A DNA stretch of 64,000 bases, taken from the NCBI GenBank assembly GCA_035496575.1, contig DATJEN010000195.1, positions 511 through 64,510 of the forward strand, read 5' to 3'. This document shows positions 1-64,000 of this stretch, piece by piece. The position numbers and the translations under genes are program-made. How positions within the stretch are numbered: the first letter of the stretch is position 1; the number at the start of each line of letters is the position of its first letter. This DNA comes from Pirellulales bacterium (GTDB lineage Bacteria > Planctomycetota > Planctomycetia > Pirellulales > PALSA-1355). A model generated the notes under the pieces. That model was not told the origin of the DNA. It saw only the letters and a list, made by a program, of their open reading frames with translations, and did not search any database.

Positions 1-193
1 CAACGGATGGCGCAAGGTATTGATCCCAGTTGACGAGCAGTTGCAGAAACTTGTCGAAACCGGCGACGATCGGCAATACCGCGAATCCGACTCGCAAGAT
101 CCAATAGGCCTGAAACGTGGGCCGGCTAGTAACCAACGAACGCCAATCGCTTCCGTGTCCGCCGACATATCCTTCGTGTAATGCTTGTGACAT
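1..193 (-). CDS. N-terminal part of a small integral-membrane protein (DoxX-like?), truncated by the window edge
   Basis: Absent from the ORF track because it has no stop in the window. Reverse-strand ATG at 193..191 with GAGAGG about 9 nt upstream. Hand translation MSQALHEGYVGGHGSDWRSLVTSRPTFQAYWILRVGFAVLPIVAGFDKFLQLLVNWDQYLAPSV contains one clear hydrophobic helix. The family guess rests on recollection only. Confidence 0.4.
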   Translation of the reverse strand, partial: MSQALHEGYVGGHGSDWRSLVTSRPTFQAYWILRVGFAVLPIVAGFDKFLQLLVNWDQYLAPSV

Positions 194-465
194 GGCTTGT
201 ACCTCTCGGGACCTCGGAACGCGCGCAAACCCACGGCATTAAAGAGGCAAATCCAATGCCGAAGGCGCCCAGGGGATCCTGCCGCCTCGATTACGCCGGA
301 AGCGATTTTGGAGCGGACGGTACGACAATTTGAGGGGATTTTGCGATGATCCCGCCGATACGACCCGGATCTGCGGGCTTTTACAGGCTTCTGGCGCCGG
401 ACCTATATTTTCAAGGCTACCGGTGGGCGGAAGAACCGCTCGAACAAAGACTCGGCAGAAATACC

Positions 466-981
466 ATGTTCCTGAATTCGTCCGACGATAGTGCTTCCGC
501 GGCCGTCGAGCGGCGAGATGCTTACCGCTGCCGCGCACCTGGCGCACGTAGCGCGCGGCTGCGCCTTGGCAAACAAAAGTTTGAAGTTGCCGTGCTCGAC
601 GAGTCGGCCAACGGCTATGCGGTCAGCCTGGTTTCCCAGCGGCCCATCGAGTGTCAGGTCGGCCAGCGCCTGTTGTTGACGCTCGATGGCGAAACACTGG
701 AAGTTACTGTGGCCAATGTGAGTTCGGAAACCATTCCGCCAACCGGCCCGAACGAGCCGCCCATCATCCGCGCGCGGCTGGGTTTGACGCGCGCTGCCGA
801 GTATTCAGCGCGCCGAATTGCAACGGCCAAGCGCCCGAGGCTGTTCGCCACCACGCCTCTCCATAGAATTTGGGCGGCCGTCGTTTGTCTCTTCTTGATT
901 GCGATGGCGATCGCGGTGCTCACGGGGCTTCTAGGTGATCTTCAGCACAGTGTGTCGTACTGGTTCTATCGGCTCCAGTAA
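466..981 (+). CDS. PilZ-domain protein with C-terminal transmembrane anchor (putative c-di-GMP receptor)
   Basis: Track ORF 346..981 trimmed to the ATG at 466 (MFLNSSDD...). Both PilZ signature motifs are present about 25 aa apart: RRDAYR (RRxxxR) and DESANG (DxSxxG). The C-terminus has a hydrophobic helix, IWAAVVCLFLIAMAIAVLTGLLG. Confidence 0.6.
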   Translation: MFLNSSDDSASAAVERRDAYRCRAPGARSARLRLGKQKFEVAVLDESANGYAVSLVSQRPIECQVGQRLLLTLDGETLEVTVANVSSETIPPTGPNEPPIIRARLGLTRAAEYSARRIATAKRPRLFATTPLHRIWAAVVCLFLIAMAIAVLTGLLGDLQHSVSYWFYRLQ

Positions 982-1043
982 GGCTGAATGATTTGAACCC
1001 TGCGCCGCGCCGTGGTAAGGCAGAACGTGGCCCGATACGAGAT

Positions 1044-1814
1044 TTAACGGGGCGTAATGGCCTGGGCGTTTAGCTGTGCCGGCACGCGACCGCGCAAGAC
1101 GTAAGACAGCTCGCCGCGGTGGGGCTGGCCCATGCTGGCCCACACCAGCGAGTGTGTCGTGCCCAGCAGGCGATCGATCTCCTTGCGGTCTGCCTCACTG
1201 TGAAACTCGACATGGATCACGGTGACGTTGGGCAGACTGGGGGCCAGACAGCGCAGAATCGCCAGCTCGGCGCCCTCGGTATCCAGCTTGAGGATGTCGA
1301 TGGCCATTAACTTCTCCTCCGCCAGCACCGCGTCTGCCGCGCGCAGGCTGACCTGCAAGTCGCTGTGGGTCGCAGCGTCTGGACTGGCACCCAAAGAATT
1401 AGTCACCGGGTCGGCCAGCCCGCGATATAGCGGCGCCGTTTTGTCGACGTCCGCCAGCCCAAACTGGAAGACGCTGATCCGCGGCATGCCCTGCACGTTG
1501 CGACACAGCAGCTCATAGCTTTGGGGGTCCGGCTCAAACGCCAGGATCCGCGACTGGGGATAGTTTGCGGCAAAATAAAGCGTGGCCGCGCCAATGTTGG
1601 CGCCCACGTCCAGCACGGTCTTCACGTCCTCGATATAGGGCAAGCGGGGATAGCTCTTGCCGCTCAGCACTTCCTGCAGTACGGCCCGCCCCAGCTGCGT
1701 GTCGTAAAACCAAAACTGGCGCTGCTCGCCGTTGAGCGTCAGATTGGTCGACGCGACCTGATACGTTTTGGTGTCTTTTTCTTGTGCTCGCATAAACTCA
1801 GTCCGAAGCAACAC
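1044..1814 (-). CDS. FkbM-family SAM-dependent methyltransferase
   Basis: VLDVGANIGAATLYFA (SAM-binding glycine motif), FEPDPQSYELL and LKLDTEGAELAIL are typical of the FkbM family. The track start at 1814 is GTG. An in-frame ATG at 1793 (MRAQEKD) is an equally plausible start. Confidence 0.8.
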   Translation of the reverse strand: MLLRTEFMRAQEKDTKTYQVASTNLTLNGEQRQFWFYDTQLGRAVLQEVLSGKSYPRLPYIEDVKTVLDVGANIGAATLYFAANYPQSRILAFEPDPQSYELLCRNVQGMPRISVFQFGLADVDKTAPLYRGLADPVTNSLGASPDAATHSDLQVSLRAADAVLAEEKLMAIDILKLDTEGAELAILRCLAPSLPNVTVIHVEFHSEADRKEIDRLLGTTHSLVWASMGQPHRGELSYVLRGRVPAQLNAQAITPR

Positions 1815-1853
1815 ACCGCACGATTTCCAATACTCGCCAGTGCAGCTTCGCGG

Positions 1854-3836
1854 TCAGTCCTTCACGATCGGCAGCCCGAAGGCGAGCAGTTCGGCGGGTT
1901 CCGTGCGGCCGCCGGCGGCGATGAGGATGTACTGCCGGCCGGCGTGAAGAAAGCTCATGGGGGAGCCGTGGAGTATGCGGTCGATTTTCTTGCTGTGCAG
2001 CAGTGAGCCGGTGGCCTTGTCGTAGGCTTGCAGGAACGAGCCACGGGCCTTGCGGTCGCCCAGTTCGTCGACGTCGGGAAGAAAGGTTACGAGAAGCGTC
2101 TTGGTGACCAGAATGCCGCCTTCGGCCAGAACGCCGGCCTGAAATTGCGTTCCCAGCGGGCCGAGGTTGAGGTGCTTGATGGCCGGATGCTGCGTGGGGC
2201 CCTGGCCGAAAGCGATTTGCCAGACGTGTTCTCCCCGGTTCAGGTCGATGGCCGTGATGCGCCGGTAGGGAGGTTTTAATAGCGGAAGCCCCTGCGGTCC
2301 GCGGGAGTCGAATGTGCCGCCGCCCCAATTGTTGATGTAGTCGAAGTTCGAGCGGCTCGCATCGGGCTTCATTAGCGACATGACCGATGGCCGGGTAACC
2401 GAGGGGATGTACAGGATGCCCGACTGAGGATCAATCGAGGCGCCCGGCCAATTTGCGCCGCCTTCAGCGCCAGGCACGACCATGGTTCCCTTCTTACCGT
2501 CCTTATCGAACACGGTCAGCGGCGTAAAGAGCGGACCGGCGACGTATTGGTCCAAGATTTTTTTGCCTTCAGCGCGTAGCTCGGGTGTAAAGTCGATCAA
2601 GTCGTCTTCAGAAACCCCCTGACGTTCGAAGGCGGGAGGCTTGGTCGGGTAGGGCTGCGTCGGCGCGGCTTGTTCGTTGGGCACCGGCGACGAGGCGACG
2701 GAGCGTTCTTCGATCGGCCAAACGGGCTGGCCCGTGACGCGGTTGAATACATACGTGAAACCTTGTTTGCTGACCTGGGCGACAGCCTTAATCGGTTTTC
2801 CGTCAACGGTGATATCAACCAGGTTGGGCGCGCAGGGAAAATCGTAGTCCCACATGCCATGGTGCACGGCCTGGAAGTGCCACACGCGCTGGCCCGTGGT
2901 GGCATCGAGACAGACCAGGCATTCGGCGAAAAGATTGTCGCCTTTGCGATGTCCGCCGTAATAGTCGTTGGTGGGCGTTCCGAAAGGAAGATAGACGTAG
3001 CCCAGCTCGTCGTCGGCGCTCATCATCGACCAGACGTTCGTGTTTCCGGTGTACTTCCAGGAGTCGCCTTTCCAGGTCTCGTTACCAAATTCGCCTTCCT
3101 GCGGGATGCTTCGGAAAACCCATTTGAGCTGACCGGTGCGGACGTCGTAGCCGCGAATGTGACCCGGAGGGGCCTCCTTGGTAGTCGTAAAATCGTTGAT
3201 GATCGAACCGACGATCACCGTATCGCGACAAACGATCACCGGTGAGCTGTGCGCGATTTCGCGAATGTTGACCTTACGTCCAAGATCCTGCGTGAGGTCC
3301 ACCACTCCGTTTTGGCCGAAACTTGGATCTATCTTACCGGTCTTGGCATTGACCGAAACGAGTTGCCGACCGCCGGTGGCGATCAGCACGCGTTCTTCTT
3401 TGCCGTCGGTCCAGTATTCCAGCCCGCGATGGTGAAAGATGCCGTGGGTGATGGGCCCCTTCTCGTAACTCTTGGGGTCGTGCACCCAGCGGGTGTGCCC
3501 AGTTTCAGGGTCGATCGCGGCGACCTGGCAAAAGTTGGTGCACATATAGACGGCGCCGTCGACGTATAACGGCGTACCGCGAAAGTCATAGGCCCGAAAG
3601 CGCGTCTTGTCCTTGAGATCCTTGTCGGCCGATTCCCAGCGCCACAAAATCTCGAGATCCTTGAAGTTGTCCTTGTCGATCTGGTTGAGCGGCGTGTATT
3701 TCGTCGATCCGTGGTCACCGGCATAATGCGACCAGCCACCGCCCGTTGCTCCGCTTTGCCCGAATGCCGGCGCCGCGATCACGGCCAGAGCGATAATTTC
3801 CGCCAGACGGATGGCCAACAAGAAAGATCGATGCAT
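1854..3836 (-). CDS. PQQ-dependent (quinoprotein) dehydrogenase, secreted beta-propeller
   Basis: Track ORF 1854..4136 trimmed to the ATG at 3836, which gives the signal peptide MHRSFLLAIRLAEIIALAVIAAPAFGQ. There are repeated DxxTGxxxW propeller motifs (DPETGHTRWVHD, DATTGQRVWHFQ). Length and N-terminal pattern (WSHYAGDHGSTKYTPLNQI) match glucose/alcohol quinoprotein dehydrogenases. Confidence 0.85.
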   Translation of the reverse strand: MHRSFLLAIRLAEIIALAVIAAPAFGQSGATGGGWSHYAGDHGSTKYTPLNQIDKDNFKDLEILWRWESADKDLKDKTRFRAYDFRGTPLYVDGAVYMCTNFCQVAAIDPETGHTRWVHDPKSYEKGPITHGIFHHRGLEYWTDGKEERVLIATGGRQLVSVNAKTGKIDPSFGQNGVVDLTQDLGRKVNIREIAHSSPVIVCRDTVIVGSIINDFTTTKEAPPGHIRGYDVRTGQLKWVFRSIPQEGEFGNETWKGDSWKYTGNTNVWSMMSADDELGYVYLPFGTPTNDYYGGHRKGDNLFAECLVCLDATTGQRVWHFQAVHHGMWDYDFPCAPNLVDITVDGKPIKAVAQVSKQGFTYVFNRVTGQPVWPIEERSVASSPVPNEQAAPTQPYPTKPPAFERQGVSEDDLIDFTPELRAEGKKILDQYVAGPLFTPLTVFDKDGKKGTMVVPGAEGGANWPGASIDPQSGILYIPSVTRPSVMSLMKPDASRSNFDYINNWGGGTFDSRGPQGLPLLKPPYRRITAIDLNRGEHVWQIAFGQGPTQHPAIKHLNLGPLGTQFQAGVLAEGGILVTKTLLVTFLPDVDELGDRKARGSFLQAYDKATGSLLHSKKIDRILHGSPMSFLHAGRQYILIAAGGRTEPAELLAFGLPIVKD

Positions 3837-3954
3837 GAGTTGGTTTCCTAAACGGGCATTTCTGGGTATTGGTTGAGCCTGAAACCAATCCGGGTGAAGC
3901 TGGCCGCCGAGCGGGCGTGGCGGCGCGTGCGGGATTCCTGTGCCGACGCCAATA

Positions 3955-4278
3955 TCAGGCCGGTTTCGCCTTTTGAGTCGGTGCGTTCGACTTGCGCGAC
4001 GACGAAATCGTTTCGAACAAGTTCGCGAGGGACTTGGCTCTCGAAACACCCATCTTGGCTTGCAGGACGCGCTCGACATCTTCGGCCGACATGCCGCGCT
4101 GGACCATTTCGATTTTGATCGTGGCCTCCATCTCATCCAACAGCGTCCTGCGCTTGTAAACCGCGATCACGATGGTGACGGACAAGATGATCGCGCCGAC
4201 AATTGCAACCAGACCGATGGCCATGCCGCACAGTGCGAGAAACTCACTGCTGTACCGCGTTGTGGCGACTTCGTGCAT
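3955..4278 (-). CDS. small single-pass membrane protein, unknown function
   Basis: ATG at 4278 with GGGAGA about 7 nt upstream. One transmembrane helix (FLALCGMAIGLVAIVGAIILSVTIVIAVY) is followed by a charged helical tail. The ORF is non-overlapping once the PQQ gene start is trimmed. Confidence 0.55.
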   Translation of the reverse strand: MHEVATTRYSSEFLALCGMAIGLVAIVGAIILSVTIVIAVYKRRTLLDEMEATIKIEMVQRGMSAEDVERVLQAKMGVSRAKSLANLFETISSSRKSNAPTQKAKPA

Positions 4279-4676
4279 GATTCAGTCTCCCGCCGTCAGG
4301 CCACGTTGATGCGAGTCAGCCCGCTCTTTAGGATTCGCCGCGCCAGGGGCCAATCTTGGAGCGTCGCTCAGATGGGCGCAATATAGCACAGGTTCCACGC
4401 GGTGGAGCGGAGAGGCAAGGCATCCCCTTCGGTAGACCGTTCGACCACGGCTAGGGGACAGGGCTAGGGGAGGCTATTCAACCTGTCGACTGGCGCGCTC
4501 ACGATCGCAGTGCCAGAGCCGAGTCGAGTGGGACAAGTTAGCCGGCCCGCGCCGGGAACTCATGGCTCGCCGGGACGGAGCGAACGCCCGTACGCTTGCC
4601 AAAAACCCAAAGTCTCTGAGGCTCCTGCCTCTAAAAGTGAACCGGGTCTAGAGTCTGTGGTCTCTTGCCTATTCAC

Positions 4677-4748
4677 GACGCTCAAGCCCAACGGCGCGGC
4701 AACTGCCTGCAAAGCAGTTCACAGCGGGTTCGACTCCCGCCGGCGTCT
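4677..4748 (+). tRNA. tRNA-Cys(GCA)-like gene, 72 nt, one acceptor-stem mismatch
   Basis: Hand fold: GACGCTC AA GCC CAACGGCGC GGC A ACTGC CTGCAAA GCAGT TCACA GCGGG TTCGACT CCCGC CGGCGTC T. It has a 3-bp D stem, a GCA anticodon, a canonical T loop and discriminator U73 as expected for Cys. Pair 6-67 is a U-G wobble and pair 7-66 is a C-C mismatch. A cleaner tRNA-Cys lies at 35201..35272. Confidence 0.5.
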
Positions 4749-4762
4749 TTGGAGATTTGGGG

Positions 4763-5431
4763 CTACATCCCCGTGAGCTTCCGCAACTCATCGTAAGCGG
4801 CTGCGCGATCTTCAGGGGCAGCATGCTCCCCGAATCGGATGAAGAATGGTCGCATCGCCCAATCGAACTCGGACTCAGCATGTCCGGTTAGGTAGCACAG
4901 TAAGGCAGCATATTGAACGGCTACCTCTGGTCGTCGTCTCGTCTCAGCCAACAGTGCTCGCAGAACTTCGTCGTGGGGAAACCGAGCGGCCAGCCGCAAC
5001 GCGGTTGTCATGCCGTCCAAGAGAGTCGCCTTGCCGAGCGAGTCGGCAATAATCGGTGCAATATCGGGCAGCTCGCCGAGAGCGTGGAGGGCATCCGCCG
5101 CGTGAAGCCGCGTATCTGTTAGGGAACTAGAAAGGGAATGGGCTAATGCCCGTCTAGCATCCGGCGAGGCGATTGTGCGCAACACTTCAATTGCTCGCCA
5201 CCCCTGCGTTTGATCACCCATCAATCGAACGACGTCAGTTTGTTCGATAGGTGACATGGCGCGCACGGCATCGAGGTCATATCCCACGCCATCGTGCCAG
5301 TCAGCATAGCTGAGCTTCATGCTTTGCACGAATCGCAGGTATTCGGCTGAGGGCTTCGTCATGTTGGATCGGCCTGCCATGTGACAGTAAGCGCGCTCGA
5401 AACCTCGGAATTCAGTCGTTGGATTGTACAC
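4763..5431 (-). CDS. hypothetical protein with HEAT/PBS-lyase-like helical repeats
   Basis: Long ORF whose composition is not antisense-like. It shows repeated helical hairpin patterns (DARRALAHSL, HAADALHALGELPD, EVLRALLAE). The start is uncertain: the track start at 5431 is GTG, in-frame ATGs lie at 5380 and 5362, and none has a good SD. Confidence 0.5.
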   Translation of the reverse strand: MYNPTTEFRGFERAYCHMAGRSNMTKPSAEYLRFVQSMKLSYADWHDGVGYDLDAVRAMSPIEQTDVVRLMGDQTQGWRAIEVLRTIASPDARRALAHSLSSSLTDTRLHAADALHALGELPDIAPIIADSLGKATLLDGMTTALRLAARFPHDEVLRALLAETRRRPEVAVQYAALLCYLTGHAESEFDWAMRPFFIRFGEHAAPEDRAAAYDELRKLTGM

Positions 5432-5744
5432 AATTCGTCAGATCGGAAGCTGCTTCGAGCAACTGGGTCGCTCGTGTCCATTCCCTTAGTTGATTCAGCC
5501 CTTTCCAGCGGCGCAGCGTAGGTCGTCCTCTATGAGAGGCGATTGCCGCCCATGCATTTCGTAAATGGGTTCTGAAAACGGTTGTGTCTGCCACAAGGTT
5601 AGCTCAGAAACAGAGCACCAGAGTTGAGTCTGGCTGTGGCAGGTCCGACTCCCGTACCAACGCGGCGAAAGAAGCCTGTGAGGGGCAGCGCCAAACCAAA
5701 CGCCCGCGGGCAGGTGATGCAAGATTGCGCACCGGCAAAAGAAG

Positions 5745-5821
5745 AGTGCTCCCTGATGGACTTGAACCATCAACCCTCTGATTAAGAGTCAGGGAAAGCC
5801 GTGTTTGCGTCAGATGCTCTG
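5745..5821 (-). pseudogene. tRNA-Lys(CTT) 3' fragment (distal copy of a direct repeat)
   Basis: 5745..5792 is identical (48/48) to 8256..8303, which corresponds to tRNA-Lys positions 28-73 plus 2 nt downstream. A 21-nt insertion follows, flanked by a GTCAG duplication (5788..5792 and 5809..5813). Then 5811..5821 equals 8301..8311. The 5' acceptor strand and the 5' half of the D arm are missing. Confidence 0.85.
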
Positions 5822-5990
5822 TCGTTGATGACGTTTGACGGTGCAAGGATTTGCCGTTCCATCGGCTGTCCAATCGTGAAGAAGCTGTTTTGACCTGATC
5901 GAAGGTCACACCACCCCGCCCGTCGCGCAGGATGCGAGCCACGGCGGGCGGGGCTTTTGAAACCAACGAAAAAGCGAAATGTCTGACCGA

Positions 5991-6203
5991 CTAGAGTCCC
6001 AATGCTTTTTTGATGCCTTTTCGGCGAGCCTTTCGGCGAGCTTTCCGCTTGGCAACTCGCTTTTCTACTCCTTCGATTACATTCTCGACGGCTTTTTTGA
6101 TTCGACCAACAACCGTCTTTTTCCGTTTTCCAACGTTCTTCTTCACCGCCTTTTTTGTGGTCTTCTTTTTTTTCGACGCCGCTGCCTTCTTTTTCTTCGC
6201 CAT
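5991..6203 (-). CDS. lysine/arginine-rich histone H1-like small basic protein (70 aa)
   Basis: Track ORF 5991..6257 trimmed to the ATG at 6203, which is preceded by AGGAGG 4 nt upstream. Sequence begins MAKKKKAAASKKKKTTKKAVKK and ends RKARRKARRKGIKKALGL. By hand count it has 24 K and 8 R in 70 residues (46% basic). Confidence 0.7.
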   Translation of the reverse strand: MAKKKKAAASKKKKTTKKAVKKNVGKRKKTVVGRIKKAVENVIEGVEKRVAKRKARRKARRKGIKKALGL

Positions 6204-6274
6204 AAATCCTCCTGACCTTGTTGAGCTTCTGGACGCGCGCTCGCGCGTCGCTAGCATCGAACAGAGTGGTTTTT

Positions 6275-6295
6275 AACTGCTAACGGTTAGCAGTT
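6275..6295. promoter_or_regulatory. perfect 10-bp inverted repeat (candidate operator) in a divergent promoter region
   Basis: AACTGCTAAC G GTTAGCAGTT. It lies 72-92 nt upstream of the K-rich gene start (6203, minus strand) and about 180 nt upstream of the PEP-CTERM gene (6474, plus strand). No downstream T-run is present on either strand, so it is not a terminator. Confidence 0.4.
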
Positions 6296-6473
6296 CAACA
6301 AGCAGCAAATGGTGGCCACAAATGATTCGAGCTGAAACTATCCCGGCGGTTGCCTACCGTTCCCTTGCGCGTCGCGGAGCGAAGGCCCGGGCGCGCAGGG
6401 GTTTTCGCCCTTTCGGGCTGTTATACTTTGTGCGTCCCAGACCCAACGCCACCTACGACGGCCAACTTCACAG

Positions 6474-7070
6474 ATGACTGCTGCTTCGATTCGACAGGTC
6501 GTTTTTTCTGCCTTCTTGGTGGTTGGCTCTGCGACGCACCTCCTTGCTGCTTCAATTACATACGATGGTCTCAACCGACCAACAAGGATTCCTGCAATCA
6601 ATCTCCCGGGCCACGGGACTTTCGACGTTGTTGTTCGATACGAGTCATTTGAGAGTGTATTTGGGATTGGCAACCCCCCGAGCCCCTTGACACCTCTCTT
6701 TTGGGGCGACCTCGCCGGCGCCCAAGTAGCGACCGCCGCAATCGCCCAGGCACTAAATGATGACGGTCCCGTCTTGCCACAACTTCCTACTTCTGTTTTT
6801 CTGTTCTTTATGAGCGTGCCGTTCGACTACGATTCGAGACCGGGGAACACGTTCGGGTGGGTTAGGTCTCAGGATGTGTACGTTTTTACTTCTCAGCCGC
6901 ACCCTATGTACTCCGGTGGTGGAAGCGATGTGAACGCGCCAACCGCCAGCCTCGAATACGTCGGGTGGGCGAGCTTTGAAGTTGTTCCCGAACCCTCCAC
7001 GCTCTTCCTAGCCATGTTCGGACTCGTCGCCCTTCTCGCTACGTGGAACTGGCGCGTAATCCCGGAATAG
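6474..7070 (+). CDS. PEP-CTERM sorting-domain secreted protein
   Basis: N-terminal signal peptide (VVFSAFLVVGSATHLLAAS). The C-terminus reads VPEPSTLFLAMFGLVALLATWNWR, which is the PEP motif plus a TM helix plus a basic residue. Confidence 0.8.
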   Translation: MTAASIRQVVFSAFLVVGSATHLLAASITYDGLNRPTRIPAINLPGHGTFDVVVRYESFESVFGIGNPPSPLTPLFWGDLAGAQVATAAIAQALNDDGPVLPQLPTSVFLFFMSVPFDYDSRPGNTFGWVRSQDVYVFTSQPHPMYSGGGSDVNAPTASLEYVGWASFEVVPEPSTLFLAMFGLVALLATWNWRVIPE

Positions 7071-7230
7071 GTCAAGCCCGCGCACTTTAGCTGCGGGTGC
7101 ATCGGCCCTACGGTTTTGAACAGGAGCCCCGCTAGCGCGCGCTGGTGGTTGACGGCCTACAACACGTCGAGGGGGGCCGGAGCGCGGGAGAAGAGAGCGT
7201 AGCGAACAGTTTTCAGCAGATTGGCAGAGC

Positions 7231-7268
7231 GCGCCCGGTGCAGTCCATGAGGACAATGCACCGGGCGC
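7231..7268. terminator. 12-bp GC-rich hairpin between convergent genes (bidirectional terminator candidate)
   Basis: GCGCCCGGTGCA (7231..7242) pairs perfectly with TGCACCGGGCGC (7257..7268). It sits between the PEP-CTERM gene end (7070, plus) and the Nif11-like gene end (7287, minus). Only weak T-rich tracts flank it. Confidence 0.45.
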
Positions 7269-7286
7269 CACTGTTCTTGCCAGGCT

Positions 7287-7550
7287 TTAGTTCATGCAGC
7301 GAGCCGCAGAAATAAGCTGTTCGGCGGTGAACTGACAACCGGCGGGGCCTTTCGCGGCCAACCGAACGCGGGCCGCATCTTCATACTCTTTCGCCGTGAA
7401 ATTGAATCCGGCCGCCGTCGCGATTCGCACGATCTCCTCCAGTCCGTTCGTGTCGGTCATCTTGATCGCCGACAACTGCTCGCGAAGCTGCGCGTTCTTT
7501 TGAACCTGCTTCAAGAACGCATTGGCGTCGCGGTTTTGCTTGGTTTTCAT
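7287..7550 (-). CDS. Nif11-domain small protein (possible Nif11-type leader peptide precursor)
   Basis: 87 aa. AFLKQVQKNAQLREQLSAIKMTDTNGLEEIVRIATAAGFNFTAKEY matches the Nif11 N-terminal domain pattern (aFL..v..d..L...l......eeiv.iA...GF.ft.ee). It is followed by a 36-aa tail with two Cys (GCQFTAEQLISAARCMN). ATG at 7550. Confidence 0.7.
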   Translation of the reverse strand: MKTKQNRDANAFLKQVQKNAQLREQLSAIKMTDTNGLEEIVRIATAAGFNFTAKEYEDAARVRLAAKGPAGCQFTAEQLISAARCMN

Positions 7551-7927
7551 GATCCTTTTATCTCCGACTAGGAAGAGCTGTCGAAAAACCTCAACGTCGC
7601 AATTAGCGAACGTGGAGAACTATCGCAACGCTAGGTTAGAGGTGACCTTAGTCAAAAGGATGCTGCGGTCTGGGGCGCATGGCGCGGTTAGTCCCAGAAA
7701 CGTGGCTGGCGGCAGTCTGAAATATCGGATGCATTGAATTCAGACTCCCGCAGGTATCGATTGGGAGGATTACGAGGTCGCTGATCATCAAGACCGAGAC
7801 TGGCGGGTGTCACTGACACCTGCAAGCGTCAGGACGCGACGCTAGAAGTTGAACCTACGGAAGCCCACCATCGAAAGGTGCGCGGGCTTTTTTTGCGCGC
7901 GTGACTGCGGGTGCAATGGGGCAGACC

Positions 7928-8125
7928 TTAGACACCGCCCTCAAGTCGTGCCGTCTTAGCTCGGCGCACCGCGCGGTCGCGCTCGCGACGAATCGTGTCG
8001 CTCGGCTTGACGTAGAATTCGCGGCGCCGCATTTCTCTCTTGATGCCGCTGCGTTCAACCAACTTGCGGAATCGCCGAACGGCTTCTGAAATCGGTTCGC
8101 GGTCCCTCAGCTTCATATAGACCAT
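7928..8125 (-). CDS. rpsU: 30S ribosomal protein S21
   Basis: Track ORF 7928..8230 trimmed to the ATG at 8125, with GGGAG 5 nt upstream. [57 protein letters not shown] aligns with the canonical S21 pattern (V.V..nE....AlRRFkr..ek.G...e.rrre.yeKPs..r). Confidence 0.9.
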
Positions 8126-8257
8126 AGTCGCTCCCATGTTAGACGCCGGTTCCAAAAATTCTCCAGCCGTAGCAACCGCGCAGCAATAAACCAGCAACGT
8201 GCTTGGCTGACAGAAAAAGGCTTGCCGCAACTCTCGTCACGACAAGCCTTTATTTAG

Positions 8258-8330
8258 TGCTCCCTGATGGACTTGAACCATCAACCCTCTGATTAAGAGT
8301 CAGATGCTCTGCCAATTGAGCTAAGGGAGC
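8258..8330 (-). tRNA. tRNA-Lys(CTT), 73 nt
   Basis: Reverse complement folds as GCTCCCT TA GCTC AATTGGCA GAGC A TCTGA CTCTTAA TCAGA GGGTT GATGG TTCAAGT CCATC AGGGAGC A. All stems are Watson-Crick, the anticodon is CUU and CCA is not encoded. Confidence 0.95.
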
Positions 8331-8740
8331 GGGCGAAGCACTGCTGGCCGCCGGTTCCATGGTACTGAGATCGCGCCCAACGGCCAAGGGGTGAGCCCGG
8401 TTTCGTAATGCTTTACCGCCTGAGGCGGTATTTGAGGCAACTACGCTAGTGAAGTCCACTGGCCGGCCATCTGGATGGTCCGGATGGTCTCAATGAAAAG
8501 CATCGCTAGGATAGCGCGGCATACTCGAGCGCGGCGAGCTCGATCGGGTCGTGATGAAGGCGCGAGACAAGCGGCGTTTGAGGCGGTCTGCAAAAGAACG
8601 AAAGTGGATCACTTCCAAAATTGAAATGTCGTCGGCCGGTGATAGGTTACTGCATGTTCAACGACGCGCTCGTTGAGCGCGATCACCACGAGTGATCGGG
8701 GTATCCCAAGAGCTCGGCGCGGACAACGGGTATCTATAAG

Positions 8741-8783
8741 AGCCCGTAACGGTGCGAGCACGCGCCGGCTACGGGCTTTTTTT
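8741..8783 (+). terminator. rho-independent terminator / attenuator-like hairpin immediately upstream of the toxin-like gene
   Basis: AGCCCGTA (8741..8748) pairs with TACGGGCT (8770..8777). An inner stem pairs CGGTGCG (8750..8756) with CGCGCCG (8761..8767) around the tetraloop AGCA. A run of 7 T follows (8777..8783). The SD GGAGGA and the ATG at 8801 come 10-18 nt later. Confidence 0.6.
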
Positions 8784-8800
8784 ATGACCGGAGGAAGCCC

Positions 8801-9036
8801 ATGTATCCGAATTCGCGCAAGGAAATCCAGGTCGGCCCGGCCGAAAACTCATCCCATCCCGAAGCTTGGCTGTTCGCGCAAGAGATCCTGGGAAGACCAA
8901 TTCCGAGGCCACCCAGTGCGGCCGCAGCGCGGCGCGACCGTGAACAACTGGAATGGCTTGCGAGTATTTCCGACAGACATGCCGCGGAATGTCGCGCATA
9001 TGAAGGGCTGAAGCCGAGGCACGTCATCAGCGCGCG
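8801..9036 (+). pseudogene. frameshifted 5' segment of the toxin-like gene (or a remnant duplicate of its N-terminus)
   Basis: ATG at 8801 has the best SD of the locus (GGAGGAAGCCC-ATG). It encodes ...RDREQLEWLASISDRHAAECRAYE in frame 2, homologous to MLEWLATISDRHADELRRLQAAE that opens the 9037 ORF in frame 1. The nucleotide alignment shows the first repeat unit is 92 nt where 93 nt would be in frame: 11 nt (TATGAAGGGCT) in place of the 12 nt seen in unit 2. Confidence 0.55.
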
Positions 9037-9120
9037 ATGCTGGAATGGCTTGCCACAATCTCCGATCGCCACGCCGATGAGTTGCGGCGGCTCCAGGCGG
9101 CGGAAGCCGAAGCCCGCGAC
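8948..9120 (+). repeat. tandem duplication of a ~93-nt (31-aa) unit, LEWLA(S/T)ISDRHA...AEAEAR
   Basis: Unit 1 starts at 8948 and unit 2 at 9040, a period of 92 nt. The first 14 nt are identical (CTGGAATGGCTTGC) and the remainder is roughly 60-70% identical. GAAGCCGAGGCACGTCAT in unit 1 corresponds to GAAGCCGAAGCCCGCGAC in unit 2. Confidence 0.75.
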
Positions 9121-10629
9121 GGCAACTCGCTCGGACAGTGCCACGGCAATGGTTCACTTGTGAACGAGGCGTGGGTGCCGAGTCAGCACCCGCGCTTGGG
9201 TGGCCAGCCGAATGCAGGATATTTTGCGTCGACCGGAGGATCAGCCGGAAGTATGGTTCCGGCGAGCACGGCGCTCGCTGGCGTCGAAGCCGATCCCGAT
9301 GACGACAGGGGCGAGCTGACTGTCACGCCCAGCATGATTCGAGCAAGTGGATGGCTCGGTACCGTTCGCGAGAAGATGCGACTGGCGCGCGATGTTGCAG
9401 GTGCATTTGCCGCCGGATTGGGAACCGGGGCCAAGGCGGTCGTCAACGGGCTTGCTACTGGGACACGTAGCGTGGCGACGCTCGGATTGAACACGGATCA
9501 ACTCGAATTGATCGGGGTCACCAAGGAGGATCGAGAGCGCGGGTACGATACGGCGGTGACCATTAGCACGGGAAGCGGCCAGCTACTGATCGCGGTTGGA
9601 ACCGGCGGCATGACATCCGCTCTTGCCAAAGGCGGCACGATTGCCCGCGCGGCGAGCGGTGCGCTGATTGCCTATGACGCCGCCGGCAATGCCGTGGGAG
9701 TGGTGCAAGGAGTGTTAGACGCCGAAGAAAAAGGCCTGACGCTGGCCAACGGGACGAAAGTGGCGGCCAGCGCGCTTGGGATTTCCGCCAATATCAGTGC
9801 GGCGAAGGGCCTTCTCAAACCTCGTTCAGTCGCCCCGCCGGCGGAAGCGCCCCCTCGCACAACGCCTCCGCCCGCTAAGCCATTGGACTCGGAGTTTCGA
9901 GTGGGGAAACATGGCGACATGCCGTCGCCGCGTCCAGGGCAGCACTCACATCACGGTGTCATGTCGGAATGGGTCAGAAATCATTACCCGGGTTACGATC
10001 CGGATAAGGCCCCAGCCATATTGATGCCAAAGGAAAGCCATATAGAAACATACAGGGTATACAACAGTTGGAGGGCCCAAACGAAAAAAGAGTTCAGCGG
10101 CGCTTTCGATTGGGCTAAGATCGATGAAGACAGCATACGAGACGTGTCTGAGAAGATGTTCGATGCTGCAAAGGTGCCTGCAAGCGTGCGTGAACGGTAC
10201 TGGACAGAATTTGAACGTATGAAAGCTGCCCTTGAGCGACAGCGTCGATCACAGTCATTGGAACGAGGACTTGCGAGAGAATCGCTTATGAACGCAAATG
10301 CCGACATTCTGACGGACGAACAAATGAGAAGCCGATATGGACGCTTTTACGAAATAAGTCCCCGGCTTCAGTTAGATCGACGCCACGTTCCGATGCAATT
10401 CTGGCCCTTGTTGCCTTACGCTGAGTTCTGGGGATTTGCCGATGACTGGACAAGGCAAGACCTGGTGAGGCGCGCGCCACCCGACGTGCAACGCAACTTG
10501 AAGGAAGTACTCTCGATGTTCGATGACGCATTTGACGAATGGTTGGCCGGCCCGGAAGTTGCCGCCCCTAAACTCTCGGACGAATACGTCGCATTTACAG
10601 CGCTTCGCATGGCAGCCGATTTCGCTTGA
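9037..10629 (+). CDS. polymorphic-toxin-like multidomain protein: Gly/Ala-rich (pre-toxin TG-like) region, Pro-rich linker, xHH (SHH) HNH/EndoVII-like C-terminal module, immunity-like tail
   Basis: 530-aa ORF.
- aa 110-260: Gly/Ala/Thr-rich amphipathic segments (AGAFAAGLGTGAKAVVNGLATGT, LLIAVGTGGMTSALAKGG).
- aa 262-283: Pro-rich linker PRSVAPPAEAPPRTTPPPAKPL.
- aa 285-400: GQHSHHGVMSEW...APAILMPKESHIETYRVYNSW, resembling the xHH ... LP...H...Y pattern of the AHH/LHH/SHH/GHH HNH-EndoVII toxin families.
- aa 418-530: a separate acidic/aromatic domain.
Domain calls come from motif recollection, not from a search. Confidence 0.55.
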   Translation: MLEWLATISDRHADELRRLQAAEAEARDGNSLGQCHGNGSLVNEAWVPSQHPRLGGQPNAGYFASTGGSAGSMVPASTALAGVEADPDDDRGELTVTPSMIRASGWLGTVREKMRLARDVAGAFAAGLGTGAKAVVNGLATGTRSVATLGLNTDQLELIGVTKEDRERGYDTAVTISTGSGQLLIAVGTGGMTSALAKGGTIARAASGALIAYDAAGNAVGVVQGVLDAEEKGLTLANGTKVAASALGISANISAAKGLLKPRSVAPPAEAPPRTTPPPAKPLDSEFRVGKHGDMPSPRPGQHSHHGVMSEWVRNHYPGYDPDKAPAILMPKESHIETYRVYNSWRAQTKKEFSGAFDWAKIDEDSIRDVSEKMFDAAKVPASVRERYWTEFERMKAALERQRRSQSLERGLARESLMNANADILTDEQMRSRYGRFYEISPRLQLDRRHVPMQFWPLLPYAEFWGFADDWTRQDLVRRAPPDVQRNLKEVLSMFDDAFDEWLAGPEVAAPKLSDEYVAFTALRMAADFA

Positions 10630-10814
10630 GCACGCTGACAATCGATTGTGCTACCCCTGGTTGTCGCGCTAATTCAAGCTGCCAGGAGATTGAAGGACAG
10701 ACTAGGAAAATTCCGGGTGCGATTGCGCGTCCCGGGCAATGTGGCAAAGTCACCGAGGCAGTGAACTCCTGTTCAGACGTTCATGCGACAATCCCTGCGC
10801 GCATCGAATCAAAT

Positions 10815-11690
10815 ATGTGCGATCATTCCTTGGCTGTTGGCATTCGACTCTTTACGATCGCTTGCTTTTTGAGCTTGAACTCGGCCATCTGCGAGGCGCA
10901 GACCACTTCGGCAATCTACGTGATGCGGCTCGACGGAAGTCAAGTTCGCAAGGTCGCTGAAGGACCCGGCTTCAAAAGCGTCGGCCACCCGCGCTGGTCG
11001 CACGACGGTACGCGACTGGTCTTTCAAGGCTGGGGCGGCCCAACTCCCGTTCGCCAAATCTTTGTAGTCGCTGCCGAGGGTCCAGTCGGCTTAGTGCCAG
11101 ACAAGGGACCCGAGGGCCAGGTGCCCGATTGGTCACCCGACGACAAGCAACTCGCTTTTCAAAAGCCAGCGGAGGCGGGCAACCGAACGAGCGCTTGGGT
11201 TGCAAACCTTGATGGCGCGGGGGGAATTTTGGTGGGGTCCGGCGCCGCCCCGCGCTGGTCGCGCGATGGCGCAAGCCTGGCGTTTGTCGATTCGAACGAT
11301 CTGGTCGTCCGCGATCTGGTGAGCGAGCAGCAGAGCAGCCTCACGCAAGAGCCGTGGGAAGCCATTCGCCCTGGCTTCGACTGGTCGCCAAATGGAAAGC
11401 GCATAGCCTGCGTCGGCCAGCGCGCGGGCGTGGTGGGGCTGTGGATCATCGACGCCCAGAGTCGGGCGGCGCGGCTGCGACTCCAGGCGGACGTGATGGG
11501 CCAGGTGGCATGGTCGCCCGATGGCAAGCAGTTGGCGGTCACGCTGAAGAATAAGATTCAGTTGCTCAACGTCGACGACGCGACCAAGCCGCGTCCCATT
11601 CCCGCTCAGATCGGCGCAAGTCGCGATCCAGCGTGGTCACCCGATGGGAAGTGGATCGCCTTCTCGAGCAATCGCGTTGCCAGTCCATAG
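10815..11690 (+). CDS. TolB-like periplasmic beta-propeller protein (PD40/WD40-like repeats)
   Basis: Track ORF 10626..11690 trimmed to the ATG at 10815, giving the signal peptide MCDHSLAVGIRLFTIACFLSLNSAICEAQ. Repeated PD40-type motifs are present: PRWSHDGTRLVF, PDWSPDDKQLAF, PRWSRDGASLAF, FDWSPNGKRIA, VAWSPDGKQLAV, PAWSPDGKWIAFSS. Confidence 0.8.
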   Translation: MCDHSLAVGIRLFTIACFLSLNSAICEAQTTSAIYVMRLDGSQVRKVAEGPGFKSVGHPRWSHDGTRLVFQGWGGPTPVRQIFVVAAEGPVGLVPDKGPEGQVPDWSPDDKQLAFQKPAEAGNRTSAWVANLDGAGGILVGSGAAPRWSRDGASLAFVDSNDLVVRDLVSEQQSSLTQEPWEAIRPGFDWSPNGKRIACVGQRAGVVGLWIIDAQSRAARLRLQADVMGQVAWSPDGKQLAVTLKNKIQLLNVDDATKPRPIPAQIGASRDPAWSPDGKWIAFSSNRVASP

Positions 11691-11708
11691 GAAGCGAGTT
11701 TGCCGCGT

Positions 11709-12461
11709 CTAGGCGCCACCCAGCGACAATCCGCCGTCGACGCGAATCACCTGGCCCGTCAAATAGCTGGCGTCGTCGCTGGCCAGGAATGCCACCACGC
11801 TCGCGATCTCGCGCGGTTGGCCGACGCGGCGCAGCGGAATGGCTTCCTTGATGCGGTCGCCCGCCAGGTTGCGAACCGCTTCGCTCATGTCCGTTTCGAT
11901 CATGCCTGGCGAGACACTGTTCACGCGCACCTTGCGCGCGGCGAGCTCTTTGGCCAGGCAGCGCGTCAGGCCATCGATGCCCCCTTTGCTGGCCGCGTAG
12001 TTGACCTGCCCGCGCGAGCCGAATTCAGCCGACACACTCGAGATGTTGATGATGCTGCCCTGTCGATTCGAGATCATGGACTGAGCGACGGCGCGGCAGT
12101 AATTGTAGATGCCGGTCAGATTCGTATCGATCACGTCGCGCCACTGCGACTCGCTCATCGTGGCGAACAGCCCATCGCGAATGATGCCCGCGGAGTTGAC
12201 CAGGATGTCGATCCGCTGCCATTCGGTTAGCAACTCGGCGACAATTTGTTCGGCACGCGCGCCGTCGGTCACGTTGGCGTGCAGCGGGCGAGCTTGCTGG
12301 CCTTTGGATTCGAGCTCGGACGCCAGCGCGCGGGCGCGGTCTTCGTTCTGATTGAACAGAAATGCGACGCGCGCCCCTTCGGCAGCGAGCCGCTCGACGC
12401 AAGCCCGCCCGATACCGCGGCTGCCGCCGGTGACGAGCGCCGTCTTTCCTTCAAGCCGCAT
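11709..12461 (-). CDS. fabG: 3-oxoacyl-ACP reductase (FabG-like SDR)
   Basis: Trimmed to the ATG at 12461 ([20 protein letters not shown], the TGxxxGIG motif). It also carries NSAG, the catalytic YAASKGG (YxxxK) and a PG.IETDM tail. Its start lies 5 nt after the stop of the upstream hot-dog dehydratase gene. Confidence 0.85.
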
Positions 12462-12465
12462 GGCG

Positions 12466-12999
12466 TTATACCTTGCCTTCCGAGGGCTGGGAGCTGGCAC
12501 CCGTGTCTGACTTGTGGTCGGGCTCGCTAGCCGAGCGGTAAACCAGGGCCAGGCGATCGCGAAGATGCTGTCGCAAGTAAGCATCGGTCGCGGCGAGCTC
12601 GGGCTGGGTGTCGGCGAGATTGTAGCGCTCGAGAATCAGGCGGCCGCCGACCGCGGTGTGTCCATCCAGGGAGCCCTGTGTCTTGAGCTGCACTTCGCGC
12701 TCTCCCATCGACAGAATCTCGGCCGTAACCGTGAGCACGTTTCCAGGCTGGACGAAGTCGGCAAAGCGCACGTTGCGCGCTTCTTTCAGCGTGATCATGC
12801 TGTGCGCGAACTCTTCACTGGCTCCCACCAGTAGCGCGCCGGCTTCGGTCATAGCCTGCAACATGAGCACGCCCGGCAGCACCGGAAAGCGCGGGAAGTG
12901 ATCGGCCAGATACTCTTCGGCCAACGAAAGCGCCTTGATCGTCTTGATGCTGACCCCCGGCCGCAGCTCCAAGACGCGATCGACAAACGAGAACTGCAT
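12466..12999 (-). CDS. FabZ/FabA-like hot-dog fold 3-hydroxyacyl-ACP dehydratase
   Basis: [22 protein letters not shown] matches the FabZ active-site region (HFP..PvlPGvl..EA.aQ). It has an about 30-aa low-complexity C-terminal tail and forms an operon with the fabG-like gene. Confidence 0.7.
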
Positions 13000-13063
13000 G
13001 AGGGGCTAAAGACGGAAGAACGGTGCCGATTTTGAAACGGTTCAATATATAGGGCGGAGCGTA

Positions 13064-13087
13064 GACTCACAACGCCTCGTGTGAGTC
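13064..13087. promoter_or_regulatory. 8-bp perfect inverted repeat in the divergent fabZ-like / ptsI promoter region
   Basis: GACTCACA acgcctcg TGTGAGTC. It lies 65 nt upstream of the dehydratase start (12999, minus) and 138 nt upstream of the ptsI ATG (13225). Confidence 0.3.
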
Positions 13088-13224
13088 GGTACCTCCGCGG
13101 ATGCTCGTGTCGATGCGATGCTCGTCGGCCGGCGATGTGTCTCGTTCGCAACGTAGGCCGATCGTGCTCGTCGCCGCGCTCCGCCTCATTTGTCACTCGT
13201 CCAAGCCAGTGCTACGATTTGGAC

Positions 13225-14976
13225 ATGCGCAAAGGGATCGGTGTTTCTCCGGGGGTTGCTGTTGGAACAGCCTATTGCATTCACGAGATTTACGTCAATC
13301 CAGGTACCCGACAGCTCGAAAAAGGCGAAGCTCGAGCTGAGCTCGAGCGCTACGACCTGGCACGCGAGAAGACCGCCGCCGATTTGCGAGCGCTGTACCA
13401 CAAGGTCGCCACCCAGGTGGGTCCTGATGAGGCGGCCATCTTTCGCACACACGAGTCGATCCTGCGCGACCCGGCGTTCACGGCCAAGATTCGCGACTGG
13501 ATCGTCGAGGAGCGGCAGAGCGCGCCCAGTGCCCTGCACCGTTTACTGGGCGAATACACCGAGCTTTTCACGAGCACGCGCGACGATTACATCAAAGAAC
13601 GCCTAGCCGACGTCCGCGACGTCGTGATCCGGCTGAGCGGTCATTTGAGCGACGTCTTGCAGCCTCAGATCGAGGCACTGGCTGACCCCCTGATCCTGGT
13701 GGCCAACGAGCTGTTGCCGTCGCAGGTGGTGACCCTCGGCCAGCGCGAAGTCGCGGGGATCGTTACCGAAACGGGCGGTCAGACCAGCCACGCGGCCATT
13801 TTGGCCCGCAGTCGCGGGGTGCCAGCCGTATCGGGCATCAAGGGACTGCAGCGCACGGTGAAAACGGGCGACACGATCGTCGTCGACGGGCGCGAAGGCC
13901 ACGTCATCGTCAATCCGAACTCCGAAACGCTGAGCGCCTATCTCAAGCTGCAACGAGAGTTTTTCGACCTGAAAGACACGCTGGCCGAAAACCGCGACCA
14001 GCCAGCCGTCTCGGCCGACGGGCACAAGGTGCAGTTGCTGGCCAATATCAATAGTCTGGCCGATGCGCAGGCCGCCGTCGCGATGGGCGCCTCGGGCGTG
14101 GGGCTGTTTCGCACGGAATACATTTTCTTGACGCACCCCGACGTCCCGGACGAGGAACAGCAGCTCGCGGCCTATCGCGAGATCATCGACGCCAGTCCCA
14201 ACCGCCAGGTGACGATCCGCACGCTCGATCTCGGCGGCGACAAGACCATTCCGTACCTGGGGCACGCGCGCGAGGCCAACCCATTTTTGGGCTGGCGATC
14301 CATCCGCCTGTCGTTCGAGCATCCGGAATTCTTCTCGACGCAGATTCGTGCCATTTTGCGCGCCGCCACCGATAGCGAGAAGCGTGTGCGGATACTGTTT
14401 CCCATGATCACGACGCTCGAGGAGATCCGCCGCGTGCGCACCATGGTGCGCAAAGCGCGCGAGCAACTCGACGCCGAAGGCAAGCCTTACGGCGCGGTTC
14501 GGATCGGCTTCATGCTCGAGGTACCTGCCGCCGCGGTTTCGATCGACGCGCTGCTTGAAGAAGTGGATTTCGTCTCGATCGGCTCGAATGATCTCGTTCA
14601 GTACTTGATGGCGGCAGACCGCGATAATCCAAAAGTCAGCCATCTTTGCCAGCCCTTGAGTCCGCCGGTGCTGAGAGTGTTGAACAACATCATTGCGTCC
14701 TGCAACGCGGCCGACACGCCGGTCACGTTATGCGGAGAAATGGCCGGCGCTCCACGCGCGTTCGTGCTGCTATTCGGAATGGGATTGCGCAGCTTCAGCA
14801 TGAGCCCGGCCTTTATCCCCATGATCAAGGATCTGGCCGGGCACCTGACCAAGAAGCGGGCGGAGAAAGTGTTGCGGCGGGCGCTCGAGATCAAAACCAC
14901 GGCCGCCGTGCACCGCTTCATGGCTGCGCAAATCGCGGAGATCGCGCCGAACCTGAAGCTGCTTGACTCCGCCTGA
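13225..14976 (+). CDS. ptsI: phosphoenolpyruvate-protein phosphotransferase (PTS enzyme I)
   Basis: Trimmed to the ATG at 13225 (MRKGIGVSPGVAVG). It contains the GGQTSHAAILARS phospho-His motif, GLFRTEY, and the GSNDL...PAVL...GGxxxCGE C-terminal PEP-utilizer motifs. Confidence 0.92.
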   Translation: MRKGIGVSPGVAVGTAYCIHEIYVNPGTRQLEKGEARAELERYDLAREKTAADLRALYHKVATQVGPDEAAIFRTHESILRDPAFTAKIRDWIVEERQSAPSALHRLLGEYTELFTSTRDDYIKERLADVRDVVIRLSGHLSDVLQPQIEALADPLILVANELLPSQVVTLGQREVAGIVTETGGQTSHAAILARSRGVPAVSGIKGLQRTVKTGDTIVVDGREGHVIVNPNSETLSAYLKLQREFFDLKDTLAENRDQPAVSADGHKVQLLANINSLADAQAAVAMGASGVGLFRTEYIFLTHPDVPDEEQQLAAYREIIDASPNRQVTIRTLDLGGDKTIPYLGHAREANPFLGWRSIRLSFEHPEFFSTQIRAILRAATDSEKRVRILFPMITTLEEIRRVRTMVRKAREQLDAEGKPYGAVRIGFMLEVPAAAVSIDALLEEVDFVSIGSNDLVQYLMAADRDNPKVSHLCQPLSPPVLRVLNNIIASCNAADTPVTLCGEMAGAPRAFVLLFGMGLRSFSMSPAFIPMIKDLAGHLTKKRAEKVLRRALEIKTTAAVHRFMAAQIAEIAPNLKLLDSA

Positions 14977-15047
14977 TCGGCGGGAGCCGTTCGGCCGCGC
15001 ATCCGCGCCGCTAGCAGGTCCATTACGTCAATCGATCGACCGGATTC

Positions 15048-16838
15048 ATGCACGAGATCGATCTCATCCTGACGCTCACCGCCGGGCTCGCCGTCGCGCT
15101 CGTGTTCGGGTACGTCACGCACCGCATCGGCCTGTCACCGATTGTGGGTTACCTGCTGGCCGGAGTCGCCGTTGGTCCGCACACGCCCGGTTTCGTGGCC
15201 GACCAGCCTTTGGCCGAACAATTGGCCGAGATCGGCGTCGTGCTCCTGATGTTCGGAGTGGGCTTGCAGTTTCACTGGAAAGAGCTGCTGGCCGTGCGCC
15301 GCGTGGCGGTGCCTGGAGCGCTGGTGCAAAGCGCGGTGGCGACCATTTTGGGCGCCCTGGTCGCACATGCTTTCGGTTGGGGTTGGACGGCCGGCATCGT
15401 CTTCGGCATGGCCATCTCGGTGGCGAGCACCGTCGTGCTATTGCGCGTGTTGTCCGACAACCACGATCTTCACACGCGGACAGGCCACATCGCGGTGGGC
15501 TGGCTCGTGGTCGAAGACCTGTTCACCGTGGTGATGCTGGTCATGCTGCCCGCCATGTTTGTAGATCGTGCCGAGCCAGCGCACATCGCCTTGGCGGTTG
15601 GACTGGCGCTGGTCAAAGTCGCAGCGCTGGTTGTCGTGACGGTCGTCATCGGCGGGCGAGTGATCCCGTGGCTATTGACGCGGGCCGCGCTCAGCCATTC
15701 GCGCGAGCTTTTCACGCTCACCGTGCTCGTGGTCGCGCTGGGAGTCGCGGTCAGCGCCGCCAAGGTGTTCGGAGTATCCATGGCGCTGGGCGCGTTTTTG
15801 GGTGGCATGATTGTGGGGCGCTCCGAGTTTAGCTTCCGAGCGGCTTCCGAGGCGCTCCCCATGCGCGACGCGTTTGCGGTTCTGTTCTTTGTGTCCATCG
15901 GGCTGCTTTTCGATCCTGCGGCCCTGCTGGATGCGCCCGGAATCTTGTGTGCAACGCTCGGCATCATTCTGTTGGGCAAGCCGGCTGCTGCGCTGGCCCT
16001 GACGTTGATCTGCGGCTATTCGCTTGAGGTAGCCACCGGCGTCGCGGTGGCGCTCGCGCAGATCGGCGAATTCTCGTTCTTGCTGGTATTCGTCGCGCGC
16101 GACTTGGGCGTGCTGGATGCAATTGCGACCAACACTATTATCGCGGCCGCGATTATTTCGATCTCACTCAACCCCCTGCTCTATCGAGCCATTGGGCCGA
16201 GCCTTCGCTGGCTGGAACACAGCAAGGCCCTGCGGCGCTGGCGAGCCGCTCGGCCGATCCGTGCCCTGGCACTGTCCGATACAGATGATGCGGATTCCGC
16301 CGACGCGCGGCATCGGGCGGTGCTCGTGGGTTATGGTCCGGTCGGACGAACGGTGGCCCGGCTTCTAAAAGAAAATGATGTCCGCACAACGGTGATCGAT
16401 CTGAACTTACCGACCGTGCAGGCGCTTAAGCGCGAAGGCGTCGACGCCATCTATGGCGACGCGGGCAACCGCGAAGTATTGCAAGCAGCCGCGATCGATC
16501 GCGCTGGCAGCTTTGTCTTGAGCGCGTCGAACCTCCCTGGCGCCAATGAAGTCATTCGTCTCGCCAAACAATTGAATCCCAAGATCCGGGTGTTGGCGCG
16601 GGCCGTGTACGTCAACGAAATCGCCGCGCTCAAGTCGGCGGGTGCGGATGTCGTATTCTCCGGCGAGGGCGAGGTCGCGCTTGCCTTCACGGTGGCCGTG
16701 CTGGACGACTTGGGCGCAACCCGCGATCAGATCGATCGGGAGCGCGAACGCGTCCGCCGCGAACTTTTTGGCCGCCGGACGACGCCCCCTCCGTCCGAAT
16801 CCGCGGCACCCGAACAGACCCGCCCTGAGGCAAGTTGA
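15048..16838 (+). CDS. CPA2-family monovalent cation:proton antiporter with C-terminal RCK/TrkA-N domain (KefB/YbaL-like)
   Basis: About 12 hydrophobic helices are followed by VLVGYGPVGRTVARLL (a Rossmann GxGxxG, TrkA-N). The architecture is typical of Kef-type exchangers. Confidence 0.85.
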   Translation: MHEIDLILTLTAGLAVALVFGYVTHRIGLSPIVGYLLAGVAVGPHTPGFVADQPLAEQLAEIGVVLLMFGVGLQFHWKELLAVRRVAVPGALVQSAVATILGALVAHAFGWGWTAGIVFGMAISVASTVVLLRVLSDNHDLHTRTGHIAVGWLVVEDLFTVVMLVMLPAMFVDRAEPAHIALAVGLALVKVAALVVVTVVIGGRVIPWLLTRAALSHSRELFTLTVLVVALGVAVSAAKVFGVSMALGAFLGGMIVGRSEFSFRAASEALPMRDAFAVLFFVSIGLLFDPAALLDAPGILCATLGIILLGKPAAALALTLICGYSLEVATGVAVALAQIGEFSFLLVFVARDLGVLDAIATNTIIAAAIISISLNPLLYRAIGPSLRWLEHSKALRRWRAARPIRALALSDTDDADSADARHRAVLVGYGPVGRTVARLLKENDVRTTVIDLNLPTVQALKREGVDAIYGDAGNREVLQAAAIDRAGSFVLSASNLPGANEVIRLAKQLNPKIRVLARAVYVNEIAALKSAGADVVFSGEGEVALAFTVAVLDDLGATRDQIDRERERVRRELFGRRTTPPPSESAAPEQTRPEAS

Positions 16839-17090
16839 TGCCGAAGTTGTGCAAGTTATCGCGGCGGCGGATCAGGTTGCGGCCCGGTCTCGTAAGCTAC
16901 TGTTTTCGAGTGACCAGGGAGTGCCTTTCACGATCTCGTGATTGACCCGGAAAAGATGGCCATTTGAATTCCCAGCCCGAGCACGGCGCGTATAATCGGG
17001 CATCCCACCTGGACCGATTTCGCGCGTGGCCGGTAGCTCCGCCGGCCCGTCAAGAAAATTTTCCTGTCCTCAGCCAAGGAACGCACAGTT

Positions 17091-19841
17091 ATGGATCGCA
17101 TTTTTAGTCTTTTAAGTCTCGGATTATTCGTGGCGGTGCTGGCCTTCGATCCGCTGGCCAACCACGTGTCGGCCGCGGCGAAGAAGGTGCAGTCGCTCGA
17201 AGGCATCACCGAGTACGTTTTGGACAATGGCTTGCGCGTGCTGTTGTACCCCGATCCTTCGAAGCCGACCGTGACCGTGAACCTGACCGTGCTGGTGGGC
17301 TCTCGGCACGAGGGGTATGGCGAGACTGGAATGGCCCACTTGCTCGAGCACATGGTGTTCAAGGGAACTCCGACGCACCAGAACATTCCTCGCGCGCTGC
17401 AAGAGCGCGGGGCTCGGTTCAACGGCAGCACCTGGGTCGACCGCACGAACTACTACGAGACGATGCCGGCCAGCGAAGAGAACTTGAACTTCGCACTTGC
17501 CTTGGAATCCGATCGCCTGGTCAACAGTTTTGTCAAGCAGGAGGATCTGCTGTCGGAAATGACCGTGGTTCGCAATGAATTCGAACGCGGAGAGAATTCT
17601 CCGTCCAACTTGCTGAACCAACGGATGATGTCGGCCGCATACGATTGGCACAACTATGGAAAATCGACCATCGGCAACCGCACCGACATCGAGCGCGTGC
17701 CGATCAAGAATCTGCAAGCTTTCTATAAGAAGTATTACCAGCCGGATAACTGCTTATTGGTGATCGCCGGCCGGTTTGATGAAGCAAAGGCCATCAAGGC
17801 CGTTGAACAGTATTTCGGAAGTTTGCCGAAGCCAACCCGCAAGCTGGACACGACCTACACCGAAGAGCCGGCTCAAGACGGCGAGCGGTCGGTCACCTTG
17901 CGGCGCGTCGGCGACGTCGGACTCGTGGCGGCCCTCTATCACATCCCCTCGGGCGGCCATCCAGAGCTAGCCGCGCTCGACGTGCTGGCGAACATTCTCA
18001 GTTCGCCCCCGAGCGGTCGCTTGTACAAGGCGCTGGTCGAGACGAAGAAAGCCAGTGATGTATCGGCCAACGCTTCCAATTGGCACGATCCGGGCGTGTT
18101 CGAAGTGGATGCCGAAGTGCGCAAGGGCGATTCCCTCGAGGCAGCCAAGGACATCATGCTCGAGGTGACCGAAAAAGCCGGCGACACACCGTTTAGTGAA
18201 GCCGACGTGGACCGCGCCAAGCAGCAATTGCTCAAGCAGCGCGAGCTGGCCGCCGCCGAAACCAGCCTGATCGCCGTGCAACTGAGCGATTGGGCTTCAC
18301 AAGGTGACTGGCGCTTGTACTTGTTGCACCGCGATCGGATCGAGCAAGTGACGCCGGCCCAGGTTCAAGAGGTCGCAAAGAAATACTTGCGCCGCGAGAA
18401 CCGCACGCTCGGCATGTTCATTCCGACCGACAAGTCGGAGAAGACTGAAATTCCAAGCAGCCCCGATCTCGCAAAACTATTCGAGGGCTACAAAGGTAGA
18501 GCCGAGATTGCGCTCGGCGAAGAGTTCGACGTGTCCCCCGCCAATATCGACGCCCGCAGCCAACGCATCACCTTGCCCGAGGGCATCAAGGGCGTGCTGC
18601 TGCCCAAGAAAACGCGCGGCGAGACGGTAACCCTGCGGCTGGTTTTGCGCTATGGCACGGCCGAGTCGCTCAAAGGATATGAAGCGGCCGCGGACCTGTT
18701 GCCCTCGCTCATGACCCGCGGCACCAAGAACTTGACCCGCCAGCAAATTCAGGATGAGCTCGACAAGTACCGCGCACGGTTGAGCGCGTCGGGAACCACC
18801 GGCACCGTCACGTTTACAATTCAAGCCAAGCGGGCGAATCTGCCTGCCGTGCTCGAATTGCTGCGTCAGATTCTGCGGGAACCCACGCTACCGGCGGACG
18901 AGTTCGATGTTTTGAAGCGGCAACAGCTTTCGCAGTTGGAAGAACAGTTGACCGATCCCGCCACGCTGGCCATCACGCGCGTGCGGCGCACCGTTTCGCC
19001 CTATCCGAAGGACGACGTGCGCTCCACGCCTACGGTGGAGGAGGATATTGAGCGCTACACGAAGGTTGACCTCGGACAACTCAAAAAGTTGTACGCCGAC
19101 TTCCTCGGTTCTCAGGCCGGCGAGTTGGCGATTGTCGGCGACTTCGAGCCCGAAGCCAATCTGAAGATCTTGCGCCAGGCCTTGGCCGGTTGGGCCGCGA
19201 AGCAATCGTATGCCCGGATTGAGAAGAAGACCTTTCCAGAGGTAAAGGGCGGTCTGCAAAGAATTCTCACTCCCGATAAGGCGAACGCCGTGTACGTCGC
19301 GGGTCTGGTATTTCCCATGAAGGACACCGACCCGGACTACCCCGCTATCGTGATCGGCAATTTCGTGTTGGGCGGGGGCACATTGTCGTCGCGTTTGGGC
19401 GACCGTGTTCGGCAGAAGGAAGGTTTGTCGTACGGGGTGGGCTCGTTCATCTCGTCGGATTCGTTCGACCCGCGGACCAGCTTGACGATCAACGCGATTT
19501 GCAATCCCAAGGTGATCGAGAAGGTCAACACGGCCATCTCCGAGGAGCTGAATCACTTGCTCAAGGATGGCGTCAAAGACGCCGAGCTGGACAAGGCCAA
19601 GCAGGGCTACTTGCAGGCGCAGCAGGTCGCGCGCACCAGTGATTCGAGCCTGGCCAGCACCTTGGCGGACAATGTATTCGTGGGTCGCACCATGGCCTAC
19701 TACGCCGAACTGGAAAAGAAGATCAAGGCGCTCAAGCCGACGGACGTGCAAACCGCGCTTAAAAAGCACGTGGATCCCAAACGGCTGTCGATCGTGGATG
19801 CGGGCGACTTTGCCGAAGGAGGCGGCGCGGCCGGTAATTGA
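17091..19841 (+). CDS. M16-family zinc metallopeptidase (pitrilysin/insulinase-like, tandem M16 halves)
   Basis: Signal peptide, an inverted zinc motif HLLEH (HxxEH) followed by MVFKGT and NGSTWVDRTNY. The 916-aa length is consistent with a fused active and inactive M16 pair. Confidence 0.88.
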   Translation: MDRIFSLLSLGLFVAVLAFDPLANHVSAAAKKVQSLEGITEYVLDNGLRVLLYPDPSKPTVTVNLTVLVGSRHEGYGETGMAHLLEHMVFKGTPTHQNIPRALQERGARFNGSTWVDRTNYYETMPASEENLNFALALESDRLVNSFVKQEDLLSEMTVVRNEFERGENSPSNLLNQRMMSAAYDWHNYGKSTIGNRTDIERVPIKNLQAFYKKYYQPDNCLLVIAGRFDEAKAIKAVEQYFGSLPKPTRKLDTTYTEEPAQDGERSVTLRRVGDVGLVAALYHIPSGGHPELAALDVLANILSSPPSGRLYKALVETKKASDVSANASNWHDPGVFEVDAEVRKGDSLEAAKDIMLEVTEKAGDTPFSEADVDRAKQQLLKQRELAAAETSLIAVQLSDWASQGDWRLYLLHRDRIEQVTPAQVQEVAKKYLRRENRTLGMFIPTDKSEKTEIPSSPDLAKLFEGYKGRAEIALGEEFDVSPANIDARSQRITLPEGIKGVLLPKKTRGETVTLRLVLRYGTAESLKGYEAAADLLPSLMTRGTKNLTRQQIQDELDKYRARLSASGTTGTVTFTIQAKRANLPAVLELLRQILREPTLPADEFDVLKRQQLSQLEEQLTDPATLAITRVRRTVSPYPKDDVRSTPTVEEDIERYTKVDLGQLKKLYADFLGSQAGELAIVGDFEPEANLKILRQALAGWAAKQSYARIEKKTFPEVKGGLQRILTPDKANAVYVAGLVFPMKDTDPDYPAIVIGNFVLGGGTLSSRLGDRVRQKEGLSYGVGSFISSDSFDPRTSLTINAICNPKVIEKVNTAISEELNHLLKDGVKDAELDKAKQGYLQAQQVARTSDSSLASTLADNVFVGRTMAYYAELEKKIKALKPTDVQTALKKHVDPKRLSIVDAGDFAEGGGAAGN

Positions 19842-19864
19842 TCGCCACCGCCGTCGATGGTTGC

Positions 19865-20338
19865 CTAGTGCGGCTCGCGCTGCTGCCGCAAGGCCTCGAA
19901 CGTGACGATGCCCACCGCGTTCGAAAGATTCAGGCTGCGCGCCTGTGAACGGATCGGTATGCGCAGCAGCCGCTCGGCATTGGCTTCCATCAGTGAGGGT
20001 GGCAGCCCTTGCGATTCGTTGCCGAAGACGAATACGTCCCCCGGCACGAATCGCGCATCGCAGTAGCTGCGCTGGGCGGACTTGCTAAAGAACCAGCGCC
20101 GCGTATCCGGCAGCCGAGCCTCGAGCGCGTTCCAGTCGTCGACGACTTCCCATTCCAAGTGTGGCCAATAATCCAAACCCGCCCGCCGCAGATAATAGTC
20201 GTCCAGCCGGAACCCGAGCGGCCTGACCAGCCACAGCTTCGCGCCAGCGGCCACGCAAGTGCGGCCCACGCTGCCCGTGTTGTGCGGGATCTCGGGCTGA
20301 TAGAGTACGACATGAAACAAAGGGTCGTAGTGCGGCAT
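19865..20338 (-). CDS. trmL: tRNA (cytidine/uridine-2'-O)-methyltransferase TrmL (SpoU/TrmH family)
   Basis: 157 aa. HVVLYQPEIPHNTGSVGRTC, VFVFGNESQGLP and SLNLSNAVGIV are the three SPOUT motifs. Confidence 0.88.
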   Translation of the reverse strand: MPHYDPLFHVVLYQPEIPHNTGSVGRTCVAAGAKLWLVRPLGFRLDDYYLRRAGLDYWPHLEWEVVDDWNALEARLPDTRRWFFSKSAQRSYCDARFVPGDVFVFGNESQGLPPSLMEANAERLLRIPIRSQARSLNLSNAVGIVTFEALRQQREPH

Positions 20339-20488
20339 AATTGGTCAAGTTCCGCGTGGCGAAGCTTCGCGCCCGCGCGCTGAACAGGGGCGTAGTCGGC
20401 CTCGCATCTTTTCGCCGCGCAGCCGCGTCGATACGATGGACGCGACCTGCCGACACGTTGTAATCGATTCACCGGGCTATCGCCACGC

Positions 20489-21607
20489 ATGACGGATCCG
20501 CATATCGAAACATACCAGAAGGCACTCGATTTTTCCCAGCGCCAGGTCGCGGCCACGATCGAGCGCACGCCAGACTACTTCCCCATCTACTCGGTAAACG
20601 GGCGCTGGCATCATCAAGGCGAACTGTGGACGGACTGGACGGGCGGATTCTTCGCCGGAATGATGTGGCAGTTTCATCGCCGCGGCGGAAACCCGGCATG
20701 GCGCGAGCGCGCCGAGCATTACAGCCGCTTGCTCGAACGGCGACAGTTCGACCGCGACGTGCACGATCTGGGCTTCATTTTTCTAAATACCTATCGCCCC
20801 TGGTACGAGCTGACGCACGAAGAGCACCTGCAGCAGGTGCTCATCCAGGCCGGCCGAACCCTGGCCCTGCGCTTTCAACCGCGCGGCCAGTATCTTTGCT
20901 CATTCGTGGCGCCGGACAGCCTGTTCATCGACATCATGATGAATGTGCCGATCATTTTTTACGCGGCACGCGCGACAAACGATCAAGCCTTGTATGACGT
21001 CGCCACGGCTCATTGCCGCACCACGCGCGATACGCTCGTTCGGCCGAATGGTTCGACGGCACACGAGGGTATCTTCGATCGTGAAACCGGCCAGTTCCTG
21101 CGGCAGTCCACGCACCAGGGGCTGCGGCCCGATAGCGCGTGGGCGCGCGGGCTCGCCTGGTCGATGTACGGCTTCAGCCAGGTTTACGAACTGACCGGCA
21201 ACGAGGAGTTCCTGGCGGTTGCCGAACGCAACGCGGACTTTTGGTTGACGCATCTGCCGGTCGATCATGTTCCGTATTGGGATTTTTGCGCCGATCTGAA
21301 TGCTCCCTTGCCCTGGGGGCCACAGAAGGATTCATCGGCTGCCGCCATCGCCGCCAGTGGTTTGTTGGACCTGGAACGACAGACCCGTTCGCTGGATCGC
21401 GCGATCGCCTACCGCCGCACGGCGACGGCCATGCTCGACGCGCTGTGCAAGCCGGAATATCTCGCCACCGAGACGCCCGGGGCCGAAGGTATTCTTAAAC
21501 ACGGTGTCTATCACACGGCCAAAAGTTTGGGTGTCGATGAATCGGTCATGTGGGGCGACTATTTTTTTGTCGAAGCGCTCACCAAGGTCGTGCATCCTCG
21601 CTCCTGA
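20489..21607 (+). CDS. glycoside hydrolase family 88 (unsaturated glucuronyl/chondroitin-disaccharide hydrolase-like)
   Basis: WTDWTGGFFAGMMWQ, HDLGF and RGLAWSMYGF, at 372 aa, fit GH88 alpha/alpha-barrel enzymes. Confidence 0.75.
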   Translation: MTDPHIETYQKALDFSQRQVAATIERTPDYFPIYSVNGRWHHQGELWTDWTGGFFAGMMWQFHRRGGNPAWRERAEHYSRLLERRQFDRDVHDLGFIFLNTYRPWYELTHEEHLQQVLIQAGRTLALRFQPRGQYLCSFVAPDSLFIDIMMNVPIIFYAARATNDQALYDVATAHCRTTRDTLVRPNGSTAHEGIFDRETGQFLRQSTHQGLRPDSAWARGLAWSMYGFSQVYELTGNEEFLAVAERNADFWLTHLPVDHVPYWDFCADLNAPLPWGPQKDSSAAAIAASGLLDLERQTRSLDRAIAYRRTATAMLDALCKPEYLATETPGAEGILKHGVYHTAKSLGVDESVMWGDYFFVEALTKVVHPRS

Positions 21608-21641
21608 TCGCCTGACCGAACCGCATTTCAGAGCCGCACGC

Positions 21642-22865
21642 ATGGAACCTGTCTCTCCCATCCGCCTTGCATTCTTGGGCGCGGATGGTTCGTTCCTGGA
21701 AATGTTCGAAGCCACGCGGGCGAACCCCCGATTCGAACTGGCCGGCATGTGCGAGGTGGATCCCGCCATGCTCGCGGCGCTCGACTCCGCGACCGGCGCC
21801 CGGCCCGTCGCGGATTGGGAAGCCCTTTTGGACTCGACCCATTTCGACGCCGTGTTTGTTGCCCGCTGCGAGGACGAGGACCGCCGCGCCGAGCAGTTGC
21901 GAAAGCTGATTCAGGCTGGCATTCCGCTCATGCTGTCGCACCCCGCGCTCGACTCGATGCTGCTGTACTACGAACTCGAGATGATCCGCAGCGAAGTTGG
22001 TGGAATCGTGGTTTGTTATCTGCCCGACCGGTTCCATCCGGCAGTGGCTCGCGTGGCCGAGATCGTTTCCGCCGGGGAAGCCTCTCCGATAGGCAAGGTA
22101 GACCAGGTGGTGATGGAACGCTCGATCCCGGTTCCCTCGAAAACGAACGTCATGCGCCAGTTCTCGCGCGACGTCGACACGTTGCGGATCATCGCCGGAG
22201 ACATGACGCGGTTGGGCGCTCTTGCCGGTACGACCGGGGATCAGGCTTACTCGAACTTGGGCGTGCAGATGTCGGGCACAAGCGGCATCGCGACTCGCTG
22301 GTCGGTGGTGCCCGGCTCCGTCGGAAGCGGTCGTTTGAGCGTGCACGGCCCTCGCGGCCGCGCGGTCGTGCATCTTGCGCCGGAAGAAGACTCGTGGACG
22401 TTCGAGCTGCAATCCTCCGACGGCCAGACCACCGAGAAGTTCGAGGACTGGAATCCGGACGACACCATGCTGGCATGTTTGGCTGCCGCGGTTGACGGAG
22501 AATCGGCCGAGCCCACGCTTCTGGATGGGGCCCGCAGTTTGGAGTTGGCGGAAACGATCGACCGCAGCTTGCACAAGGGCCGCACGATCGACCTCTATTA
22601 TGAGGAGTACAGCGAGGAGGGGACGTTCAAAGGAACCATGGCCTCCGTCGGTTGTGGCTTGCTGCTAATCGCTCTCTTCGTGTTGGGAGCGGTGGCGATC
22701 GTGGAGCAGATGGGAGTACAGCAGGTCAGGGTGTGGCCCTATGTGCTGCTAGGCACTTTGGGTTTGTTTCTGTTGATGCAGCTCTTGGTGCTTGTGTTCG
22801 GGCGGAATCGTGAAGCCGCGCCGAGGGCAACAGGCGATACGGACGGCCCTGCCGGCGGTCGCTAG
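21642..22865 (+). CDS. Gfo/Idh/MocA-like oxidoreductase-fold protein with two C-terminal transmembrane helices
   Basis: Track ORF 21300..22865 trimmed to the ATG at 21642, 35 nt after the GH88 stop. The N-terminus IRLAFLGADGSFLEMF...FDAVFVA resembles the Rossmann half of the family, but the glycine motif is degenerate. The C-terminus has the helices GCGLLLIALFVLGAVAIV and WPYVLLGTLGLFLLMQLLVLVF. Confidence 0.55.
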   Translation: MEPVSPIRLAFLGADGSFLEMFEATRANPRFELAGMCEVDPAMLAALDSATGARPVADWEALLDSTHFDAVFVARCEDEDRRAEQLRKLIQAGIPLMLSHPALDSMLLYYELEMIRSEVGGIVVCYLPDRFHPAVARVAEIVSAGEASPIGKVDQVVMERSIPVPSKTNVMRQFSRDVDTLRIIAGDMTRLGALAGTTGDQAYSNLGVQMSGTSGIATRWSVVPGSVGSGRLSVHGPRGRAVVHLAPEEDSWTFELQSSDGQTTEKFEDWNPDDTMLACLAAAVDGESAEPTLLDGARSLELAETIDRSLHKGRTIDLYYEEYSEEGTFKGTMASVGCGLLLIALFVLGAVAIVEQMGVQQVRVWPYVLLGTLGLFLLMQLLVLVFGRNREAAPRATGDTDGPAGGR

Positions 22866-23082
22866 CACCCGGGCGGACACGCTGGCGCGCCAGTCGCGCT
22901 TGTGAAGCTGGGATGCCTGTTCCGGCTACACGGGTCGTTCTTATGCCCCTTTGCGTTCTGGGCCGATCTAGCCTTCTGTACTGCTTACCACGTCGTGCCC
23001 GTGGCAATCCCTTGCCACCCAAGCCAGCTACCAGGTTCCGGAAAATCGCCGGTTCTGGTCCCGCCAACCCCGCTTTCACGCC

Positions 23083-24426
23083 ATGCTTCAGCGATTCGCC
23101 CGTCCGCGCGTGCATTTGTCTCGAGTGGCGATTGACACCCTGCTTGTCACGCTTTTTGCCGTGAACATCGCGGCGCAATCGCCAGCTAGTGAGCTGCGAC
23201 GTACCGCCACCGTGAAAATCGTGCAGCAGGCACGGCAATCGATCGTCAATATCCACGGACAAAAGGCGCTTGGCCCGGGCGAAGAGGGATTCCGGCGCGG
23301 CGAGGTGCAAAACGTCAACGGCATGGGCACGGGCGTCGTGATCGACGAGCGAGGATACATCCTCACCAACCACCATGTTGTTGATGGCGTGAAAAAAATC
23401 GAGGTCACGCTGGCCGACAAGCAGGAATATGTCGGCACGCGAGTCAGCCACGACTCGAAAACCGATCTGGCCATCATCAAGATCAACGTTCCACGCAAGC
23501 TGCCCGTCATCAATATTGGCACCTCGAGCGACCTCATGCCGGGCGAGTCGGTCATCGCGGTCGGCAACGCCTATGGCTACGAGCATACGGTGACGCGCGG
23601 CATCATCAGCGCGCTGCATCGCACGGTCCGCGTCAGCGATTCGCAAGACTACAAGGATTTGATCCAAACCGATGCCAGCATCAATCCTGGCAACTCGGGC
23701 GGACCGCTTCTGAATATCGACGGCGAAATGATCGGCATCAATGTCGCCGTGCGCGCGGGAGCACAGGGAATCGGATTCGCCATTCCGGTCGACATGGCAG
23801 TGCAAATTGCAGCCGAGTTGATCGGCACTCAGCACAACACCTGGCATGGCATCGTCTCCAAGCAGCCGGCTGGGGCTGTCAAGCAATGCGTGGTCAATCG
23901 GGTCGACGATGAAAGCCCCGCGGCCAAATGTGGACTGCAGCCGGGCGACGTGGTCGCGAAAGTCGGCGACACCCCCGTCGTGCGGTCGCTTGATCTGGAA
24001 CGCGCCTTGCTTGGCCACCAGGCCGGCGAAGAGATTTCGTTGTCGGTGCAGCGCAATAAAAAGCCAGTCGAAGTGACCCTGGTCCTGGGCAGCCCCATCC
24101 CGCGCAAAAATGAGGGTGACCGTATCTGGGAAGTGCTCGGTCTGCGTTTCTCGCCCACTCCGGTGCAGCACCTGAAGAATTACCAGAAACAGTATCGCGG
24201 TGGATTGCTGGTCAGCGAGGTGCGCACCGACAGTCCGGCCTTCAACGAAGGCGTACGCCGCGGCGATATCCTGCTCGGCATGCACATCTGGGAAACCCTC
24301 TCGCCGGAAAACGTCATGTACGCGATGAAGAACTCGGGCCAGCCCATGAAGTTCCTGATTCTGCGCAATGACGTCCGCTACGAGGGCGAGCTGAACGTCT
24401 CCATGCGCCCGACTCGCGGCCGCTAG
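23083..24426 (+). CDS. HtrA/DegP-family serine protease with PDZ domains
   Basis: Signal/anchor segment followed by GTGVVIDERGYILTNHHVV (His), DLAIIKI (Asp) and GNSGGPLLNIDGEMIGIN (Ser). Two PDZ-like segments follow. Confidence 0.9.
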   Translation: MLQRFARPRVHLSRVAIDTLLVTLFAVNIAAQSPASELRRTATVKIVQQARQSIVNIHGQKALGPGEEGFRRGEVQNVNGMGTGVVIDERGYILTNHHVVDGVKKIEVTLADKQEYVGTRVSHDSKTDLAIIKINVPRKLPVINIGTSSDLMPGESVIAVGNAYGYEHTVTRGIISALHRTVRVSDSQDYKDLIQTDASINPGNSGGPLLNIDGEMIGINVAVRAGAQGIGFAIPVDMAVQIAAELIGTQHNTWHGIVSKQPAGAVKQCVVNRVDDESPAAKCGLQPGDVVAKVGDTPVVRSLDLERALLGHQAGEEISLSVQRNKKPVEVTLVLGSPIPRKNEGDRIWEVLGLRFSPTPVQHLKNYQKQYRGGLLVSEVRTDSPAFNEGVRRGDILLGMHIWETLSPENVMYAMKNSGQPMKFLILRNDVRYEGELNVSMRPTRGR

Positions 24427-24496
24427 AGTCGTCTCGTTAGCTCTCGGGGTCGCGCACTCGCAACGCGAGCCGTCAGGGCGTTACAATCCAGTTCGC

Positions 24497-25408
24497 ATGG
24501 AACTGGAATTCATTCGCTGGCTCGAAAAGCGCCTGCCACGCTCAACGGCTTCGCCGCCAGGCATTGGCGATGACGCCGCCCTTTTCGCGCTCGAAGCCGG
24601 CCATCAAGGCGTCGTAACGGTGGATGTGCTCACCGATGGCGTGGACTTCGAATTAGCGGAGGTTCCTCCGCGGCGAATTGGCCGCAAGGCATTGGCCGTC
24701 AACCTGAGCGACCTGGCGGCCATGGCGGCTCGCCCGCTGGCCGCGGTCGTCGGAGTGGCGCTACCGCGCGCGGGCGCGCTCGAGCTGGTCAAGGAGCTTT
24801 ACGAAGGCTTGATTCCGCTCGCCGAGCAGTACGACGTTGTGATCGCCGGCGGAGATACCAACACCTGGGATGGCAGGCTCGTCATTAGCGTGACCGTGAT
24901 CGGTCAAGTGTCCGTGGGTCGTGCGCTAACTCGCGCAGGCGCGAGTCGCGGGGACTCGATCCTCGTCACGGGCCAATTGGGCGGCAGCATCCTGGGACAC
25001 CATCTCGACTTCGAGCCTCGGATTGAGGCCGCCCTATGGCTGGCCGAGCACGGCAAGGTCAAAGCTGGAATGGATATTAGTGACGGATTGTCGCTCGATC
25101 TGTGGCGGATGACGAAAGCGGGCGGCCTTGGCGCGGAACTCATGGCGAGCAAAATTCCGATTGCCGCGGCGGCCGCCGAACTCGCCCGCGCCGATGGCCG
25201 GCCGGCCCTGGAGCACGCGCTATCGGACGGAGAGGATTTCGAACTGTTGTTGGCAGCCGAACCTGGAGTGGCGACGGAATTAGAAGTCACCCAGCCGCTC
25301 CAGTGTGGGCTGACCGTGATCGGGCGGTTCGTGGCGGAGCCAGGGTTGTGGCTCCTCGATGATGACGGCAAGCGGACCCCAATCGAGCCGCAAGGCTTTC
25401 AGCACTAA
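24497..25408 (+). CDS. thiL: thiamine-monophosphate kinase
   Basis: IGDDAALF, VTVDVLTDGVDF and AVNLSDLAAMAARP, with the AIR-synthase-like fold pattern and a 303-aa length. Confidence 0.85.
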   Translation: MELEFIRWLEKRLPRSTASPPGIGDDAALFALEAGHQGVVTVDVLTDGVDFELAEVPPRRIGRKALAVNLSDLAAMAARPLAAVVGVALPRAGALELVKELYEGLIPLAEQYDVVIAGGDTNTWDGRLVISVTVIGQVSVGRALTRAGASRGDSILVTGQLGGSILGHHLDFEPRIEAALWLAEHGKVKAGMDISDGLSLDLWRMTKAGGLGAELMASKIPIAAAAAELARADGRPALEHALSDGEDFELLLAAEPGVATELEVTQPLQCGLTVIGRFVAEPGLWLLDDDGKRTPIEPQGFQH

Positions 25409-25427
25409 ACGCCTAAAACAGGATTCG

Positions 25428-25919
25428 ATGAGCGACACGCATCTGTCGTATACGGCATCGAGCGAAGCTGACACCGAGCGTTTGGGCGCCGCACTCGCGC
25501 GAGCGCTTGCCGACGGCGGAGTGGTTTCGCTATCGGGTCCACTGGGCGCTGGCAAAACGCGGCTGGTACAAGCGATTGCAGCGGCCTTAGGCGTCGACCG
25601 CGCGGACGTGGTCAGCCCCACGTTCGTCTTGGTTCATGAATACCACGGGACACGCCCGATCTATCACATCGATGCCTACCGCTTGCGCGATAAAGACGAG
25701 TTCGTGGCGCTGGGAGTGGAGGAGTATTTTCCAACTCCCAATCTGGTGCTGATCGAATGGGGTGAGCGTGTGAGCCGCTGTTTGCCTGACGATCATTTGC
25801 AGGTCACCATCGAACTGGGCGCCGGGGACGAGCGCCGCTTCGAGCTATCGGCAACGGGAAGACGGGCCGCGCAAAGCCTGGCCCGGCTGCGGACAGAATT
25901 GGGGACGATCACAAGATGA
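25428..25919 (+). CDS. tsaE: tRNA threonylcarbamoyladenosine (t6A) biosynthesis ATPase TsaE
   Basis: Trimmed to the ATG at 25428. Contains LSGPLGAGKTRLVQAI (Walker A), VVSPTFVLVHEY, HIDAYRL and LIEW. Confidence 0.88.
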   Translation: MSDTHLSYTASSEADTERLGAALARALADGGVVSLSGPLGAGKTRLVQAIAAALGVDRADVVSPTFVLVHEYHGTRPIYHIDAYRLRDKDEFVALGVEEYFPTPNLVLIEWGERVSRCLPDDHLQVTIELGAGDERRFELSATGRRAAQSLARLRTELGTITR

Positions 25920-27243
25920 ACTTGCTCAGGTCTTCATCCTGGGCGAGCTTATCCAGCCGCGAGCGGACGTACGGGGCGTCCACGACAATCCGTCCCTGGA
26001 CCTGATCGGGCGCATTGAAGCTCAGCTCCTCGAGCAACTTTTCCATGATGGTGTAAAGCCGCCGCGCGCCGATGTTCTGACTGGTTTGATTGACGCGGAA
26101 AGCCACGTCCGCAAGGGCCTCGATGGCGGACGGATCGTATTCGATCGCCACGCCGTCGGTGCCCAACAGCGCCTTGTACTGCTTGGTGAGCGCGCTGGCC
26201 GGCTCGGTCAGGATGCGAACGAAATCCTCCTTCGTGAGATCGCCAAGCTCCACGCGAATGGGGAAGCGGCCCTGCAGCTCCGGCATCAGCTCGCTGGGTT
26301 TGCTGCGATGAAAGGCGCCGGCCGCGATAAACAGGATATGGTCGGTCTTCACATATCCGTACTTGGTCTGCACGGTCGTGCCTTCCACGATGGGCAACAA
26401 GTCGCGTTGCACGCCTTGGCGAGAGACATCGGCACCCCGGCTCTCGCTGGCGACCACTTTGTCCAGTTCATCGATGAAGACGATGCCGAGGTTCTCCGAA
26501 AGCTCGACGGCTTTCGCGTTGACTTTTTCCGGGTTGATGAGAGCATCGCACTCCTGCTCGAAGAGGACCTTGCGCGCCTCGGCGACACTCAGTTGGCGGC
26601 GCGTGGTTTGCTTCGGCATGAAACGCTCGAGCATCCCTTGCAGGTCCATGTCGACCTGTTCCAGACCCATGCCCGTCAGCATCATGGGCGCGGCTTTTTG
26701 CTCGACCGTGATTTCGATCTTGCGGTCTTCCATGTCGCCGGCCGCCAGTCGAGCGCGAATTTTCTCGCGCGTCCGCTCATGACGCTCAGGCGAGTTGGCG
26801 CTTTCCGCCCCGACGTCGTAGGCGACCGGCGCAGGCACGAGCAGATCGAGCAGGCGATCCTCCACCCTGCGGCGCGCCTCGGTTTCGACGTTTTTGCGTT
26901 CGGATTCTCGCACAAGCGCAATCGCATTCTCCACCAGTTCGCGGATAATGCTCTCCACGTCGCGGCCGTAGTAACCGACTTCGGTGTACTTTGTTGCTTC
27001 GACCTTGATGAAAGGCGCCCCCGTCAGCCTGGCAAGCCGCCGCGCAATCTCGGTTTTGCCGACGCCGGTGGGACCGATCATCAAGATGTTCTTGGGCGCG
27101 ATTTCCGCGCGCATTTCAGGCGAGAGTTGTTGCCGGCGCCACCGATTGCGCACCGCAATGGCAACCGCGCGCTTGGCCTGGGTCTGCCCGACGATGTGCG
27201 CGTCGAGCTCGGCCACGACTTGCCGCGGCGTCAGGTCGCGCAT
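25909..27243 (-). CDS. hslU: ATP-dependent protease ATPase subunit HslU
   Basis: [49 protein letters not shown] and the C-terminal LSKFIL are canonical HslU features. Confidence 0.95.
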
Positions 27244-27773
27244 GGCAGAACCTCAACCACGATATTCTCATTGGTAAAGACGTCGATCCCAGCGGCGATT
27301 TGCAGACTGGTGCGCACAATTTCGGCGGCGTCCAACTGCGAATGGGCGACCAGCGCGCGAGCCGCGGCCACGGCATAATTGCCGCCCGAGCCAATGCCCA
27401 GCACGCCATCGGTGGGCTGGATGACGTCGCCATTGCCTGTCACCAGCAGCGTGTGGTTTGCGTCGACCACGGCTAGCAGCGCTTCCAAGCGGCGCAACGC
27501 GCGATCGGTCCGCCAGTCCTTGGCAAGCTCAGTGGCCGCACGCGGCACGTTGCCAGGAAAGTCCTTGAGCTTCGCCTCGAACCGCTCGAGAAGCGCAAAA
27601 GCGTCCGCCGTGGAACCGGCAAATCCCGTGAATACCTTGCCATCGAGCAGGCGGCGGATTTTCATCGCGTCGGCCTTCATGACGGTGTTCGCCAGCGTGA
27701 CTTGCCCGTCACCGCCGATTGCCACCATTCCCTTGTGGCGCACGGTCAGAATGGTCGTGGATCGCGTCTTCAT
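27231..27773 (-). CDS. hslV: ATP-dependent protease subunit HslV
   Basis: [21 protein letters not shown] (N-terminal Thr nucleophile after Met processing), 180 aa. It overlaps the hslU start by 13 nt. Confidence 0.95.
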
Positions 27774-27906
27774 GGTGGGATTCTATTAGCCGCGTGCGAA
27801 TGGGGACAGGGGCAAAAGCGGGCACGAGAGCCAGGCGAAGCCGCACCCACAACAAGCACCCAATCGAGCGACAGACCTCGCGCTGCAGATGAAACGAGCA
27901 CGTCCT

Positions 27907-28815
27907 TTAACGCTTGGTGGCGGTGAATTGCGGTGGCTGCTCGAGAACTTGCAATAGGTACCGTCCGTAGTCATTGCCGGCCTTTTCGGCGAGCGTGGCG
28001 AGCTCCGCAGCGCTGATGAATCCCTTGTGGTAAGCCACTTCCTCGATGCAGGCGATTTTCATGCCTTGTCGCATTTCGATGGTTTGCACGAAATTGGCCG
28101 CTTGCAGCAGCGCCTCATGCGTGCCGGTGTCGAGCCAGGCAAACCCGCGCGTCAGGACTTCCACATACAGCCGCTGCTCGTTGAGGTACGCCTGGTTGAC
28201 GTCCGTAATCTCGAGCTCGCCACGCGCGGAGGGCCGCAAGCCGCGGGCAATTTCGAGCACGTCATTGTCGTAAAAATACAGGCCGGTCACCGCCAGCTTC
28301 GAGCGGGGCGCGCGGGGTTTCTCTTCCAGCGAAAGTGGCCGCCCGCCGCGGTCGAGCTCGACCACGCCGTAGCGCTCCGGATCCTTGACCGCATGCGCAA
28401 GAATCGTGGCGCCCGAGGCGCGCTTGGTGGCGCGGGCCAAGATGTCTTGAAAACCCTGTCCAAAGAATAAGTTGTCGCCCAGGACGAGCGCCACATGTTC
28501 GTGCCCCACGAACTCGCGACCGATCAGAAACGCTTCGGCCAGTCCATTGGGTTCGCGCTGCACGGCGTAGCGGATCGAAATTCCAATGCGGCTCCCATCC
28601 CCCAACAGGCGCTCAAACGCGCTTGCATCCTGCGGCGTCGTGATGACCAGCACATCGCGAATGCCGGAAAGCATCAGCGCGGAGAGCGGGTAATAAACCA
28701 TCGGCTTGTCGTACACGGGCAGGAGCTGCTTGCTCACCGCGCGCGTAACCGGATCGAGCCGCGTGCCTGAGCCACCGGCCAGGATGATTCCCTTGTTGAA
28801 GTGTGCGTCAGGCAT
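27907..28815 (-). CDS. rfbA: glucose-1-phosphate thymidylyltransferase
   Basis: [38 protein letters not shown] is the canonical RmlA N-terminus. Confidence 0.93.
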
Positions 28816-28843
28816 GGTGGTGTGCCATCCTTGGTGTTTCAGC

Positions 28844-29902
28844 TCAATGGGCCAGGCCCAGTCGTTCCCGTTGATAGACGCCGCTCGTGACGCGTTCGAC
28901 CCAGCCTGGGTGATCGAGATACCAGGCCACAGTTTCTCGCAAACCTTGTTCTAAATGGTAGCGCGGTTCCCAACCCAGCTCGCGCTTGGCCTTGGTGGGG
29001 TCGATGGCATAGCGCGCATCGTGACCGGGACGATCCTCGACAAAGCGAATGAGGTCCGCGCAAGGCCGATGCGGCAAGTCGGGCCGCAGCTCGTCGACGA
29101 TCGCGCACACGGCTTGAACTATTTGCAGATTGGTGCGCTCCGAGCGGCCTCCCAGGTCATAAACCTCGCCCGGCCGCCCATGTTCAAGCGCGGCCATCAA
29201 TCCGCGGCAATGATCTTCGACGTGCAGCCAGTCGCGCACTTGCTCACCTTTGCCATAGACCGGCAAAGGTTGGCCATCGATCGCGTTTAAGATCATGAGC
29301 GGGACCAATTTCTCAGGAAACTGAAACGGGCCGTAATTATTCGAGCAATGCGTGGTAAGCGTTGGGAGCCGATACGTCTGAAAGTACGCGCGCACAAAAT
29401 GGTCGGCGGCGGCCTTCGAGGCCGCGTACGGCGAGTTGGGACGCAAGGGGCTGTCTTCAGTGAAGCATCCCGTCGCTCCCAACGACCCGTAAACCTCGTC
29501 CGTCGAAACCTGCAAGAACCGAAATTGGCCGCGCGCGGGCTCGGGCAGACTTTTGTAGTAGGCGAGTGCGGCGTCGAGCAAGGTGCACGTGCCCACCACA
29601 TTGGTCTCGACGAAAGCCGATGGGGCGTCGATCGATCGGTCGACGTGCGATTCGGCGGCCAGGTTCATGATCGCCTGTGGTTGAAATTCGCTTAGCAGTG
29701 AGTCGGCGAGCTTGCGGTCACAGATGTCGCCATGGACGAACACGTGCCGGGACTGACCAGAAACCGCCTCGAGCGAGTCTACGTTGCCGGCATACGTCAG
29801 TTTGTCGAGATTTATGATGCGAACCTGCCGCTCACCGACTAGCAGCCGAACCAGGGCACTGCCGATAAAGCCCGCGCCGCCGGTGATGAGCAGGGTTTGC
29901 AT
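28844..29902 (-). CDS. rfbB: dTDP-glucose 4,6-dehydratase
   Basis: [22 protein letters not shown] and [12 protein letters not shown] (YxxxK), 352 aa. Confidence 0.93.
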
Positions 29903-30054
29903 GCTGGGTGGGGAAGCGATGCGAAGGATCCGAATCTCCGGGCGCGATTTTACCCCCTTGGTTCGATGACTTCCAAGTGCAGAGTCCTAGCGCCACGGTG
30001 CGTGCGGGCGTTAGAATTGCAATCCGTTCCGAACGACCGCCGCGAGCAGATGGT

Positions 30055-32325
30055 ATGTTACCAGCCGACCAGGTCTTCCAAGCCGCCGTAGCCGCTCACG
30101 AGCGCGGCGACTTGCAAGAAGCCGAAAGACTCTACCGGCAAGTTTTATCGCTCCAGCCACAGCACGCCGGCGCGCTCGACATGCTCGGCACGCTCGCGAT
30201 CCAGGCGGGCAATGCGGCCGTGGCGCTCGCGTTCTTCGCGCAAGCTGTCGCGATCGCGCCCGCGCAGCCGATTTATCATGTGCATCTGGGTGAGGCGCAA
30301 CGGAGGACGGGGAACTTGGAACTCGCCGAGCGCAGTTTTCGCGAAGCCGTTCGGCTTGGGCCCGACTTACTCGAGACACACGACCCTCTGGCGGCCCTGC
30401 TCAAATCGGGCGGGCACTTCGAAGCCGCCGCCACAGAGTATCGCGAGACCGTTCGAACTCGGCCTAATTTGTCGATCACGCACTACAATCTGGGCGTTGT
30501 TCTGACCGCGATTGGAAAAACCGACGAAGCGATCGAATGCTATCGGCGGGCATGCGCCTTACAGCCGCCATTGGCCGAAGCCCATATGAACCTGGCCGGC
30601 TTGCTCCACAACCGGCACGAGGTTGACGCCGCCGCAGGCGAGTACCAGCGTGCGCTGGCAATTCGGCCGGACTTTTTTGAGGCGCTCCAGAGCTACGCGA
30701 TCATGCTGCAGTTGGCCGGACGGGTGGACGAGGCCCTGTTGTATTTCGAGCGCGCGATTCAAGTGCGGCCGGGATCCGCCTTGGCGCATTTGAATCGCGG
30801 CAATGTTCTTAGAACCATACGACGTTCGAATGAGGCAATCGCCGAATATCGACATGCCGCGCAGCTTGACCCTTCATTCGAAGCGGCCTACCACAACCTG
30901 GCCGTCATCTACAACGAATTTCAGCAGGCCGACCCCGCGCTCGAATTTTGCGAAAAGGGACTGCTGCTTGAGCCTCGTTCCGCAAGCCTTTGCAATTTGA
31001 AGGGCACGGCGCTGCACTCACAAGGGCGCGGCGACGAGGCGCTCGCTTGGTATCGCAAGGCAATGGAGCTCGATCCCGCGCGACCTGATTTCTACAGCAA
31101 TCTCCTCTACACGTTCAATTACCTACCCGGTTTCTCCCAAGAGGCCGTGTTCAGCGAGCATCGAGCCTGGGCGGAGCGGTTTGCCGAGCCGCTGACTCAC
31201 TTGGCGGCGTCGCACGAGCGAGATCCTAGCCCACGGCACAAGCTGCGGCTGGGCTACGTGTCGGCTTATTTTCGCCGCCATGCGGTCAATTACTTTAGCG
31301 AACCGGTTTTGTTGGCTCACGACCATGATCAGTTCGAAGTCTATTGCTATTCCGACGTAGCGGCGCCAGACGCCGTGACGGCCCGAATCAAAGCCGCCGC
31401 CGACGTGTGGCGGCCCGTTGTCGGTTTCTCGGATGAACAACTGGCCGAGCAGATTCGAAGCGATCGCATCGACATCCTGGTCGATCTGGCCGGGCATATT
31501 GGTGGGAACCGGTTGTTGACGTTCGCGCGCAAGCCGGCGCCGATTCAGGTGACCTATATCGGCTATCAAAACACTACCGGCATGACAGCCATGGATTATC
31601 GATTGACGGACGAACGGGCCGACCCGCCGGGTCTGACCGACCGATATTACACGGAGAAACTCGTGCGCCTGCCGCGAGCGTTTTTTTGCTACCGGCCGCC
31701 GGACGAAGCCCCGCCGATCACGCCATTGCCTGCCGCGAGCTCAGGCTATGTGACGTTTGGCTACTTCAATATCTATCGCAAAGTCACCCCGGCGGTGATT
31801 GATGTGTGGTTGCGAATTCTGGCGGGTCTTGAGAATTCCCGCTTGCTCGTGCTCGCGGCCGGTGGCGGCTACATCGAGCGGCATCTGCACGAACGGGCTC
31901 GAGCCGCCTCGATCGATCCGGCCAGGATCGTGCTTCACAATCGCAAAATCCTGCGTGAGTACCTTGGCCTCATCGCCGAGGCGGATATCGCGCTCGATCC
32001 CTTTCCCTTTACCGGGCACACGACGACCTGCGATTCAATCTGGATGGGTGTGCCGGTCGTGATGCTCGAGGGAGAAACCTACGCGTCTCGCTTCGGCGGC
32101 AGCGTTTTGGCCAATGTGGGGCTGGCGGACTTAATCGCCCAAGACATTGAGGGCTACGTCCAGCGCGCCCTTACGTTGGCCAACGATCGAGAGCGATTGA
32201 CCCGCCTCCGCTCAACGCTGCGAACCACGATGTCCGCTTCTCCCCTGCTCGACTTTGCCGGCTTCACGCGCAACCTGGAGGCTGCTTACCGCCAAATGTG
32301 GAATGCTCGGCTGAGCACAGCTTAG
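30055..32325 (+). CDS. TPR-repeat protein with C-terminal SPINDLY/O-GlcNAc-transferase-like (GT41) domain
   Basis: Trimmed to the ATG at 30055. It has about 9 TPR units (AE.LYRQVL...P.HA.AL..LG). The C-terminal half (LRLGYVSAYFRRHAVNYF...IDILVDLAGH...TYIGYQNTTGM..MDYRLTD) matches the COG3914-type GT41 fold. Confidence 0.8.
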   Translation: MLPADQVFQAAVAAHERGDLQEAERLYRQVLSLQPQHAGALDMLGTLAIQAGNAAVALAFFAQAVAIAPAQPIYHVHLGEAQRRTGNLELAERSFREAVRLGPDLLETHDPLAALLKSGGHFEAAATEYRETVRTRPNLSITHYNLGVVLTAIGKTDEAIECYRRACALQPPLAEAHMNLAGLLHNRHEVDAAAGEYQRALAIRPDFFEALQSYAIMLQLAGRVDEALLYFERAIQVRPGSALAHLNRGNVLRTIRRSNEAIAEYRHAAQLDPSFEAAYHNLAVIYNEFQQADPALEFCEKGLLLEPRSASLCNLKGTALHSQGRGDEALAWYRKAMELDPARPDFYSNLLYTFNYLPGFSQEAVFSEHRAWAERFAEPLTHLAASHERDPSPRHKLRLGYVSAYFRRHAVNYFSEPVLLAHDHDQFEVYCYSDVAAPDAVTARIKAAADVWRPVVGFSDEQLAEQIRSDRIDILVDLAGHIGGNRLLTFARKPAPIQVTYIGYQNTTGMTAMDYRLTDERADPPGLTDRYYTEKLVRLPRAFFCYRPPDEAPPITPLPAASSGYVTFGYFNIYRKVTPAVIDVWLRILAGLENSRLLVLAAGGGYIERHLHERARAASIDPARIVLHNRKILREYLGLIAEADIALDPFPFTGHTTTCDSIWMGVPVVMLEGETYASRFGGSVLANVGLADLIAQDIEGYVQRALTLANDRERLTRLRSTLRTTMSASPLLDFAGFTRNLEAAYRQMWNARLSTA

Positions 32326-32573
32326 GGCTGCTTAAGATCGTGCCGCTAATCTAAGCAAGAACTGTGATATTTGTGGGCAGCCGGAGGGAAAAGCTGAGAG
32401 CGTCGAACATTTTTGCGCGCTTGAGGCTTCGGACATAAATCGCGAATTGGAAGGAACTTACTCCGTGTTAGATACCATCGGATTGATGCCAAATCTGTTC
32501 TCCGGTACGAAGCTTGCTTTCGGCGACAGCACGTTGGATTGTAGTCCCTCTGTCCACAAAAAGCGGAGTTGCC

Positions 32574-33998
32574 ATGAGACGTTCTGCGCGCATTTTACCC
32601 CTTCTGTTTTTGTTGTGTAGTGTGATTCTAGGCCAGGCCCAGCTCGCCTGGTCGCAGGAAAGTCCCGGCGATGCACCTGCCGCTGCTGCGGCGCCCCCGC
32701 CTGCCGAGCCCAAGCCGCTCGATCGTGGCGACAATGCCTGGATGCTCACCTCATCGGCCCTGGTGCTCATGATGACCGGCCCGGGCCTGGCCATGTTCTA
32801 TTGCGGGCTGGTGCGCAAGAAGAACGTGCTCAGCGTCATCATGCAGTGCATCTTCTTGATGGGGCTGATGACCGTCATCTGGGGCCTATATGGCTACTCG
32901 CTGTCGTTCGGCGGCAGCGAAGCCTGGATCGGCAATAGCGACTATCTGTTCATGAGAAATGTGCAGGCCGAGTGGAAAGATGGCGCCTCGGTGATCCCGC
33001 AGAGCACGGCCTATAACATTCCCATGCTGACGCACATGCTCTTCCAAGGCATGTTCTTCATCATTACTCCGGCGCTGATTTGCGGAGCGTTTGCCGAGCG
33101 GATGAAGTTCAGCACGATGGTCGTTTTTATGATTTTGTGGGGCACGCTGGTCTATTGCCCGCTTTGTCACTGGGTGTGGGGGGGCGGAATTCTGGCCTAC
33201 AACACCGAGCATGCGAAGCAATATGCCATGGGTGGCGCGCTCGACTTTGCCGGCGGAACAGTGGTGCACATTAGCTCCGGCGTTTCGGCTCTGATCTGCG
33301 CGCTGTTGATCGGAAAACGGCTGGGCTATGGTCGTGATCCTATGCCGCCGCACAACCTGACTTACACGGCGTTCGGCGCTGCCATGTTGTGGGTCGGCTG
33401 GTTTGGCTTTAACGCCGGTAGCGCCTGTGCGGCCGATGGAATCGCGGCCAGCGCCTTTGCGGCCACGCACTTCTCGGCGGCTGCCGCCGCGCTGGCTTGG
33501 GCCGGCATGGAATGGATCGCTCGCGGAAAGCCGACCGTGCTGGGCGCTTGCTCGGGCGCTGTCGCTGGCCTGGTTTGCATTACGCCCGCATCGGGCTACG
33601 TGCTGCCGATGCCTGCCATGGCCATGGGAGCAGCGGCCGGCATTGTGTGCTACCTGGCTTGCACGACCTTGAAGTCGAAGTTTGGTTACGACGACTCGCT
33701 CGACGCCTTTGGCGTTCACGGGATCGGCGGCACGCTGGGCGCCATCCTGACCGGTGTCTTCGCCACTCGGGCCGTGCAAAACCTCAACAACAACGAACCG
33801 ATTGGCATGTTGGAAGGCGGCAGCCTGTTGACCGGCCAGCTCGTGGCAACTGCGATCACGTGGGTCTTTGCCGCGGCGGTCACGGTCGTCTTGCTCAAAG
33901 TGCTGGATGCGACGATGGGCTTGCGCGTAACTCCCGAAGAAGAGACGCAAGGGCTCGATCTCACGCAGCACGGCGAAGAAGGTTACATTTTTATGTAA
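32574..33998 (+). CDS. amt: ammonium transporter (Amt family)
   Basis: Trimmed to the ATG at 32574 with a signal peptide. Contains DNAWMLTSSALVLMMT.PGLAMFYCG, DFAGGTVVHISSG and FGVHGIGGTLGAI (twin-His region). Confidence 0.93.
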   Translation: MRRSARILPLLFLLCSVILGQAQLAWSQESPGDAPAAAAAPPPAEPKPLDRGDNAWMLTSSALVLMMTGPGLAMFYCGLVRKKNVLSVIMQCIFLMGLMTVIWGLYGYSLSFGGSEAWIGNSDYLFMRNVQAEWKDGASVIPQSTAYNIPMLTHMLFQGMFFIITPALICGAFAERMKFSTMVVFMILWGTLVYCPLCHWVWGGGILAYNTEHAKQYAMGGALDFAGGTVVHISSGVSALICALLIGKRLGYGRDPMPPHNLTYTAFGAAMLWVGWFGFNAGSACAADGIAASAFAATHFSAAAAALAWAGMEWIARGKPTVLGACSGAVAGLVCITPASGYVLPMPAMAMGAAAGIVCYLACTTLKSKFGYDDSLDAFGVHGIGGTLGAILTGVFATRAVQNLNNNEPIGMLEGGSLLTGQLVATAITWVFAAAVTVVLLKVLDATMGLRVTPEEETQGLDLTQHGEEGYIFM

Positions 33999-34068
33999 AT
34001 GTGCCAGCAGGCACGGTCCGCCTGCGGTTATACGGAGCAACTGGTCTCCGCTTGACCAGATGGACGCC

Positions 34069-34109
34069 AGGGCTTGGGCGGTTTATCCGTCCAAGCCCTT
34101 GGTCTTTTT
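34069..34109 (+). terminator. rho-independent terminator downstream of amt
   Basis: AGGGCTTGG (34069..34077) pairs with CCAAGCCCT (34091..34099) around a 13-nt loop, followed by TGGTCTTTTTA. Confidence 0.65.
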
Positions 34110-34177
34110 AGGAGGGGTTATGAAGCCGGGGGTTAGGGATTAGGGGGTAGCGGTTGGGGGCGAAGATCACGCGGGAC

Positions 34178-34972
34178 CTAGCAACACAGTTGGCCGGTCC
34201 ACACGATGACGGCCTGCCCACCCAGAATAACGCGATCGCCCGCCAGCCGTGTGCGCACGACGCCTCCGCGTGAGGAGGCCTGATAGGCGACCATCTCGCT
34301 TTTGCCCGTTCGCTCTCGCCAGAAGGGCGCCAGCGCGCAATGCGCCGACCCGGTCACCGGATCTTCGTCGATGCCCGCCCCGGGCGCGAAGAATCGCGAC
34401 ACGAAATCGAACTCACGATCGGCCGATGGGCTGGTTACGATCACTCCCCGCGTGCCGAGCGTCCTGAGAGCCGCGAAATCGGGACTGATCGCGCGCAGCT
34501 CTTGTTCGCTGGAAACGAGCACCAGGTAGTCGAACCTAGTGCGCCCGACGTAGCTGAGGGGTACCCCCAGCGAATCCGCGAGCACTCGATTCGATTCGAT
34601 CGCCTCCGGCGGCGTGGCGGGGAAATCGAGCTCGATCCACTCGCCCGCGGAAGTGGCAGTTAGCTTGCCGCTCTTGGTTTCAAAGGTGATGGGTTGGCCG
34701 CTGTCGGCGACGTCGACTTCCCACATCGCGCGTGCGGCGGCCAGCGTGGCATGCCCGCACAGATCGACTTCCAGGATAGGCGTGAACCAGCGCAGCCCGA
34801 AGTTATCCTCTTTCGGCCACACAAACGCCGTCTCGGCGAGATTCATTTCTGCGCCGACAGATTGCATCCATTTGGCGTCGGCTTCGTGCTCGAGCAAGCA
34901 CACCGCGGCTGGGTTGCCCGAAAACGGCCGGGACGTAAACGAGTCCACCTGTAAGTAGCGGATAGGAGGCAT
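34178..34972 (-). CDS. PhzF-family isomerase-like protein
   Basis: FQVDSFTSRPFSGNPAAV, LCGHATLAAA and DPVTGSAHCALAPFW are typical PhzF/DAP-epimerase-fold motifs. Confidence 0.85.
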   Translation of the reverse strand: MPPIRYLQVDSFTSRPFSGNPAAVCLLEHEADAKWMQSVGAEMNLAETAFVWPKEDNFGLRWFTPILEVDLCGHATLAAARAMWEVDVADSGQPITFETKSGKLTATSAGEWIELDFPATPPEAIESNRVLADSLGVPLSYVGRTRFDYLVLVSSEQELRAISPDFAALRTLGTRGVIVTSPSADREFDFVSRFFAPGAGIDEDPVTGSAHCALAPFWRERTGKSEMVAYQASSRGGVVRTRLAGDRVILGGQAVIVWTGQLCC

Positions 34973-35200
34973 GGAAACCAGACCGGGTCAGATGGTGAGT
35001 CCTGGCGCGCGACCGCCCGCGCGCCGCAGTCCCACAGACACACAGCCACGGGAAAGGTTCTGGCAGGCTGATGTGCCGCACGCTGGCCATTAGGCCGGCT
35101 CGAGCAGCTTCTGGAAGGTTTGGGGCCGGGCAGCGGCCCATCGACTTTGCAGGTTGCCCCCGACTCGATAGACGCGAACCTTGCTACCAGGCTCGAAAAA

Positions 35201-35272
35201 AGGCGCCGGTGGGAGTCGAACCCACGATGGCGGATTTGCAATCCGCTGCCTTAGCCTCTTGGCGACGGCGCC
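35201..35272 (-). tRNA. tRNA-Cys(GCA), 72 nt
   Basis: Reverse complement folds as GGCGCCG TC GCC AAGAGGCTAA GGC A GCGGA TTGCAAA TCCGC CATC GTGGG TTCGACT CCCAC CGGCGCC T. All stems pair and the discriminator is U. Confidence 0.93.
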
Positions 35273-35423
35273 CTGTTTGATCGCTAAAACTATTGCATCA
35301 TTTGTTTTAGGTCAAGCCGTCTTGGCAGCGCTGAGCCACTGCTTCGGAAGTTCCAGTTTTACGCCGAGTGCGCCGGGCCGTTCTCAAGAAGTAAACGGCC
35401 ACTTCGGCCGGCTGCCTTCAATC

Positions 35424-36170
35424 TCATTTGCCGTTCAGCTTCGCAAGGCGATCTTGCAGCCGCCCTTCGTTGTGACACGACTTGCAAGAGATGTTGCCTT
35501 TCGCTGCAGCCGCCGGGTCGCTCTTCCAAAGTTTGGCCACCCGTTCGTATCCGGTATCCGGCAGCGTCGCGATGATCTTGTCCAAGTATTCGGCCAGCTC
35601 CTCGTGCCGTCCGGTGCGCTCGGACGATTGGGCCAGCCCGGCCAGCAATTCTCCGCGAATGTGAAGGGGTAGCCGGTCGACGGCCTTGCCCTGCAATTTC
35701 CATAACGCCTGATAGTTCTCGTAGCCGGTGGCCCATGCCGCGGCCCGATATTTTTCCGGCAGCCGATCACCGAACAGTACGAACGTACCGCCCACGATCG
35801 CGTTCACGGCCGGGTGTCGGGGGCCGAGCTTTTTGGCTTCTGCGAAATGATCGAGTGCTTCCTGGTAGCAACGCTCAAATTCATCGTTCTTGCCGCTTTC
35901 GAGCGCAAGTAAACCGCGATAGACCCGGGTGCCTCCCTTCCAGGCCAGCAGCTCGGCCCGCTGGTCGGGTCGTTGTTCCAGCAACAAGTCGATGTTTTTT
36001 TCCCCCCGTGCATAGCGATCCAAATCGTTGGCTCGCCAGCCGGCAAATACGTCTTCGCGCACCAAGGCGGCGACCGGCAGACGCAGATCCTCGAGGGGAG
36101 GATCCGGCGAGTCGCCGAAGGCATTCATGGTCGTTAAACCCGCTAGCAACCCCAGAACGACTGCGCGCAT
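35424..36170 (-). CDS. secreted helical-repeat protein with C-terminal CxxCH heme-c motif, unknown function
   Basis: Signal peptide MRAVVLGLLAGLTTMNAFG. The body is TPR-like and helical. A single CKSCH lies 18 aa from the C-terminus. Confidence 0.5.
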   Translation of the reverse strand: MRAVVLGLLAGLTTMNAFGDSPDPPLEDLRLPVAALVREDVFAGWRANDLDRYARGEKNIDLLLEQRPDQRAELLAWKGGTRVYRGLLALESGKNDEFERCYQEALDHFAEAKKLGPRHPAVNAIVGGTFVLFGDRLPEKYRAAAWATGYENYQALWKLQGKAVDRLPLHIRGELLAGLAQSSERTGRHEELAEYLDKIIATLPDTGYERVAKLWKSDPAAAAKGNISCKSCHNEGRLQDRLAKLNGK

Positions 36171-36365
36171 TGGTTTACCCTCTCGTAAAAGTCGACACCT
36201 GCGCGTGAATATACCTCAGCAGGAGGGGAGATCAAAGATATCGTCCGCCGAGGAACCTGGCGGTCTGGAGGAACCGGGCAGGGATTCGCCGCCCGAGCAT
36301 TGGCAGTCAAGATGCTAGCCCGCGTGGTTCGATCTTCCTGACAGCCGCACGCATCCGCAGCCAGC

Positions 36366-36767
36366 ATGCGCATGCCTGCGCGCGTCAACGTCCCTTCTCG
36401 AATGGATTCGAAAAAGGCAAAGGAATCGCCAATGGGGATTTTCAGTTTTTTTAGCCAGCGTCGTCGAGCTCGCATGGTCGCGCAAATGGCCGAAGGGATT
36501 GCCGAGCGCAGCCAGGCCGCCGTGCTCGACCGCGTTCGTCGCCGCGCCACCACCATGCGGGTTTCCGAAGCGCGCGGATATGTCCGCTCACGAGCTTTAG
36601 ACCTGGTGCATCGCGAGTTGTCCGCGCTGCATGGCGGACGCATCACGCTCGACCCCGCCACCCAAACGGAAGTGATCAGCCAGGCGACCGAGCTCGTGGT
36701 CACCAAGGTGATGGCCGAGATGCGAAATGTGCCGGCGGCTCGTCCGCGCAAGAGCAAAGCTGCGTAG
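36366..36767 (+). CDS. hypothetical protein (start uncertain)
   Basis: ORF with an ATG at 36366. The internal ATG at 36432 (MGIFSFFSQRRR) has the best SD (AAGGA 8 nt upstream). No recognisable family. Confidence 0.35.
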   Translation: MRMPARVNVPSRMDSKKAKESPMGIFSFFSQRRRARMVAQMAEGIAERSQAAVLDRVRRRATTMRVSEARGYVRSRALDLVHRELSALHGGRITLDPATQTEVISQATELVVTKVMAEMRNVPAARPRKSKAA

Positions 36768-36900
36768 CACGCACGCGCGGAGATTCAAAGCTAAAACGGT
36801 CCTTCCCGACGACCAAGCTGGCGCGGGCGGCTTGAGGCTGGTACACTCGGTGGCGCTGCAACCCCTGCTCGAGTTCTCGAAGCGCGAAAGCTGCCGCCCT

Positions 36901-37830
36901 GTGAACCAGCCCCACCGCCTGGCCGGCGTGTTCTGCGTTTTTCAGACGCCCTACCTGGCCGACGAGTCGATCGACTACGACACGCTCGCGCGCGAGATCG
37001 AATGGCTGTTCGAGCGCGGCGCGGACGGCGTTGTCATGGCGATGGTCTCCGAAGTGTTGCGGCTTTCGCAGTCTGAGCGGCGCGAGATGGCCGACAAGGT
37101 CTGCGGCGTGGCCAGCGGCCGCCCCGTGGTGGTCAGCGTCGGCGCCGAGAGCTGGCACACGGCCTGCGACTACGCGCGGCATGCCCAGCAGGCGGGCGCA
37201 AGCGCGCTCATGGCGGTGCCGCCGATTTCGACCGCGCTCGATGACGACGCGCTATTCGAATACTTCCTGCGAATTGCTCAATCCGTCGACATTCCGCTGA
37301 TCGTGCAGGACGCCAGCAGTTATGTCGGCCGCCCGATGTCGATCGACCTGTTTGTGAGACTATTCGAGTCGCTGGGCCCTCGCGTGCTATTCAAGCCGGA
37401 GGCGGTGCCGATTGGCCCGCGGTTGAGCGCGCTGCGATCGCGCACCGCGAACGCGGCCCGCGTGTTCGAGGGCACGGGCGGCATTGCCTTGGTCGACAGT
37501 TTCCGGCGCGGAATTGTCGGAACGATGCCGGGAGCCGACCTGGTCGACGCGATCGTGGCCATCTGGCGGGCGCTCGTGCGCGAAGATTGGGGCACGGCTG
37601 AGCGGATTTGGTTGCCCCTCGCGGCGCTCGTGTCGCTGCAGCACAGCCTCGATGCATTCCTGGCGGTCGAAAAGCACCTGCTGGTCCGGCAGTGCGTGTT
37701 CAAAAACACAATCGTGCGCGGGCCACGCGCGTACGAGCTCGATGAAGTCACGCGCGAGCACGTGGATCGCTTGTTTGATCGGATGATGGGCGAGGTCGCC
37801 GCTTCACCCGCCACGCCAGGCGGCGCATGA
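36901..37830 (+). CDS. dihydrodipicolinate synthase (DapA/NAL) family lyase
   Basis: GVFCVFQTPYLADESIDYDTLAREIEWLFERGADGVV...SERREM...GRPVVVSVGA..T..A..YARHAQQAGASALMAVPP fits the DHDPS family. The track start (ATG 36727) overlaps the upstream ORF and adds an Arg-rich non-native extension. The in-frame GTG at 36901 is proposed as the start, but this is uncertain. Confidence 0.7.
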   Translation: MNQPHRLAGVFCVFQTPYLADESIDYDTLAREIEWLFERGADGVVMAMVSEVLRLSQSERREMADKVCGVASGRPVVVSVGAESWHTACDYARHAQQAGASALMAVPPISTALDDDALFEYFLRIAQSVDIPLIVQDASSYVGRPMSIDLFVRLFESLGPRVLFKPEAVPIGPRLSALRSRTANAARVFEGTGGIALVDSFRRGIVGTMPGADLVDAIVAIWRALVREDWGTAERIWLPLAALVSLQHSLDAFLAVEKHLLVRQCVFKNTIVRGPRAYELDEVTREHVDRLFDRMMGEVAASPATPGGA

Positions 37831-37905
37831 AAAAGCCGACCCGCAAAGCGCTCGTGGCGAATGACGGGCCGGCCAGTTGGTTTCGGCGGCTTGCGTGGCA
37901 GTCGG

Positions 37906-38478
37906 CTATTTCTTCGTTGCACCCGCCGGCGCCTTCACTTCGGCCAAACCGATAATGCCCAGGGCAATCCGGGGTCCGGCATTGCCGGCCGGCTGGCTCT
38001 TGAGATCGTCCGCGTCGCCGTGCACGACAACGGCCCGCCCGAGCACATGATCGAGCTCCAAGTGGTCGGCCTTGACGTTGACCTTGGCAACTCCACTGGC
38101 GTTTGCGTCGATGTTACCCAAGTCACCTTCATGGCGCTCCTTCGATTCGGCGCTGCCGTGCGGATGATTGTGGGGATTGTAGTGGCCACCCGCCGACATA
38201 CCGTCGGGAGCGCGCAAGTCGCCAAACATGTGGATGTGGAACCCATGCTTGCCGGGCTTGAGCCCCGTCACTTCGCCCGTAACTTGGACGTAGCCTTTTT
38301 CTTGTTTCATCAGGATCGTGCCCGCCACGCCGCTAGCCTTCATGGGTATCAAGACGGCGACGGCGTCGCGCACCTCTTCGTGCTTGTGTTCGTGCTCGTC
38401 CGCAAGCGCGGATTGACCGGCCATTCCCAGGATCAGTGCCGAAAGCAGGCTGCAGTAGCCAAGTACGCCTTTGATCAT
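37906..38478 (-). CDS. sodC: periplasmic Cu,Zn superoxide dismutase
   Basis: Trimmed to the ATG at 38478 with a signal peptide. Contains GKHGFHIHMFGD, GGHYNPH, HEGDLGN and VVVHGDADD. Confidence 0.92.
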   Translation of the reverse strand: MIKGVLGYCSLLSALILGMAGQSALADEHEHKHEEVRDAVAVLIPMKASGVAGTILMKQEKGYVQVTGEVTGLKPGKHGFHIHMFGDLRAPDGMSAGGHYNPHNHPHGSAESKERHEGDLGNIDANASGVAKVNVKADHLELDHVLGRAVVVHGDADDLKSQPAGNAGPRIALGIIGLAEVKAPAGATKK

Positions 38479-38675
38479 CGTGTGGTCCTTTCTTGAAGCA
38501 TGAGCTATGGGCCGAGGGAGACTGCCTAGGGAGTCGGGTGGCCCCGGCGCCGAGTGCTCGCCCATCTTAACGCATGCCGACACAGTTGTCGCCCGGCGGC
38601 GAATCGGCTAGGAAGAGTCGCGTGCTGCCGCTGCCGCCGGCATGATCCAAACGCCCCCGTTCCGACGTATTGCCA

Positions 38676-39752
38676 ATGACCTTGCCGATCAACCTCGACG
38701 AGTTTGAGCACCTGGCACGGGAGCAGCTCCCCGCCATGGTCTTTGATTACTTTTGGGGTGGCGCCGGCGATGAAGTCACGCTTGGAGAGAATCGTGCGGG
38801 CTGGCAGCAGCTTAGGCTACGCCCGCGCGTGCTCGTCGATGTTTCCAACCGAGACCTAAGCACGACGGTGCTCGGACAAAAAATCGCGATGCCGGTGCTG
38901 ACGGCGCCGTGCGCATTCAACGCGCTTGCGCATCCAGATGGCGAGCTGGCCGTGGCCCGCGCGACGTCGGCGGCGGGATTAATTCAGGTTGTGAGCACGG
39001 CCGGAACGTACGCGCTCGAGGAAGTGGCGGCCGCCGCTCCGAATGGCCTGCGTTGGTTCCAGCTTTATTGTTACCGCGACCGCAGTGTGACAGCCTGGCT
39101 TGTGGAGCGGGCGGTCGCCGCAGGGTACCGCGCGCTGTGCCTGACCGTCGATGCCCCGCTCGTCGGCCGCCGCGAACGCGACACGCGAAATCGCTTCCAA
39201 CTTCCCGAGGGGATGTCGTGGAAGAACCTCGAGCGCGTGGGTCTCGATCACATGGAGCACACGCCCGAAGGATCGGCCTTGGTGAACTATATTTCGCAAA
39301 TTTGGGATTCGTCGCTGGACTGGAGTTCGATCGAGTGGTTGCGGAAGCTGTCTCCTTTGCCGCTCGTGATCAAAGGAATTCTGACGGGCGAAGATGCCCG
39401 CCTGGCGGCCGACCATGGCGCTTCGGCCATCGTGGTCTCGAACCATGGCGGGCGGCAACTGGATGGAGTGATGGCCACCAGCGAAGCCCTGGCTGAAGTG
39501 GTCGATGCCGTGGGCGCCCGGGTCGAAGTGCTGGTCGATGGCGGCGTCCGCCGCGGAGGCGACATTCTCAAAGCGCTGGCGCTGGGCGCGCGGGCGGTGC
39601 TCATCGGGCGGCCGTACCTGTGGGCCTTGGCCGCAGCAGGGCAAGAAGGGGTCGAGCACCTGTTCGCTCTCTTGCGCGATGAGCTTGATCTCGACATGGC
39701 GCTCGCCGGCCGGCCAACGATCGCCAGCATCGACCGAACGTTGATTCAGTGA
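38676..39752 (+). CDS. FMN-dependent alpha-hydroxy-acid dehydrogenase/oxidase (L-lactate dehydrogenase / glycolate oxidase family)
   Basis: The track start at 38670 is TTG; the ATG is at 38676. Contains FDYFWGGAGDE.T, LTVDAP..GRRERD, VVSNHGGRQLDG and GRPYLW. Confidence 0.88.
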   Translation: MTLPINLDEFEHLAREQLPAMVFDYFWGGAGDEVTLGENRAGWQQLRLRPRVLVDVSNRDLSTTVLGQKIAMPVLTAPCAFNALAHPDGELAVARATSAAGLIQVVSTAGTYALEEVAAAAPNGLRWFQLYCYRDRSVTAWLVERAVAAGYRALCLTVDAPLVGRRERDTRNRFQLPEGMSWKNLERVGLDHMEHTPEGSALVNYISQIWDSSLDWSSIEWLRKLSPLPLVIKGILTGEDARLAADHGASAIVVSNHGGRQLDGVMATSEALAEVVDAVGARVEVLVDGGVRRGGDILKALALGARAVLIGRPYLWALAAAGQEGVEHLFALLRDELDLDMALAGRPTIASIDRTLIQ

Positions 39753-39891
39753 CAGGATCCTGAGCAAGCCGCGCCAGAAGGTCGATTTCCGACGCAGCAC
39801 GACCACGATGCGGCCTTTTGCAAGTTAGCGGCGCGGCGATTAAACTTGGGTTTCCTGCCCCCCACCCTGCCCTCCTCCATTCAGGTGTCAG

Positions 39892-41175
39892 ATGACCAAA
39901 CGATTTCAAAGTCGGCGTGATTTCTTGCGAACTTCGGCGGTCTTGGCTGCCGGCACTCCTTACTGGTTCAGCTCGGAAAGCCGCGCGGAAGACAACCAAT
40001 CGAAGAATGATCGCCCGCTAGTGGGTTGCATTGGCACCGGCGACCGCTGGAAGGGGCTTTACAAGGGCATCTTGCCGCATGGCGACATCGTGGCCGTGGC
40101 TGACGTCGACAGCAAACACGCGGAGTTCGGCAAGGAAGCGTCAGGCGGAAAGGCCGACATTTACGAAGACTACCGCAAGCTGCTCGACCGCAAGGATATC
40201 GACGTCGTTTCCATCGTCACCCCGGACCACTGGCACACAAAGATCGCCATCGACGCGATGCGGGCTGGCAAAGACGTGTATTGCGAAAAGCCGCTGACGC
40301 TAACCATCGATGAAGGCAAGGCGATCTGCAAAGTCCTTAACGAGACCGGACGCGTCTTTCAGGTCGGCACCCAACAGCGCACGGAGATGAATCGACGCTT
40401 TCTCAATGCCGTGGCCATCATTCGCGATGGGCGGATTGGCAAACTCAAGAAAGCCACCTGCGCAATCGGCGGCGCACCGACGGGCGGACCCTTTGAGACG
40501 ATGGCGATTCCTCCGGAATTGAATTGGGAGATGTGGCTGGGACAAGCCCCGAAGGTCGACTACACCGAAAAGCGATGCCACTACGAGTTCCGCTGGTGGT
40601 ATGAGTATTCCGGCGGCAAGATGACCGACTGGGGCGCTCACCATGTCGATATCGCCTCGTGGGCGCTCGGCGCCGACGCGAGCGGGCCAATTTCGGTCGA
40701 GGGCACGGCCACGCATCCCCATGTTCCAAACGGATACAACACGGCTACCGAGTTTTTGGTCAACTGCAAGTACGCGGACGGCGCCGAGCTCATCATCCGG
40801 CATGACACCGAAAACGGGATCACGTTCGAAGGTGACAAAGGCTCGTTCTTCGTCGCCCGTAGCATGCTCACGGGCCCTGCGGTCGATGAGCTCAAAGAGC
40901 ATCCGCTACCCGAAGGCGCTATCGAAAAGCTGTATGGCGGCAAGCCGACCAGCCACATGGCGAATTTCTTTCAATCGGTCAAGAGCCGCAAACAGCCGAT
41001 TTCCGACGTGTTCTCGCACCACCGCTCGATTACGACCTGCCATCTGGCGAACATCGCGATTCGTCTCGGGCGCAAGATCAATTGGGATCCAGTCGCCGAA
41101 CAGGTTGTCGGCGATTCAGAAGCCCAATCGTGGCAATCGCGAGCCCAGCGCAAGGGCTATGAGATCGTGGCGTAA
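39892..41175 (+). CDS. Gfo/Idh/MocA-family oxidoreductase with Tat signal
   Basis: The N-terminus [15 protein letters not shown] is a twin-arginine motif. It also has [21 protein letters not shown] and VYCEKPL. Confidence 0.85.
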
Positions 41176-41225
41176 GTTGACGCCGGCGGCGCACTAGGGA
41201 TTCCGCGGTCCGATCGAATGCGCGT

Positions 41226-42524
41226 CTAGGCCGCGCGGTTCTTGCCGTCGTAACGGCTGACGATCAGCGTGATGTTCTGGCCGCCGAAACCAAAGCTGTT
41301 CGAAAGCGCGTGGTCGCACCGGCTTTCGCGCGCCTGATTGGGGATGTAGTCGAGATCGCACTCGGGGTCGGGCGTCTCGTAATTGATCGTCGGCGGCAAC
41401 ACATTGTCGCGGATGGCCAATAGCGACACGATCAGCTCCGTCGCTCCGGCCGCCGCAATCAGATGCCCCATCATGCTCTTGGTGCTGGACACGGGCGTGC
41501 GATAAGCGGCTTCACCGAAGGCGTTCTTGATCGCCAGCGTTTCCACTTTGTCGTTAACGCTCGTGCTGGTGCCATGCGCGTTGATGTAGTGAATGTCCTC
41601 GGGATTGAGGTGGGCGTCCTCGAGAGCCAGCTTGATGCAGCGCGTGGCGCCTCGGCCTTCTGGGTGCGTGTCCGTGATCCGATACGCGTCGGCCGTTGAA
41701 CCGTAGCCGGCAAGCTCGCCATAAATCTGAGCGCCCCGCGTCAGGGCGTGCTCCAGATCTTCCAGCACTACCATGGCGGCTCCCTCGCCGAGCACGAACC
41801 CGTCGCGGTCGCGATCAAACGGGCGCGAGGCTTTTTGTGGGTTGTCGTTATTGGTCGAGAGCGCTGTCAGCAAATTAAAGCCCGTGACGCCGAAGGGATG
41901 GATCATGCTGTGCGTACCGCCGGAGAGCATGATGTCGGCATCACCGCGGCGGATGATTTCCACGGCTTCGCCAATGGCCTGGCTGCTAGCGGCACAGGCC
42001 GTCAAGCAATTTGCGTTGGGACCTTGCGCATCGAACAAGGCCGCCAAATGGCCGGCCGGCATGTTTGGCTCCTGCTCGAGTTCCACCGTCGGGTGCAGCC
42101 ACTCCAGGCCCGCCTTGGTGAACTGTGCCAGGTCAAATTGCTCGCCGCGCAGGGCGCTTGTCATCATGCGCGCAAAGCAGTGAAAATCTTGCTGCCCCTC
42201 GCCGCTGCCCAGATACACGCCGAAGCGGGCTGGGTCGATCGTGTGATTGAGAATACCGGAATCATTCACCGCTTTTTTTGCGGCGCCGGCGGCAAACTTC
42301 GTATGGCGGCCGCGCAGCTTCCAGACCTCGGGGTCTTCGCCGACATCACTCAGATCCCAGTTGCGAACCTCGGCCGAGATGCGCGTCGGGAAGCGGCTGG
42401 CGTCGAAGATCGACGTGTAACCCACGCCCGAGTCACCGGCCTTGAGGCCACTCCAGATTTTCTCGACGTCTGTTCCCATGGGCGTGATACAGCCCACTCC
42501 GGTGATGACTACGCGTCGTCTCAT
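41226..42524 (-). CDS. fabF: beta-ketoacyl-ACP synthase II-like condensing enzyme
   Basis: RRVVITGVGCITPMG and the Cys-His-His triad contexts (CLTACAASS, INAHGTSTS, KSMMGHLIAAAG). It carries an about 40-aa insertion (QQDFHCFARMMTSALRGEQFDLAQFTKAGLEWL) relative to the E. coli FabF pattern. Confidence 0.85.
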   Translation of the reverse strand: MRRRVVITGVGCITPMGTDVEKIWSGLKAGDSGVGYTSIFDASRFPTRISAEVRNWDLSDVGEDPEVWKLRGRHTKFAAGAAKKAVNDSGILNHTIDPARFGVYLGSGEGQQDFHCFARMMTSALRGEQFDLAQFTKAGLEWLHPTVELEQEPNMPAGHLAALFDAQGPNANCLTACAASSQAIGEAVEIIRRGDADIMLSGGTHSMIHPFGVTGFNLLTALSTNNDNPQKASRPFDRDRDGFVLGEGAAMVVLEDLEHALTRGAQIYGELAGYGSTADAYRITDTHPEGRGATRCIKLALEDAHLNPEDIHYINAHGTSTSVNDKVETLAIKNAFGEAAYRTPVSSTKSMMGHLIAAAGATELIVSLLAIRDNVLPPTINYETPDPECDLDYIPNQARESRCDHALSNSFGFGGQNITLIVSRYDGKNRAA

Positions 42525-42578
42525 CGCTTTGCACCTCGGTTTCGAAGGAACAGAACCGATTGGGAACAGAAAGGGGCC

Positions 42579-43103
42579 CTAGTGCGGCTGGCTTCCGTTC
42601 AGGAGTGATTTAGGCACGGTCAGCGGACCACCCTGCGGGTCGCGCCCCACCTTGAAGACGCCGAGCAATTGCAACATCGCCAGTAAATTAGCCGGGTCGA
42701 AAAGGGATTCCGCGATCGACGCGTCGTTCAGATGGGCAAAAAACAATTGCACTTCACCTTGCAGCCGGTCGCCCACCGAGCTTGTTCCGCTGACGATCGC
42801 GCCATCCTTCTGAATGTCATCGATGGTGGTCCGATACTCGAGAGTATCTCCGGGAACCGCGGGAAAATGGAAGCGCGCTTTGGCGATCTTCGCCAGAATT
42901 ACCCGCTCCTCAAACCCACCATGTTCCGCCACCAGCAGCCCGCCCGTCTGCGCGAGGCCCTCGATGATGAGGGTGTTCGGCATAACTGGCGCGCCCGGAA
43001 AATGGTCGTGCAAGTGCTCCTCGGCAAGCGAGATGTTTTTGACGGCCACGGCGCGACGGCCGCTCTCGAACTGCCTGAAACGATCGATCCAAAACCAACG
43101 CAT
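42579..43103 (-). CDS. FabZ-like hot-dog fold dehydratase
   Basis: MRWFWIDRF...ISLAEEHLHDHFPGAPVMPNTLIIEGLAQTGG, 174 aa. It lies between the ACP and KS genes. Confidence 0.7.
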   Translation of the reverse strand: MRWFWIDRFRQFESGRRAVAVKNISLAEEHLHDHFPGAPVMPNTLIIEGLAQTGGLLVAEHGGFEERVILAKIAKARFHFPAVPGDTLEYRTTIDDIQKDGAIVSGTSSVGDRLQGEVQLFFAHLNDASIAESLFDPANLLAMLQLLGVFKVGRDPQGGPLTVPKSLLNGSQPH

Positions 43104-43118
43104 AGGAACCTGGTACTT

Positions 43119-43508
43119 TTAGGCCACGCCGACTTTGCTCTCGACGTAACGGCACATGTCTTCCACGGTCAGCAGATTGCCAAAATCCTGCACCGCCGGG
43201 TTGGCCGAAAACGCCGTCAGATCGGCAAACGGCATGCGCGCCTTGAGTTGTTCGAGCCCGTGGGCAGTCACCCGGCCATTCTGCACGTATTCGGCGTTGG
43301 TCAGGATGTCTTCGGGAAATAACTCTCCCCGAGGAATCTTGATATCGAATGCTTTCTCCAGGCGGAAGACGATATCCAGGAAATCGATCGACTCGGCGCC
43401 CAAGTCGCCCACCAACCGGGCCTGAGGAGTGACTTCGTCCTCGTCCACGCCCAACGCGTCAACCAACGCGGTCCGTACTTTGGAGAACACGTCCTCTTTC
43501 GTCGCCAT
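43119..43508 (-). CDS. acyl carrier protein with about 50-aa C-terminal extension
   Basis: The DLGAESIDFLDIVF phosphopantetheine-attachment motif (DSxD-like) sits in the first 60 aa. Total length is 129 aa, against about 80 aa for a canonical AcpP. Confidence 0.8.
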   Translation of the reverse strand: MATKEDVFSKVRTALVDALGVDEDEVTPQARLVGDLGAESIDFLDIVFRLEKAFDIKIPRGELFPEDILTNAEYVQNGRVTAHGLEQLKARMPFADLTAFSANPAVQDFGNLLTVEDMCRYVESKVGVA

Positions 43509-43833
43509 CTCGACCTCCTAAATCTCGTAATGGAGCACGATTGTGTGAGTTTGGCGACAGGGAACTTGGAGCGCCAAGAGCACCTGGCCAACTGCTATTA
43601 AGCAGATTCTCTCGGCCCAGTGCTGTCGCGAGAACCGTCTCGGACCGGCAGATTTCCCGCTGTGCCCCGCAAACTCGCCGCGAAGATTATCGGCAGCCCA
43701 ACCGTTCTTTGTTAACATACAACAGGGCGGCAGTGTAACTTGCTAGCCTCCGAATCTCAAGAAGGTCTGCTGTTTCATGCAGTTGCGCCTGCTTGCCGCA
43801 ACTCAAACCGCGAATGGAGAGCGGCGGTCATAG

Positions 43834-44499
43834 ATGGAACGCAAGCGCCTGACCAGAGAAGCACAATCTGCAAATGGGGCTTTGGGGTATTTGGTCTTTG
43901 CGCTAGCAATGTTAGCCGCACTGGCGACGGGAGCTAGCGCCCGGGCTCAGGCGCCGCCGCCCAAGATCGAGACGTTTCTCAAGCGCTGCGAAACCAACCG
44001 CCGAGGCCGCATCCTGGAGCTAGAGCACACGTTGCGTCGTTTGCGGCATCAGGCTCAATCGGCTCAAGTTGTCGCGCAAACTCGACAGTTGCAAGACGAG
44101 CTGCGGTTGCTCCGTGCGAACCAGGACCTTCTGATTCCCACGCTTGCCTATCCGCCGGAAAAAGGCGCGATGGGACGCTTGCCGGAGCTGACCTTCCACG
44201 TGGACGAAGTCCTCCCGCCCGACTTGCTGCTCGGCAGGAGCAATTTCCTGGTTGGCCTGGGCTCGGTGCAGCGGTTCCAGTTCCGTCCAGAAAAAGTGCA
44301 TGAGCGGGCGGTCTTCTTTATCACGGGGGTTGATGCCCAGAAATACACGGCGGGGGGCGATATCCAGCTTCCCGAGACCTTTGAGGTCGTCGAACAGCGC
44401 TCATATCGCACAGCGGATGGCCGCCCCGGGCGGGCTTGGGTCCTCAAAGTTGCGGACATGAGTCAGGTTTATCGCTACTTCCGGCAGAATCGGAACTAG
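43834..44499 (+). CDS. hypothetical secreted/anchored protein
   Basis: N-terminal hydrophobic segment LGYLVFALAMLAALATGASARAQA followed by a coiled-coil-like region. No recognisable family. Confidence 0.5.
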   Translation: MERKRLTREAQSANGALGYLVFALAMLAALATGASARAQAPPPKIETFLKRCETNRRGRILELEHTLRRLRHQAQSAQVVAQTRQLQDELRLLRANQDLLIPTLAYPPEKGAMGRLPELTFHVDEVLPPDLLLGRSNFLVGLGSVQRFQFRPEKVHERAVFFITGVDAQKYTAGGDIQLPETFEVVEQRSYRTADGRPGRAWVLKVADMSQVYRYFRQNRN

Positions 44500-44734
44500 C
44501 GAAAGCTGCGGCTATCTAATAACTTAAGCTATCTAGTCAACGACACAGGCAGCTTGCGTCGCCGGGCGGCGCGATGTTTGCACCGTCAGGGGGTCGGGTT
44601 GCCCGCCCAAAAGACTGCCTAGGTTGTCTCGGATTCAGCCGTTTCAAATCCCATAAGCCTGCCGAATCAGGGCCTTGGTCGGCATGCAGCGGGAAACAAG
44701 CTGAGGCGCGGGCCAAGCGCACCGCGAGACATTC

Positions 44735-45367
44735 ATGCCGATCAAGTTGCTGATAGCCGACGACCACGAGGTCGTTCGTTCGGGCCTGAAGAGCCTGCTG
44801 TCGAGCACCGACATCAAGATCGTGGCCGAAGCCTCGACGGGAGAGCAAGCCGTACGACTGGCGCTCAAGAATGAGCCAGACGTCGTGCTCATGGACATCC
44901 GCATGCCCGAGGGGGATGGACTGAATGCCCTGGGGCGAATCAAGTTGGACCGGCCCGCAATGCCGATCCTGATGTTCTCAACGTACGACAATCCCACGTA
45001 CGTTGCGCGCGCCGTCGCCTTGGGCGCGAGTGGATTTCTACTCAAGGGAATCTCTGGCGAGAAATTGATCGAAGCCATTCGCGCCGCCGCGGCGGGTGAG
45101 ACCGCCTGGACGCGCGACGAGCTGCGGCGGGTCACCGGAGCGCTCGCCACTCCCCGGCTGGCGGCCGACGTCGAAGTGCCACTCACACAGCGCGAAAGTG
45201 AGGTCTTGCGCCAATTGGCGTTCGGACTCACCAATAAAGAGATCGCGCTGGCTCTGCACATCAGCTATGAGACGGTGAAGGAGCACGTGCAGCACATCTT
45301 GCGGAAGATCGGGGTCTCTGATCGCACGCAGGCCGCCGTGTGGGCCGTGCGCAAGGGTCTCGTATAA
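44735..45367 (+). CDS. NarL/FixJ-family response regulator (REC + LuxR HTH)
   Basis: IKLLIADDHEVVRSGL, VVLMDIRMPEGDG (phospho-Asp context) and LTQRESEVLRQLAFGLTNKEIA..L.IS..TVK.H. Confidence 0.9.
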   Translation: MPIKLLIADDHEVVRSGLKSLLSSTDIKIVAEASTGEQAVRLALKNEPDVVLMDIRMPEGDGLNALGRIKLDRPAMPILMFSTYDNPTYVARAVALGASGFLLKGISGEKLIEAIRAAAAGETAWTRDELRRVTGALATPRLAADVEVPLTQRESEVLRQLAFGLTNKEIALALHISYETVKEHVQHILRKIGVSDRTQAAVWAVRKGLV

Positions 45368-45403
45368 ATCGCGCGCGGGGCTCCTGGAACGGCTCGCACT
45401 GCG

Positions 45404-46849
45404 ATGCCGGCGATTAGGCCAATTGCCGAGCGTCATGCCCGCCACGATAATGCCCAGACAGTCGTGTTCCATTTGGAAATCTGTCGGCGGCCTGTCGTGG
45501 CAAAATCAACCGATATCCACATCTGCTCCGCCACTGCGCGCACCGAGACAATTGGCTACCGAACCCTGATGAAGTTCGGCGGCCGAGTCGTCACGGATGC
45601 CATGTTGTTGGAAGTTGAAGTTGAAGTGGAATCGCGCTCGGGCACTCGCGCGACCGGCGCCGGGTCGATGCCCGTGGGGAACGCTTGGGCCTGGCCTAGT
45701 GCCCGCATCAGCTCGACCGAAACGCTGGCCGCTATGCGCCAATTCGGCGAGGCAGCCGTGCTGCAGGCGAACGAGTACAAAGATTTCGGTCACCCACTCG
45801 ATTTGACCAAAGCCCTCGAGCGCGGGCATGAGCGGATCGCCGTCGATGTCGCCAAACGAGCTGGCCTGGTCGAGCCCATGCCGCGGCTCGCACAGCTCGT
45901 CGCCGCGAGTCCGCTGGAAGCAGCCATACACGATGCCTTCGGCAAGGTACACGGGCGAAACTCTTACAACCTGCTTGGACCCGAATGGGTGAGCGCCGAC
46001 CTGGGGCACTATCTCTCGCCTGACTTTCAGGGTGAGTATTTGGATCGATACACGCTGAGGCAGCCCAAGGCTCGCATGCCGCTCTATCACCTGGTTGGAG
46101 CGCTCGATCCTCTCGAGCCGGCGGACGTTCGCGAGCCGGTGGGCGACGGCTTGCCCGAGACGCTTGGCGATTGGATCCTTGCCGACGAGCTAACGCATCT
46201 GAAAATCAAACTCGCCGGCGATGATCTGGCCTGGGATGTCCAGCGAGTGGTGTCCGTCGAGCGCGCGGCAGCCGCCACACAACAGAAGCGAGGTTGTCGC
46301 CAGTGGCACTACTCGCTCGACTTCAACGAAAAATGCCAGAACGTCGAGTACATTCTCGATTTTCTGGGCCAGGTAAAGGAGCGCGCCCCGACGGCATTCG
46401 ACCGCGTGCAATATATCGAGCAGCCCACGCATCGCGATCTCGCGGCCCATCCCGAAAACCGAATGCACGCGGCCGCCAAGATCAAGCCGGTGGTGATCGA
46501 CGAGTCGCTCGTCGATTTCGAAAGCCTGCTCCTGTGCCGCGAGCTGGGCTACACCGGCGTGGCCCTTAAGACGTGCAAAGGACATAGCGAGGCCCTGCTG
46601 ATGGGTGCTGCCGCGCAGAAGTTCGGCATGTTTCTATGCGTGCAGGACCTGACCTGCCCGGGCCGGTCCTTCCTGCACTCGGCGAGTTTGGCAGCGCGAC
46701 TGCCCACGGTTGCCGCTATCGAAGGCAACGCGCGTCAATACTGCCCGGCGGGAAACGACGGCTGGCGCGAGCGCTACCCCGGCATGTTTCGCGTGCAGAA
46801 TGGCACGATTGAGACCAGGCTATTGGCCGGCGTGGGCCTCGGATTCTGA
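45404..46849 (+). CDS. enolase-superfamily (mandelate racemase / muconate lactonizing enzyme-like) protein
   Basis: LKIKLAG (KxK), YIEQP and VVIDES metal-ligand contexts with barrel-domain spacing. The N-terminal boundary is uncertain (ATG 45404). Confidence 0.65.
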   Translation: MPAIRPIAERHARHDNAQTVVFHLEICRRPVVAKSTDIHICSATARTETIGYRTLMKFGGRVVTDAMLLEVEVEVESRSGTRATGAGSMPVGNAWAWPSARISSTETLAAMRQFGEAAVLQANEYKDFGHPLDLTKALERGHERIAVDVAKRAGLVEPMPRLAQLVAASPLEAAIHDAFGKVHGRNSYNLLGPEWVSADLGHYLSPDFQGEYLDRYTLRQPKARMPLYHLVGALDPLEPADVREPVGDGLPETLGDWILADELTHLKIKLAGDDLAWDVQRVVSVERAAAATQQKRGCRQWHYSLDFNEKCQNVEYILDFLGQVKERAPTAFDRVQYIEQPTHRDLAAHPENRMHAAAKIKPVVIDESLVDFESLLLCRELGYTGVALKTCKGHSEALLMGAAAQKFGMFLCVQDLTCPGRSFLHSASLAARLPTVAAIEGNARQYCPAGNDGWRERYPGMFRVQNGTIETRLLAGVGLGF

Positions 46850-46867
46850 AGGCGCGCGCCAGCGCGC

Positions 46868-47701
46868 TTACTTGATCCGGCAGTGCTCGAGCAGTTCGCC
46901 GGCCGCCATCACGTAGCTGACATAGAAGGGCCCGAACTCGGCGTAGCGTGCGCTCGCCTCATCGAACCGCATGCGGTAGACAATCTCTTTCAGGAATTCA
47001 GGATTGCGCGCCCAAAGCGTCACGCCCCATTCCCAGTCGTCGAAGCCCAGTGCGACGGTGATGAGCTGCGTGACCTTGCCTCCAAAAGTCATGCCCGTGC
47101 GGCCGTGCTCGGCCATCAAGCGGCTGCGCGCTTCAAAATCCAACAGAAACCAGTTTTCTCCCACTTTGCGCTTCTTGTTCATGGGATAGAAGCAAGTGGT
47201 GGGCCAGGGCGGAAAGTCGGGCGTCAGGCGTTGCCGGCGCATCATGGTTTCGCGGCTTTCGTACGCCTTCAGCTTGGCCTGGTAGGCGGGTCCCTGCGGA
47301 TTCTCGCCTTCTTCGACGAGCCGCTTGCCATACTGCTCGACGGTCGGCACGTATTCCGAAACTTCCGTGACCGAAACGAACGAATATGTTGGCACGAGCG
47401 CGCGACCTAGCGGCCCAGCCATCAATCGCTGATGCACGCTATCGATCACCAAGGGATCGGCGTCGAGCAGCATCAGGCCGAAATCCGCCTTGTGCCCGCT
47501 CACGGCCGAGACTTGCAACCGCGCCGGGACTCCGCTGCCGGCTGGGTCGAGTGTCGCGATAAATTGCTCGCGGCCTGCGGCCCGCTCGGCCGGCCCGAGT
47601 TGCTCGAGCGCCTGCCGATCGAAGCGGTAAAACAAGTGGCTGCAATGCCACCCTTCACTGGGCTTTAGCGACACTTCCGCATCTGCAGGCGCACGACTCA
47701 T
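46868..47701 (-). CDS. chlorite-dismutase-family heme protein (HemQ/ChdC-like)
   Basis: GWHCSHLFYRFD, FPPWPTTCFYPMNKKR..GENWF and the overall 277-aa ferredoxin-like duplication pattern of the Cld/HemQ family. Confidence 0.75.
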   Translation of the reverse strand: MSRAPADAEVSLKPSEGWHCSHLFYRFDRQALEQLGPAERAAGREQFIATLDPAGSGVPARLQVSAVSGHKADFGLMLLDADPLVIDSVHQRLMAGPLGRALVPTYSFVSVTEVSEYVPTVEQYGKRLVEEGENPQGPAYQAKLKAYESRETMMRRQRLTPDFPPWPTTCFYPMNKKRKVGENWFLLDFEARSRLMAEHGRTGMTFGGKVTQLITVALGFDDWEWGVTLWARNPEFLKEIVYRMRFDEASARYAEFGPFYVSYVMAAGELLEHCRIK

Positions 47702-47830
47702 CCGGCTGGGTCCTCGAGGCTACATGAGACGTGCGACCATGGGGTAGGAATAGCGATCGCACTAGCGTGCAATGATAGGGCACGCCCGCTGGGAATGGCA
47801 ACGGGCGGCGTCGAGTGCGCGGGCGGTGGA

Positions 47831-48304
47831 TCAACTCGCCGCCGCGGCCAGGTCGCCGGCAAGCCGCAGCAAGACCTCGCGCGTGACCTGTGCCGGAATC
47901 ACTTCGCGCACCTGGCCGGCGGGCCGCGAATAGCGAGTAAGAACGAGCTCTCCGCGTTTCGCGACCAGCAACTCGTAGTAAGTAGTGCGCTCCGGCGTCT
48001 TTTGAGGCGGGTTGGAGCGAAGCTGGACCACGTCCGCGTCGTGCTCGATCGGCCGAATCGGCTCGAGCAGGTAATTCAACTTCGCGGCCAGCGATTCGGC
48101 CAGCTTCTTGAGTTGATCGCCGCTGCGCGCCGCGAGCGCGGGGCTCTGCACGCTCAGAGTCGAGAAAGCGCAAGCCAAGGTGTCGAGCGCCACAAGTCGG
48201 CAGTTCAGAGAGACGCCGCCCGCGGAAGCTTCCAGCGTGTGTTCTCCGCTCGAAAACTGCGAGAGGACGGCCATTTCTTGTTCTAGTTTTGCAATGATGT
48301 TCAT
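47831..48304 (-). CDS. hypothetical protein translationally coupled to SpoVR
   Basis: Its ATG (48304..48302) overlaps the SpoVR stop TGA (48303..48301), giving ATGA. 157 aa, with normal composition and no recognisable family. Confidence 0.6.
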   Translation of the reverse strand: MNIIAKLEQEMAVLSQFSSGEHTLEASAGGVSLNCRLVALDTLACAFSTLSVQSPALAARSGDQLKKLAESLAAKLNYLLEPIRPIEHDADVVQLRSNPPQKTPERTTYYELLVAKRGELVLTRYSRPAGQVREVIPAQVTREVLLRLAGDLAAAAS

Positions 48305-49827
48305 GACTGCGCGTCTCCGCTCTTCTCGGTGGTGTGCTGGCTGCCGTCGTACGACAGGACGGTGCGCGTGCCATCCAACACGGTTTCAATGTGGATGGGG
48401 CGTCGCCACAGCCGATGCAAATTCACCAGCGTGTCCAGTGCATAGTTGGTCTTCAGTTCGACACCGCTGAAGCGATGTTCGAGGAATAGCTCGCCACGAT
48501 TCTTGTAGTTGCCGTCGCGCACGGCGATGATCGGCCGGCCGACGTTCGTCAAGCTGAACAGCAATTGCTGCTTCACCTTCGGAAACGCGCGGCTTTCAAT
48601 TTCGTACGCGTCGCTCGAGGGGTTGTAGCCGAAGGAAAACAGCTTGTACTCGCGGCAGAACTCGAGCGTCAAAAACTCATCGATGAACGTCAGATCATTG
48701 TGGATCTTGCGAACTTCGAAAATCTTTTCTCGCCCGAGTCCCGCCTTGGTGTCCCAATTAGATTTCTTGCCGCGGTCGTCGCACTCTTCGTATTCCTTGC
48801 CGAAGCGCCCCTTGTTCCAGCGATCTTCGATATCGCGGTAGAGCTCGATTCCAAGTTTGTACGGATTGAGCTTGTTGGGCGAAGTTGCCAGCGTGCCGGA
48901 GTGATGGTCGCAATAGTTGACGACGTCCCCCGGCTCCAGGCCCTGCCGCGTCATGATGGTCGAATGCCAATAGCTGGCCCAACCCTCGTTCATGATCTTG
49001 GTCTGCGCTTGCGGCGCGAAGTAATACGCCTCATCGCGAATAATCGAGAGCACGTCCAGTTGCCACGGCTGCAAGGGCGCGTTTTCGAGGATGAACAGCA
49101 TGACGTCCTGCATCGGCTCGGCCGGGAATTGCGCCTCCTTGTCTTTTTCCTGGCGGCGCCGCTCCAATTCGGCCTCCAGCACGTGCGGAGGATTGACGTA
49201 CGGATCCATGTAGTGCTTGGACTCGAAGCGGCCGGCCGTGGGCGGCTCGTTGACGTGGTCGGCTCCCCGATTGAAGTCGTACTTGTTGCGGTCTTCGAAT
49301 CGCTTCACGAACGGCGAATGGATGTCGATCAAGTCCTCGATGCTCAGGCAGGCGTCGATGAAGACTTCGACCTCTTCGACTCCGAACCGGTCCATGTACC
49401 GTCGGATGCGATTGCCGTGATTAGCCATCTCGTCCATCATCTTGCGGTCGGTCTGGCTGAACCAATAGTTGTTCTTGAAGAAGTCGCAATGACCGTACAC
49501 GAGCGCCATCACCAGCTTTTGGTCGACCTGGCCGTTGGAGCGCATCAGGTACGCATAGCAAGGATTGTTGTTGATGACGAGCTCGTAGATTTTCTGCAGC
49601 CCGTAGGTGTATCCCTTGGAGAGCTGCTCGTACTCCATGCCGAAGCGCCAGTGCGGATAGCGCGTCGGGAAGCCGCCGTACGCGGCGACCGCGTTTAGCT
49701 GGTCGGCATCGACGAGTTCGAAAACGGTCGGATAGAAATCCAACTTGTAATCGCGCGCATAGCCCTCGATGCGGCGCTGGATGTCTGCCAGATCGGCCGG
49801 CAGCGGTTCGAACCCGATGGTTGCCAT
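48301..49827 (-). CDS. SpoVR/YcgB-family protein
   Basis: DFYPTVFELVDADQLNAVAAYGGFPTRYPHWRFGMEYE...YELVINNNPCYAYL is the canonical SpoVR N-terminus. 508 aa. Confidence 0.92.
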   Translation of the reverse strand: MATIGFEPLPADLADIQRRIEGYARDYKLDFYPTVFELVDADQLNAVAAYGGFPTRYPHWRFGMEYEQLSKGYTYGLQKIYELVINNNPCYAYLMRSNGQVDQKLVMALVYGHCDFFKNNYWFSQTDRKMMDEMANHGNRIRRYMDRFGVEEVEVFIDACLSIEDLIDIHSPFVKRFEDRNKYDFNRGADHVNEPPTAGRFESKHYMDPYVNPPHVLEAELERRRQEKDKEAQFPAEPMQDVMLFILENAPLQPWQLDVLSIIRDEAYYFAPQAQTKIMNEGWASYWHSTIMTRQGLEPGDVVNYCDHHSGTLATSPNKLNPYKLGIELYRDIEDRWNKGRFGKEYEECDDRGKKSNWDTKAGLGREKIFEVRKIHNDLTFIDEFLTLEFCREYKLFSFGYNPSSDAYEIESRAFPKVKQQLLFSLTNVGRPIIAVRDGNYKNRGELFLEHRFSGVELKTNYALDTLVNLHRLWRRPIHIETVLDGTRTVLSYDGSQHTTEKSGDAQS

Positions 49828-49834
49828 GTCGCCC

Positions 49835-50938
49835 TTACACTCCCTTGCCTAGGAATTTCTTGAGACAAGGGTAAATCGCTTCTTTGTTTTCGATCTCCGC
49901 CAGCACCAGCTTGGGCGAGCCTTCCGCAAAACCATGCTCGAGCGAGCGGATGTACTCGCCGCTGCCATAGGGGCTTTCCACCTGCCCGTAGCAAAACAGG
50001 TTGACTTGCGGCAGCAGGCCTTCGCGCAAAAGCTGCAGACTTTTTTCGTTGTCCTCTCCCCAGTTGTCGCCGTCCGAGAACTGGAAGCAATAAACGTTCC
50101 ATTCGCTGGGGGGAAACTGGCGAGTAATCAAGTCGGCGCACACGTGGTAAGCAGAGCTGATCCGCGTCCCGCCGCTTTCGCGCGTGTGGTAGAAGGTTTC
50201 CTCGTCAACTTCCTTGGCGGCCGCGTCGTGGATGATGTACCGCCGCTCGACTCCGACGTATTGGCTGCGCAGCCAGGTATCGAGCCAAAACGAAGCTGTC
50301 CGCACGATGGCTTTCTGCTCGTCGGTCATCGAGCCGGACACGTCCATCATGTAGATCAATACCGCGTTGGCTTCCGGCAGATCGATCTCGCTCCAAGCCC
50401 GGTAGCGCTTGTCGTCTCGGATCGGGACGATGCGCGGCCGGTCGGGCACGTAGCTGCTGGACGAGATTTGCCGCCGCAGGGCTTCCATGTACGTGCGTTT
50501 GAAATGCCGGAGCGACTCGGGGCCGCTGCGGCGGATGCTTGAATAGCGAGCCTTGCGATGCTCGATATTGGCCTTGCCCTTGGGCTCGATGCGAGGCAGC
50601 TCGAGCTCTTCGCCCAGGATGACGGCCAACTCCTCGAGCGAGACGTCGACCTCGAGGATGTGGGCGCCGGGATCGGAGCCCGCCTGCCCGGTGCCATCGG
50701 AGGAATCGCCCGCGGAACCGATGGGAGTGCCTTCCTCGCCATCGCCCTGGCCGACGCCGCCCGAGCCGTTCTTGCCGTAGCGGAAGTGCGGGACATCCAG
50801 TTGCGGGAGAGGAATGCTGACCAGATCGCGACCTTTGCGGCCGATCAGCTCGCCGTGCGTCACATACTTCCGCAGATTCTGGCGAATCTTGCCCCGCACG
50901 ATCTGCTTAAAGCGGGACAAGTCGTGCTCGATTCTCAT
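49835..50938 (-). CDS. YeaH/YhbH-family (DUF444, vWA-like) protein
   Basis: [20 protein letters not shown]...[12 protein letters not shown] and [12 protein letters not shown] (a vWA MIDAS-like motif). Confidence 0.9.
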
Positions 50939-51061
50939 GAGCCCCTTCCCCGTACGTCGTTCGCGCTCTCGGTGCTATCGGCGGCGCTAAGGTTGCTTGG
51001 CGTCGCCGCGAGCAAAGATGCTGGCCACGTAGTTCAGCTCGTCCGACGCGCTCTCGTCGTC

Positions 51062-53026
51062 TTATCCGTAGTCGCGGATCAAGCGATGCTTGACCACGTC
51101 GATTTTTGCTTGCGTGTCCGCGTCAACCACCTTCGAAACCAGGCTGGTCAACTTGATGGAGTCTTTCTGGTCTTCAAACAGTTTGAGCTCGAGCGCCTTG
51201 TACAGCCGTTCGTTCGTCTTGTAGTTGAAGGTGCGGCCGTCGATCGACAAGGCGCCGATGTAGTTCATGATTTCGCGGCGGAAATCGTCTTTGCGGCTTT
51301 CTGGAATATCGATCTTCTGCTCGATCGAGCGCATCAGTCGTTCGTCGGGCTCTTGATACTGGCCCGTGAAGCTGTTTTTGACCTTTTCGCGCTGCGTATA
51401 GGCTTTGACGTTGTCGATATAGTTGCCGCATAGGCGTTTCAGCGCGTCGTCGTCGGCCGCGATCGCGCGTTGGACTTCGTTCTTCACGATGTTTTCGTAC
51501 TCCTCTTTCACCACGCCCAACAGCTCGCGGTACTTGGTCCGTTGCTCGTCGCTGGTGATCAGCGTGTGGTGTTTCAAGCCGGCGTCGAGCTCGTTGAGCA
51601 CCATGAAGGGGTTGATTGACTTGGAATCGGGGTGCGCAACCAGCGCGTTTGAGATCTTGTCCTGCACATAGCGGGGCGAAATGCCGTGCATGCCCTCGTT
51701 CGTGGTTTGCTCGCGCAGTTCCTTGATGTTGTCTTCGGTGAAGCCCGGCAAAGTTTTGCCGTTGTAGAGCTTGAGTTTTTGCAGCAGGCTCAACCCCGCG
51801 TTCTTGGGTTCTTCCAGCCGCGTCAAGATGGCCCACATGGCCGCCATTTCAATGGTGTGCGGGGCAATGTGCTTGCCGAGCACGGTCTGACGGTTGTAGT
51901 CCTTCTCGTAGATCTTGATTTCGTCCGCCAAGACCGTGACATACGGAACGTCGATACGCACCGTGCGGTCGCGCAGAGCTTCCATGAACTCGTTGCCCTG
52001 CAGTCGGCGATATTCCGGCTCGTTCGTATGACCCAAAATGACTTCGTCGATATCGGTCTGCGCGAACTTCTTGGGTTTCACCTTGTGTTCCTGGCTGGCG
52101 CCCAGCAGGTCGTACAAGAACGCCACGTCGAGCTTGAGCACCTCCACGAATTCGATGACGCCACGGTTGGCGATATTGAACTCGCCGTCGAAATTGAACG
52201 CGCGCGGATCGCTATCGCTGCCGTACTCGGCGATCTTGCGGTAATTGATGTCGCCCGTCAGCTCCGTGGAATCCTGGTTCTTTTCGTCCTTCGGCTGGAA
52301 CGTGCCGATGCCGATGCGATCCTTCTCGCTCAAGATCAAGCGCTTCACGCGCACATCCTGGATGACGCGCGTCCAGTCGCCTTCGTATTGCCGCAACAGG
52401 TCGCTGTACACGTAACGGCAGAACGGGCAGAGCTCGCCGCGAACCTTGACCCGGTACTCGTCCGCCGCGATATCGGCATTCAAGCCATCCAAAACGTCCT
52501 TGCGAAAGCGCTCCGGGATCATGTGCAGCGGCTCTTCGTTCATCGGGCACCACTGCACGCCGTCGCCGGTGGCCCAGCCGAGCGAATAAAGCGCGCCGGC
52601 GTCTTTGGCGCTATAGCGCTCCAGGCCCTTTTTGAGCAATCGGGCAATCGTGCTCTTGCTGCTCCCCACCGGGCCATGCAGCAGCAGCACGCGTTTTTCA
52701 ATGCCATAGCCTTGGGCGGCGCTCTTGAAGGCGTTCACCAAGGACCATAGGGGCGCATCCAGCCCGAAGACGGCGTCGCGGCCGTGGTCCTCGGGATCGG
52801 TGAAGAAAACATAGCGGACGCGGCGTTCGCGGAGTTCTTCGTAGGTCTCGATACCGTAGGCGGTAATCATGTCGTACACGCGCTCAAAGGCATTGCGCGT
52901 GACGCGTGGATTGGCGCGCACGATGTCCAAGTATTCTTCGAAGGTGCCTTCCCAGTTCTTGCGCCGAAATTGATCGAGATCCTGGCGCTTGGCTACGAGC
53001 GAAATGATCTCTCGTCCGCTCAGCAT
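51062..53026 (-). CDS. prkA: PrkA-family serine protein kinase (YeaG-like AAA+/kinase)
   Basis: Trimmed to the ATG at 53026, with GGAGGA 6 nt upstream. Contains [19 protein letters not shown] (Walker A), [15 protein letters not shown], and the conserved C-terminal PrkA domain. Confidence 0.92.
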
Positions 53027-53693
53027 AAGTCGTCCTCCGCGGGGCAAAGGCCCGAGTGCACGCCGCTTTGCCTTGACCGGCCCCTGACCGTCAGGAAGCC
53101 GGAGCAAGGAACTCGTCCTCTTGCGAGGATTCGCCCTAGTGTTAGTTGCCGCCGGCCTGGCCTCCGTTTCCAATGTCTCCCCTCGGTCTACACCCCGGAC
53201 GGGGCGCGCGTTGCGGGCGCGCTACAGGTGGGGTCATATCGACCGCGCACGGTTCGATGCGCGCAGCGGCAAACGCCACTGGCTATCAACACGTGAGCGA
53301 GACGGAGAGAATTGGAAAAGAACGCGCTAGGCGAGGCGGGCAGCAGCTAATCTCGTCATCAGCTTGAAAATCGAACGTCCGACCTCCCTGTTCGAACCGT
53401 CCTGGGCTGTCATCTCCAAGTATGCTTCGTAATTCGAGTCCCTTCAATATCGATTCCAAGCCAAGTCGCGACGTCTGGCTGAATTCCGCGAAATCGATAT
53501 GCAAACCGAATGCCGAGATTTCAGATCGAAGCGAAGGCGCCCGAATTGTCGCAATCTCGGAATGATTTGAAAGCGCGGCCCAGGTTGCATCCCCGTTTGA
53601 ACGAGCTTTGTCCGTAGCCCTTCCAGGTTCGTGACTTTCTGCGGGCCAATACGCCCGCAACTCGACCAATTTCGGCCGAACAGCAAGCGCGAG

Positions 53694-54080
53694 CTAGCTG
53701 AGCAACCGCTTGACGCTCTCCATCAAGCGGTCCATGGCGAATGGCTTGCGAATGTAGTCATCAACGCCCAGCATTTCAGCATAAGCCTTGTGACGGCTGC
53801 CTTCGTTGGCAGTAATCATGATGACGCGCAAGGGCACGGGCCGGCTGCGGCGGAGCTTCTCCAAAACCAGAAAACCGCTGCGCTTGGGCATCATCATGTC
53901 GAGAATCACGAGATCGGGATCTTCCCGCTCGGCCATCGACAAGCCCTGGTTGCCATCGCGCGCGATCAGGACCTCATATCCACTTGCTTCCAGCGCAAAG
54001 CGAACCGACTCGACAATCTCATGGTCGTCATCAACCAGCAAAATGCGCTGTCGCTTGCCTGCCGGTTTATCCTCTGCCAT
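53694..54080 (-). CDS. stand-alone CheY-like response-regulator receiver domain
   Basis: Trimmed to the ATG at 54080. Contains ILLVDDDHEIV, DLVILDMMMPKRSG and VIMITA...DDYIRKPF. 128 aa with no output domain. Confidence 0.88.
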   Translation of the reverse strand: MAEDKPAGKRQRILLVDDDHEIVESVRFALEASGYEVLIARDGNQGLSMAEREDPDLVILDMMMPKRSGFLVLEKLRRSRPVPLRVIMITANEGSRHKAYAEMLGVDDYIRKPFAMDRLMESVKRLLS

Positions 54081-54216
54081 CACGACGCAATCCTCGGCTG
54101 ACACGAAGCACGGAGCCGGCATGGCCGCCGTGTATTACAATCCAAGTCTCCCAAGTATCCGGGATCGACTGGATTTTGCAAGGATGCTCGAGGCTTGAAT
54201 CGAACGGCGCCGGGTA

Positions 54217-55662
54217 ATGTTAGGGTATTTCGGCAAGTTCCATTCGCAAACTGCCTGCGATTCGCCACCCACTCGGCGTGCGCTCAAGGCCCTGGCCGTG
54301 GTGATTGTCGCGCTGGGTAGTCTGAGCCTTTTGTGGCTCGCGCCCGCGCGCGCTAAGGACGAACCACCCGAGGGCGAGCCGCCACGCGAGGAGCTGACGA
54401 TTCCTTCCACGGGAGTTGTGCGGCAGGGCCAGGGTCAGCGCGTTTTGGTGAGTGATGGCCAAGGCGAGCAAGTCGTCGCGCTTTTGCACGTGGAGGTCGG
54501 CGACCGCCGGCTGGTCATCATGCCCAGTGGGCGAATGCGCTCGCTTGCGATCTCCGAAACGGCCATCACGAAAAAGCCGTTCCGTTCGGCGACGAAGGAG
54601 GAGGTGCTGGCCGAGCTCAAATCAGGGCGACTGGCCAAGTTTAAATCGCGCTCCACGGCCCGCTATGTCTATCTCTACAACACCAGCGAAGAGTTCTACC
54701 GTGGCACGAGCCGAATTCTGGAAACCATGTATCCGGCGACCGTCGCCTACTTCAAGCGGCAGAAGCTGCCGGTGCACGACCCGGCCGGGCCGCTCATCGT
54801 GCTGATGTTTCGCACCGAGGACGAGTTTCAGCGGTATGAGCCCGTGCCGCAGGGAGTCGCGGCCTATTACAGCGCCGAGACCAACCATGTGGTGATGTAC
54901 GAGCAATCCGATTTGGTCGAAATGGCGCCCGAGCTGGCGGTGAAGCAAGCCATCGGAGTAGTGGCGCACGAAGGCGTTCATCAGGTTCTGAACAACATTG
55001 GCGTGCAGCAGCGCCTGTCGCGCTGGCCCCTGTGGACCGCCGAAGGTCTCGCCGAATACTTCGCGCCCACCAGCGTCGACAAACGCCTGCGCTGGAAAGG
55101 CGTCGGCATGCCCAATGACTTCCGTATCCACGAGCTTGAATCGCTGTTGAAAAAACGCAGCAACATCGATGGCGAGATGGTCTCGCAGACCGTCGCGGCC
55201 TCGGGCTTGTCATCCGCCGGCTATGCGTCCGCCTGGGCGCTGACTCACTATCTTGCTTCGCGCAAAAAGGAAAAGTTTCATGCGTATCTGCGCGAAGTCG
55301 CGAAGCTCGAACCGCTCGAGCCTCGCGACCCGCGCCAGGCCACGGCCCAGCGCAAGCAACTGTTTACCAAATTCTTCGGCTCGGATTATGAGGCCATCGA
55401 GCGGGCCGTGATCGAACACGTGCAAAGTTTGCCGTACACCGACCCCATCGCCAATCAAACGCATTACGTCGTGATGCTCAATACGTCTGCGCTGCGGACG
55501 GCTGGCGTGACCAGCTCGCCGGCGTCCGTCCGCCGCTGGCAAGAAGAAACGCTAACCAAGGTGCCCGCGTCGGTTCGCGCGCAAGCCACCTTCGACGTCA
55601 TGCCGTTCGAGAATCGATCGCTGGCGGAGCAGTATGCTCGCCAGTGGTTGCAATCGCGCTAA
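54217..55662 (+). CDS. DUF1570-family protein with HExxH-like motif (putative secreted metallopeptidase-like)
   Basis: Signal/anchor segment, then VVAHEGVHQVL (HExxH) and WTAEGLAEYF about 25 aa later, as in the planctomycetal DUF1570 / peptidase-MA-like pattern. Confidence 0.65.
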   Translation: MLGYFGKFHSQTACDSPPTRRALKALAVVIVALGSLSLLWLAPARAKDEPPEGEPPREELTIPSTGVVRQGQGQRVLVSDGQGEQVVALLHVEVGDRRLVIMPSGRMRSLAISETAITKKPFRSATKEEVLAELKSGRLAKFKSRSTARYVYLYNTSEEFYRGTSRILETMYPATVAYFKRQKLPVHDPAGPLIVLMFRTEDEFQRYEPVPQGVAAYYSAETNHVVMYEQSDLVEMAPELAVKQAIGVVAHEGVHQVLNNIGVQQRLSRWPLWTAEGLAEYFAPTSVDKRLRWKGVGMPNDFRIHELESLLKKRSNIDGEMVSQTVAASGLSSAGYASAWALTHYLASRKKEKFHAYLREVAKLEPLEPRDPRQATAQRKQLFTKFFGSDYEAIERAVIEHVQSLPYTDPIANQTHYVVMLNTSALRTAGVTSSPASVRRWQEETLTKVPASVRAQATFDVMPFENRSLAEQYARQWLQSR

Positions 55663-55670
55663 AAGCGCGA

Positions 55671-56474
55671 TCAGGCCGCGCGGAAGTCGGACCCGACTGG
55701 ATCGGCTGAGGCTGATTTCGCTGGCCGACGGGGCCTGACGGCGCGCGCGAGCAGCCCGGCCCGGACCAGAAGCTCTTCTTCGAGCCAGTCGAACCAGCTC
55801 GACAGCCGGCCGCCGTACACGCACAGGGGCGCAAAAATGCAGCCGATCGCCGCGCCCCAGAACACGTCGCTTAGAAAATGGGAGTGTTCCAGCACTCGCT
55901 GCGCACCTGCAAGCCCTGCCATGGCCGGAAACAGCCACCGCCCGCGCGGATAGAAACAGGCCAGCACGATTGCCAGGCCGGCCGCGGTGGCCGTGTGCGA
56001 GGAGGGAAAGCTCTGTTCCCAACTGGAATTGGTTAATAGCGGAAACCATTCACCAAAACTCTCCAGCCCATGCCCGCTGAGATCGAAGTGGTGCGGCCGC
56101 ATGCGGGCGACGAATAGCTTGAGCGCGTTGGCAACCAGGCCCGACCCTAGCGAGGCGGCGGCAATGCGCGGAATCGCATAGCGATGCCACGGATCGAGTA
56201 CGGCGATGGCGATCAAAATCAGCACGATCCCCAGCCCATGACTGAAGATCTCGCTCAGGCTGCACAGCTTTACGATGAAGGCCGGCGAGTGGCCGGCCGC
56301 AACCCAACGGGCGAGTGGCACATCCAGCGCGATTGCCGCCACGCCAACTCCCCCGAGCACGGCCGCGCAGCTCCATAGTTGGCAAATCGTGCGCAAGCGG
56401 GGCAGCGGAACGTCCGATTCGGGATAGGCGTTCGCGCGTGCAAACGAAGTTGCCATCGGAGCATCCTTGCTCAT
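55671..56474 (-). CDS. PAP2-superfamily membrane phosphatase
   Basis: Trimmed to the ATG at 56474 (alternative at 56456). The three PAP2 motifs are KLFVARMRP, FPSSH and QRVLEHSHFLSDV. Multiple TM helices. Confidence 0.8.
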   Translation of the reverse strand: MSKDAPMATSFARANAYPESDVPLPRLRTICQLWSCAAVLGGVGVAAIALDVPLARWVAAGHSPAFIVKLCSLSEIFSHGLGIVLILIAIAVLDPWHRYAIPRIAAASLGSGLVANALKLFVARMRPHHFDLSGHGLESFGEWFPLLTNSSWEQSFPSSHTATAAGLAIVLACFYPRGRWLFPAMAGLAGAQRVLEHSHFLSDVFWGAAIGCIFAPLCVYGGRLSSWFDWLEEELLVRAGLLARAVRPRRPAKSASADPVGSDFRAA

Positions 56475-56703
56475 CGCCTGCGGGAACCCGTCGACCGGTA
56501 GCGACGTTGCACGCCACCAGGCGCGGGGTGCGAAGAATAGCAACCGTTGGCAATCGGTACCAACGGCAATTGGTGCGAGAATGCATGTTGCCGCAAGTCG
56601 TTCGAATCTGCTGTTGTGACCGCTCCTCGAGCCTCGTAAACTCCCCCGCCCGACGGTGTTTCCGTATCGTGCGGTTCCCCGGGCGGTAAGCGGAGGAGCA
56701 AGG

Positions 56704-58518
56704 ATGCTCAAGCAAACTCAGTACCCACTGGTGCTAGCAGCCATCTCGGCAACGCTGTTTCTTGCGAACTTGGGCGGCGCGCATCTATGGGATGTGGACG
56801 AGGCTATCTTTTCGCAAGCTGCCAACGAGATGCACGAGCGCGGCGACCTGGTCGTGCCATACTTCAATGGCGAAGTGTTTCCCGATAAACCGCCCGTCAT
56901 GTATTGGTTCATGGCCGCGGGCTACGAGCTGTTCGGCCGGACCGAGCTGGCCGCACGCCTGTTCTCTGCCGTGTTCGGGATTGCAAGCGTGCTCGTCACG
57001 TATCGCTTGGGAACGCTCCTTTTCTCGCCGCTCGCCGGGTTCTGGTCCGGCCTCGCGCTCGCCACCACGCTGAACTTCAACGTGATCGCGCGGGCAGCGA
57101 CCCCAGATGCCTATTTGGTGTTCTTCGTGAGCCTCGCCATCCTGTGCTTTGTGTCGGGCACGGCCAGCGCGCGGGTACGTGCGGGCGAGCTTAACGAGCG
57201 GAATGCCCCCTGGGCCGGCCAATTGCGGTTCGAGCCGTCCTGGCGGTGTTACGCCGCAACCTACGCCGTGATGGGCGCCGCCGTGCTGACCAAGGGACCT
57301 GTGGGAGTGGTGCTCCCGACCGCGATTCTGGGTCTGTTTCTGCTAGTGATGCGCGCGGAGCCGGTTGCACCAATGGCCGGCGTCGGCTGGCGCGCTTGCT
57401 TGCAGCAGGGTCTCAGGTGGATGGCGCGCGTGTTGGCTCCGCGGCACGTGCTAACCACGATCTGGAGCATGCGACCGCTGACCGCGCTGGCCGCGGTGCT
57501 GGCGGTGTGTGGGTGGTGGTACATATGGGTCGGTGTCGAGACAAACGGCGAGTGGTTGGTCGGCTTTTTTGGCGTACACAATTTTGGCCGCTTTCTGAAC
57601 GCGATGGAGAATCATCGCGGGCCGATCGTCTACTACGTGGCCGCGATTGCCATCGGCTTTTTTCCGTGGTCGGTCTTCGCGGTGCCGGTCGTGATGAACA
57701 CGCGGCGACAGGCGAGCTCCGCGCATCCTTTGCGGGCCAGCTATGTGCTCGTCGTTTCGTGGATTGTCGTGTGGGTGGGCTTCTTTTCGTTGGCCGGAAC
57801 GAAGCTGCCGAGCTATGTCGTGCCGGCCTATCCAGCGCTTGCTCTCGCCACCGGCGCGCTCGTCGCGCGCTGGATCGGCGAGCCCGGGTTGATCGCCAGG
57901 CTGTGGACACGGCTGGCGTGGGGGACAGTCGGCGTGGTCGGCGTGGCCATGATGGTGGCGCTGCCGATCGTTGCACATGTTTATCTGGATGGTGGCTGGG
58001 CCCTCGGGTTGATCGGGGCCATCCCGCTGCTGCTCGCCTGCGTCGGATGGTTGGCCAGCGAGCGCGGTCAAGTTGTCGGCTCGAGCACCGCCCTTGCCTG
58101 CCTGGGAGCGATGCTGTGCCTGGCGCTGTTCGCGGGCGGGGCTGCTTACGTGGACCGCTTTCAAGACACGCCGGCGCTGGGCGAACAACTTGCCTATGCA
58201 GTGCCGGGCTCACCGTCGGCTCCGCTGGCGAGCTATCGCTTTTTTCGGCCGAGCCTGGTGTTCTACTCCGGGCGCTATGTCGAGAAGCTCAGCGCGCCCG
58301 AGGACGTCGCGCAGTTTTTCGACTCTCATCCGGGCGAGGCGTTTCTGGTGACCACCGACGCCGAGCTTGCCAAGCTGCGCGGCCAATTGCCCCTCGACGT
58401 TTCCGTGCTCACCAGCCGCAGGCGCTTTCTGCGTTCTGGCGAGCTCGTCCTGTTGGGACGCATCGGGGACTCGGCGATGGCCCGCTCGAATAAGTTCGAG
58501 GGCGAGCGCGTTCACTAA
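56704..58518 (+). CDS. ArnT/PMT-like glycosyltransferase family 39/83 membrane protein
   Basis: Trimmed to the ATG at 56704, with GGAGGAG 6 nt upstream. The first-loop motif is HLWDVDEAIFSQAANEM followed by DKPPVMYW. About 12 TM helices and a soluble C-terminal domain. Confidence 0.8.
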   Translation: MLKQTQYPLVLAAISATLFLANLGGAHLWDVDEAIFSQAANEMHERGDLVVPYFNGEVFPDKPPVMYWFMAAGYELFGRTELAARLFSAVFGIASVLVTYRLGTLLFSPLAGFWSGLALATTLNFNVIARAATPDAYLVFFVSLAILCFVSGTASARVRAGELNERNAPWAGQLRFEPSWRCYAATYAVMGAAVLTKGPVGVVLPTAILGLFLLVMRAEPVAPMAGVGWRACLQQGLRWMARVLAPRHVLTTIWSMRPLTALAAVLAVCGWWYIWVGVETNGEWLVGFFGVHNFGRFLNAMENHRGPIVYYVAAIAIGFFPWSVFAVPVVMNTRRQASSAHPLRASYVLVVSWIVVWVGFFSLAGTKLPSYVVPAYPALALATGALVARWIGEPGLIARLWTRLAWGTVGVVGVAMMVALPIVAHVYLDGGWALGLIGAIPLLLACVGWLASERGQVVGSSTALACLGAMLCLALFAGGAAYVDRFQDTPALGEQLAYAVPGSPSAPLASYRFFRPSLVFYSGRYVEKLSAPEDVAQFFDSHPGEAFLVTTDAELAKLRGQLPLDVSVLTSRRRFLRSGELVLLGRIGDSAMARSNKFEGERVH

Positions 58519-58677
58519 GCTCGCGCGCCGCACGAAATCTATCCCGCAGCAGGCGAATTTCGCTGCACGGGGCGAGACGTTAACCCTCGGGAATGGTTGA
58601 TCTTGCGCTATCTGTGTGATACGCTCACACAGTAGCCTACCGATCGATCTTGCCTGCGGTCCCACGAGCCCTTGCCC

Positions 58678-60054
58678 ATGCTCCACCTCACTGCTCGCGG
58701 TCAAGCGCACACCTGCGACGGCATAAGCCGGCGCGATTTTCTCCAGATTGGGGCACTGGGGGCACTCGGCCTCACGCTGACCGACCTGGTTGCTGCCCAG
58801 GCCGCAGGCGCCGTCGCCAAGGAGCACGATGACCGGAACGTCATCCTCATTTTCAACCTGGGTGCGCCCAGCCAGATCGATACGTTTGACATGAAACCGG
58901 ACGCGCCGGCCGAGATTCGCGGTCCTTTCAAACCCATCTCGACCAATGCGGCCGGCATCCAGATTTCTGAAATCTTTCCGCTGCACGCCAAGCACGCGGA
59001 CAAATTCTCGCTGGTTCGCAGTTGCTACCACACGGCCGCCGCCGTGCACGACACCGGGCATCAGATGATGCAGACCGGTCGGCTGTTCACCGGCGGCATC
59101 AACACGCCGCACGCGGGTTGCGCGCTGAGTTTTTTGCGCGGGCGGCGCAGCGATCTTCCGGCTCACGTGGTCCTGCCTGAGCCGATGGGGCCGACCGGGG
59201 GCAACTTGCCCCACGGACAGGATGCCGGCTTTTTGGGGAAAGCGCATGATCCCTTTGCGCTCATGGCCGATCCCTCGAAGGCGGACTTCAAGGTGCCCGA
59301 TCTGCTGCCTCCGCCCGAAATCGGAGAGGCGCGTCTCGAGCGGCGACGAAAGCTGCGCGCCATCGTGGACGAAACCGTGCACAACTTCGAGGCCAGCGAC
59401 AACGCCAAGTTGCTCGACAGTAACTTTGAAGCGGCCTTCCGCATGATGACCAGCCCTCAAGCCAGGGCGGCGTTCGATTTGTCAAAAGAACCCACAGCCG
59501 TGCGCGAGCGGTATGGCATGAACCGCTTCGGTCAATGCTGCCTGCTGGCTCGGCGTTTGATCGAGGGTGGCGTTCGCTTCGTGACGGTCAACACGTTCCT
59601 GACCGTCTTCAACGAAATCACTTGGGACATTCACGGCTCCAATCCGTTCACGTCCATCGAAGGAATGCGCAATATCGTGGCCCCCATGTACGACCAGGCC
59701 TACACGGCGCTGCTCGAGGATCTCGGTAGCCGCGGGTTGCTGGAAAAGACTCTCGTGTGCAACCTGGCGGAGTTCGGCCGCACCCCGCGCGTCAATCCCG
59801 CCGGTGGCCGCGATCATTGGCCGCAGTGCTGGACGGTGTACTTCGCCGGCGGCGGCGTGCAAGGCGGGCGCGTCATTGGCGCCAGCGATCGCATCGGCGG
59901 TGTGCCGGCCGAGCGGCCTGTCGAACCCGCCGAAATCGTCGCCACGATCTATCACAGCCTCGGCCTCGATCTCGAGTCCAAGCTGCCCGGGCCGCAAGGT
60001 CGTCCCTTCCCATTGGTGGATACAGGCAAACACCCGATACACGAACTGTTTTAG
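58678..60054 (+). CDS. DUF1501-family (sulfatase-fold) protein with Tat signal
   Basis: The track start at 58672 is TTG; the ATG is at 58678. Contains SRRDFLQIGALGALG (Tat signal), NLGAPSQIDTFDMKP and GGRDHWP. Confidence 0.85.
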   Translation: MLHLTARGQAHTCDGISRRDFLQIGALGALGLTLTDLVAAQAAGAVAKEHDDRNVILIFNLGAPSQIDTFDMKPDAPAEIRGPFKPISTNAAGIQISEIFPLHAKHADKFSLVRSCYHTAAAVHDTGHQMMQTGRLFTGGINTPHAGCALSFLRGRRSDLPAHVVLPEPMGPTGGNLPHGQDAGFLGKAHDPFALMADPSKADFKVPDLLPPPEIGEARLERRRKLRAIVDETVHNFEASDNAKLLDSNFEAAFRMMTSPQARAAFDLSKEPTAVRERYGMNRFGQCCLLARRLIEGGVRFVTVNTFLTVFNEITWDIHGSNPFTSIEGMRNIVAPMYDQAYTALLEDLGSRGLLEKTLVCNLAEFGRTPRVNPAGGRDHWPQCWTVYFAGGGVQGGRVIGASDRIGGVPAERPVEPAEIVATIYHSLGLDLESKLPGPQGRPFPLVDTGKHPIHELF

Positions 60055-60176
60055 CCGGGCGGCGACCGGCCCCGATCGAACCCTGGGGCGAGCGTGGGCC
60101 GGGTGGATTCTGGGACTCGCTGCGCAGCCGATACCGAGTGCATGTCCCGCTGGCCACCGGCAGCGCCCTGAAAGAG

Positions 60177-62603
60177 ATGAGCATGAAAGCCACACGTTGC
60201 ATCTCGATCTTTTTGATCGGATTTCTCGCGCAACACGCCGCCGCGCAGGAAGAGCTGCGATTGATGCCAGGCAAGTTCGTGCTCGGCGGTCCGGCAACTT
60301 CGCAGCGGCTGGTGCTCGAGAAATTCCGCGGTGAAACGGCGGTAGCTCAGGTCGAAGATGCGCAGTTTTCGTCCAGCGATCCGGCGGTCGTGAAGATCGA
60401 GGGCAATGCCGCGCTTCCTCTTAAGAACGGCACGTCGGTGATCACGGCAATCACCGGCGATCAGCGCGCGACCGCGGACGTAACTGTCACCGGCATGGAC
60501 CAGCCGCTCACGTGGAGTTTTCGCAATCACGTTGAGTCCGTGCTTTCGAAGTCTGGCTGCAATTCCGGCGCATGTCATGGAGCGCTGGCCGGTAAAAAGG
60601 GTTTCAAGCTCTCGCTGGGCGCCTTCGACCCGGACGCCGATTACGCCTACATCACGCGCCAAGCGCGCGCGCGCCGCATCGTGCTGAGCGATCCGGGTCG
60701 CAGCCTCGTGTTGACGAAGCCCACCGGCGCCATGCCGCACAAAGGTGGCGTGCGATTTGCCGTCGATTCGCCGGAGTACCGCGTGCTGGCCGACTGGATC
60801 GCCGCAGGCGCCCCCGGCCCGCGCGAAAACGATCCGCGCCTGCGCCAGCTTGAAATCCTGCCCGTCGCGTCGATTTTGAAGCCGGGCGCAAAGCAACAGC
60901 TTATCGTGCGCGCTCACTTCTCGGACGATCACATCGAGGACGTGACGCGGTGGGTGAAGTTCACCTCGACGAATGAGTCCGTCGCGCAGGTCAGTGGGGA
61001 TGGTCTTGTGCAAGTCAGCGGACATGGCGAGGCCGCTATCAAAGGTTGGTATTTGAGCTCGAACGTGATCGCGACCGTCACTTCGCCGCACGTGCCGCAG
61101 CTTCCAAAAGAGACATTCGCCAGCGCCGAACGGAAAAACTTCATCGATGAGCTTGTGCTGGCAAAGCTCGAAGCGTTGAATCTGCCACCGTCTCCGCCGG
61201 CCTCCGATGCCGAGTTCTTGCGGCGTGTTTTTCTCGACACGATCGGCGTGCTGCCAAGCGTGGCCGAAGCCCGGGCATTTCTGGCGGACAGCGCGCCACA
61301 TAAGCGCGAGAAGCTGATCGATGAGCTGCTGGGTCGTCCCGAGTTCGTGGACTATTGGGCGTATAAGTGGAGCGATCTGCTGCTGGTCAACAGCGAGAAG
61401 CTAAGGCCGGCCGCCATGTGGTCGTATTACCACTGGATTCGCAACAGCGTGGCTTCGAACAAGCCATGGGATCAATTCGCGCGCGAGATCGTGACCGCCA
61501 CAGGCAGCACTCTGGAAAACGGCGCAGCCAACTTCTATGTGCTTCATCAGGACCCGCCCGAGCTGGCGGAAACGGTCTCGGTAGCGTTCCTGGGCATGTC
61601 GATCAATTGCGCGAAGTGCCACAACCATCCGCTCGAGAAATGGACGAACGACCAATACTACGGCATGGCGAATCTGTTCGCCCGCGTGCGCTCGAAGGAG
61701 GCCGAGGGCGAGGGCAACCGAGTCGTTTTCCCCGTGGCCAATGGTGAATGGATTCAGCCACGGACGGGCAAGGCTCAAAGTCCGCGGCCGCTCGATGGCG
61801 AACCGGTGGCCATGGACTCGGAAGCCGACCGCCGCGTGCACCTGGCAAACTGGCTTACTTCACCAGACAACCCGTACTTCAGCCGCGCCATTACGAATCG
61901 CGTCTGGGCGAATTTCTTTGGCGCCGGGTTGGTGGAGAACGTCGACGACCTGCGGCTTACGAATCCGCCCAGCAATGCCGCTCTGTTTGGTGCGGCGGCC
62001 AAATACCTGGTGGACCATAAATACGATCTCAAAGAGTTGATGCGCGCCATCTTGCGCTCGGCCACCTATGCGCGGTCCAGCCAGCCCTTGCCCGAGAATG
62101 CCTCGGACGCGCGATTCTATGCGCGCTATTATCCCAAGCGACTGATGGCTGAGGTTCTGCTCGATGCGTTATCGCAAGCAACCGCGGCGCCTTCGGCTTT
62201 TGAAGATTATGCGTCCGGGACGCGCGCGATTCAGTTGCCAGATGTGAACGTGAACTCGTACTTCTTGAAAACCTTTGGCCGCCCTTTGCGCGCGATCACG
62301 TGTGAATGCGAGAGAACGGCCGAGCCCAGCATGGTGCAAGTGCTGCATTTGTCCAACGGGGACACGGTCAACCAGAAATTGCAGACGAAGGGGAACCGGC
62401 TCGAGCAGCAAATGGCCGCCAATCAAACGAGCGAGCAAATCGTCGAAGAGATTTACCTGGCGGCTTTATCGCGATTCCCAACGCCTGATGAAAAATCGCG
62501 GATCGTGGCGGCCGTCAACGAGGCGCAAGCCAACCGTCGCGAAGCGCTCGAGGACGTCTATTGGAGCGTCCTCAGCAGCAAAGAATTCCTGTTCAATCAT
62601 TAA
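60177..62603 (+). CDS. DUF1549/DUF1553 (PSD1-type) protein with Ig-like (Big_2) N-terminal domain
   Basis: Track ORF 59757..62603 trimmed to the ATG at 60177, giving the signal peptide MSMKATRCISIFLIGFLAQHAAAQ. Contains CNSGACHG, FIDELVLAKLEALNLPPSP...FLRRVFLDTIGVLPS (DUF1549), CAKCHNHPLEKW, and NRVWANFFGAGLV...DDLR..NPPSN (DUF1553). Confidence 0.85.
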   Translation: MSMKATRCISIFLIGFLAQHAAAQEELRLMPGKFVLGGPATSQRLVLEKFRGETAVAQVEDAQFSSSDPAVVKIEGNAALPLKNGTSVITAITGDQRATADVTVTGMDQPLTWSFRNHVESVLSKSGCNSGACHGALAGKKGFKLSLGAFDPDADYAYITRQARARRIVLSDPGRSLVLTKPTGAMPHKGGVRFAVDSPEYRVLADWIAAGAPGPRENDPRLRQLEILPVASILKPGAKQQLIVRAHFSDDHIEDVTRWVKFTSTNESVAQVSGDGLVQVSGHGEAAIKGWYLSSNVIATVTSPHVPQLPKETFASAERKNFIDELVLAKLEALNLPPSPPASDAEFLRRVFLDTIGVLPSVAEARAFLADSAPHKREKLIDELLGRPEFVDYWAYKWSDLLLVNSEKLRPAAMWSYYHWIRNSVASNKPWDQFAREIVTATGSTLENGAANFYVLHQDPPELAETVSVAFLGMSINCAKCHNHPLEKWTNDQYYGMANLFARVRSKEAEGEGNRVVFPVANGEWIQPRTGKAQSPRPLDGEPVAMDSEADRRVHLANWLTSPDNPYFSRAITNRVWANFFGAGLVENVDDLRLTNPPSNAALFGAAAKYLVDHKYDLKELMRAILRSATYARSSQPLPENASDARFYARYYPKRLMAEVLLDALSQATAAPSAFEDYASGTRAIQLPDVNVNSYFLKTFGRPLRAITCECERTAEPSMVQVLHLSNGDTVNQKLQTKGNRLEQQMAANQTSEQIVEEIYLAALSRFPTPDEKSRIVAAVNEAQANRREALEDVYWSVLSSKEFLFNH

Positions 62604-62638
62604 AGTCGTTTGCGTAGACGAGGGGACAAATCAGATTC

Positions 62639-64000
62639 ATGCGTGCGTTTCTTGTGGCGTTTTTGGTCAGCGTTGTGTCGGCAGGCGTCGTTCGCGCGGA
62701 GCAACCCGCCGCGACGCCCGATTTCAATCGAGACGTCGCCCCGCTATTTAAAAAATACTGCGAGGCCTGTCACAATCCGACCGACCGCGAAGGCAAGCTC
62801 GTTCTGGCGGATCATGCCGCGGTGCTCAAAGGCGGAGAGCATGGGCCAGCCGTCGTGCCCGGCAAGGCCGACGAGAGCCGGCTCATCCAGGCCCTGACCG
62901 GCAAAGCCGAGCCCGCCATGCCGCCCGAAGGCAGCGACAAGCCCGAAGCAAAAGAGATCGCGATCATTGCCGCCTGGATCAACGCGGGCGCGAAGCCTTC
63001 GACAGGCCCTCCGCCAGGGCCGGCCGAGCTCGTCACGCCCAAAATCGCTCCGCGTGGCCCGGTGCGCGAAGCGATCACTGCCCTGGCATTTGCGCCCGAT
63101 GGAAAGTCACTGGCCGTCGCTCGGCACGACTGGGTCGAGCTGCTGTCCATTCCCGAAAGGTCGCTGATCCGTTCGCTTGGGCCCCATCGCGGCCGCATAA
63201 CCGCGGTCACCTTTACGAAAGATGGCGCTCAGTTGGTCGCGGCTGGCGGCGAGCCCGGCGTCTTCGGTGAAGTCCGGCTGTGGAATGTCGCCGAAGGCAA
63301 GCTGATTCGCACCTTCGCGGGACACGTGGATAGTCTGTATGCAGCGGCCCTCAGTCCTGACAGCCAATCGCTCGCCACGGCTGGATACGACCAGCAGATC
63401 AAATTGTGGAATGTGGCCGACGGTAAAGAGCTGCGCGCTTTCAATGGCCACAACGATGCCGTGTTCGACCTTGCCTTTCGCCCGGACGGTAAGGTGCTGG
63501 CGAGCGCCAGCGGCGATCGCACCGTCAAGTTGTGGGACGTGGCGTCCGGCAGCCGGCTGGATACGCTGGGACAACCGCTCAAAGAGGTTTACTGTGTCGC
63601 GTTCAGCCCCGATGGCAAGCGTATCGCGGCGGGCGGCGTCGACAATCGCATCCGCGTATGGCAAGTCAGCGCGGATGCGAAGGAAAACACGAATCCGATT
63701 TTCATCTCGCGTTTTGCTCATGAGGGCGCGGTCGCTCGGCTAGCGTATTCCGCGGATGGAAAGACGCTGGTCTCAGCCGCCGAGGATCGCACCATCAAGC
63801 TGTGGGACCCCGAGACTATGAAGGAGCGCGTGGAGCTCGAGCGTCAAAGCGATTGGAGCGCGGGTCTGGCGCTCAGTCCGGATAGCAAGACCATGGCCGT
63901 GGGCCGGCTCGACGGAACGCTCGGTTTCTACGACGCCAGCACCGGCGCGGCGCTGCCAACGCCACCCCCGGCGAAACCGCTGCTGACGGCCGTTTCCAAG
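62639..64000 (+). CDS. planctomycete cytochrome-c domain (PSCyt1, CxxCH) protein with WD40 repeats, truncated by the window edge
   Basis: Not in the ORF track because it has no stop. Hand translation from the ATG at 62639 gives MRAFLVAFLVSVVSAGVVRAEQ (signal) and FNRDVAPLFKKYCEACHN...GKLVL (PSCyt1). At least six WD40 units follow, ending in LWNV/LWDV/VWQV/LWDP. The frame stays open to 64000 (454 codons). Confidence 0.85.
   Translation, partial: MRAFLVAFLVSVVSAGVVRAEQPAATPDFNRDVAPLFKKYCEACHNPTDREGKLVLADHAAVLKGGEHGPAVVPGKADESRLIQALTGKAEPAMPPEGSDKPEAKEIAIIAAWINAGAKPSTGPPPGPAELVTPKIAPRGPVREAITALAFAPDGKSLAVARHDWVELLSIPERSLIRSLGPHRGRITAVTFTKDGAQLVAAGGEPGVFGEVRLWNVAEGKLIRTFAGHVDSLYAAALSPDSQSLATAGYDQQIKLWNVADGKELRAFNGHNDAVFDLAFRPDGKVLASASGDRTVKLWDVASGSRLDTLGQPLKEVYCVAFSPDGKRIAAGGVDNRIRVWQVSADAKENTNPIFISRFAHEGAVARLAYSADGKTLVSAAEDRTIKLWDPETMKERVELERQSDWSAGLALSPDSKTMAVGRLDGTLGFYDASTGAALPTPPPAKPLLTAVSK

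Follow-up and report, generated by a model that had tools for sequence, protein, structure and literature searches.

A likely member of a planctomycete polymorphic toxin family carrying a Tox-SHH nuclease fused to a predicted immunity protein

The window analyzed here, a 64,000-nucleotide stretch of a Pirellulales contig (DATJEN010000195.1), contains an open reading frame of 530 amino acids on the forward strand (9037..10629), which is present as called and which had been read in an initial annotation as a polymorphic toxin. Table 1 lists the features of this locus, including those upstream of the called start codon that belong to the same gene.

Table 1. Features of the locus, numbered from the first nucleotide of the window; amino acid positions refer to the called 530-residue open reading frame.
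Feature	Coordinates	Strand	Basis or remark
tRNA-Lys(CTT)	8257-8330	-	nearby feature
Shine-Dalgarno-like GGAGG	8790..8794	+	sequence read; 6 nt 5' of the true start codon 8801
True 5' end: leader MYPNSRKEIQVGPAENSSHPEAWLFAQEILGRPIP... and first LEWLAxISxRH coiled-coil repeat	8801..8989	+	translation
Leader open reading frame as assembled, 120 aa	8801..9163	+	out of frame after ~8990; overlaps main open reading frame
Lesion patch	8987..9007	+	DNA alignment against orthologue L004
Second LEWLAxISxRHxxELR coiled-coil repeat (aa 1-37)	9037..9147	+	AF2 helix, pLDDT ~95
W-x-x-x-HPR-x-GG-x-P-N-x-G-[WY]-F box (WVPSQHPRLGGQPNAGYF, aa 46-63)	9172..9228	+	conserved in homologues
Gly/Ala-rich pre-toxin domain (aa 105-266)	9349..9834	+	homologue comparison; in no Pfam family
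Pro-rich linker PRSVAPPAEAPPRTTPPPAKPL (aa 262-283)	9820..9885	+	non-SHH relatives align only up to aa 259-266
Tox-SHH His-Me-finger nuclease domain (aa 286-401)	9892..10239	+	Pfam PF15652
Arg-rich linker ERQRRSQSLERGLARESL	10240..10287	+	same stretch in relatives is the toxin/immunity intergenic spacer
Predicted fused immunity module (aa 418-530 and stop codon)	10288..10629	+	starts at conserved internal ATG

The C-terminal module matches the Pfam Tox-SHH family over aa 304-394 (nt 9946-10218) with an E-value of 2.4e-11 and a score of 44.7 bits against a gathering cut-off of 22.7, covering profile positions 6-93 of 96, in agreement with the HNH/EndoVII-type toxin that had been predicted. The motifs named in that prediction lie where they had been placed (GQHSHHGVMSEW at aa 301-312 and APAILMPKESHIETYRVYNSW at aa 325-345), but the numbering of the catalytic histidines as H303/H304 has to be corrected, as the SHH triad is S304-H305-H306. 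The signature of Tox-SHH toxins is an [SG]HH motif with a downstream conserved histidine (Zhang et al. 2012, PMC3482391); both are present here, and S304, H305, H306, and H335, which are invariant in 12 homologues, are candidate catalytic residues. An AF2 model of the toxin and immunity parts (pLDDT 90.9) places two short strands and helices around the SHH motif, with a pTM of 0.59 that leaves the relative placement of the two parts uncertain, and a Foldseek search of this model against the PDB returned no His-Me-finger or other match at E <= 0.001. The same domain, SHH motif, and downstream histidine occur in V2c of Agrobacterium tumefaciens 1D1609, Tke4 of Pseudomonas putida, and Txe4 of P. 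plecoglossicida, reported as T6SS effectors for two of which, V2c and Txe4, DNase activity has been shown (10.1101/2023.03.20.533438), and each has a cognate immunity gene directly downstream. These effectors depend on a T6SS and have PAAR/DUF4150, FIX, or Rhs parts at their N-termini, whereas the window gene carries an undescribed leader and a pre-toxin domain outside any T6SS context; their immunity proteins, moreover, are separate polypeptides of other families.

While the toxin domain had been recognized from the layout of the open reading frame, aa 418-530 had been left unexplained. This stretch is 58-63% identical to stand-alone 113-aa genes located directly 3' of unfused Tox-SHH toxins and has 75 stand-alone relatives. 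Within the fetched loci the 113-aa module follows every Tox-SHH domain, a strict pairing in which it is a separate gene at some loci (L001, L002, and L019) and fused at others (the window, L004, L007, and L021), the fused loci having no separate copy. Judged by homology and position, aa 418-530 are the toxin's own immunity protein, joined to it in frame and representing a new family of 113 residues. The internal methionine with which the module begins is conserved in all fused homologues, and some fused loci have GGAGG or AAGG ahead of it; in the window, ATG 10288 has only a weak Shine-Dalgarno-like signal. Eight members of the immunity family gave no Pfam match at E <= 10 except sub-threshold noise, and a family profile search against PDB sequences found no relative. 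Five immunity partners are listed for Tox-SHH, namely SUKH, Imm11, Imm24, Imm30, and Imm55 (PMC3482391); none of them matches aa 418-530, and the family described here differs in lying outside that list and in often sharing an open reading frame with its toxin. A literature search returned nothing relevant on natural toxin-immunity fusions in interbacterial systems.

A toxin and its inhibitor on one polypeptide, as found in 9 full-length homologues, would also be expected of an intracellular fused toxin-antitoxin or abortive infection protein, of which CapRel is an example of the fused form. Such a protein would stay inside the cell, its cis-antitoxin freeing the nuclease on phage attack or stress, which would be consistent with the lack of a signal peptide and of nearby secretion genes. 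We consider this very improbable, as unrelated toxin tails of many kinds, each followed by small genes of its own, are attached to the same N-terminal part, and as the pre-toxin domain is common to RHS and PT-HINT toxins. The fused proteins do not form a single clade either: in a neighbour-joining tree of toxin domains, built without bootstrap support, they are mixed among the unfused ones. In addition, poly-immunity arrays and displaced cassettes, hallmarks of intercellular toxins, are met at relatives' loci (L001, L007, and L024), though none lies in the window itself. At L001, a unit of toxin 3' end and immunity is duplicated and followed by a SUKH gene, and L007 has Imm11-like and Imm1 genes; these SUKH, Imm11, and Imm1 genes lie further downstream, and remnants of toxin 3' end and immunity are found elsewhere (P0130, P0132, P0163, and L024).

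The prediction of a polymorphic toxin is borne out by the alternative tails found behind a conserved N-terminal part. Searches identified 137 homologues at E <= 1e-3, and the part upstream of the Pro-rich linker is common to more than 100 planctomycete proteins, seen here only in planctomycete metagenome-assembled genomes (Pirellulales, Planctomycetia, and Thermoguttaceae) with up to three copies per genome, as on the 7.8 Mb CAWDFN010000001.1. Different C-terminal domains are swapped behind the linker, as the initial annotation had suggested looking for: among 99 homologues, the tails are Tox-REase-2 (24), Tox-SHH (23), DddA-like deaminase (4), colicin E5 RNase (1), a few HNH, and, in about 40, nothing known. 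At one orthologous chromosomal locus, three related strains (L002, L018, and L024) with 84-95% identical flanks carry three different toxin-immunity cassettes, and L024 keeps SHH and immunity remnants. Across the linker, GC content falls from 0.62-0.65 to 0.52 and GC3 from 0.65-0.69 to 0.43; the linker is thus the recombination breakpoint separating a variable cassette from the conserved N-terminal part. Proteins of this small family span about 450-620 aa, and intact homologues of 604-618 aa show the full order: a leader of ~130 aa, a Gly/Ser spacer, a pre-toxin domain of ~160 aa, the Pro-rich linker, the Tox-SHH His-Me-finger DNase, a short basic linker, and the 113-aa immunity domain. RHS, CdiA, LXG, and MafB toxins are built in a similar way, with a hypervariable C-terminal toxin behind a conserved N-terminal part and a pre-toxin region, and polymorphic toxin systems in general share with this family adjacent immunity genes, orphan cassettes, poly-immunity arrays, and several paralogues per genome (PMC3482391). 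We judge it likely that the locus at 8801-10629 is a member of this planctomycete polymorphic toxin family, with a Tox-SHH toxin and fused immunity.

The N-terminal part, initially treated as one module, consists of two, the leader followed by the Gly/Ala-rich pre-toxin domain. The latter (Ala 19%, Gly 16%, and Thr 9% over aa 110-260) recurs near the C-termini of giant RHS proteins, the only proteins with the domain in which RHS repeats were found and separate from the small family, and upstream of PT-HINT, as in P0252, which makes it a module separate from PT-HINT. By its position, common to RHS proteins, this region is a pre-toxin domain, as first proposed, but its identification as PT-TG did not hold: no PT-TG profile match was obtained for the query at E <= 10 or for the 99 homologues at E <= 0.01, and 22 divergent copies of the domain gave no Pfam match at E <= 5. 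It resembles PT-TG (PF14449), PT-HINT (PF07591), and PT-VENN in lying directly 5' of the variable toxin and in being used by different delivery architectures; it differs from PT-TG and other Pfam models in having no profile match, and its conserved GL-x-TG-x-KA-x-VNG start only superficially recalls the TG motif. A reading of this region as amphipathic or glycine-zipper helices was tentatively set aside, as AF2 predicts a mixed alpha/beta core (~aa 140-225, pLDDT 79-89), with half of the N-terminal part poorly modelled. No Pfam, PDB, or BFVD match was found for the domain, and a family profile search against PDB sequences was likewise negative. The best fold matches of the N-terminal part, monocot mannose-binding lectins in the PDB (E 0.4, TM < 0.3) and a BFVD entry (E 0.03, TM 0.11), were taken as noise, as were weak PHROGs "head decoration" matches on the Gly-rich part (E 0.005-0.03).

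The leader is characterized by coiled-coil repeats and a W-x-x-x-HPR-G box, and in intact homologues it comprises a PSEAWLFAQAILGxP box, two LEWLAxISxRHxxELR repeats, and a W-D-x-x-K-HPR-x-GG-P-N-x-G-W-F box. In the called open reading frame the repeat motif LEWLATIS is found at aa 2-9, directly after the start codon, and at the DNA level the two repeats (8948-8984 and 9040-9076) are 78% identical. Residues W46, P52, R53, and G61 of the HPR-G box are nearly invariant across the 99 homologues, and the box is present in 62 of the fetched proteins. The leader heads toxins of at least 8 different downstream architectures. No Pfam, NCBIfam, or PHROG match was obtained for the leader of the query or of intact homologues, and a phage origin of leader and HPR box was set aside after a tblastn search against 50,697 phage records gave nothing at E <= 1.

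The N-terminus as originally read is a frameshift artefact: ATG 9037 is not where the gene starts, which is at 8801 in another frame, where the conserved leader lies. No Shine-Dalgarno-like motif precedes ATG 9037. The translation of the upstream segment matches the N-termini of the 604-618 aa homologues and that of P0012, a 92-93% identical protein, and in tblastn searches with P0002, P0018, and P0035 the first ~65 residues (P0002 aa 6-66) align up to window position 8995. Relative to orthologue L004, one T is absent between 8989 and 8990, and a TGA at 9001-9003, where L004 has AGA, stands in the downstream frame; together these sever a conserved 79-residue leader from the called open reading frame. 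The patch contains 8 substitutions in 25 nt relative to L004, and a second contig, L003, carries the identical lesion. Programmed frameshifting at the leader-body junction was set aside, as L004 reads straight through it. A scan for promoters and terminators around the gene gave signals at chance level.

The split leader, its recurrence on a second contig, and the lack of a ribosome-binding site at ATG 9037 would fit a decaying relic, the pseudogene of a former toxin locus in which immunity alone is kept, from ATG 10288 or as an inert fusion, against neighbours deploying the same toxin. Such an orphan immunity pattern would agree with the scattered remnants of toxin 3' end and immunity noted above, and L004 is itself disrupted at other sites, by a different 1-nt deletion and a 27-nt deletion. 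We regard this as a substantial possibility that nevertheless falls short of an even chance. Against it stand the substitutions between the window and L004, with 7 synonymous and 1 non-synonymous changes in the toxin domain and 13 and 4 in the pre-toxin domain, a pattern that persists even downstream of the frameshift in L004 and that points to purifying selection on both domains. Apart from this, the 530-codon frame is undisturbed and retains every catalytic residue, and frameshift-like truncations that look technical occur in many family genes of long-read assemblies. The mostly synonymous substitutions imply that inactivation was recent or that the indels are assembly errors. A frameshift truncates the gene call, which with an intact frame would encode about 609 aa, and this copy may have been disabled; as assembled, it would yield at best a leaderless, self-neutralized toxin-immunity protein and a free immunity protein and, if the lesion is not an assembly error, would serve to donate immunity rather than as a weapon.

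The genomic surroundings give no indication of a delivery route. An integration hotspot at the neighbouring tRNA-Lys gene, claimed in the initial annotation, found no support, and a genomic island at this site was set aside, as no integrase is called nearby and no repeat of the tRNA end is present; a related strain has the same upstream DNA as the window. Its statements that no secretion system and no known trafficking module are visible stand: the ten largest window open reading frames, which were those scanned, are housekeeping or planctomycete genes, and neither the query nor the 99 homologues contain a known trafficking domain, RHS, PAAR, LXG/WXG, TpsA, and MafB-N modules all being absent from the latter. 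The catalogued trafficking domains of polymorphic toxins (signal peptide, TPSASD, PAAR/VgrG, WXG/LXG/LDXD, PVC peptidase, SpvB, PrsW, and MuF; PMC3482391) are likewise missing from the family. Locus-specific synteny accounts for the FliM/FliN genes 5' of one homologue and for the GFO and S41 genes seen with other homologues, which were set aside as clues to secretion. Across the loci examined, no neighbouring gene for secretion or export is conserved, so the delivery step is purely inferred.

The layout of the window gene resembles that of nuclease colicins E2-E9, which have a coiled coil and a Gly-rich region together with a C-terminal nuclease that carries its bound immunity protein. By analogy, the protein could be a diffusible bacteriocin, freed by lysis or leakage with its immunity attached and shedding it on target entry, the coiled coil serving as receptor-binding stalk and the Gly-rich region as translocation domain; the absence of nearby secretion genes and the colicin E5 RNase tail of one family member would agree with this. 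We think it unlikely, as neither sequence nor fold searches linked the protein to colicin T or R domains, no lysis gene was seen, the pre-toxin domain also lies inside RHS proteins that use other delivery routes, and the chromosomal, multi-copy housekeeping context is unlike that of colicin plasmids. What the family does share with the pairs E2, E7, and E9 with Im2, Im7, and Im9 is an HNH-superfamily DNase that the producer keeps in an inactive state through a small helical immunity protein, which remains with the toxin, although the colicin complexes are non-covalent and those here are covalent, of unrelated families, chromosomal, multi-copy, and planctomycete.

For a member of the planctomycete polymorphic toxin family, the leader would direct export through a machine encoded away from the gene, the pre-toxin domain would travel with the toxin, and the toxin would degrade target DNA. 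As the pre-toxin domain lies after the cleavage motif of the RHS core, it probably helps target-cell entry. In the producer, the immunity domain would block the nuclease, and translation from the internal ATG 10288 probably yields free immunity protein as well. The toxin would do no harm in a target as long as the covalently attached immunity part stays on it, and neither a cleavage site nor a protease for releasing that part was identified. The leader is plausible as a new delivery module. A more far-reaching proposal, which we put forward tentatively and hold to be doubtful in its entirety, is that the leader, with its PSEAWLFAQAILGxP box, LEWLAxIS repeats, and HPR-G box, is the signal of an undescribed planctomycete toxin export or packaging route, and that the in-frame fusion is a working design: a self-inhibited pro-toxin that would shed its immunity tail during export or entry while kin are shielded by the free immunity protein from the internal methionine, with single CAG to TAG stop changes toggling lineages between fused and split forms.

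Planctomycetes are abundant in soil and water, and to our knowledge almost nothing is known of their warfare against other bacteria, to which this family offers a concrete and testable entry. Known nuclease and deaminase warheads, among them DddA-like deaminases with their interest for base editing, are here borne by three modules that Pfam, NCBIfam, and the PDB all lack: leader, pre-toxin domain, and immunity family. The export machine could be traced with the leader as a probe. The pre-toxin domain, which may play a part in entering the target cell, connects the small toxins with giant RHS ones. The recurrent placement of toxin and immunity in one open reading frame bears on how a nuclease is kept harmless in its producer and how immunity is supplied to kin.

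Finally, short open reading frames consisting of the leader only were also encountered. They were set aside as a separate protein class, as their tails look like out-of-frame translation after a Gly run, and they come mostly from long-read assemblies.

The open reading frame at 9037-10629 (+) encodes 530 residues as claimed in the initial annotation, and every motif quoted there lies where it was placed. The reading of the C-terminus as an HNH/EndoVII-type nuclease toxin is borne out by a match to the Tox-SHH profile (PF15652), the sole Pfam match of this query, at aa 304-394 with 44.7 bits (E 2.4e-11; gathering cut-off 22.7 bits); searches of NCBIfam and PDB sequences yielded nothing meaningful. 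Given the position of GQHSHHGVMSEW (see table), the histidine pair put at H303/H304 is corrected to a triad, S304-H305-H306. This triad and H335 are invariant in 12 homologues, a pattern consistent with the '[SG]HH, H' signature tabulated for Tox-SHH by Zhang et al. 2012 (PMC3482391). The Tox-SHH effectors V2c, Tke4 and Txe4 have been reported as T6SS effectors, with DNase activity shown experimentally for V2c and Txe4 and neutralisation of V2c by its cognate immunity protein V3c (10.1101/2023.03.20.533438). The AF2 model of aa 279-530 was confident (pLDDT 90.9) and had no Foldseek match in the PDB.

A search of 5.8 billion proteins with the query detected 137 relatives, every named one from Pirellulales or Planctomycetia, and similarity to most of them ends at aa 259-266, just ahead of the Pro-rich linker. 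The tails of 99 scanned homologues comprised 24 Tox-REase-2, 23 Tox-SHH and 4 DddA-like deaminase domains; a few homologues carried HNH variants, one had a colicin E5 RNase tail, and about 40 showed no known domain. Species-representative genomes contained 24 family loci, all in metagenome-assembled genomes of Planctomycetia, Pirellulales or Thermoguttaceae, with at most three copies per genome. Direct evidence for swapping comes from L002, L018 and L024, which represent one chromosomal locus in related planctomycete strains: both flanks are 84-95% identical, and 3' of an S41 peptidase gene (96% protein identity) lie three different toxin-immunity cassettes (~6200-8700 in each), with no homology between them in the stretch that starts where the pre-toxin domain ends and takes in the immunity genes. 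In L024, a Tox-SHH 3' remnant and two immunity remnants persist behind the current toxin. In the window, GC content drops from 0.62-0.65 in the part before the linker to 0.52 in the toxin, stepping exactly at the linker, and GC3 drops from 0.65-0.69 to 0.43. The alternative C-terminal domains expected behind the linker are therefore seen both among the homologues and at a single locus, and with HNH similarity found and a C-terminus that is not fixed, the core reading of a polymorphic HNH-type toxin stands.

When 1.84 billion representative proteins were scanned in full (242 matches, E <= 1e-3), the part before the linker resolved into two modules. The first, the leader, consists of a PSEAWLFAQAILGxP box, two LEWLAxISxRHxxELR repeats modelled by AF2 as helix (pLDDT ~95), and a W-[DN]-x-x-x-HPR-x-G...G-[WQ]-[FW] box (HPR box). 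It also heads proteins that lack the second module and carry PT-HINT (P0293), DddA-like (P0309), WHH (P0279), DUF4951 (P0324) or unknown tails. A 179-aa ORF in L028 (6046-6585) joins the leader end and a WDPSKHPRRGGPPNAGWF box to a different Lys/Ala-rich tail, again with no pre-toxin domain, and the leader thus appears to join further partners. In P0232 (830 aa), an HPR-G box (FERMHPRGQPQNAGQFVRNGG, ~400-425) and a pre-toxin domain (568-724) follow an unrelated 400-residue N-terminal region, so the HPR box may function as an independent unit.

The second module (module B) also occurs in giant proteins (2,400-4,800 aa), where it lies 150-300 residues before the C-terminus; among them are the RHS-repeat proteins P0253 (RHS_repeat, 10 matched stretches, E 1.4e-127), P0297 and P0271 (source name 'RHS repeat-associated protein'). 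It follows the DPSGL motif of the RHS core in P0212 and precedes PT-HINT and a barnase-type RNase in P0252; because of these positions, it is best read as a pre-toxin domain that remains attached to the toxin. The earlier likening of this Gly/Ala-rich region to PT-TG was not upheld, as the region gave no Pfam match at all in the query, in 99 homologues or in 22 divergent copies. For module B, neither a sequence relative in the PDB nor a fold match in the PDB or BFVD turned up; its AF2 model has a mixed alpha/beta core (aa 140-225, pLDDT 79-89), with the remainder poorly modelled.

Some Tox-SHH homologues end right behind the toxin domain, and these unfused toxins are directly followed by 113-aa genes (two in L001) or, in L002, by a 101-aa gene; the products are 57-63% identical to query aa 418-530. 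By sequence comparison, the C-terminal 113 residues of the query are thus a putative immunity protein. Searching with this module yielded 75 proteins, most of them stand-alone and exactly 113 aa long, with no Pfam domain, no source name except 'hypothetical protein' and no match to immunity families known for Tox-SHH; the module had no PDB relative. It stands behind every Tox-SHH in the fetched loci and is fused to the toxin in nine full-length proteins, all of which keep a Met at the stand-alone start position. The immunity ATG is in frame with the toxin in six of seven loci: the window, L004, L007 and L021 have no stop between the two, whereas L001 and L019 have one each, at differing sites, with the L001 TAG aligning to CAG (Gln) of fused forms. 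In a neighbour-joining tree of the toxin domain (without support values), the fused versions do not form a group of their own but are mixed with the split ones. No separate immunity gene copy was found in the fused loci, and protection must therefore rely on the fused domain or on a product started at the internal Met, which is preceded by GGAGG or AAGG in some fused loci and by only a weak GAGAGAA in the window. In L001 (7404-8203), the toxin's last 15 nt (gcgttgcgaaagtag) recur ahead of the second 113-aa immunity gene, so a tandem duplication of the toxin 3' end and immunity unit has taken place; a SUKH-family gene (8241-8894) lies behind it.

Full-length homologues have 604-618 aa, with an N-terminus ~80 residues longer than that of the query, and the absent part is encoded upstream of 9037 in a different frame. 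Translation from 8801 agrees with the homologues and with P0012 (92-93% identical), and no GGAGG-type signal lies ahead of ATG 9037. Alignment with L004, an orthologous locus (~96% identical) from a different metagenome, shows one T absent between 8989 and 8990 of the window and a window TGA at 9001-9003 that is AGA in L004, within a 25-nt patch containing eight substitutions. This is either a real lesion or an assembly error; the identical lesion is present in L003, a second contig, and L004 has lesions of its own at other sites (a 27-nt and a 1-nt deletion). Because window/L004 substitutions are mostly synonymous (synonymous:non-synonymous 7:1 in the toxin, 13:4 in the pre-toxin domain), either purifying selection acted on the gene until recent times or the indels are technical. 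Public assemblies contain many short leader-only ORFs that resemble frameshift truncations after a Gly run; dozens of them (P0330-P0428, 95-270 aa, on long contigs) apparently end out of frame soon after the Gly run behind the HPR box. These truncations are probably homopolymer errors of long-read assemblies, or the frameshift hotspot may be genuine. As assembled, the window copy lacks its leader and would serve at most as an immunity donor.

Coordinates of features in the window and in the query protein
Feature	Position	Strand	Remark
tRNA-like stretch	4677-4748	+	Rfam tRNA model, 41.6 bits, E 2e-05; no tRNA from ARAGORN
88-aa ORF	5991-6257	-	extreme Lys/Ala content (KKKKAAASKKKKTTKKAVKK...)
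198-aa protein	6474-7070	+	C-terminal PEP-CTERM-like sorting signal (VPEPSTLFLAMFGLVALLATWNWR)
87-aa Nif11-family protein	7287-7550	-	PF07862; adjoins the 198-aa protein
tRNA-Lys(CTT)	8257-8330	-	
GGAGG	8790-8794		precedes ATG 8801
Leader ORF	8801-9163		begins MYPNSRKEIQVGPAENSSHPEAWLFAQEILGRPIP...REQLEWLASISDRHAAE
LEWLATIS	aa 2-9		
Module B	aa 105-266		
Pro-rich linker	aa 262-283		
GQHSHHGVMSEW	aa 301-312		
APAILMPKESHIETYRVYNSW	aa 325-345		

Starting from the observed domain identities, the swapping of cassettes and the pairing of toxin with immunity protein, we infer that the leader would target the protein to an export route whose genes lie elsewhere, that the pre-toxin domain would travel with the toxin and help entry, and that the DNase would kill cells without the 113-aa immunity protein. 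Within the producing cell, the nuclease would be kept inactive by the fused immunity domain, and free immunity protein from ATG 10288 would guard against toxin that kin deliver. The fused form could act as a weapon only if the immunity tail came off during export or entry; no cleavage signal for it was identified. The family shares its working principle with the polymorphic toxin systems defined by Zhang et al. 2012 and carries a known warhead. It has none of the trafficking domains listed there, in agreement with the initial annotation, and its toxin and immunity protein often share one ORF. The leader, pre-toxin domain and immunity family appear to be new, being absent from Pfam, NCBIfam, PHROGs and the PDB, and no description of the family or of comparable natural toxin-immunity fusions was found in the literature searched. 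No conserved secretion genes were found near the examined loci. Split FliM/FliN-like genes lie directly upstream of the family member P0096 (L006, 8733-9586), a synteny that is probably coincidental because it is absent at other loci.

The window is a piece of ordinary planctomycete chromosome, with PSCyt2/PSD1, PQQ dehydrogenase, PrkA, SpoVR, PtsI and FabG/FabZ-like genes, and none of its ten largest ORFs belongs to a secretion system. The proposed integration hotspot at tRNA-Lys was not substantiated: neither an att-like repeat nor an integrase was found, and the upstream DNA is common to a related strain. Elsewhere in the window, the tRNA-like stretch may be a degenerate or unusual tRNA, the Nif11-family protein could be a peptide precursor, and the Lys/Ala-rich 88-aa ORF encodes either a histone-like/nucleoid-type basic protein or is artefactual.

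What the first reader, a model, noticed from the sequence alone, without database searches (positions are those of the whole stretch)
10288..10629. Immunity-like domain fused in frame to the 3' end of the toxin-like ORF
In polymorphic toxin systems the cognate immunity protein is normally a separate downstream gene. Here the next gene is an unrelated TolB-like protein that starts 185 nt downstream.

The last about 113 codons of the toxin ORF encode a distinct acidic, aromatic-rich domain: MNANADILTDEQMRSRYGRFYEISPRLQLDRRHVPMQFWPLLPYAEFWGFADDW...FDDAFDEWLAGPE...YVAFTALRMAADFA. It begins at an in-frame ATG (10288), right after a basic helical segment that looks like the end of the nuclease module. 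No stop codon separates the two.

Possible explanations:
- The immunity protein is produced by internal translation initiation from a nested in-frame start.
- The toxin is self-neutralised by a covalently attached immunity domain that is removed on delivery.
- A stop codon was lost and the locus is decaying.

The first two would be unusual biology.
Basis: inference. Interest (0 to 1): 0.65.

Follow-up and report, generated by a model that had tools for sequence, protein, structure and literature searches.

The report
Toxin gene with built-in immunity gene
The last 113 codons of this bacterial DNase-toxin gene are an antidote (immunity) gene that usually stands alone, and in a group of soil planctomycete toxins it is instead kept in frame inside the toxin gene with its own start codon preserved, which is an unusual way to pair a toxin with its antidote.

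Summary
ORF 9037-10629 (530 aa) carries a Tox-SHH nuclease domain (aa 304-394). It runs without a stop into a 113-codon tail that begins at ATG 10288.

The tail belongs to a large family that Pfam does not describe: 989 clusters at 50% identity. Most members are free-standing proteins of about 113 aa. They lie directly after Tox-SHH toxin genes, in tandem arrays, or in multi-immunity loci. The tail is therefore an immunity module, not part of the nuclease.

The fusion is neither an assembly error nor simple decay:
- Independent metagenome and metatranscriptome contigs match the junction exactly.
- At least 10 distinct proteins, several of them full length (604-618 aa), show the same in-frame layout with intact SHH motifs.
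- The cause is a frame change (+1 or +16 nt) in the former toxin/immunity overlap, not a mutated stop codon.

Among 23 natural fusions, the immunity Met is kept in 21, inside an otherwise hypervariable linker that AlphaFold predicts to be disordered. Most relatives keep a GGAG 8-9 nt upstream of it. AlphaFold docks the two domains confidently (pTM 0.84).

Best reading: a nested in-frame immunity gene plus a self-neutralised toxin-immunity precursor. The window's own copy also has a 1-nt deletion near 8989 that puts the toxin's N-terminus out of frame.

The parts
8600..8790 (+). Conserved non-coding leader upstream of the toxin start. It ends in a terminator-like hairpin followed by a T-run, just before the ribosome-binding site.
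   Evidence: The alignment with L044, L053, L055 and L005 has invariant blocks, although the encoded proteins are only 45-60% identical. RNAalifold predicts 59 pairs, 7 of them with compensatory changes. No Rfam family matches here.
8801..8989 (+). Original start and first ~63 codons of the toxin (MYPNSRKEIQ...EAWLFAQEILG...QLEWLASISDRHAAE). In this copy they are out of frame with the main ORF.
   Evidence: tblastn with the full-length L044 toxin places its N-terminus in this frame. L051 (94.5% identical) reads the segment in one frame with the rest, and the window lacks 1 nt near 8989. An X3 contig matches 8902-9052 exactly.
9037..9888 (+). Conserved scaffold of the polymorphic toxin: second LEWLA repeat, Gly/Ala-rich central region, Pro-rich spacer.
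   Evidence: It is 46-74% identical to the scaffolds of L044, L005, L010, L015 and L008. L044 carries the same scaffold with a different toxin tip, a weak Tox-REase-2 match. GC is 64% here against 52% in the tip.
9892..10239 (+). Tox-SHH (HNH/EndoVII-fold) nuclease domain with an intact SHH motif (HSHHG).
   Evidence: Pfam PF15652 matches aa 304-394 at E 2.4e-11. A custom HMM matches at 4e-63. The motif is compared across fused and unfused toxins. dN/dS against L051 is 0.035.
10240..10287 (+). Hypervariable linker (aa 402-417). This was formerly the toxin-tail/immunity-start overlap. It is 16 nt longer than in L005 and L006, which puts the toxin in the immunity frame.
   Evidence: See the nucleotide alignment and the alignment of 23 fusions. 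AF2 pLDDT is below 50 for aa 409-420.
10275..10281 (+). Degenerate SD-like purine run GAGAGAA, 6 nt upstream of the internal ATG. Relatives have GGAGA or GGGGAG at this position.
   Evidence: Anti-SD duplex energy is -3.0 kcal/mol here, against -6.4 to -10 in L008, L044-L047, L050 and L053, which fall in the top 1-8% of the in-ORF background.
10288..10629 (+). Immunity module of 113 codons plus the stop (10627-10629). It starts at the conserved internal ATG (M418). It is an all-alpha domain of an undescribed family with motifs LLPYAEFWG-DD and DEWLAGPE.
   Evidence: 75 homologues were found, nearly all free-standing at about 113 aa, and 989 cluster representatives. AF2 gives pLDDT 84.7 and pTM 0.78. 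No match was found in Pfam or NCBIfam or in PDB folds.
10310..10312 (+). Relic of the ancestral toxin stop codon (TGA within ACATTCTGA). It now lies in the +1 frame relative to the toxin.
   Evidence: In L005 and L006 the toxin ORF ends at the homologous TTCTGA, 25 nt inside the immunity gene.

Best explanation
The locus is a polymorphic toxin of a soil planctomycete. A conserved scaffold carries a C-terminal Tox-SHH DNase tip, and the tip is followed by its cognate immunity module.

In most relatives the immunity protein is a separate 113-aa gene. That gene overlaps the toxin's end or directly follows it. In the clade that includes this window, an indel in the overlap (+1 nt, or +16 nt here) moved the toxin frame onto the immunity frame. 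One ORF now encodes scaffold, nuclease, a flexible linker and the immunity domain.

I propose two products:
1. A full-length precursor. Its tethered immunity domain docks on the nuclease and keeps it harmless in the producer cell. The disordered linker is the likely place where the two are later separated.
2. A free 113-aa immunity protein, made by ribosomes that start at the retained internal ATG (10288). This would protect the cell against toxin delivered by sister cells.

What is shown: the homology, the separate-gene norm, the conserved in-frame clade, the invariant Met, the SD-like motif in relatives, and the intact catalytic motif.

What is inferred: immunity function, cis-docking, internal initiation, and linker cleavage.

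The window's own allele also has a 1-nt deletion near 8989 that displaces the first ~63 codons. At most an N-terminally shortened toxin can start at 9037. This copy may now serve mainly as a source of immunity.
For: (1) The tail is a free-standing family.
- The tail alone found 75 hits, almost all 113 aa and covering about 100% of the query.
- An exhaustive profile search found 989 representatives, 488 of them at E<=1e-10. Among the 251 immunity-only proteins fetched across the three searches, the median length is about 116 aa.

(2) The genomic context is that of an immunity gene.
- The gene sits directly downstream of Tox-SHH toxin genes in L005, L006, L009, L010, L013, L026, L030 and L036, in another frame or after a stop.
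- There are tandem copies (L005, L049) and poly-immunity proteins (P0076, P0078, P0084, P0088, P0136).
- One member is fused to ankyrin repeats (P0086).
- Neighbours include Imm1, Imm11, SUFU and SUKH genes.

(3) The fusion is real and conserved.
- Independent contigs match the junction.
- 10 fusions carry a complete toxin domain, including full-length proteins P0242-P0246 (604-618 aa, 59-71% identical to the window). Another 11 carry partial toxin domains.
- No second immunity copy lies downstream in L053, L055, L056 or on the P0242 contig.

(4) The origin is a +16 nt (long class) or +1 nt (short class) change relative to the L005/L006 overlap. The old stop survives out of frame.

(5) The internal start looks conserved.
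- Met is present at the immunity start in 21 of 23 fusions, while no other linker column reaches 60% conservation.
- This Met lies in the AF2-disordered segment.
- GGAG sits 8-9 nt upstream in 7 of 11 fused loci that have DNA.
- mRNA structure at the window's ATG is weak: -5.4 kcal/mol against a mean of -12.2, among the weakest 6%.

(6) Cis-docking is predicted. AF2 of aa 285-530, using an alignment of natural fusions, gives pLDDT 87 and pTM 0.84. Only the linker has low confidence.

(7) The toxin is still constrained. The SHH motif is intact in all fused toxins, and dN/dS of the toxin domain against L051 is 0.035.

(8) Tox-SHH effectors are DNases neutralised by a neighbouring immunity protein (bioRxiv 10.1101/2023.03.20.533438). 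Engineered covalent toxin-immunity fusions neutralise polymorphic toxins and release active toxin after linker cleavage (bioRxiv 10.64898/2026.07.31.742022).
Against: - There is no direct evidence for protein products, for binding, or for protection.
- In the window itself the SD-like motif is degenerate (GAGAGAA, -3.0 kcal/mol, at the background median).
- The Met could in principle be a historical leftover.
- pTM is an indirect measure. No PAE or contact map was available, so occlusion of the active site was not checked.
- No protease site or processing domain was found in the linker.
- The export route of these toxins is unknown, since there is no Pfam hit in the scaffold.
- The window copy (deletion near 8989) and its close relative L051 (deletion at 9702) each carry a different frameshift in the toxin. 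This lineage may be losing the toxin.
- The share of fusions among toxins (10 of 46) is inflated, because the search profile was itself a fusion.
Confidence: 0.6

Rival explanations
1. Pure cis-fusion. The immunity domain is made only as the covalent C-terminal part of the toxin. The internal ATG is not used as a start, and its conservation is historical or structural.
For: - Intact full-length fusions exist with no second immunity gene downstream.
- AF2 docks the domains with pTM 0.84.
- The SD-like motif is weak in the window, L051, L055 and L056.
- Engineered fusions are enough to neutralise such toxins.
Against: - Met is kept in 21 of 23 fusions that are only 41-71% identical to each other. 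It lies in a linker where every other column varies and that AF2 predicts to be disordered, so it has no obvious structural role.
- The conserved W-[G/R]-E linker codons spell GGAG at the right spacing.
- A cell that makes only tethered immunity would have no free immunity against toxin arriving from kin.
Confidence: 0.15
2. A decaying locus. In this genome the toxin is already a pseudogene, and the only functional product is the immunity protein, kept as an orphan defence against neighbours' toxins. On this reading the in-frame continuity has no function.
For: - The window has a 1-nt deletion near 8989 that displaces the N-terminus, and an independent contig confirms it.
- L051 has a different frameshift at 9702 plus a 27-nt deletion.
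- Many relatives are orphan cassettes in which a truncated toxin remnant is fused in frame to the immunity module (L044/P0012, L047/P0002, P0043, P0249-P0251).
- In L011 a deletion removed the toxin entirely.
Against: - The fusion long predates these lesions. It is shared by intact 604-618-aa toxins with complete SHH motifs.
- Substitutions between the window and L051 are mostly synonymous, and toxin dN/dS is 0.035, so the toxin was under strong constraint until very recently.
- A product starting at ATG 9037 remains possible.
- This rival explains the state of this allele, but not why the architecture exists.
Confidence: 0.2
3. Artefact or misreading. Either the fusion is a sequencing or assembly frameshift, or aa 285-530 form one contiguous nuclease domain.
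For: - Some related fusions come from long-read MAGs, where indel errors are common (L008, P0097).
- Gene callers sometimes reported 113-aa proteins inside longer open frames (P0001, P0002).
Against: - Short-read contigs from other samples match the junction exactly.
- The same frame is found in many JGI and Logan short-read assemblies.
- 36 toxins of the same subfamily end within 18 aa of the nuclease domain, and 251 proteins consist of the tail domain alone.
- AF2 shows two separately folded units joined by a disordered linker.
Confidence: 0.03

Closest known systems
Tox-SHH polymorphic toxin / immunity pairs (for example Agrobacterium tumefaciens V2c-V3c; families catalogued by Zhang et al. 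2012, PMC3482391)
   Same: - A C-terminal Tox-SHH (HNH/EndoVII) DNase tip sits on a modular scaffold.
- The tip is of lower GC than the scaffold and is exchangeable. L044 has the same scaffold with another tip.
- The immunity determinant lies immediately 3' of the toxin.
- Orphan cassettes and poly-immunity loci occur.
   Different: - The immunity module is not one of the families listed for Tox-SHH (SUKH, Imm11, Imm24, Imm30, Imm55). It matches no Pfam model.
- It lies in frame inside the toxin ORF rather than in a separate gene.
- The scaffold has no recognised trafficking domain (T6SS, T7SS, RHS and the like).
Nuclease colicins and pyocins with Im proteins (ColE7/E9-Im7/Im9) (my own knowledge)
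   Same: An HNH-type DNase is held inactive by a small, acidic, helical immunity protein that binds the nuclease domain in the producer cell and has to leave before the toxin acts.
   Different: - In colicins the immunity protein is a separate gene product bound non-covalently.
- There is no sequence or fold similarity.
- Here the immunity domain is, at least in one product, part of the same polypeptide.
Fused toxin-antitoxin proteins with a cis-acting antitoxin domain (EzeT, CapRel SJ46) (my own knowledge)
   Same: One polypeptide contains both the toxic domain and the domain that neutralises it.
   Different: - Those are intracellular toxin-antitoxin or phage-defence modules, not exported interbacterial toxins.
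- In them the neutralising domain is released by a trigger rather than by export.
- They are not homologous to this locus.
Gene-within-gene coding by in-frame internal initiation (for example the two Fha isoforms of Vibrio cholerae, PMC13389060, listed; CheA-L/S and IF2 isoforms from my own knowledge)
   Same: An internal in-frame start codon inside a longer ORF gives a shorter protein identical to the C-terminal part of the long one.
   Different: In the known cases the isoforms belong to one functional protein. Here the short product would be the antidote to the long one.
Engineered toxin-immunity fusion constructs (bioRxiv 10.64898/2026.07.31.742022)
   Same: An immunity protein covalently linked to a polymorphic toxin neutralises it during synthesis, and cleaving the linker restores activity.
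   Different: - Those constructs are artificial, with the order immunity-linker-toxin and a TEV protease site.
- The present case is natural and evolutionarily conserved, with the order toxin-linker-immunity.

Membership tests
Tox-SHH (Pfam PF15652) | Profile match above the curated threshold | tested here: met
   44.7 bits against a cut-off of 22.7, E 2.4e-11, aa 304-394.
Tox-SHH (Pfam PF15652) | [S/G]HH catalytic signature and a downstream His | tested here: met
   The motif is HSHHG...ESH. It aligns with SHH...NH in fused and unfused relatives. Nuclease activity was not tested.
Polymorphic toxin system (Zhang et al. 2012) | A conserved N-terminal part with exchangeable C-terminal toxin tips | tested here: met
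   L044 has the same scaffold (46% identity over 387 aa) but a different tip, a weak Tox-REase-2 match, and its own downstream gene. GC drops from 64% to 52% at the tip.
Polymorphic toxin system (Zhang et al. 2012) | A cognate immunity gene immediately downstream as a separate ORF | tested here: not met
   In the window the immunity module is in frame with the toxin and no stop separates them. The separate-ORF state is found in relatives L005, L006, L009, L026, L030 and L036.
Polymorphic toxin system (Zhang et al. 2012) | Orphan toxin-tip/immunity cassettes and poly-immunity loci | tested here: met
   Seen in L044, L047, L049, L055 and L001, and in tandem-domain proteins P0076, P0078 and P0088.
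Polymorphic toxin system (Zhang et al. 2012) | A recognisable trafficking or secretion domain | tested here: inconclusive
   Pfam finds nothing in the scaffold of the window protein, P0242 or P0246. One relative (P0102) is fused to a phage portal protein. The export route is unknown.
Known immunity families for Tox-SHH (SUKH/SMI1, Imm11, Imm24, Imm30, Imm55) | Profile match of the tail or its homologues | tested here: not met
   None of the 41 family members matched any of these at E<=5, and NCBIfam gave nothing. No fold match was found in the PDB.
Immunity protein (functional class) | Binds and neutralises the cognate toxin | not testable with these tools
   Support is indirect only: gene-neighbourhood evidence and an AF2 model of the fusion with pTM 0.84.
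Nested in-frame gene (internal translation initiation) | A conserved start codon with initiation signals inside a longer ORF | tested here: met
   Met is present in 21 of 23 fusions within a hypervariable linker. GGAG lies 8-9 nt upstream in 7 of 11 loci but is weak in the window. Local mRNA structure at the window's ATG is low.
Nested in-frame gene (internal translation initiation) | The short protein is actually produced | not testable with these tools
   This needs translation-initiation-site profiling, N-terminomics or tagged expression. The only available data are metatranscriptome contigs showing that the region is transcribed.

The most novel reading that the evidence does not exclude
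A conserved class of interbacterial DNase toxins encodes its own antidote as a nested in-frame gene. One ORF yields two products. The first is a self-neutralised pro-toxin, whose covalently tethered immunity domain must be cut off at a disordered linker during or after export. The second is a free immunity protein made from an internal start codon. This would be a natural 'pro-toxin with built-in immunity' design. I found no report of it for polymorphic toxins. It uses a previously undescribed immunity fold.
Probability: 0.45. Interest if true: 0.75.

Novelty: new variant of a known kind. Interest (0 to 1): 0.62.

Why it matters
Toxin-immunity pairs are normally two genes whose products must be balanced. 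Here a whole clade keeps them in one reading frame.

- **If the tethered domain neutralises the nuclease in cis**, the design guarantees one antidote per toxin molecule. It also implies an unknown activation step, cleavage of the linker, which could be studied directly.
- **If the internal ATG is used**, this is a clear natural case of gene-within-gene coding in which the short product counteracts the long one.
- **For annotation**, the tail defines a large immunity family (about a thousand clusters at 50% identity) that current domain databases miss. Gene callers either merge it with the toxin or report only the internal ORF.
- **As a resource**, the natural fusions provide paired toxin-immunity sequences for studying the interface.

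Tried and rejected
- **Domain databases.** Pfam and NCBIfam scans of the tail and of 41 family members found no immunity family.
- **Structure comparison.** Foldseek of both AF2 models against the PDB gave nothing below E=3.
- **Viral contigs.** Scans with the family profile and with the portal-toxin fusion P0102 found no relatives.
- **Failed alignment.** A first mixed alignment of toxins, immunities and the fusion (A3) was misaligned by MAFFT and was not used for structure prediction.
- **Toxin-domain search.** It returned only 16 hits because of the word index. A profile built from natural fusions was needed to find the full-length fusions.
- **Metagenome-contig scan.** With the window junction as query it gave only 3 loci.
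- **Run X1.** This best k-mer holder gave no laid contigs, because only 28% of the run was read.
- **P0242 contig.** Its DNA could not be fetched.
- **Assembly error.** I considered this and rejected it.
- **One contiguous domain.** I considered this and rejected it.
- **Programmed frameshifting** to the relic TGA at 10310-10312 is conceivable. I have no evidence for it and did not pursue it.
- **Literature.** Searches found no report of natural toxin-immunity fusions in polymorphic toxins. The library is incomplete, so absence is not proven.
Full report
**1. The observation**

The window contains a 530-codon ORF on the + strand, 9037-10629. Pfam places a Tox-SHH domain (HNH/EndoVII nuclease toxin) at aa 304-394, with E 2.4e-11 and a score well above the curated cut-off. 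An in-frame ATG lies at 10288 (M418). No stop separates it from the toxin. The next gene is a PD40/TolB-like propeller with a plausible ATG at 10815, 185 nt after the stop.

**2. The junction is not an artefact**

- A Logan contig from a soil metagenome of a different study from the best-matching run (X3) matches 10064-10340 without a difference.
- A metatranscriptome contig (X25) matches 10161-10328, so the junction is also transcribed.
- A JGI contig that is 94.5% identical over 1.8 kb (L051) has the same in-frame junction.

**3. What the tail is**

Searched alone, the 113-aa tail finds 75 proteins at E 2e-50 to 2e-9. Almost all are exactly 113 aa and cover the whole query. A profile search that reads every protein of a 1.8-billion-protein library finds 989 cluster representatives, 488 of them at E<=1e-10. 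Among the best 150 listed, most are 105-125 aa.

The family matches no Pfam or NCBIfam model, even at permissive thresholds and for 41 different members. In particular it is none of the immunity families that Zhang et al. 2012 list for Tox-SHH: SUKH, Imm11, Imm24, Imm30 and Imm55 (PMC3482391). AlphaFold2 (AF2) gives a confident all-alpha domain (pLDDT 84.7, pTM 0.78). It has no structural relative in the PDB.

**4. The genomic context is that of an immunity gene**

- In L005, L006, L009, L010, L013, L026, L030 and L036 the small gene lies directly after a Tox-SHH toxin gene. It is in another frame or follows a stop.
- In L005 and L006 the toxin ORF ends 25 nt inside the small gene, at a TTCTGA.
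- Elsewhere the small gene occurs as tandem copies (L005, L049).
- It also occurs as proteins made of two to four copies of the domain (P0076, P0078, P0084, P0088, P0136).
- One member is fused to ankyrin repeats (P0086).
- It is found among Imm1, Imm11-like, SUFU and SUKH genes.

This is the classic pattern of immunity proteins of polymorphic toxins. Most genome hits are Planctomycetota. Scattered members occur in Verrucomicrobiota, Acidobacteriota, Proteobacteria and other phyla. In the set of proteins fetched, 36 toxins of this subfamily end within 18 residues of the nuclease domain, and 251 proteins consist of the tail domain alone.

**5. The fusion is an old, conserved architecture**

This is the point that changes the picture. 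A profile built from natural fusions recovered the window's own protein (P0241) and many others with toxin and immunity in one frame.

- P0242 and P0243 (618 aa), P0244 (611), P0245 (607) and P0246 (604) are full-length toxins with the complete N-terminus.
- P0247, P0248 and P0079 also carry a complete toxin domain.
- P0102 has a phage portal protein, then Tox-SHH, then the immunity domain.
- In all, 10 proteins have a complete toxin domain fused to the immunity domain, and 11 more have a partial toxin domain.
- They are only 41-71% identical to the window, so the arrangement has persisted for a long time.
- All have an intact SHH motif.
- Where DNA or gene tables are available (L053, L055, L056 and the P0242 contig), no second free copy of the immunity gene follows.
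- The two closest relatives of the tail were reported by gene callers as 113-aa proteins (P0001, P0002). They also sit in open frames that continue upstream into toxin sequence.

**6. How the fusion arose**

Nucleotide alignment shows that the window, L044 and L045 have 16 nt more between the end of the nuclease domain and the immunity ATG than L005 and L006. L008 has 1 nt more. Either change moves the toxin frame onto the immunity frame. The former toxin stop survives out of frame at 10310-10312. The cause is therefore a frame change in the old overlap, not a mutated stop codon. Two linker length classes exist, differing by 15 nt.

**7. Evidence that the immunity start codon is still in use**

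- In an alignment of 23 natural fusions, the column of the immunity Met holds Met in 21. P0102 has it one residue away, and P0256 has Val. No other column in the surrounding 20 residues reaches 60% conservation.
- In the AF2 model of aa 285-530, this Met lies in the only low-confidence segment, aa 409-420. A structural reason for keeping it is therefore unlikely.
- In 7 of 11 fused loci with DNA, a GGAG or GGGGAG lies 8-9 nt upstream of the ATG. These rank in the top 1-8% of anti-Shine-Dalgarno (anti-SD) pairing energies among all in-ORF positions. The conserved linker residues W-[G/R]-E are the translation of that motif.
- In the window and L051 the motif has decayed to GAGAGAA and is no better than background.
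- However, the mRNA around the window's ATG is among the least structured 6% of positions in the ORF.

**8. Evidence for cis-neutralisation**

I modelled aa 285-530 with AF2, using an alignment of natural fusions, which supplies paired sequences. The model has pLDDT 87 and pTM 0.84. Both domains are above 85 and only the linker is disordered. A pTM this high for two domains joined by a floppy linker means that the program places them confidently against each other. I could not inspect contacts, so I cannot say whether the active site is covered. From the literature:

- Tox-SHH effectors are DNases neutralised by a neighbouring immunity protein.
- Artificial covalent toxin-immunity fusions neutralise polymorphic toxins and release active toxin after linker cleavage.

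**9. The state of this particular copy**

The toxin's true start is probably ATG 8801. The segment 8801-8989 is homologous to the N-terminus of full-length relatives but lies in another frame. L051 reads straight through, and the window lacks one base near 8989. An X3 contig confirms the window's version. L051 in turn has its own 1-nt deletion at 9702 and a 27-nt in-frame deletion.

Substitutions between the two are mostly at third codon positions. dN/dS values are:

| Region | dN/dS |
|---|---|
| Nuclease domain | 0.035 |
| Scaffold | 0.12-0.22 |
| Linker plus immunity | 0.45 |

. The toxin was therefore under strong constraint until very recently. Two sister alleles have each just acquired a different lesion. 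This copy may now make only an N-terminally shortened toxin from ATG 9037, or it may matter mainly as a source of immunity.

**10. Verdict**

Its first two mechanisms are not alternatives. The data fit both at once: a tethered immunity domain on the precursor, and a free immunity protein from the internal start. The 'decay' reading is wrong for the architecture but partly right for this allele.

Against what is known, this is a new variant of the polymorphic toxin-immunity theme, built with a new immunity family. It works like colicin/Im pairs and like cis-neutralised toxin-antitoxin fusions, but it is a member of neither. My literature searches found no report of natural toxin-immunity fusions in such systems. 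The library is incomplete, so absence is not proven.

My confidence in each claim:

| Claim | Confidence |
|---|---|
| The tail is an immunity-type module | about 0.9 |
| The in-frame architecture is genuine and conserved | about 0.95 |
| The internal start is used | about 0.6 |
| The tethered domain neutralises in cis and is later removed | about 0.5 |

Noticed in passing
window 8600-8790 (+); also L044 2390-2520, L053 2320-2460, L055 5835-5995, L005 4355-4500: A ~170-nt non-coding element is strongly conserved just upstream of these toxin genes, although the proteins are only 45-60% identical. It folds into several hairpins and ends in a terminator-like stem (GAGCCCG...CGGGCTC) followed by a T-run, right before the ribosome-binding site. 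It looks like an attenuator or riboswitch-type leader. No Rfam family matches it.
   Followed up: partly
window 8801-9163 and about 8989: The toxin's real N-terminus (MYPNSRKEIQ...LEWLASISDRH) is out of frame with the main ORF because of a 1-nt deletion relative to L051. An independent contig confirms the deletion. The sister allele L051 has a different frameshift at 9702 plus a 27-nt deletion.
   Followed up: yes
L056 1129-3552 (protein P0102): An 807-aa protein combines a phage portal domain, a Tox-SHH nuclease and the immunity domain in one frame. It lies next to a phage capsid gene. A head-packaged toxin with built-in immunity would be a separate curiosity.
   Followed up: partly
L011 3900-4285: The 5' half of the conserved leader is joined directly to an immunity gene that lacks its first ~18 codons. 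A deletion has removed the whole toxin.
   Followed up: partly
window 8257-8330 (-): A tRNA-Lys (CTT) gene lies about 470 nt upstream of the toxin start. The toxin tip and the immunity module have 52-54% GC against 61% for the window as a whole, which fits an acquired cassette.
   Followed up: partly
window 10533: A T/G polymorphism (Phe to Leu in DDAFDEW) is seen in an independent metagenome contig and in the cluster representative P0241. Leu is the family consensus.
   Followed up: partly
window 8950-9090: The toxin N-terminus contains two tandem copies of a LEWLAxISDRHxxE motif. Relatives L044, L005 and P0242-P0246 have them too. A patch of unusually dense substitutions against L051 lies at 8990-9010, next to the deletion.
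   Followed up: no
window 6474-7070, 7287-7550 (-), 7928-8122 (-): Neighbouring genes are a PEP-CTERM protein, a Nif11-domain small protein (a possible peptide precursor) and ribosomal protein S21.
   Followed up: partly
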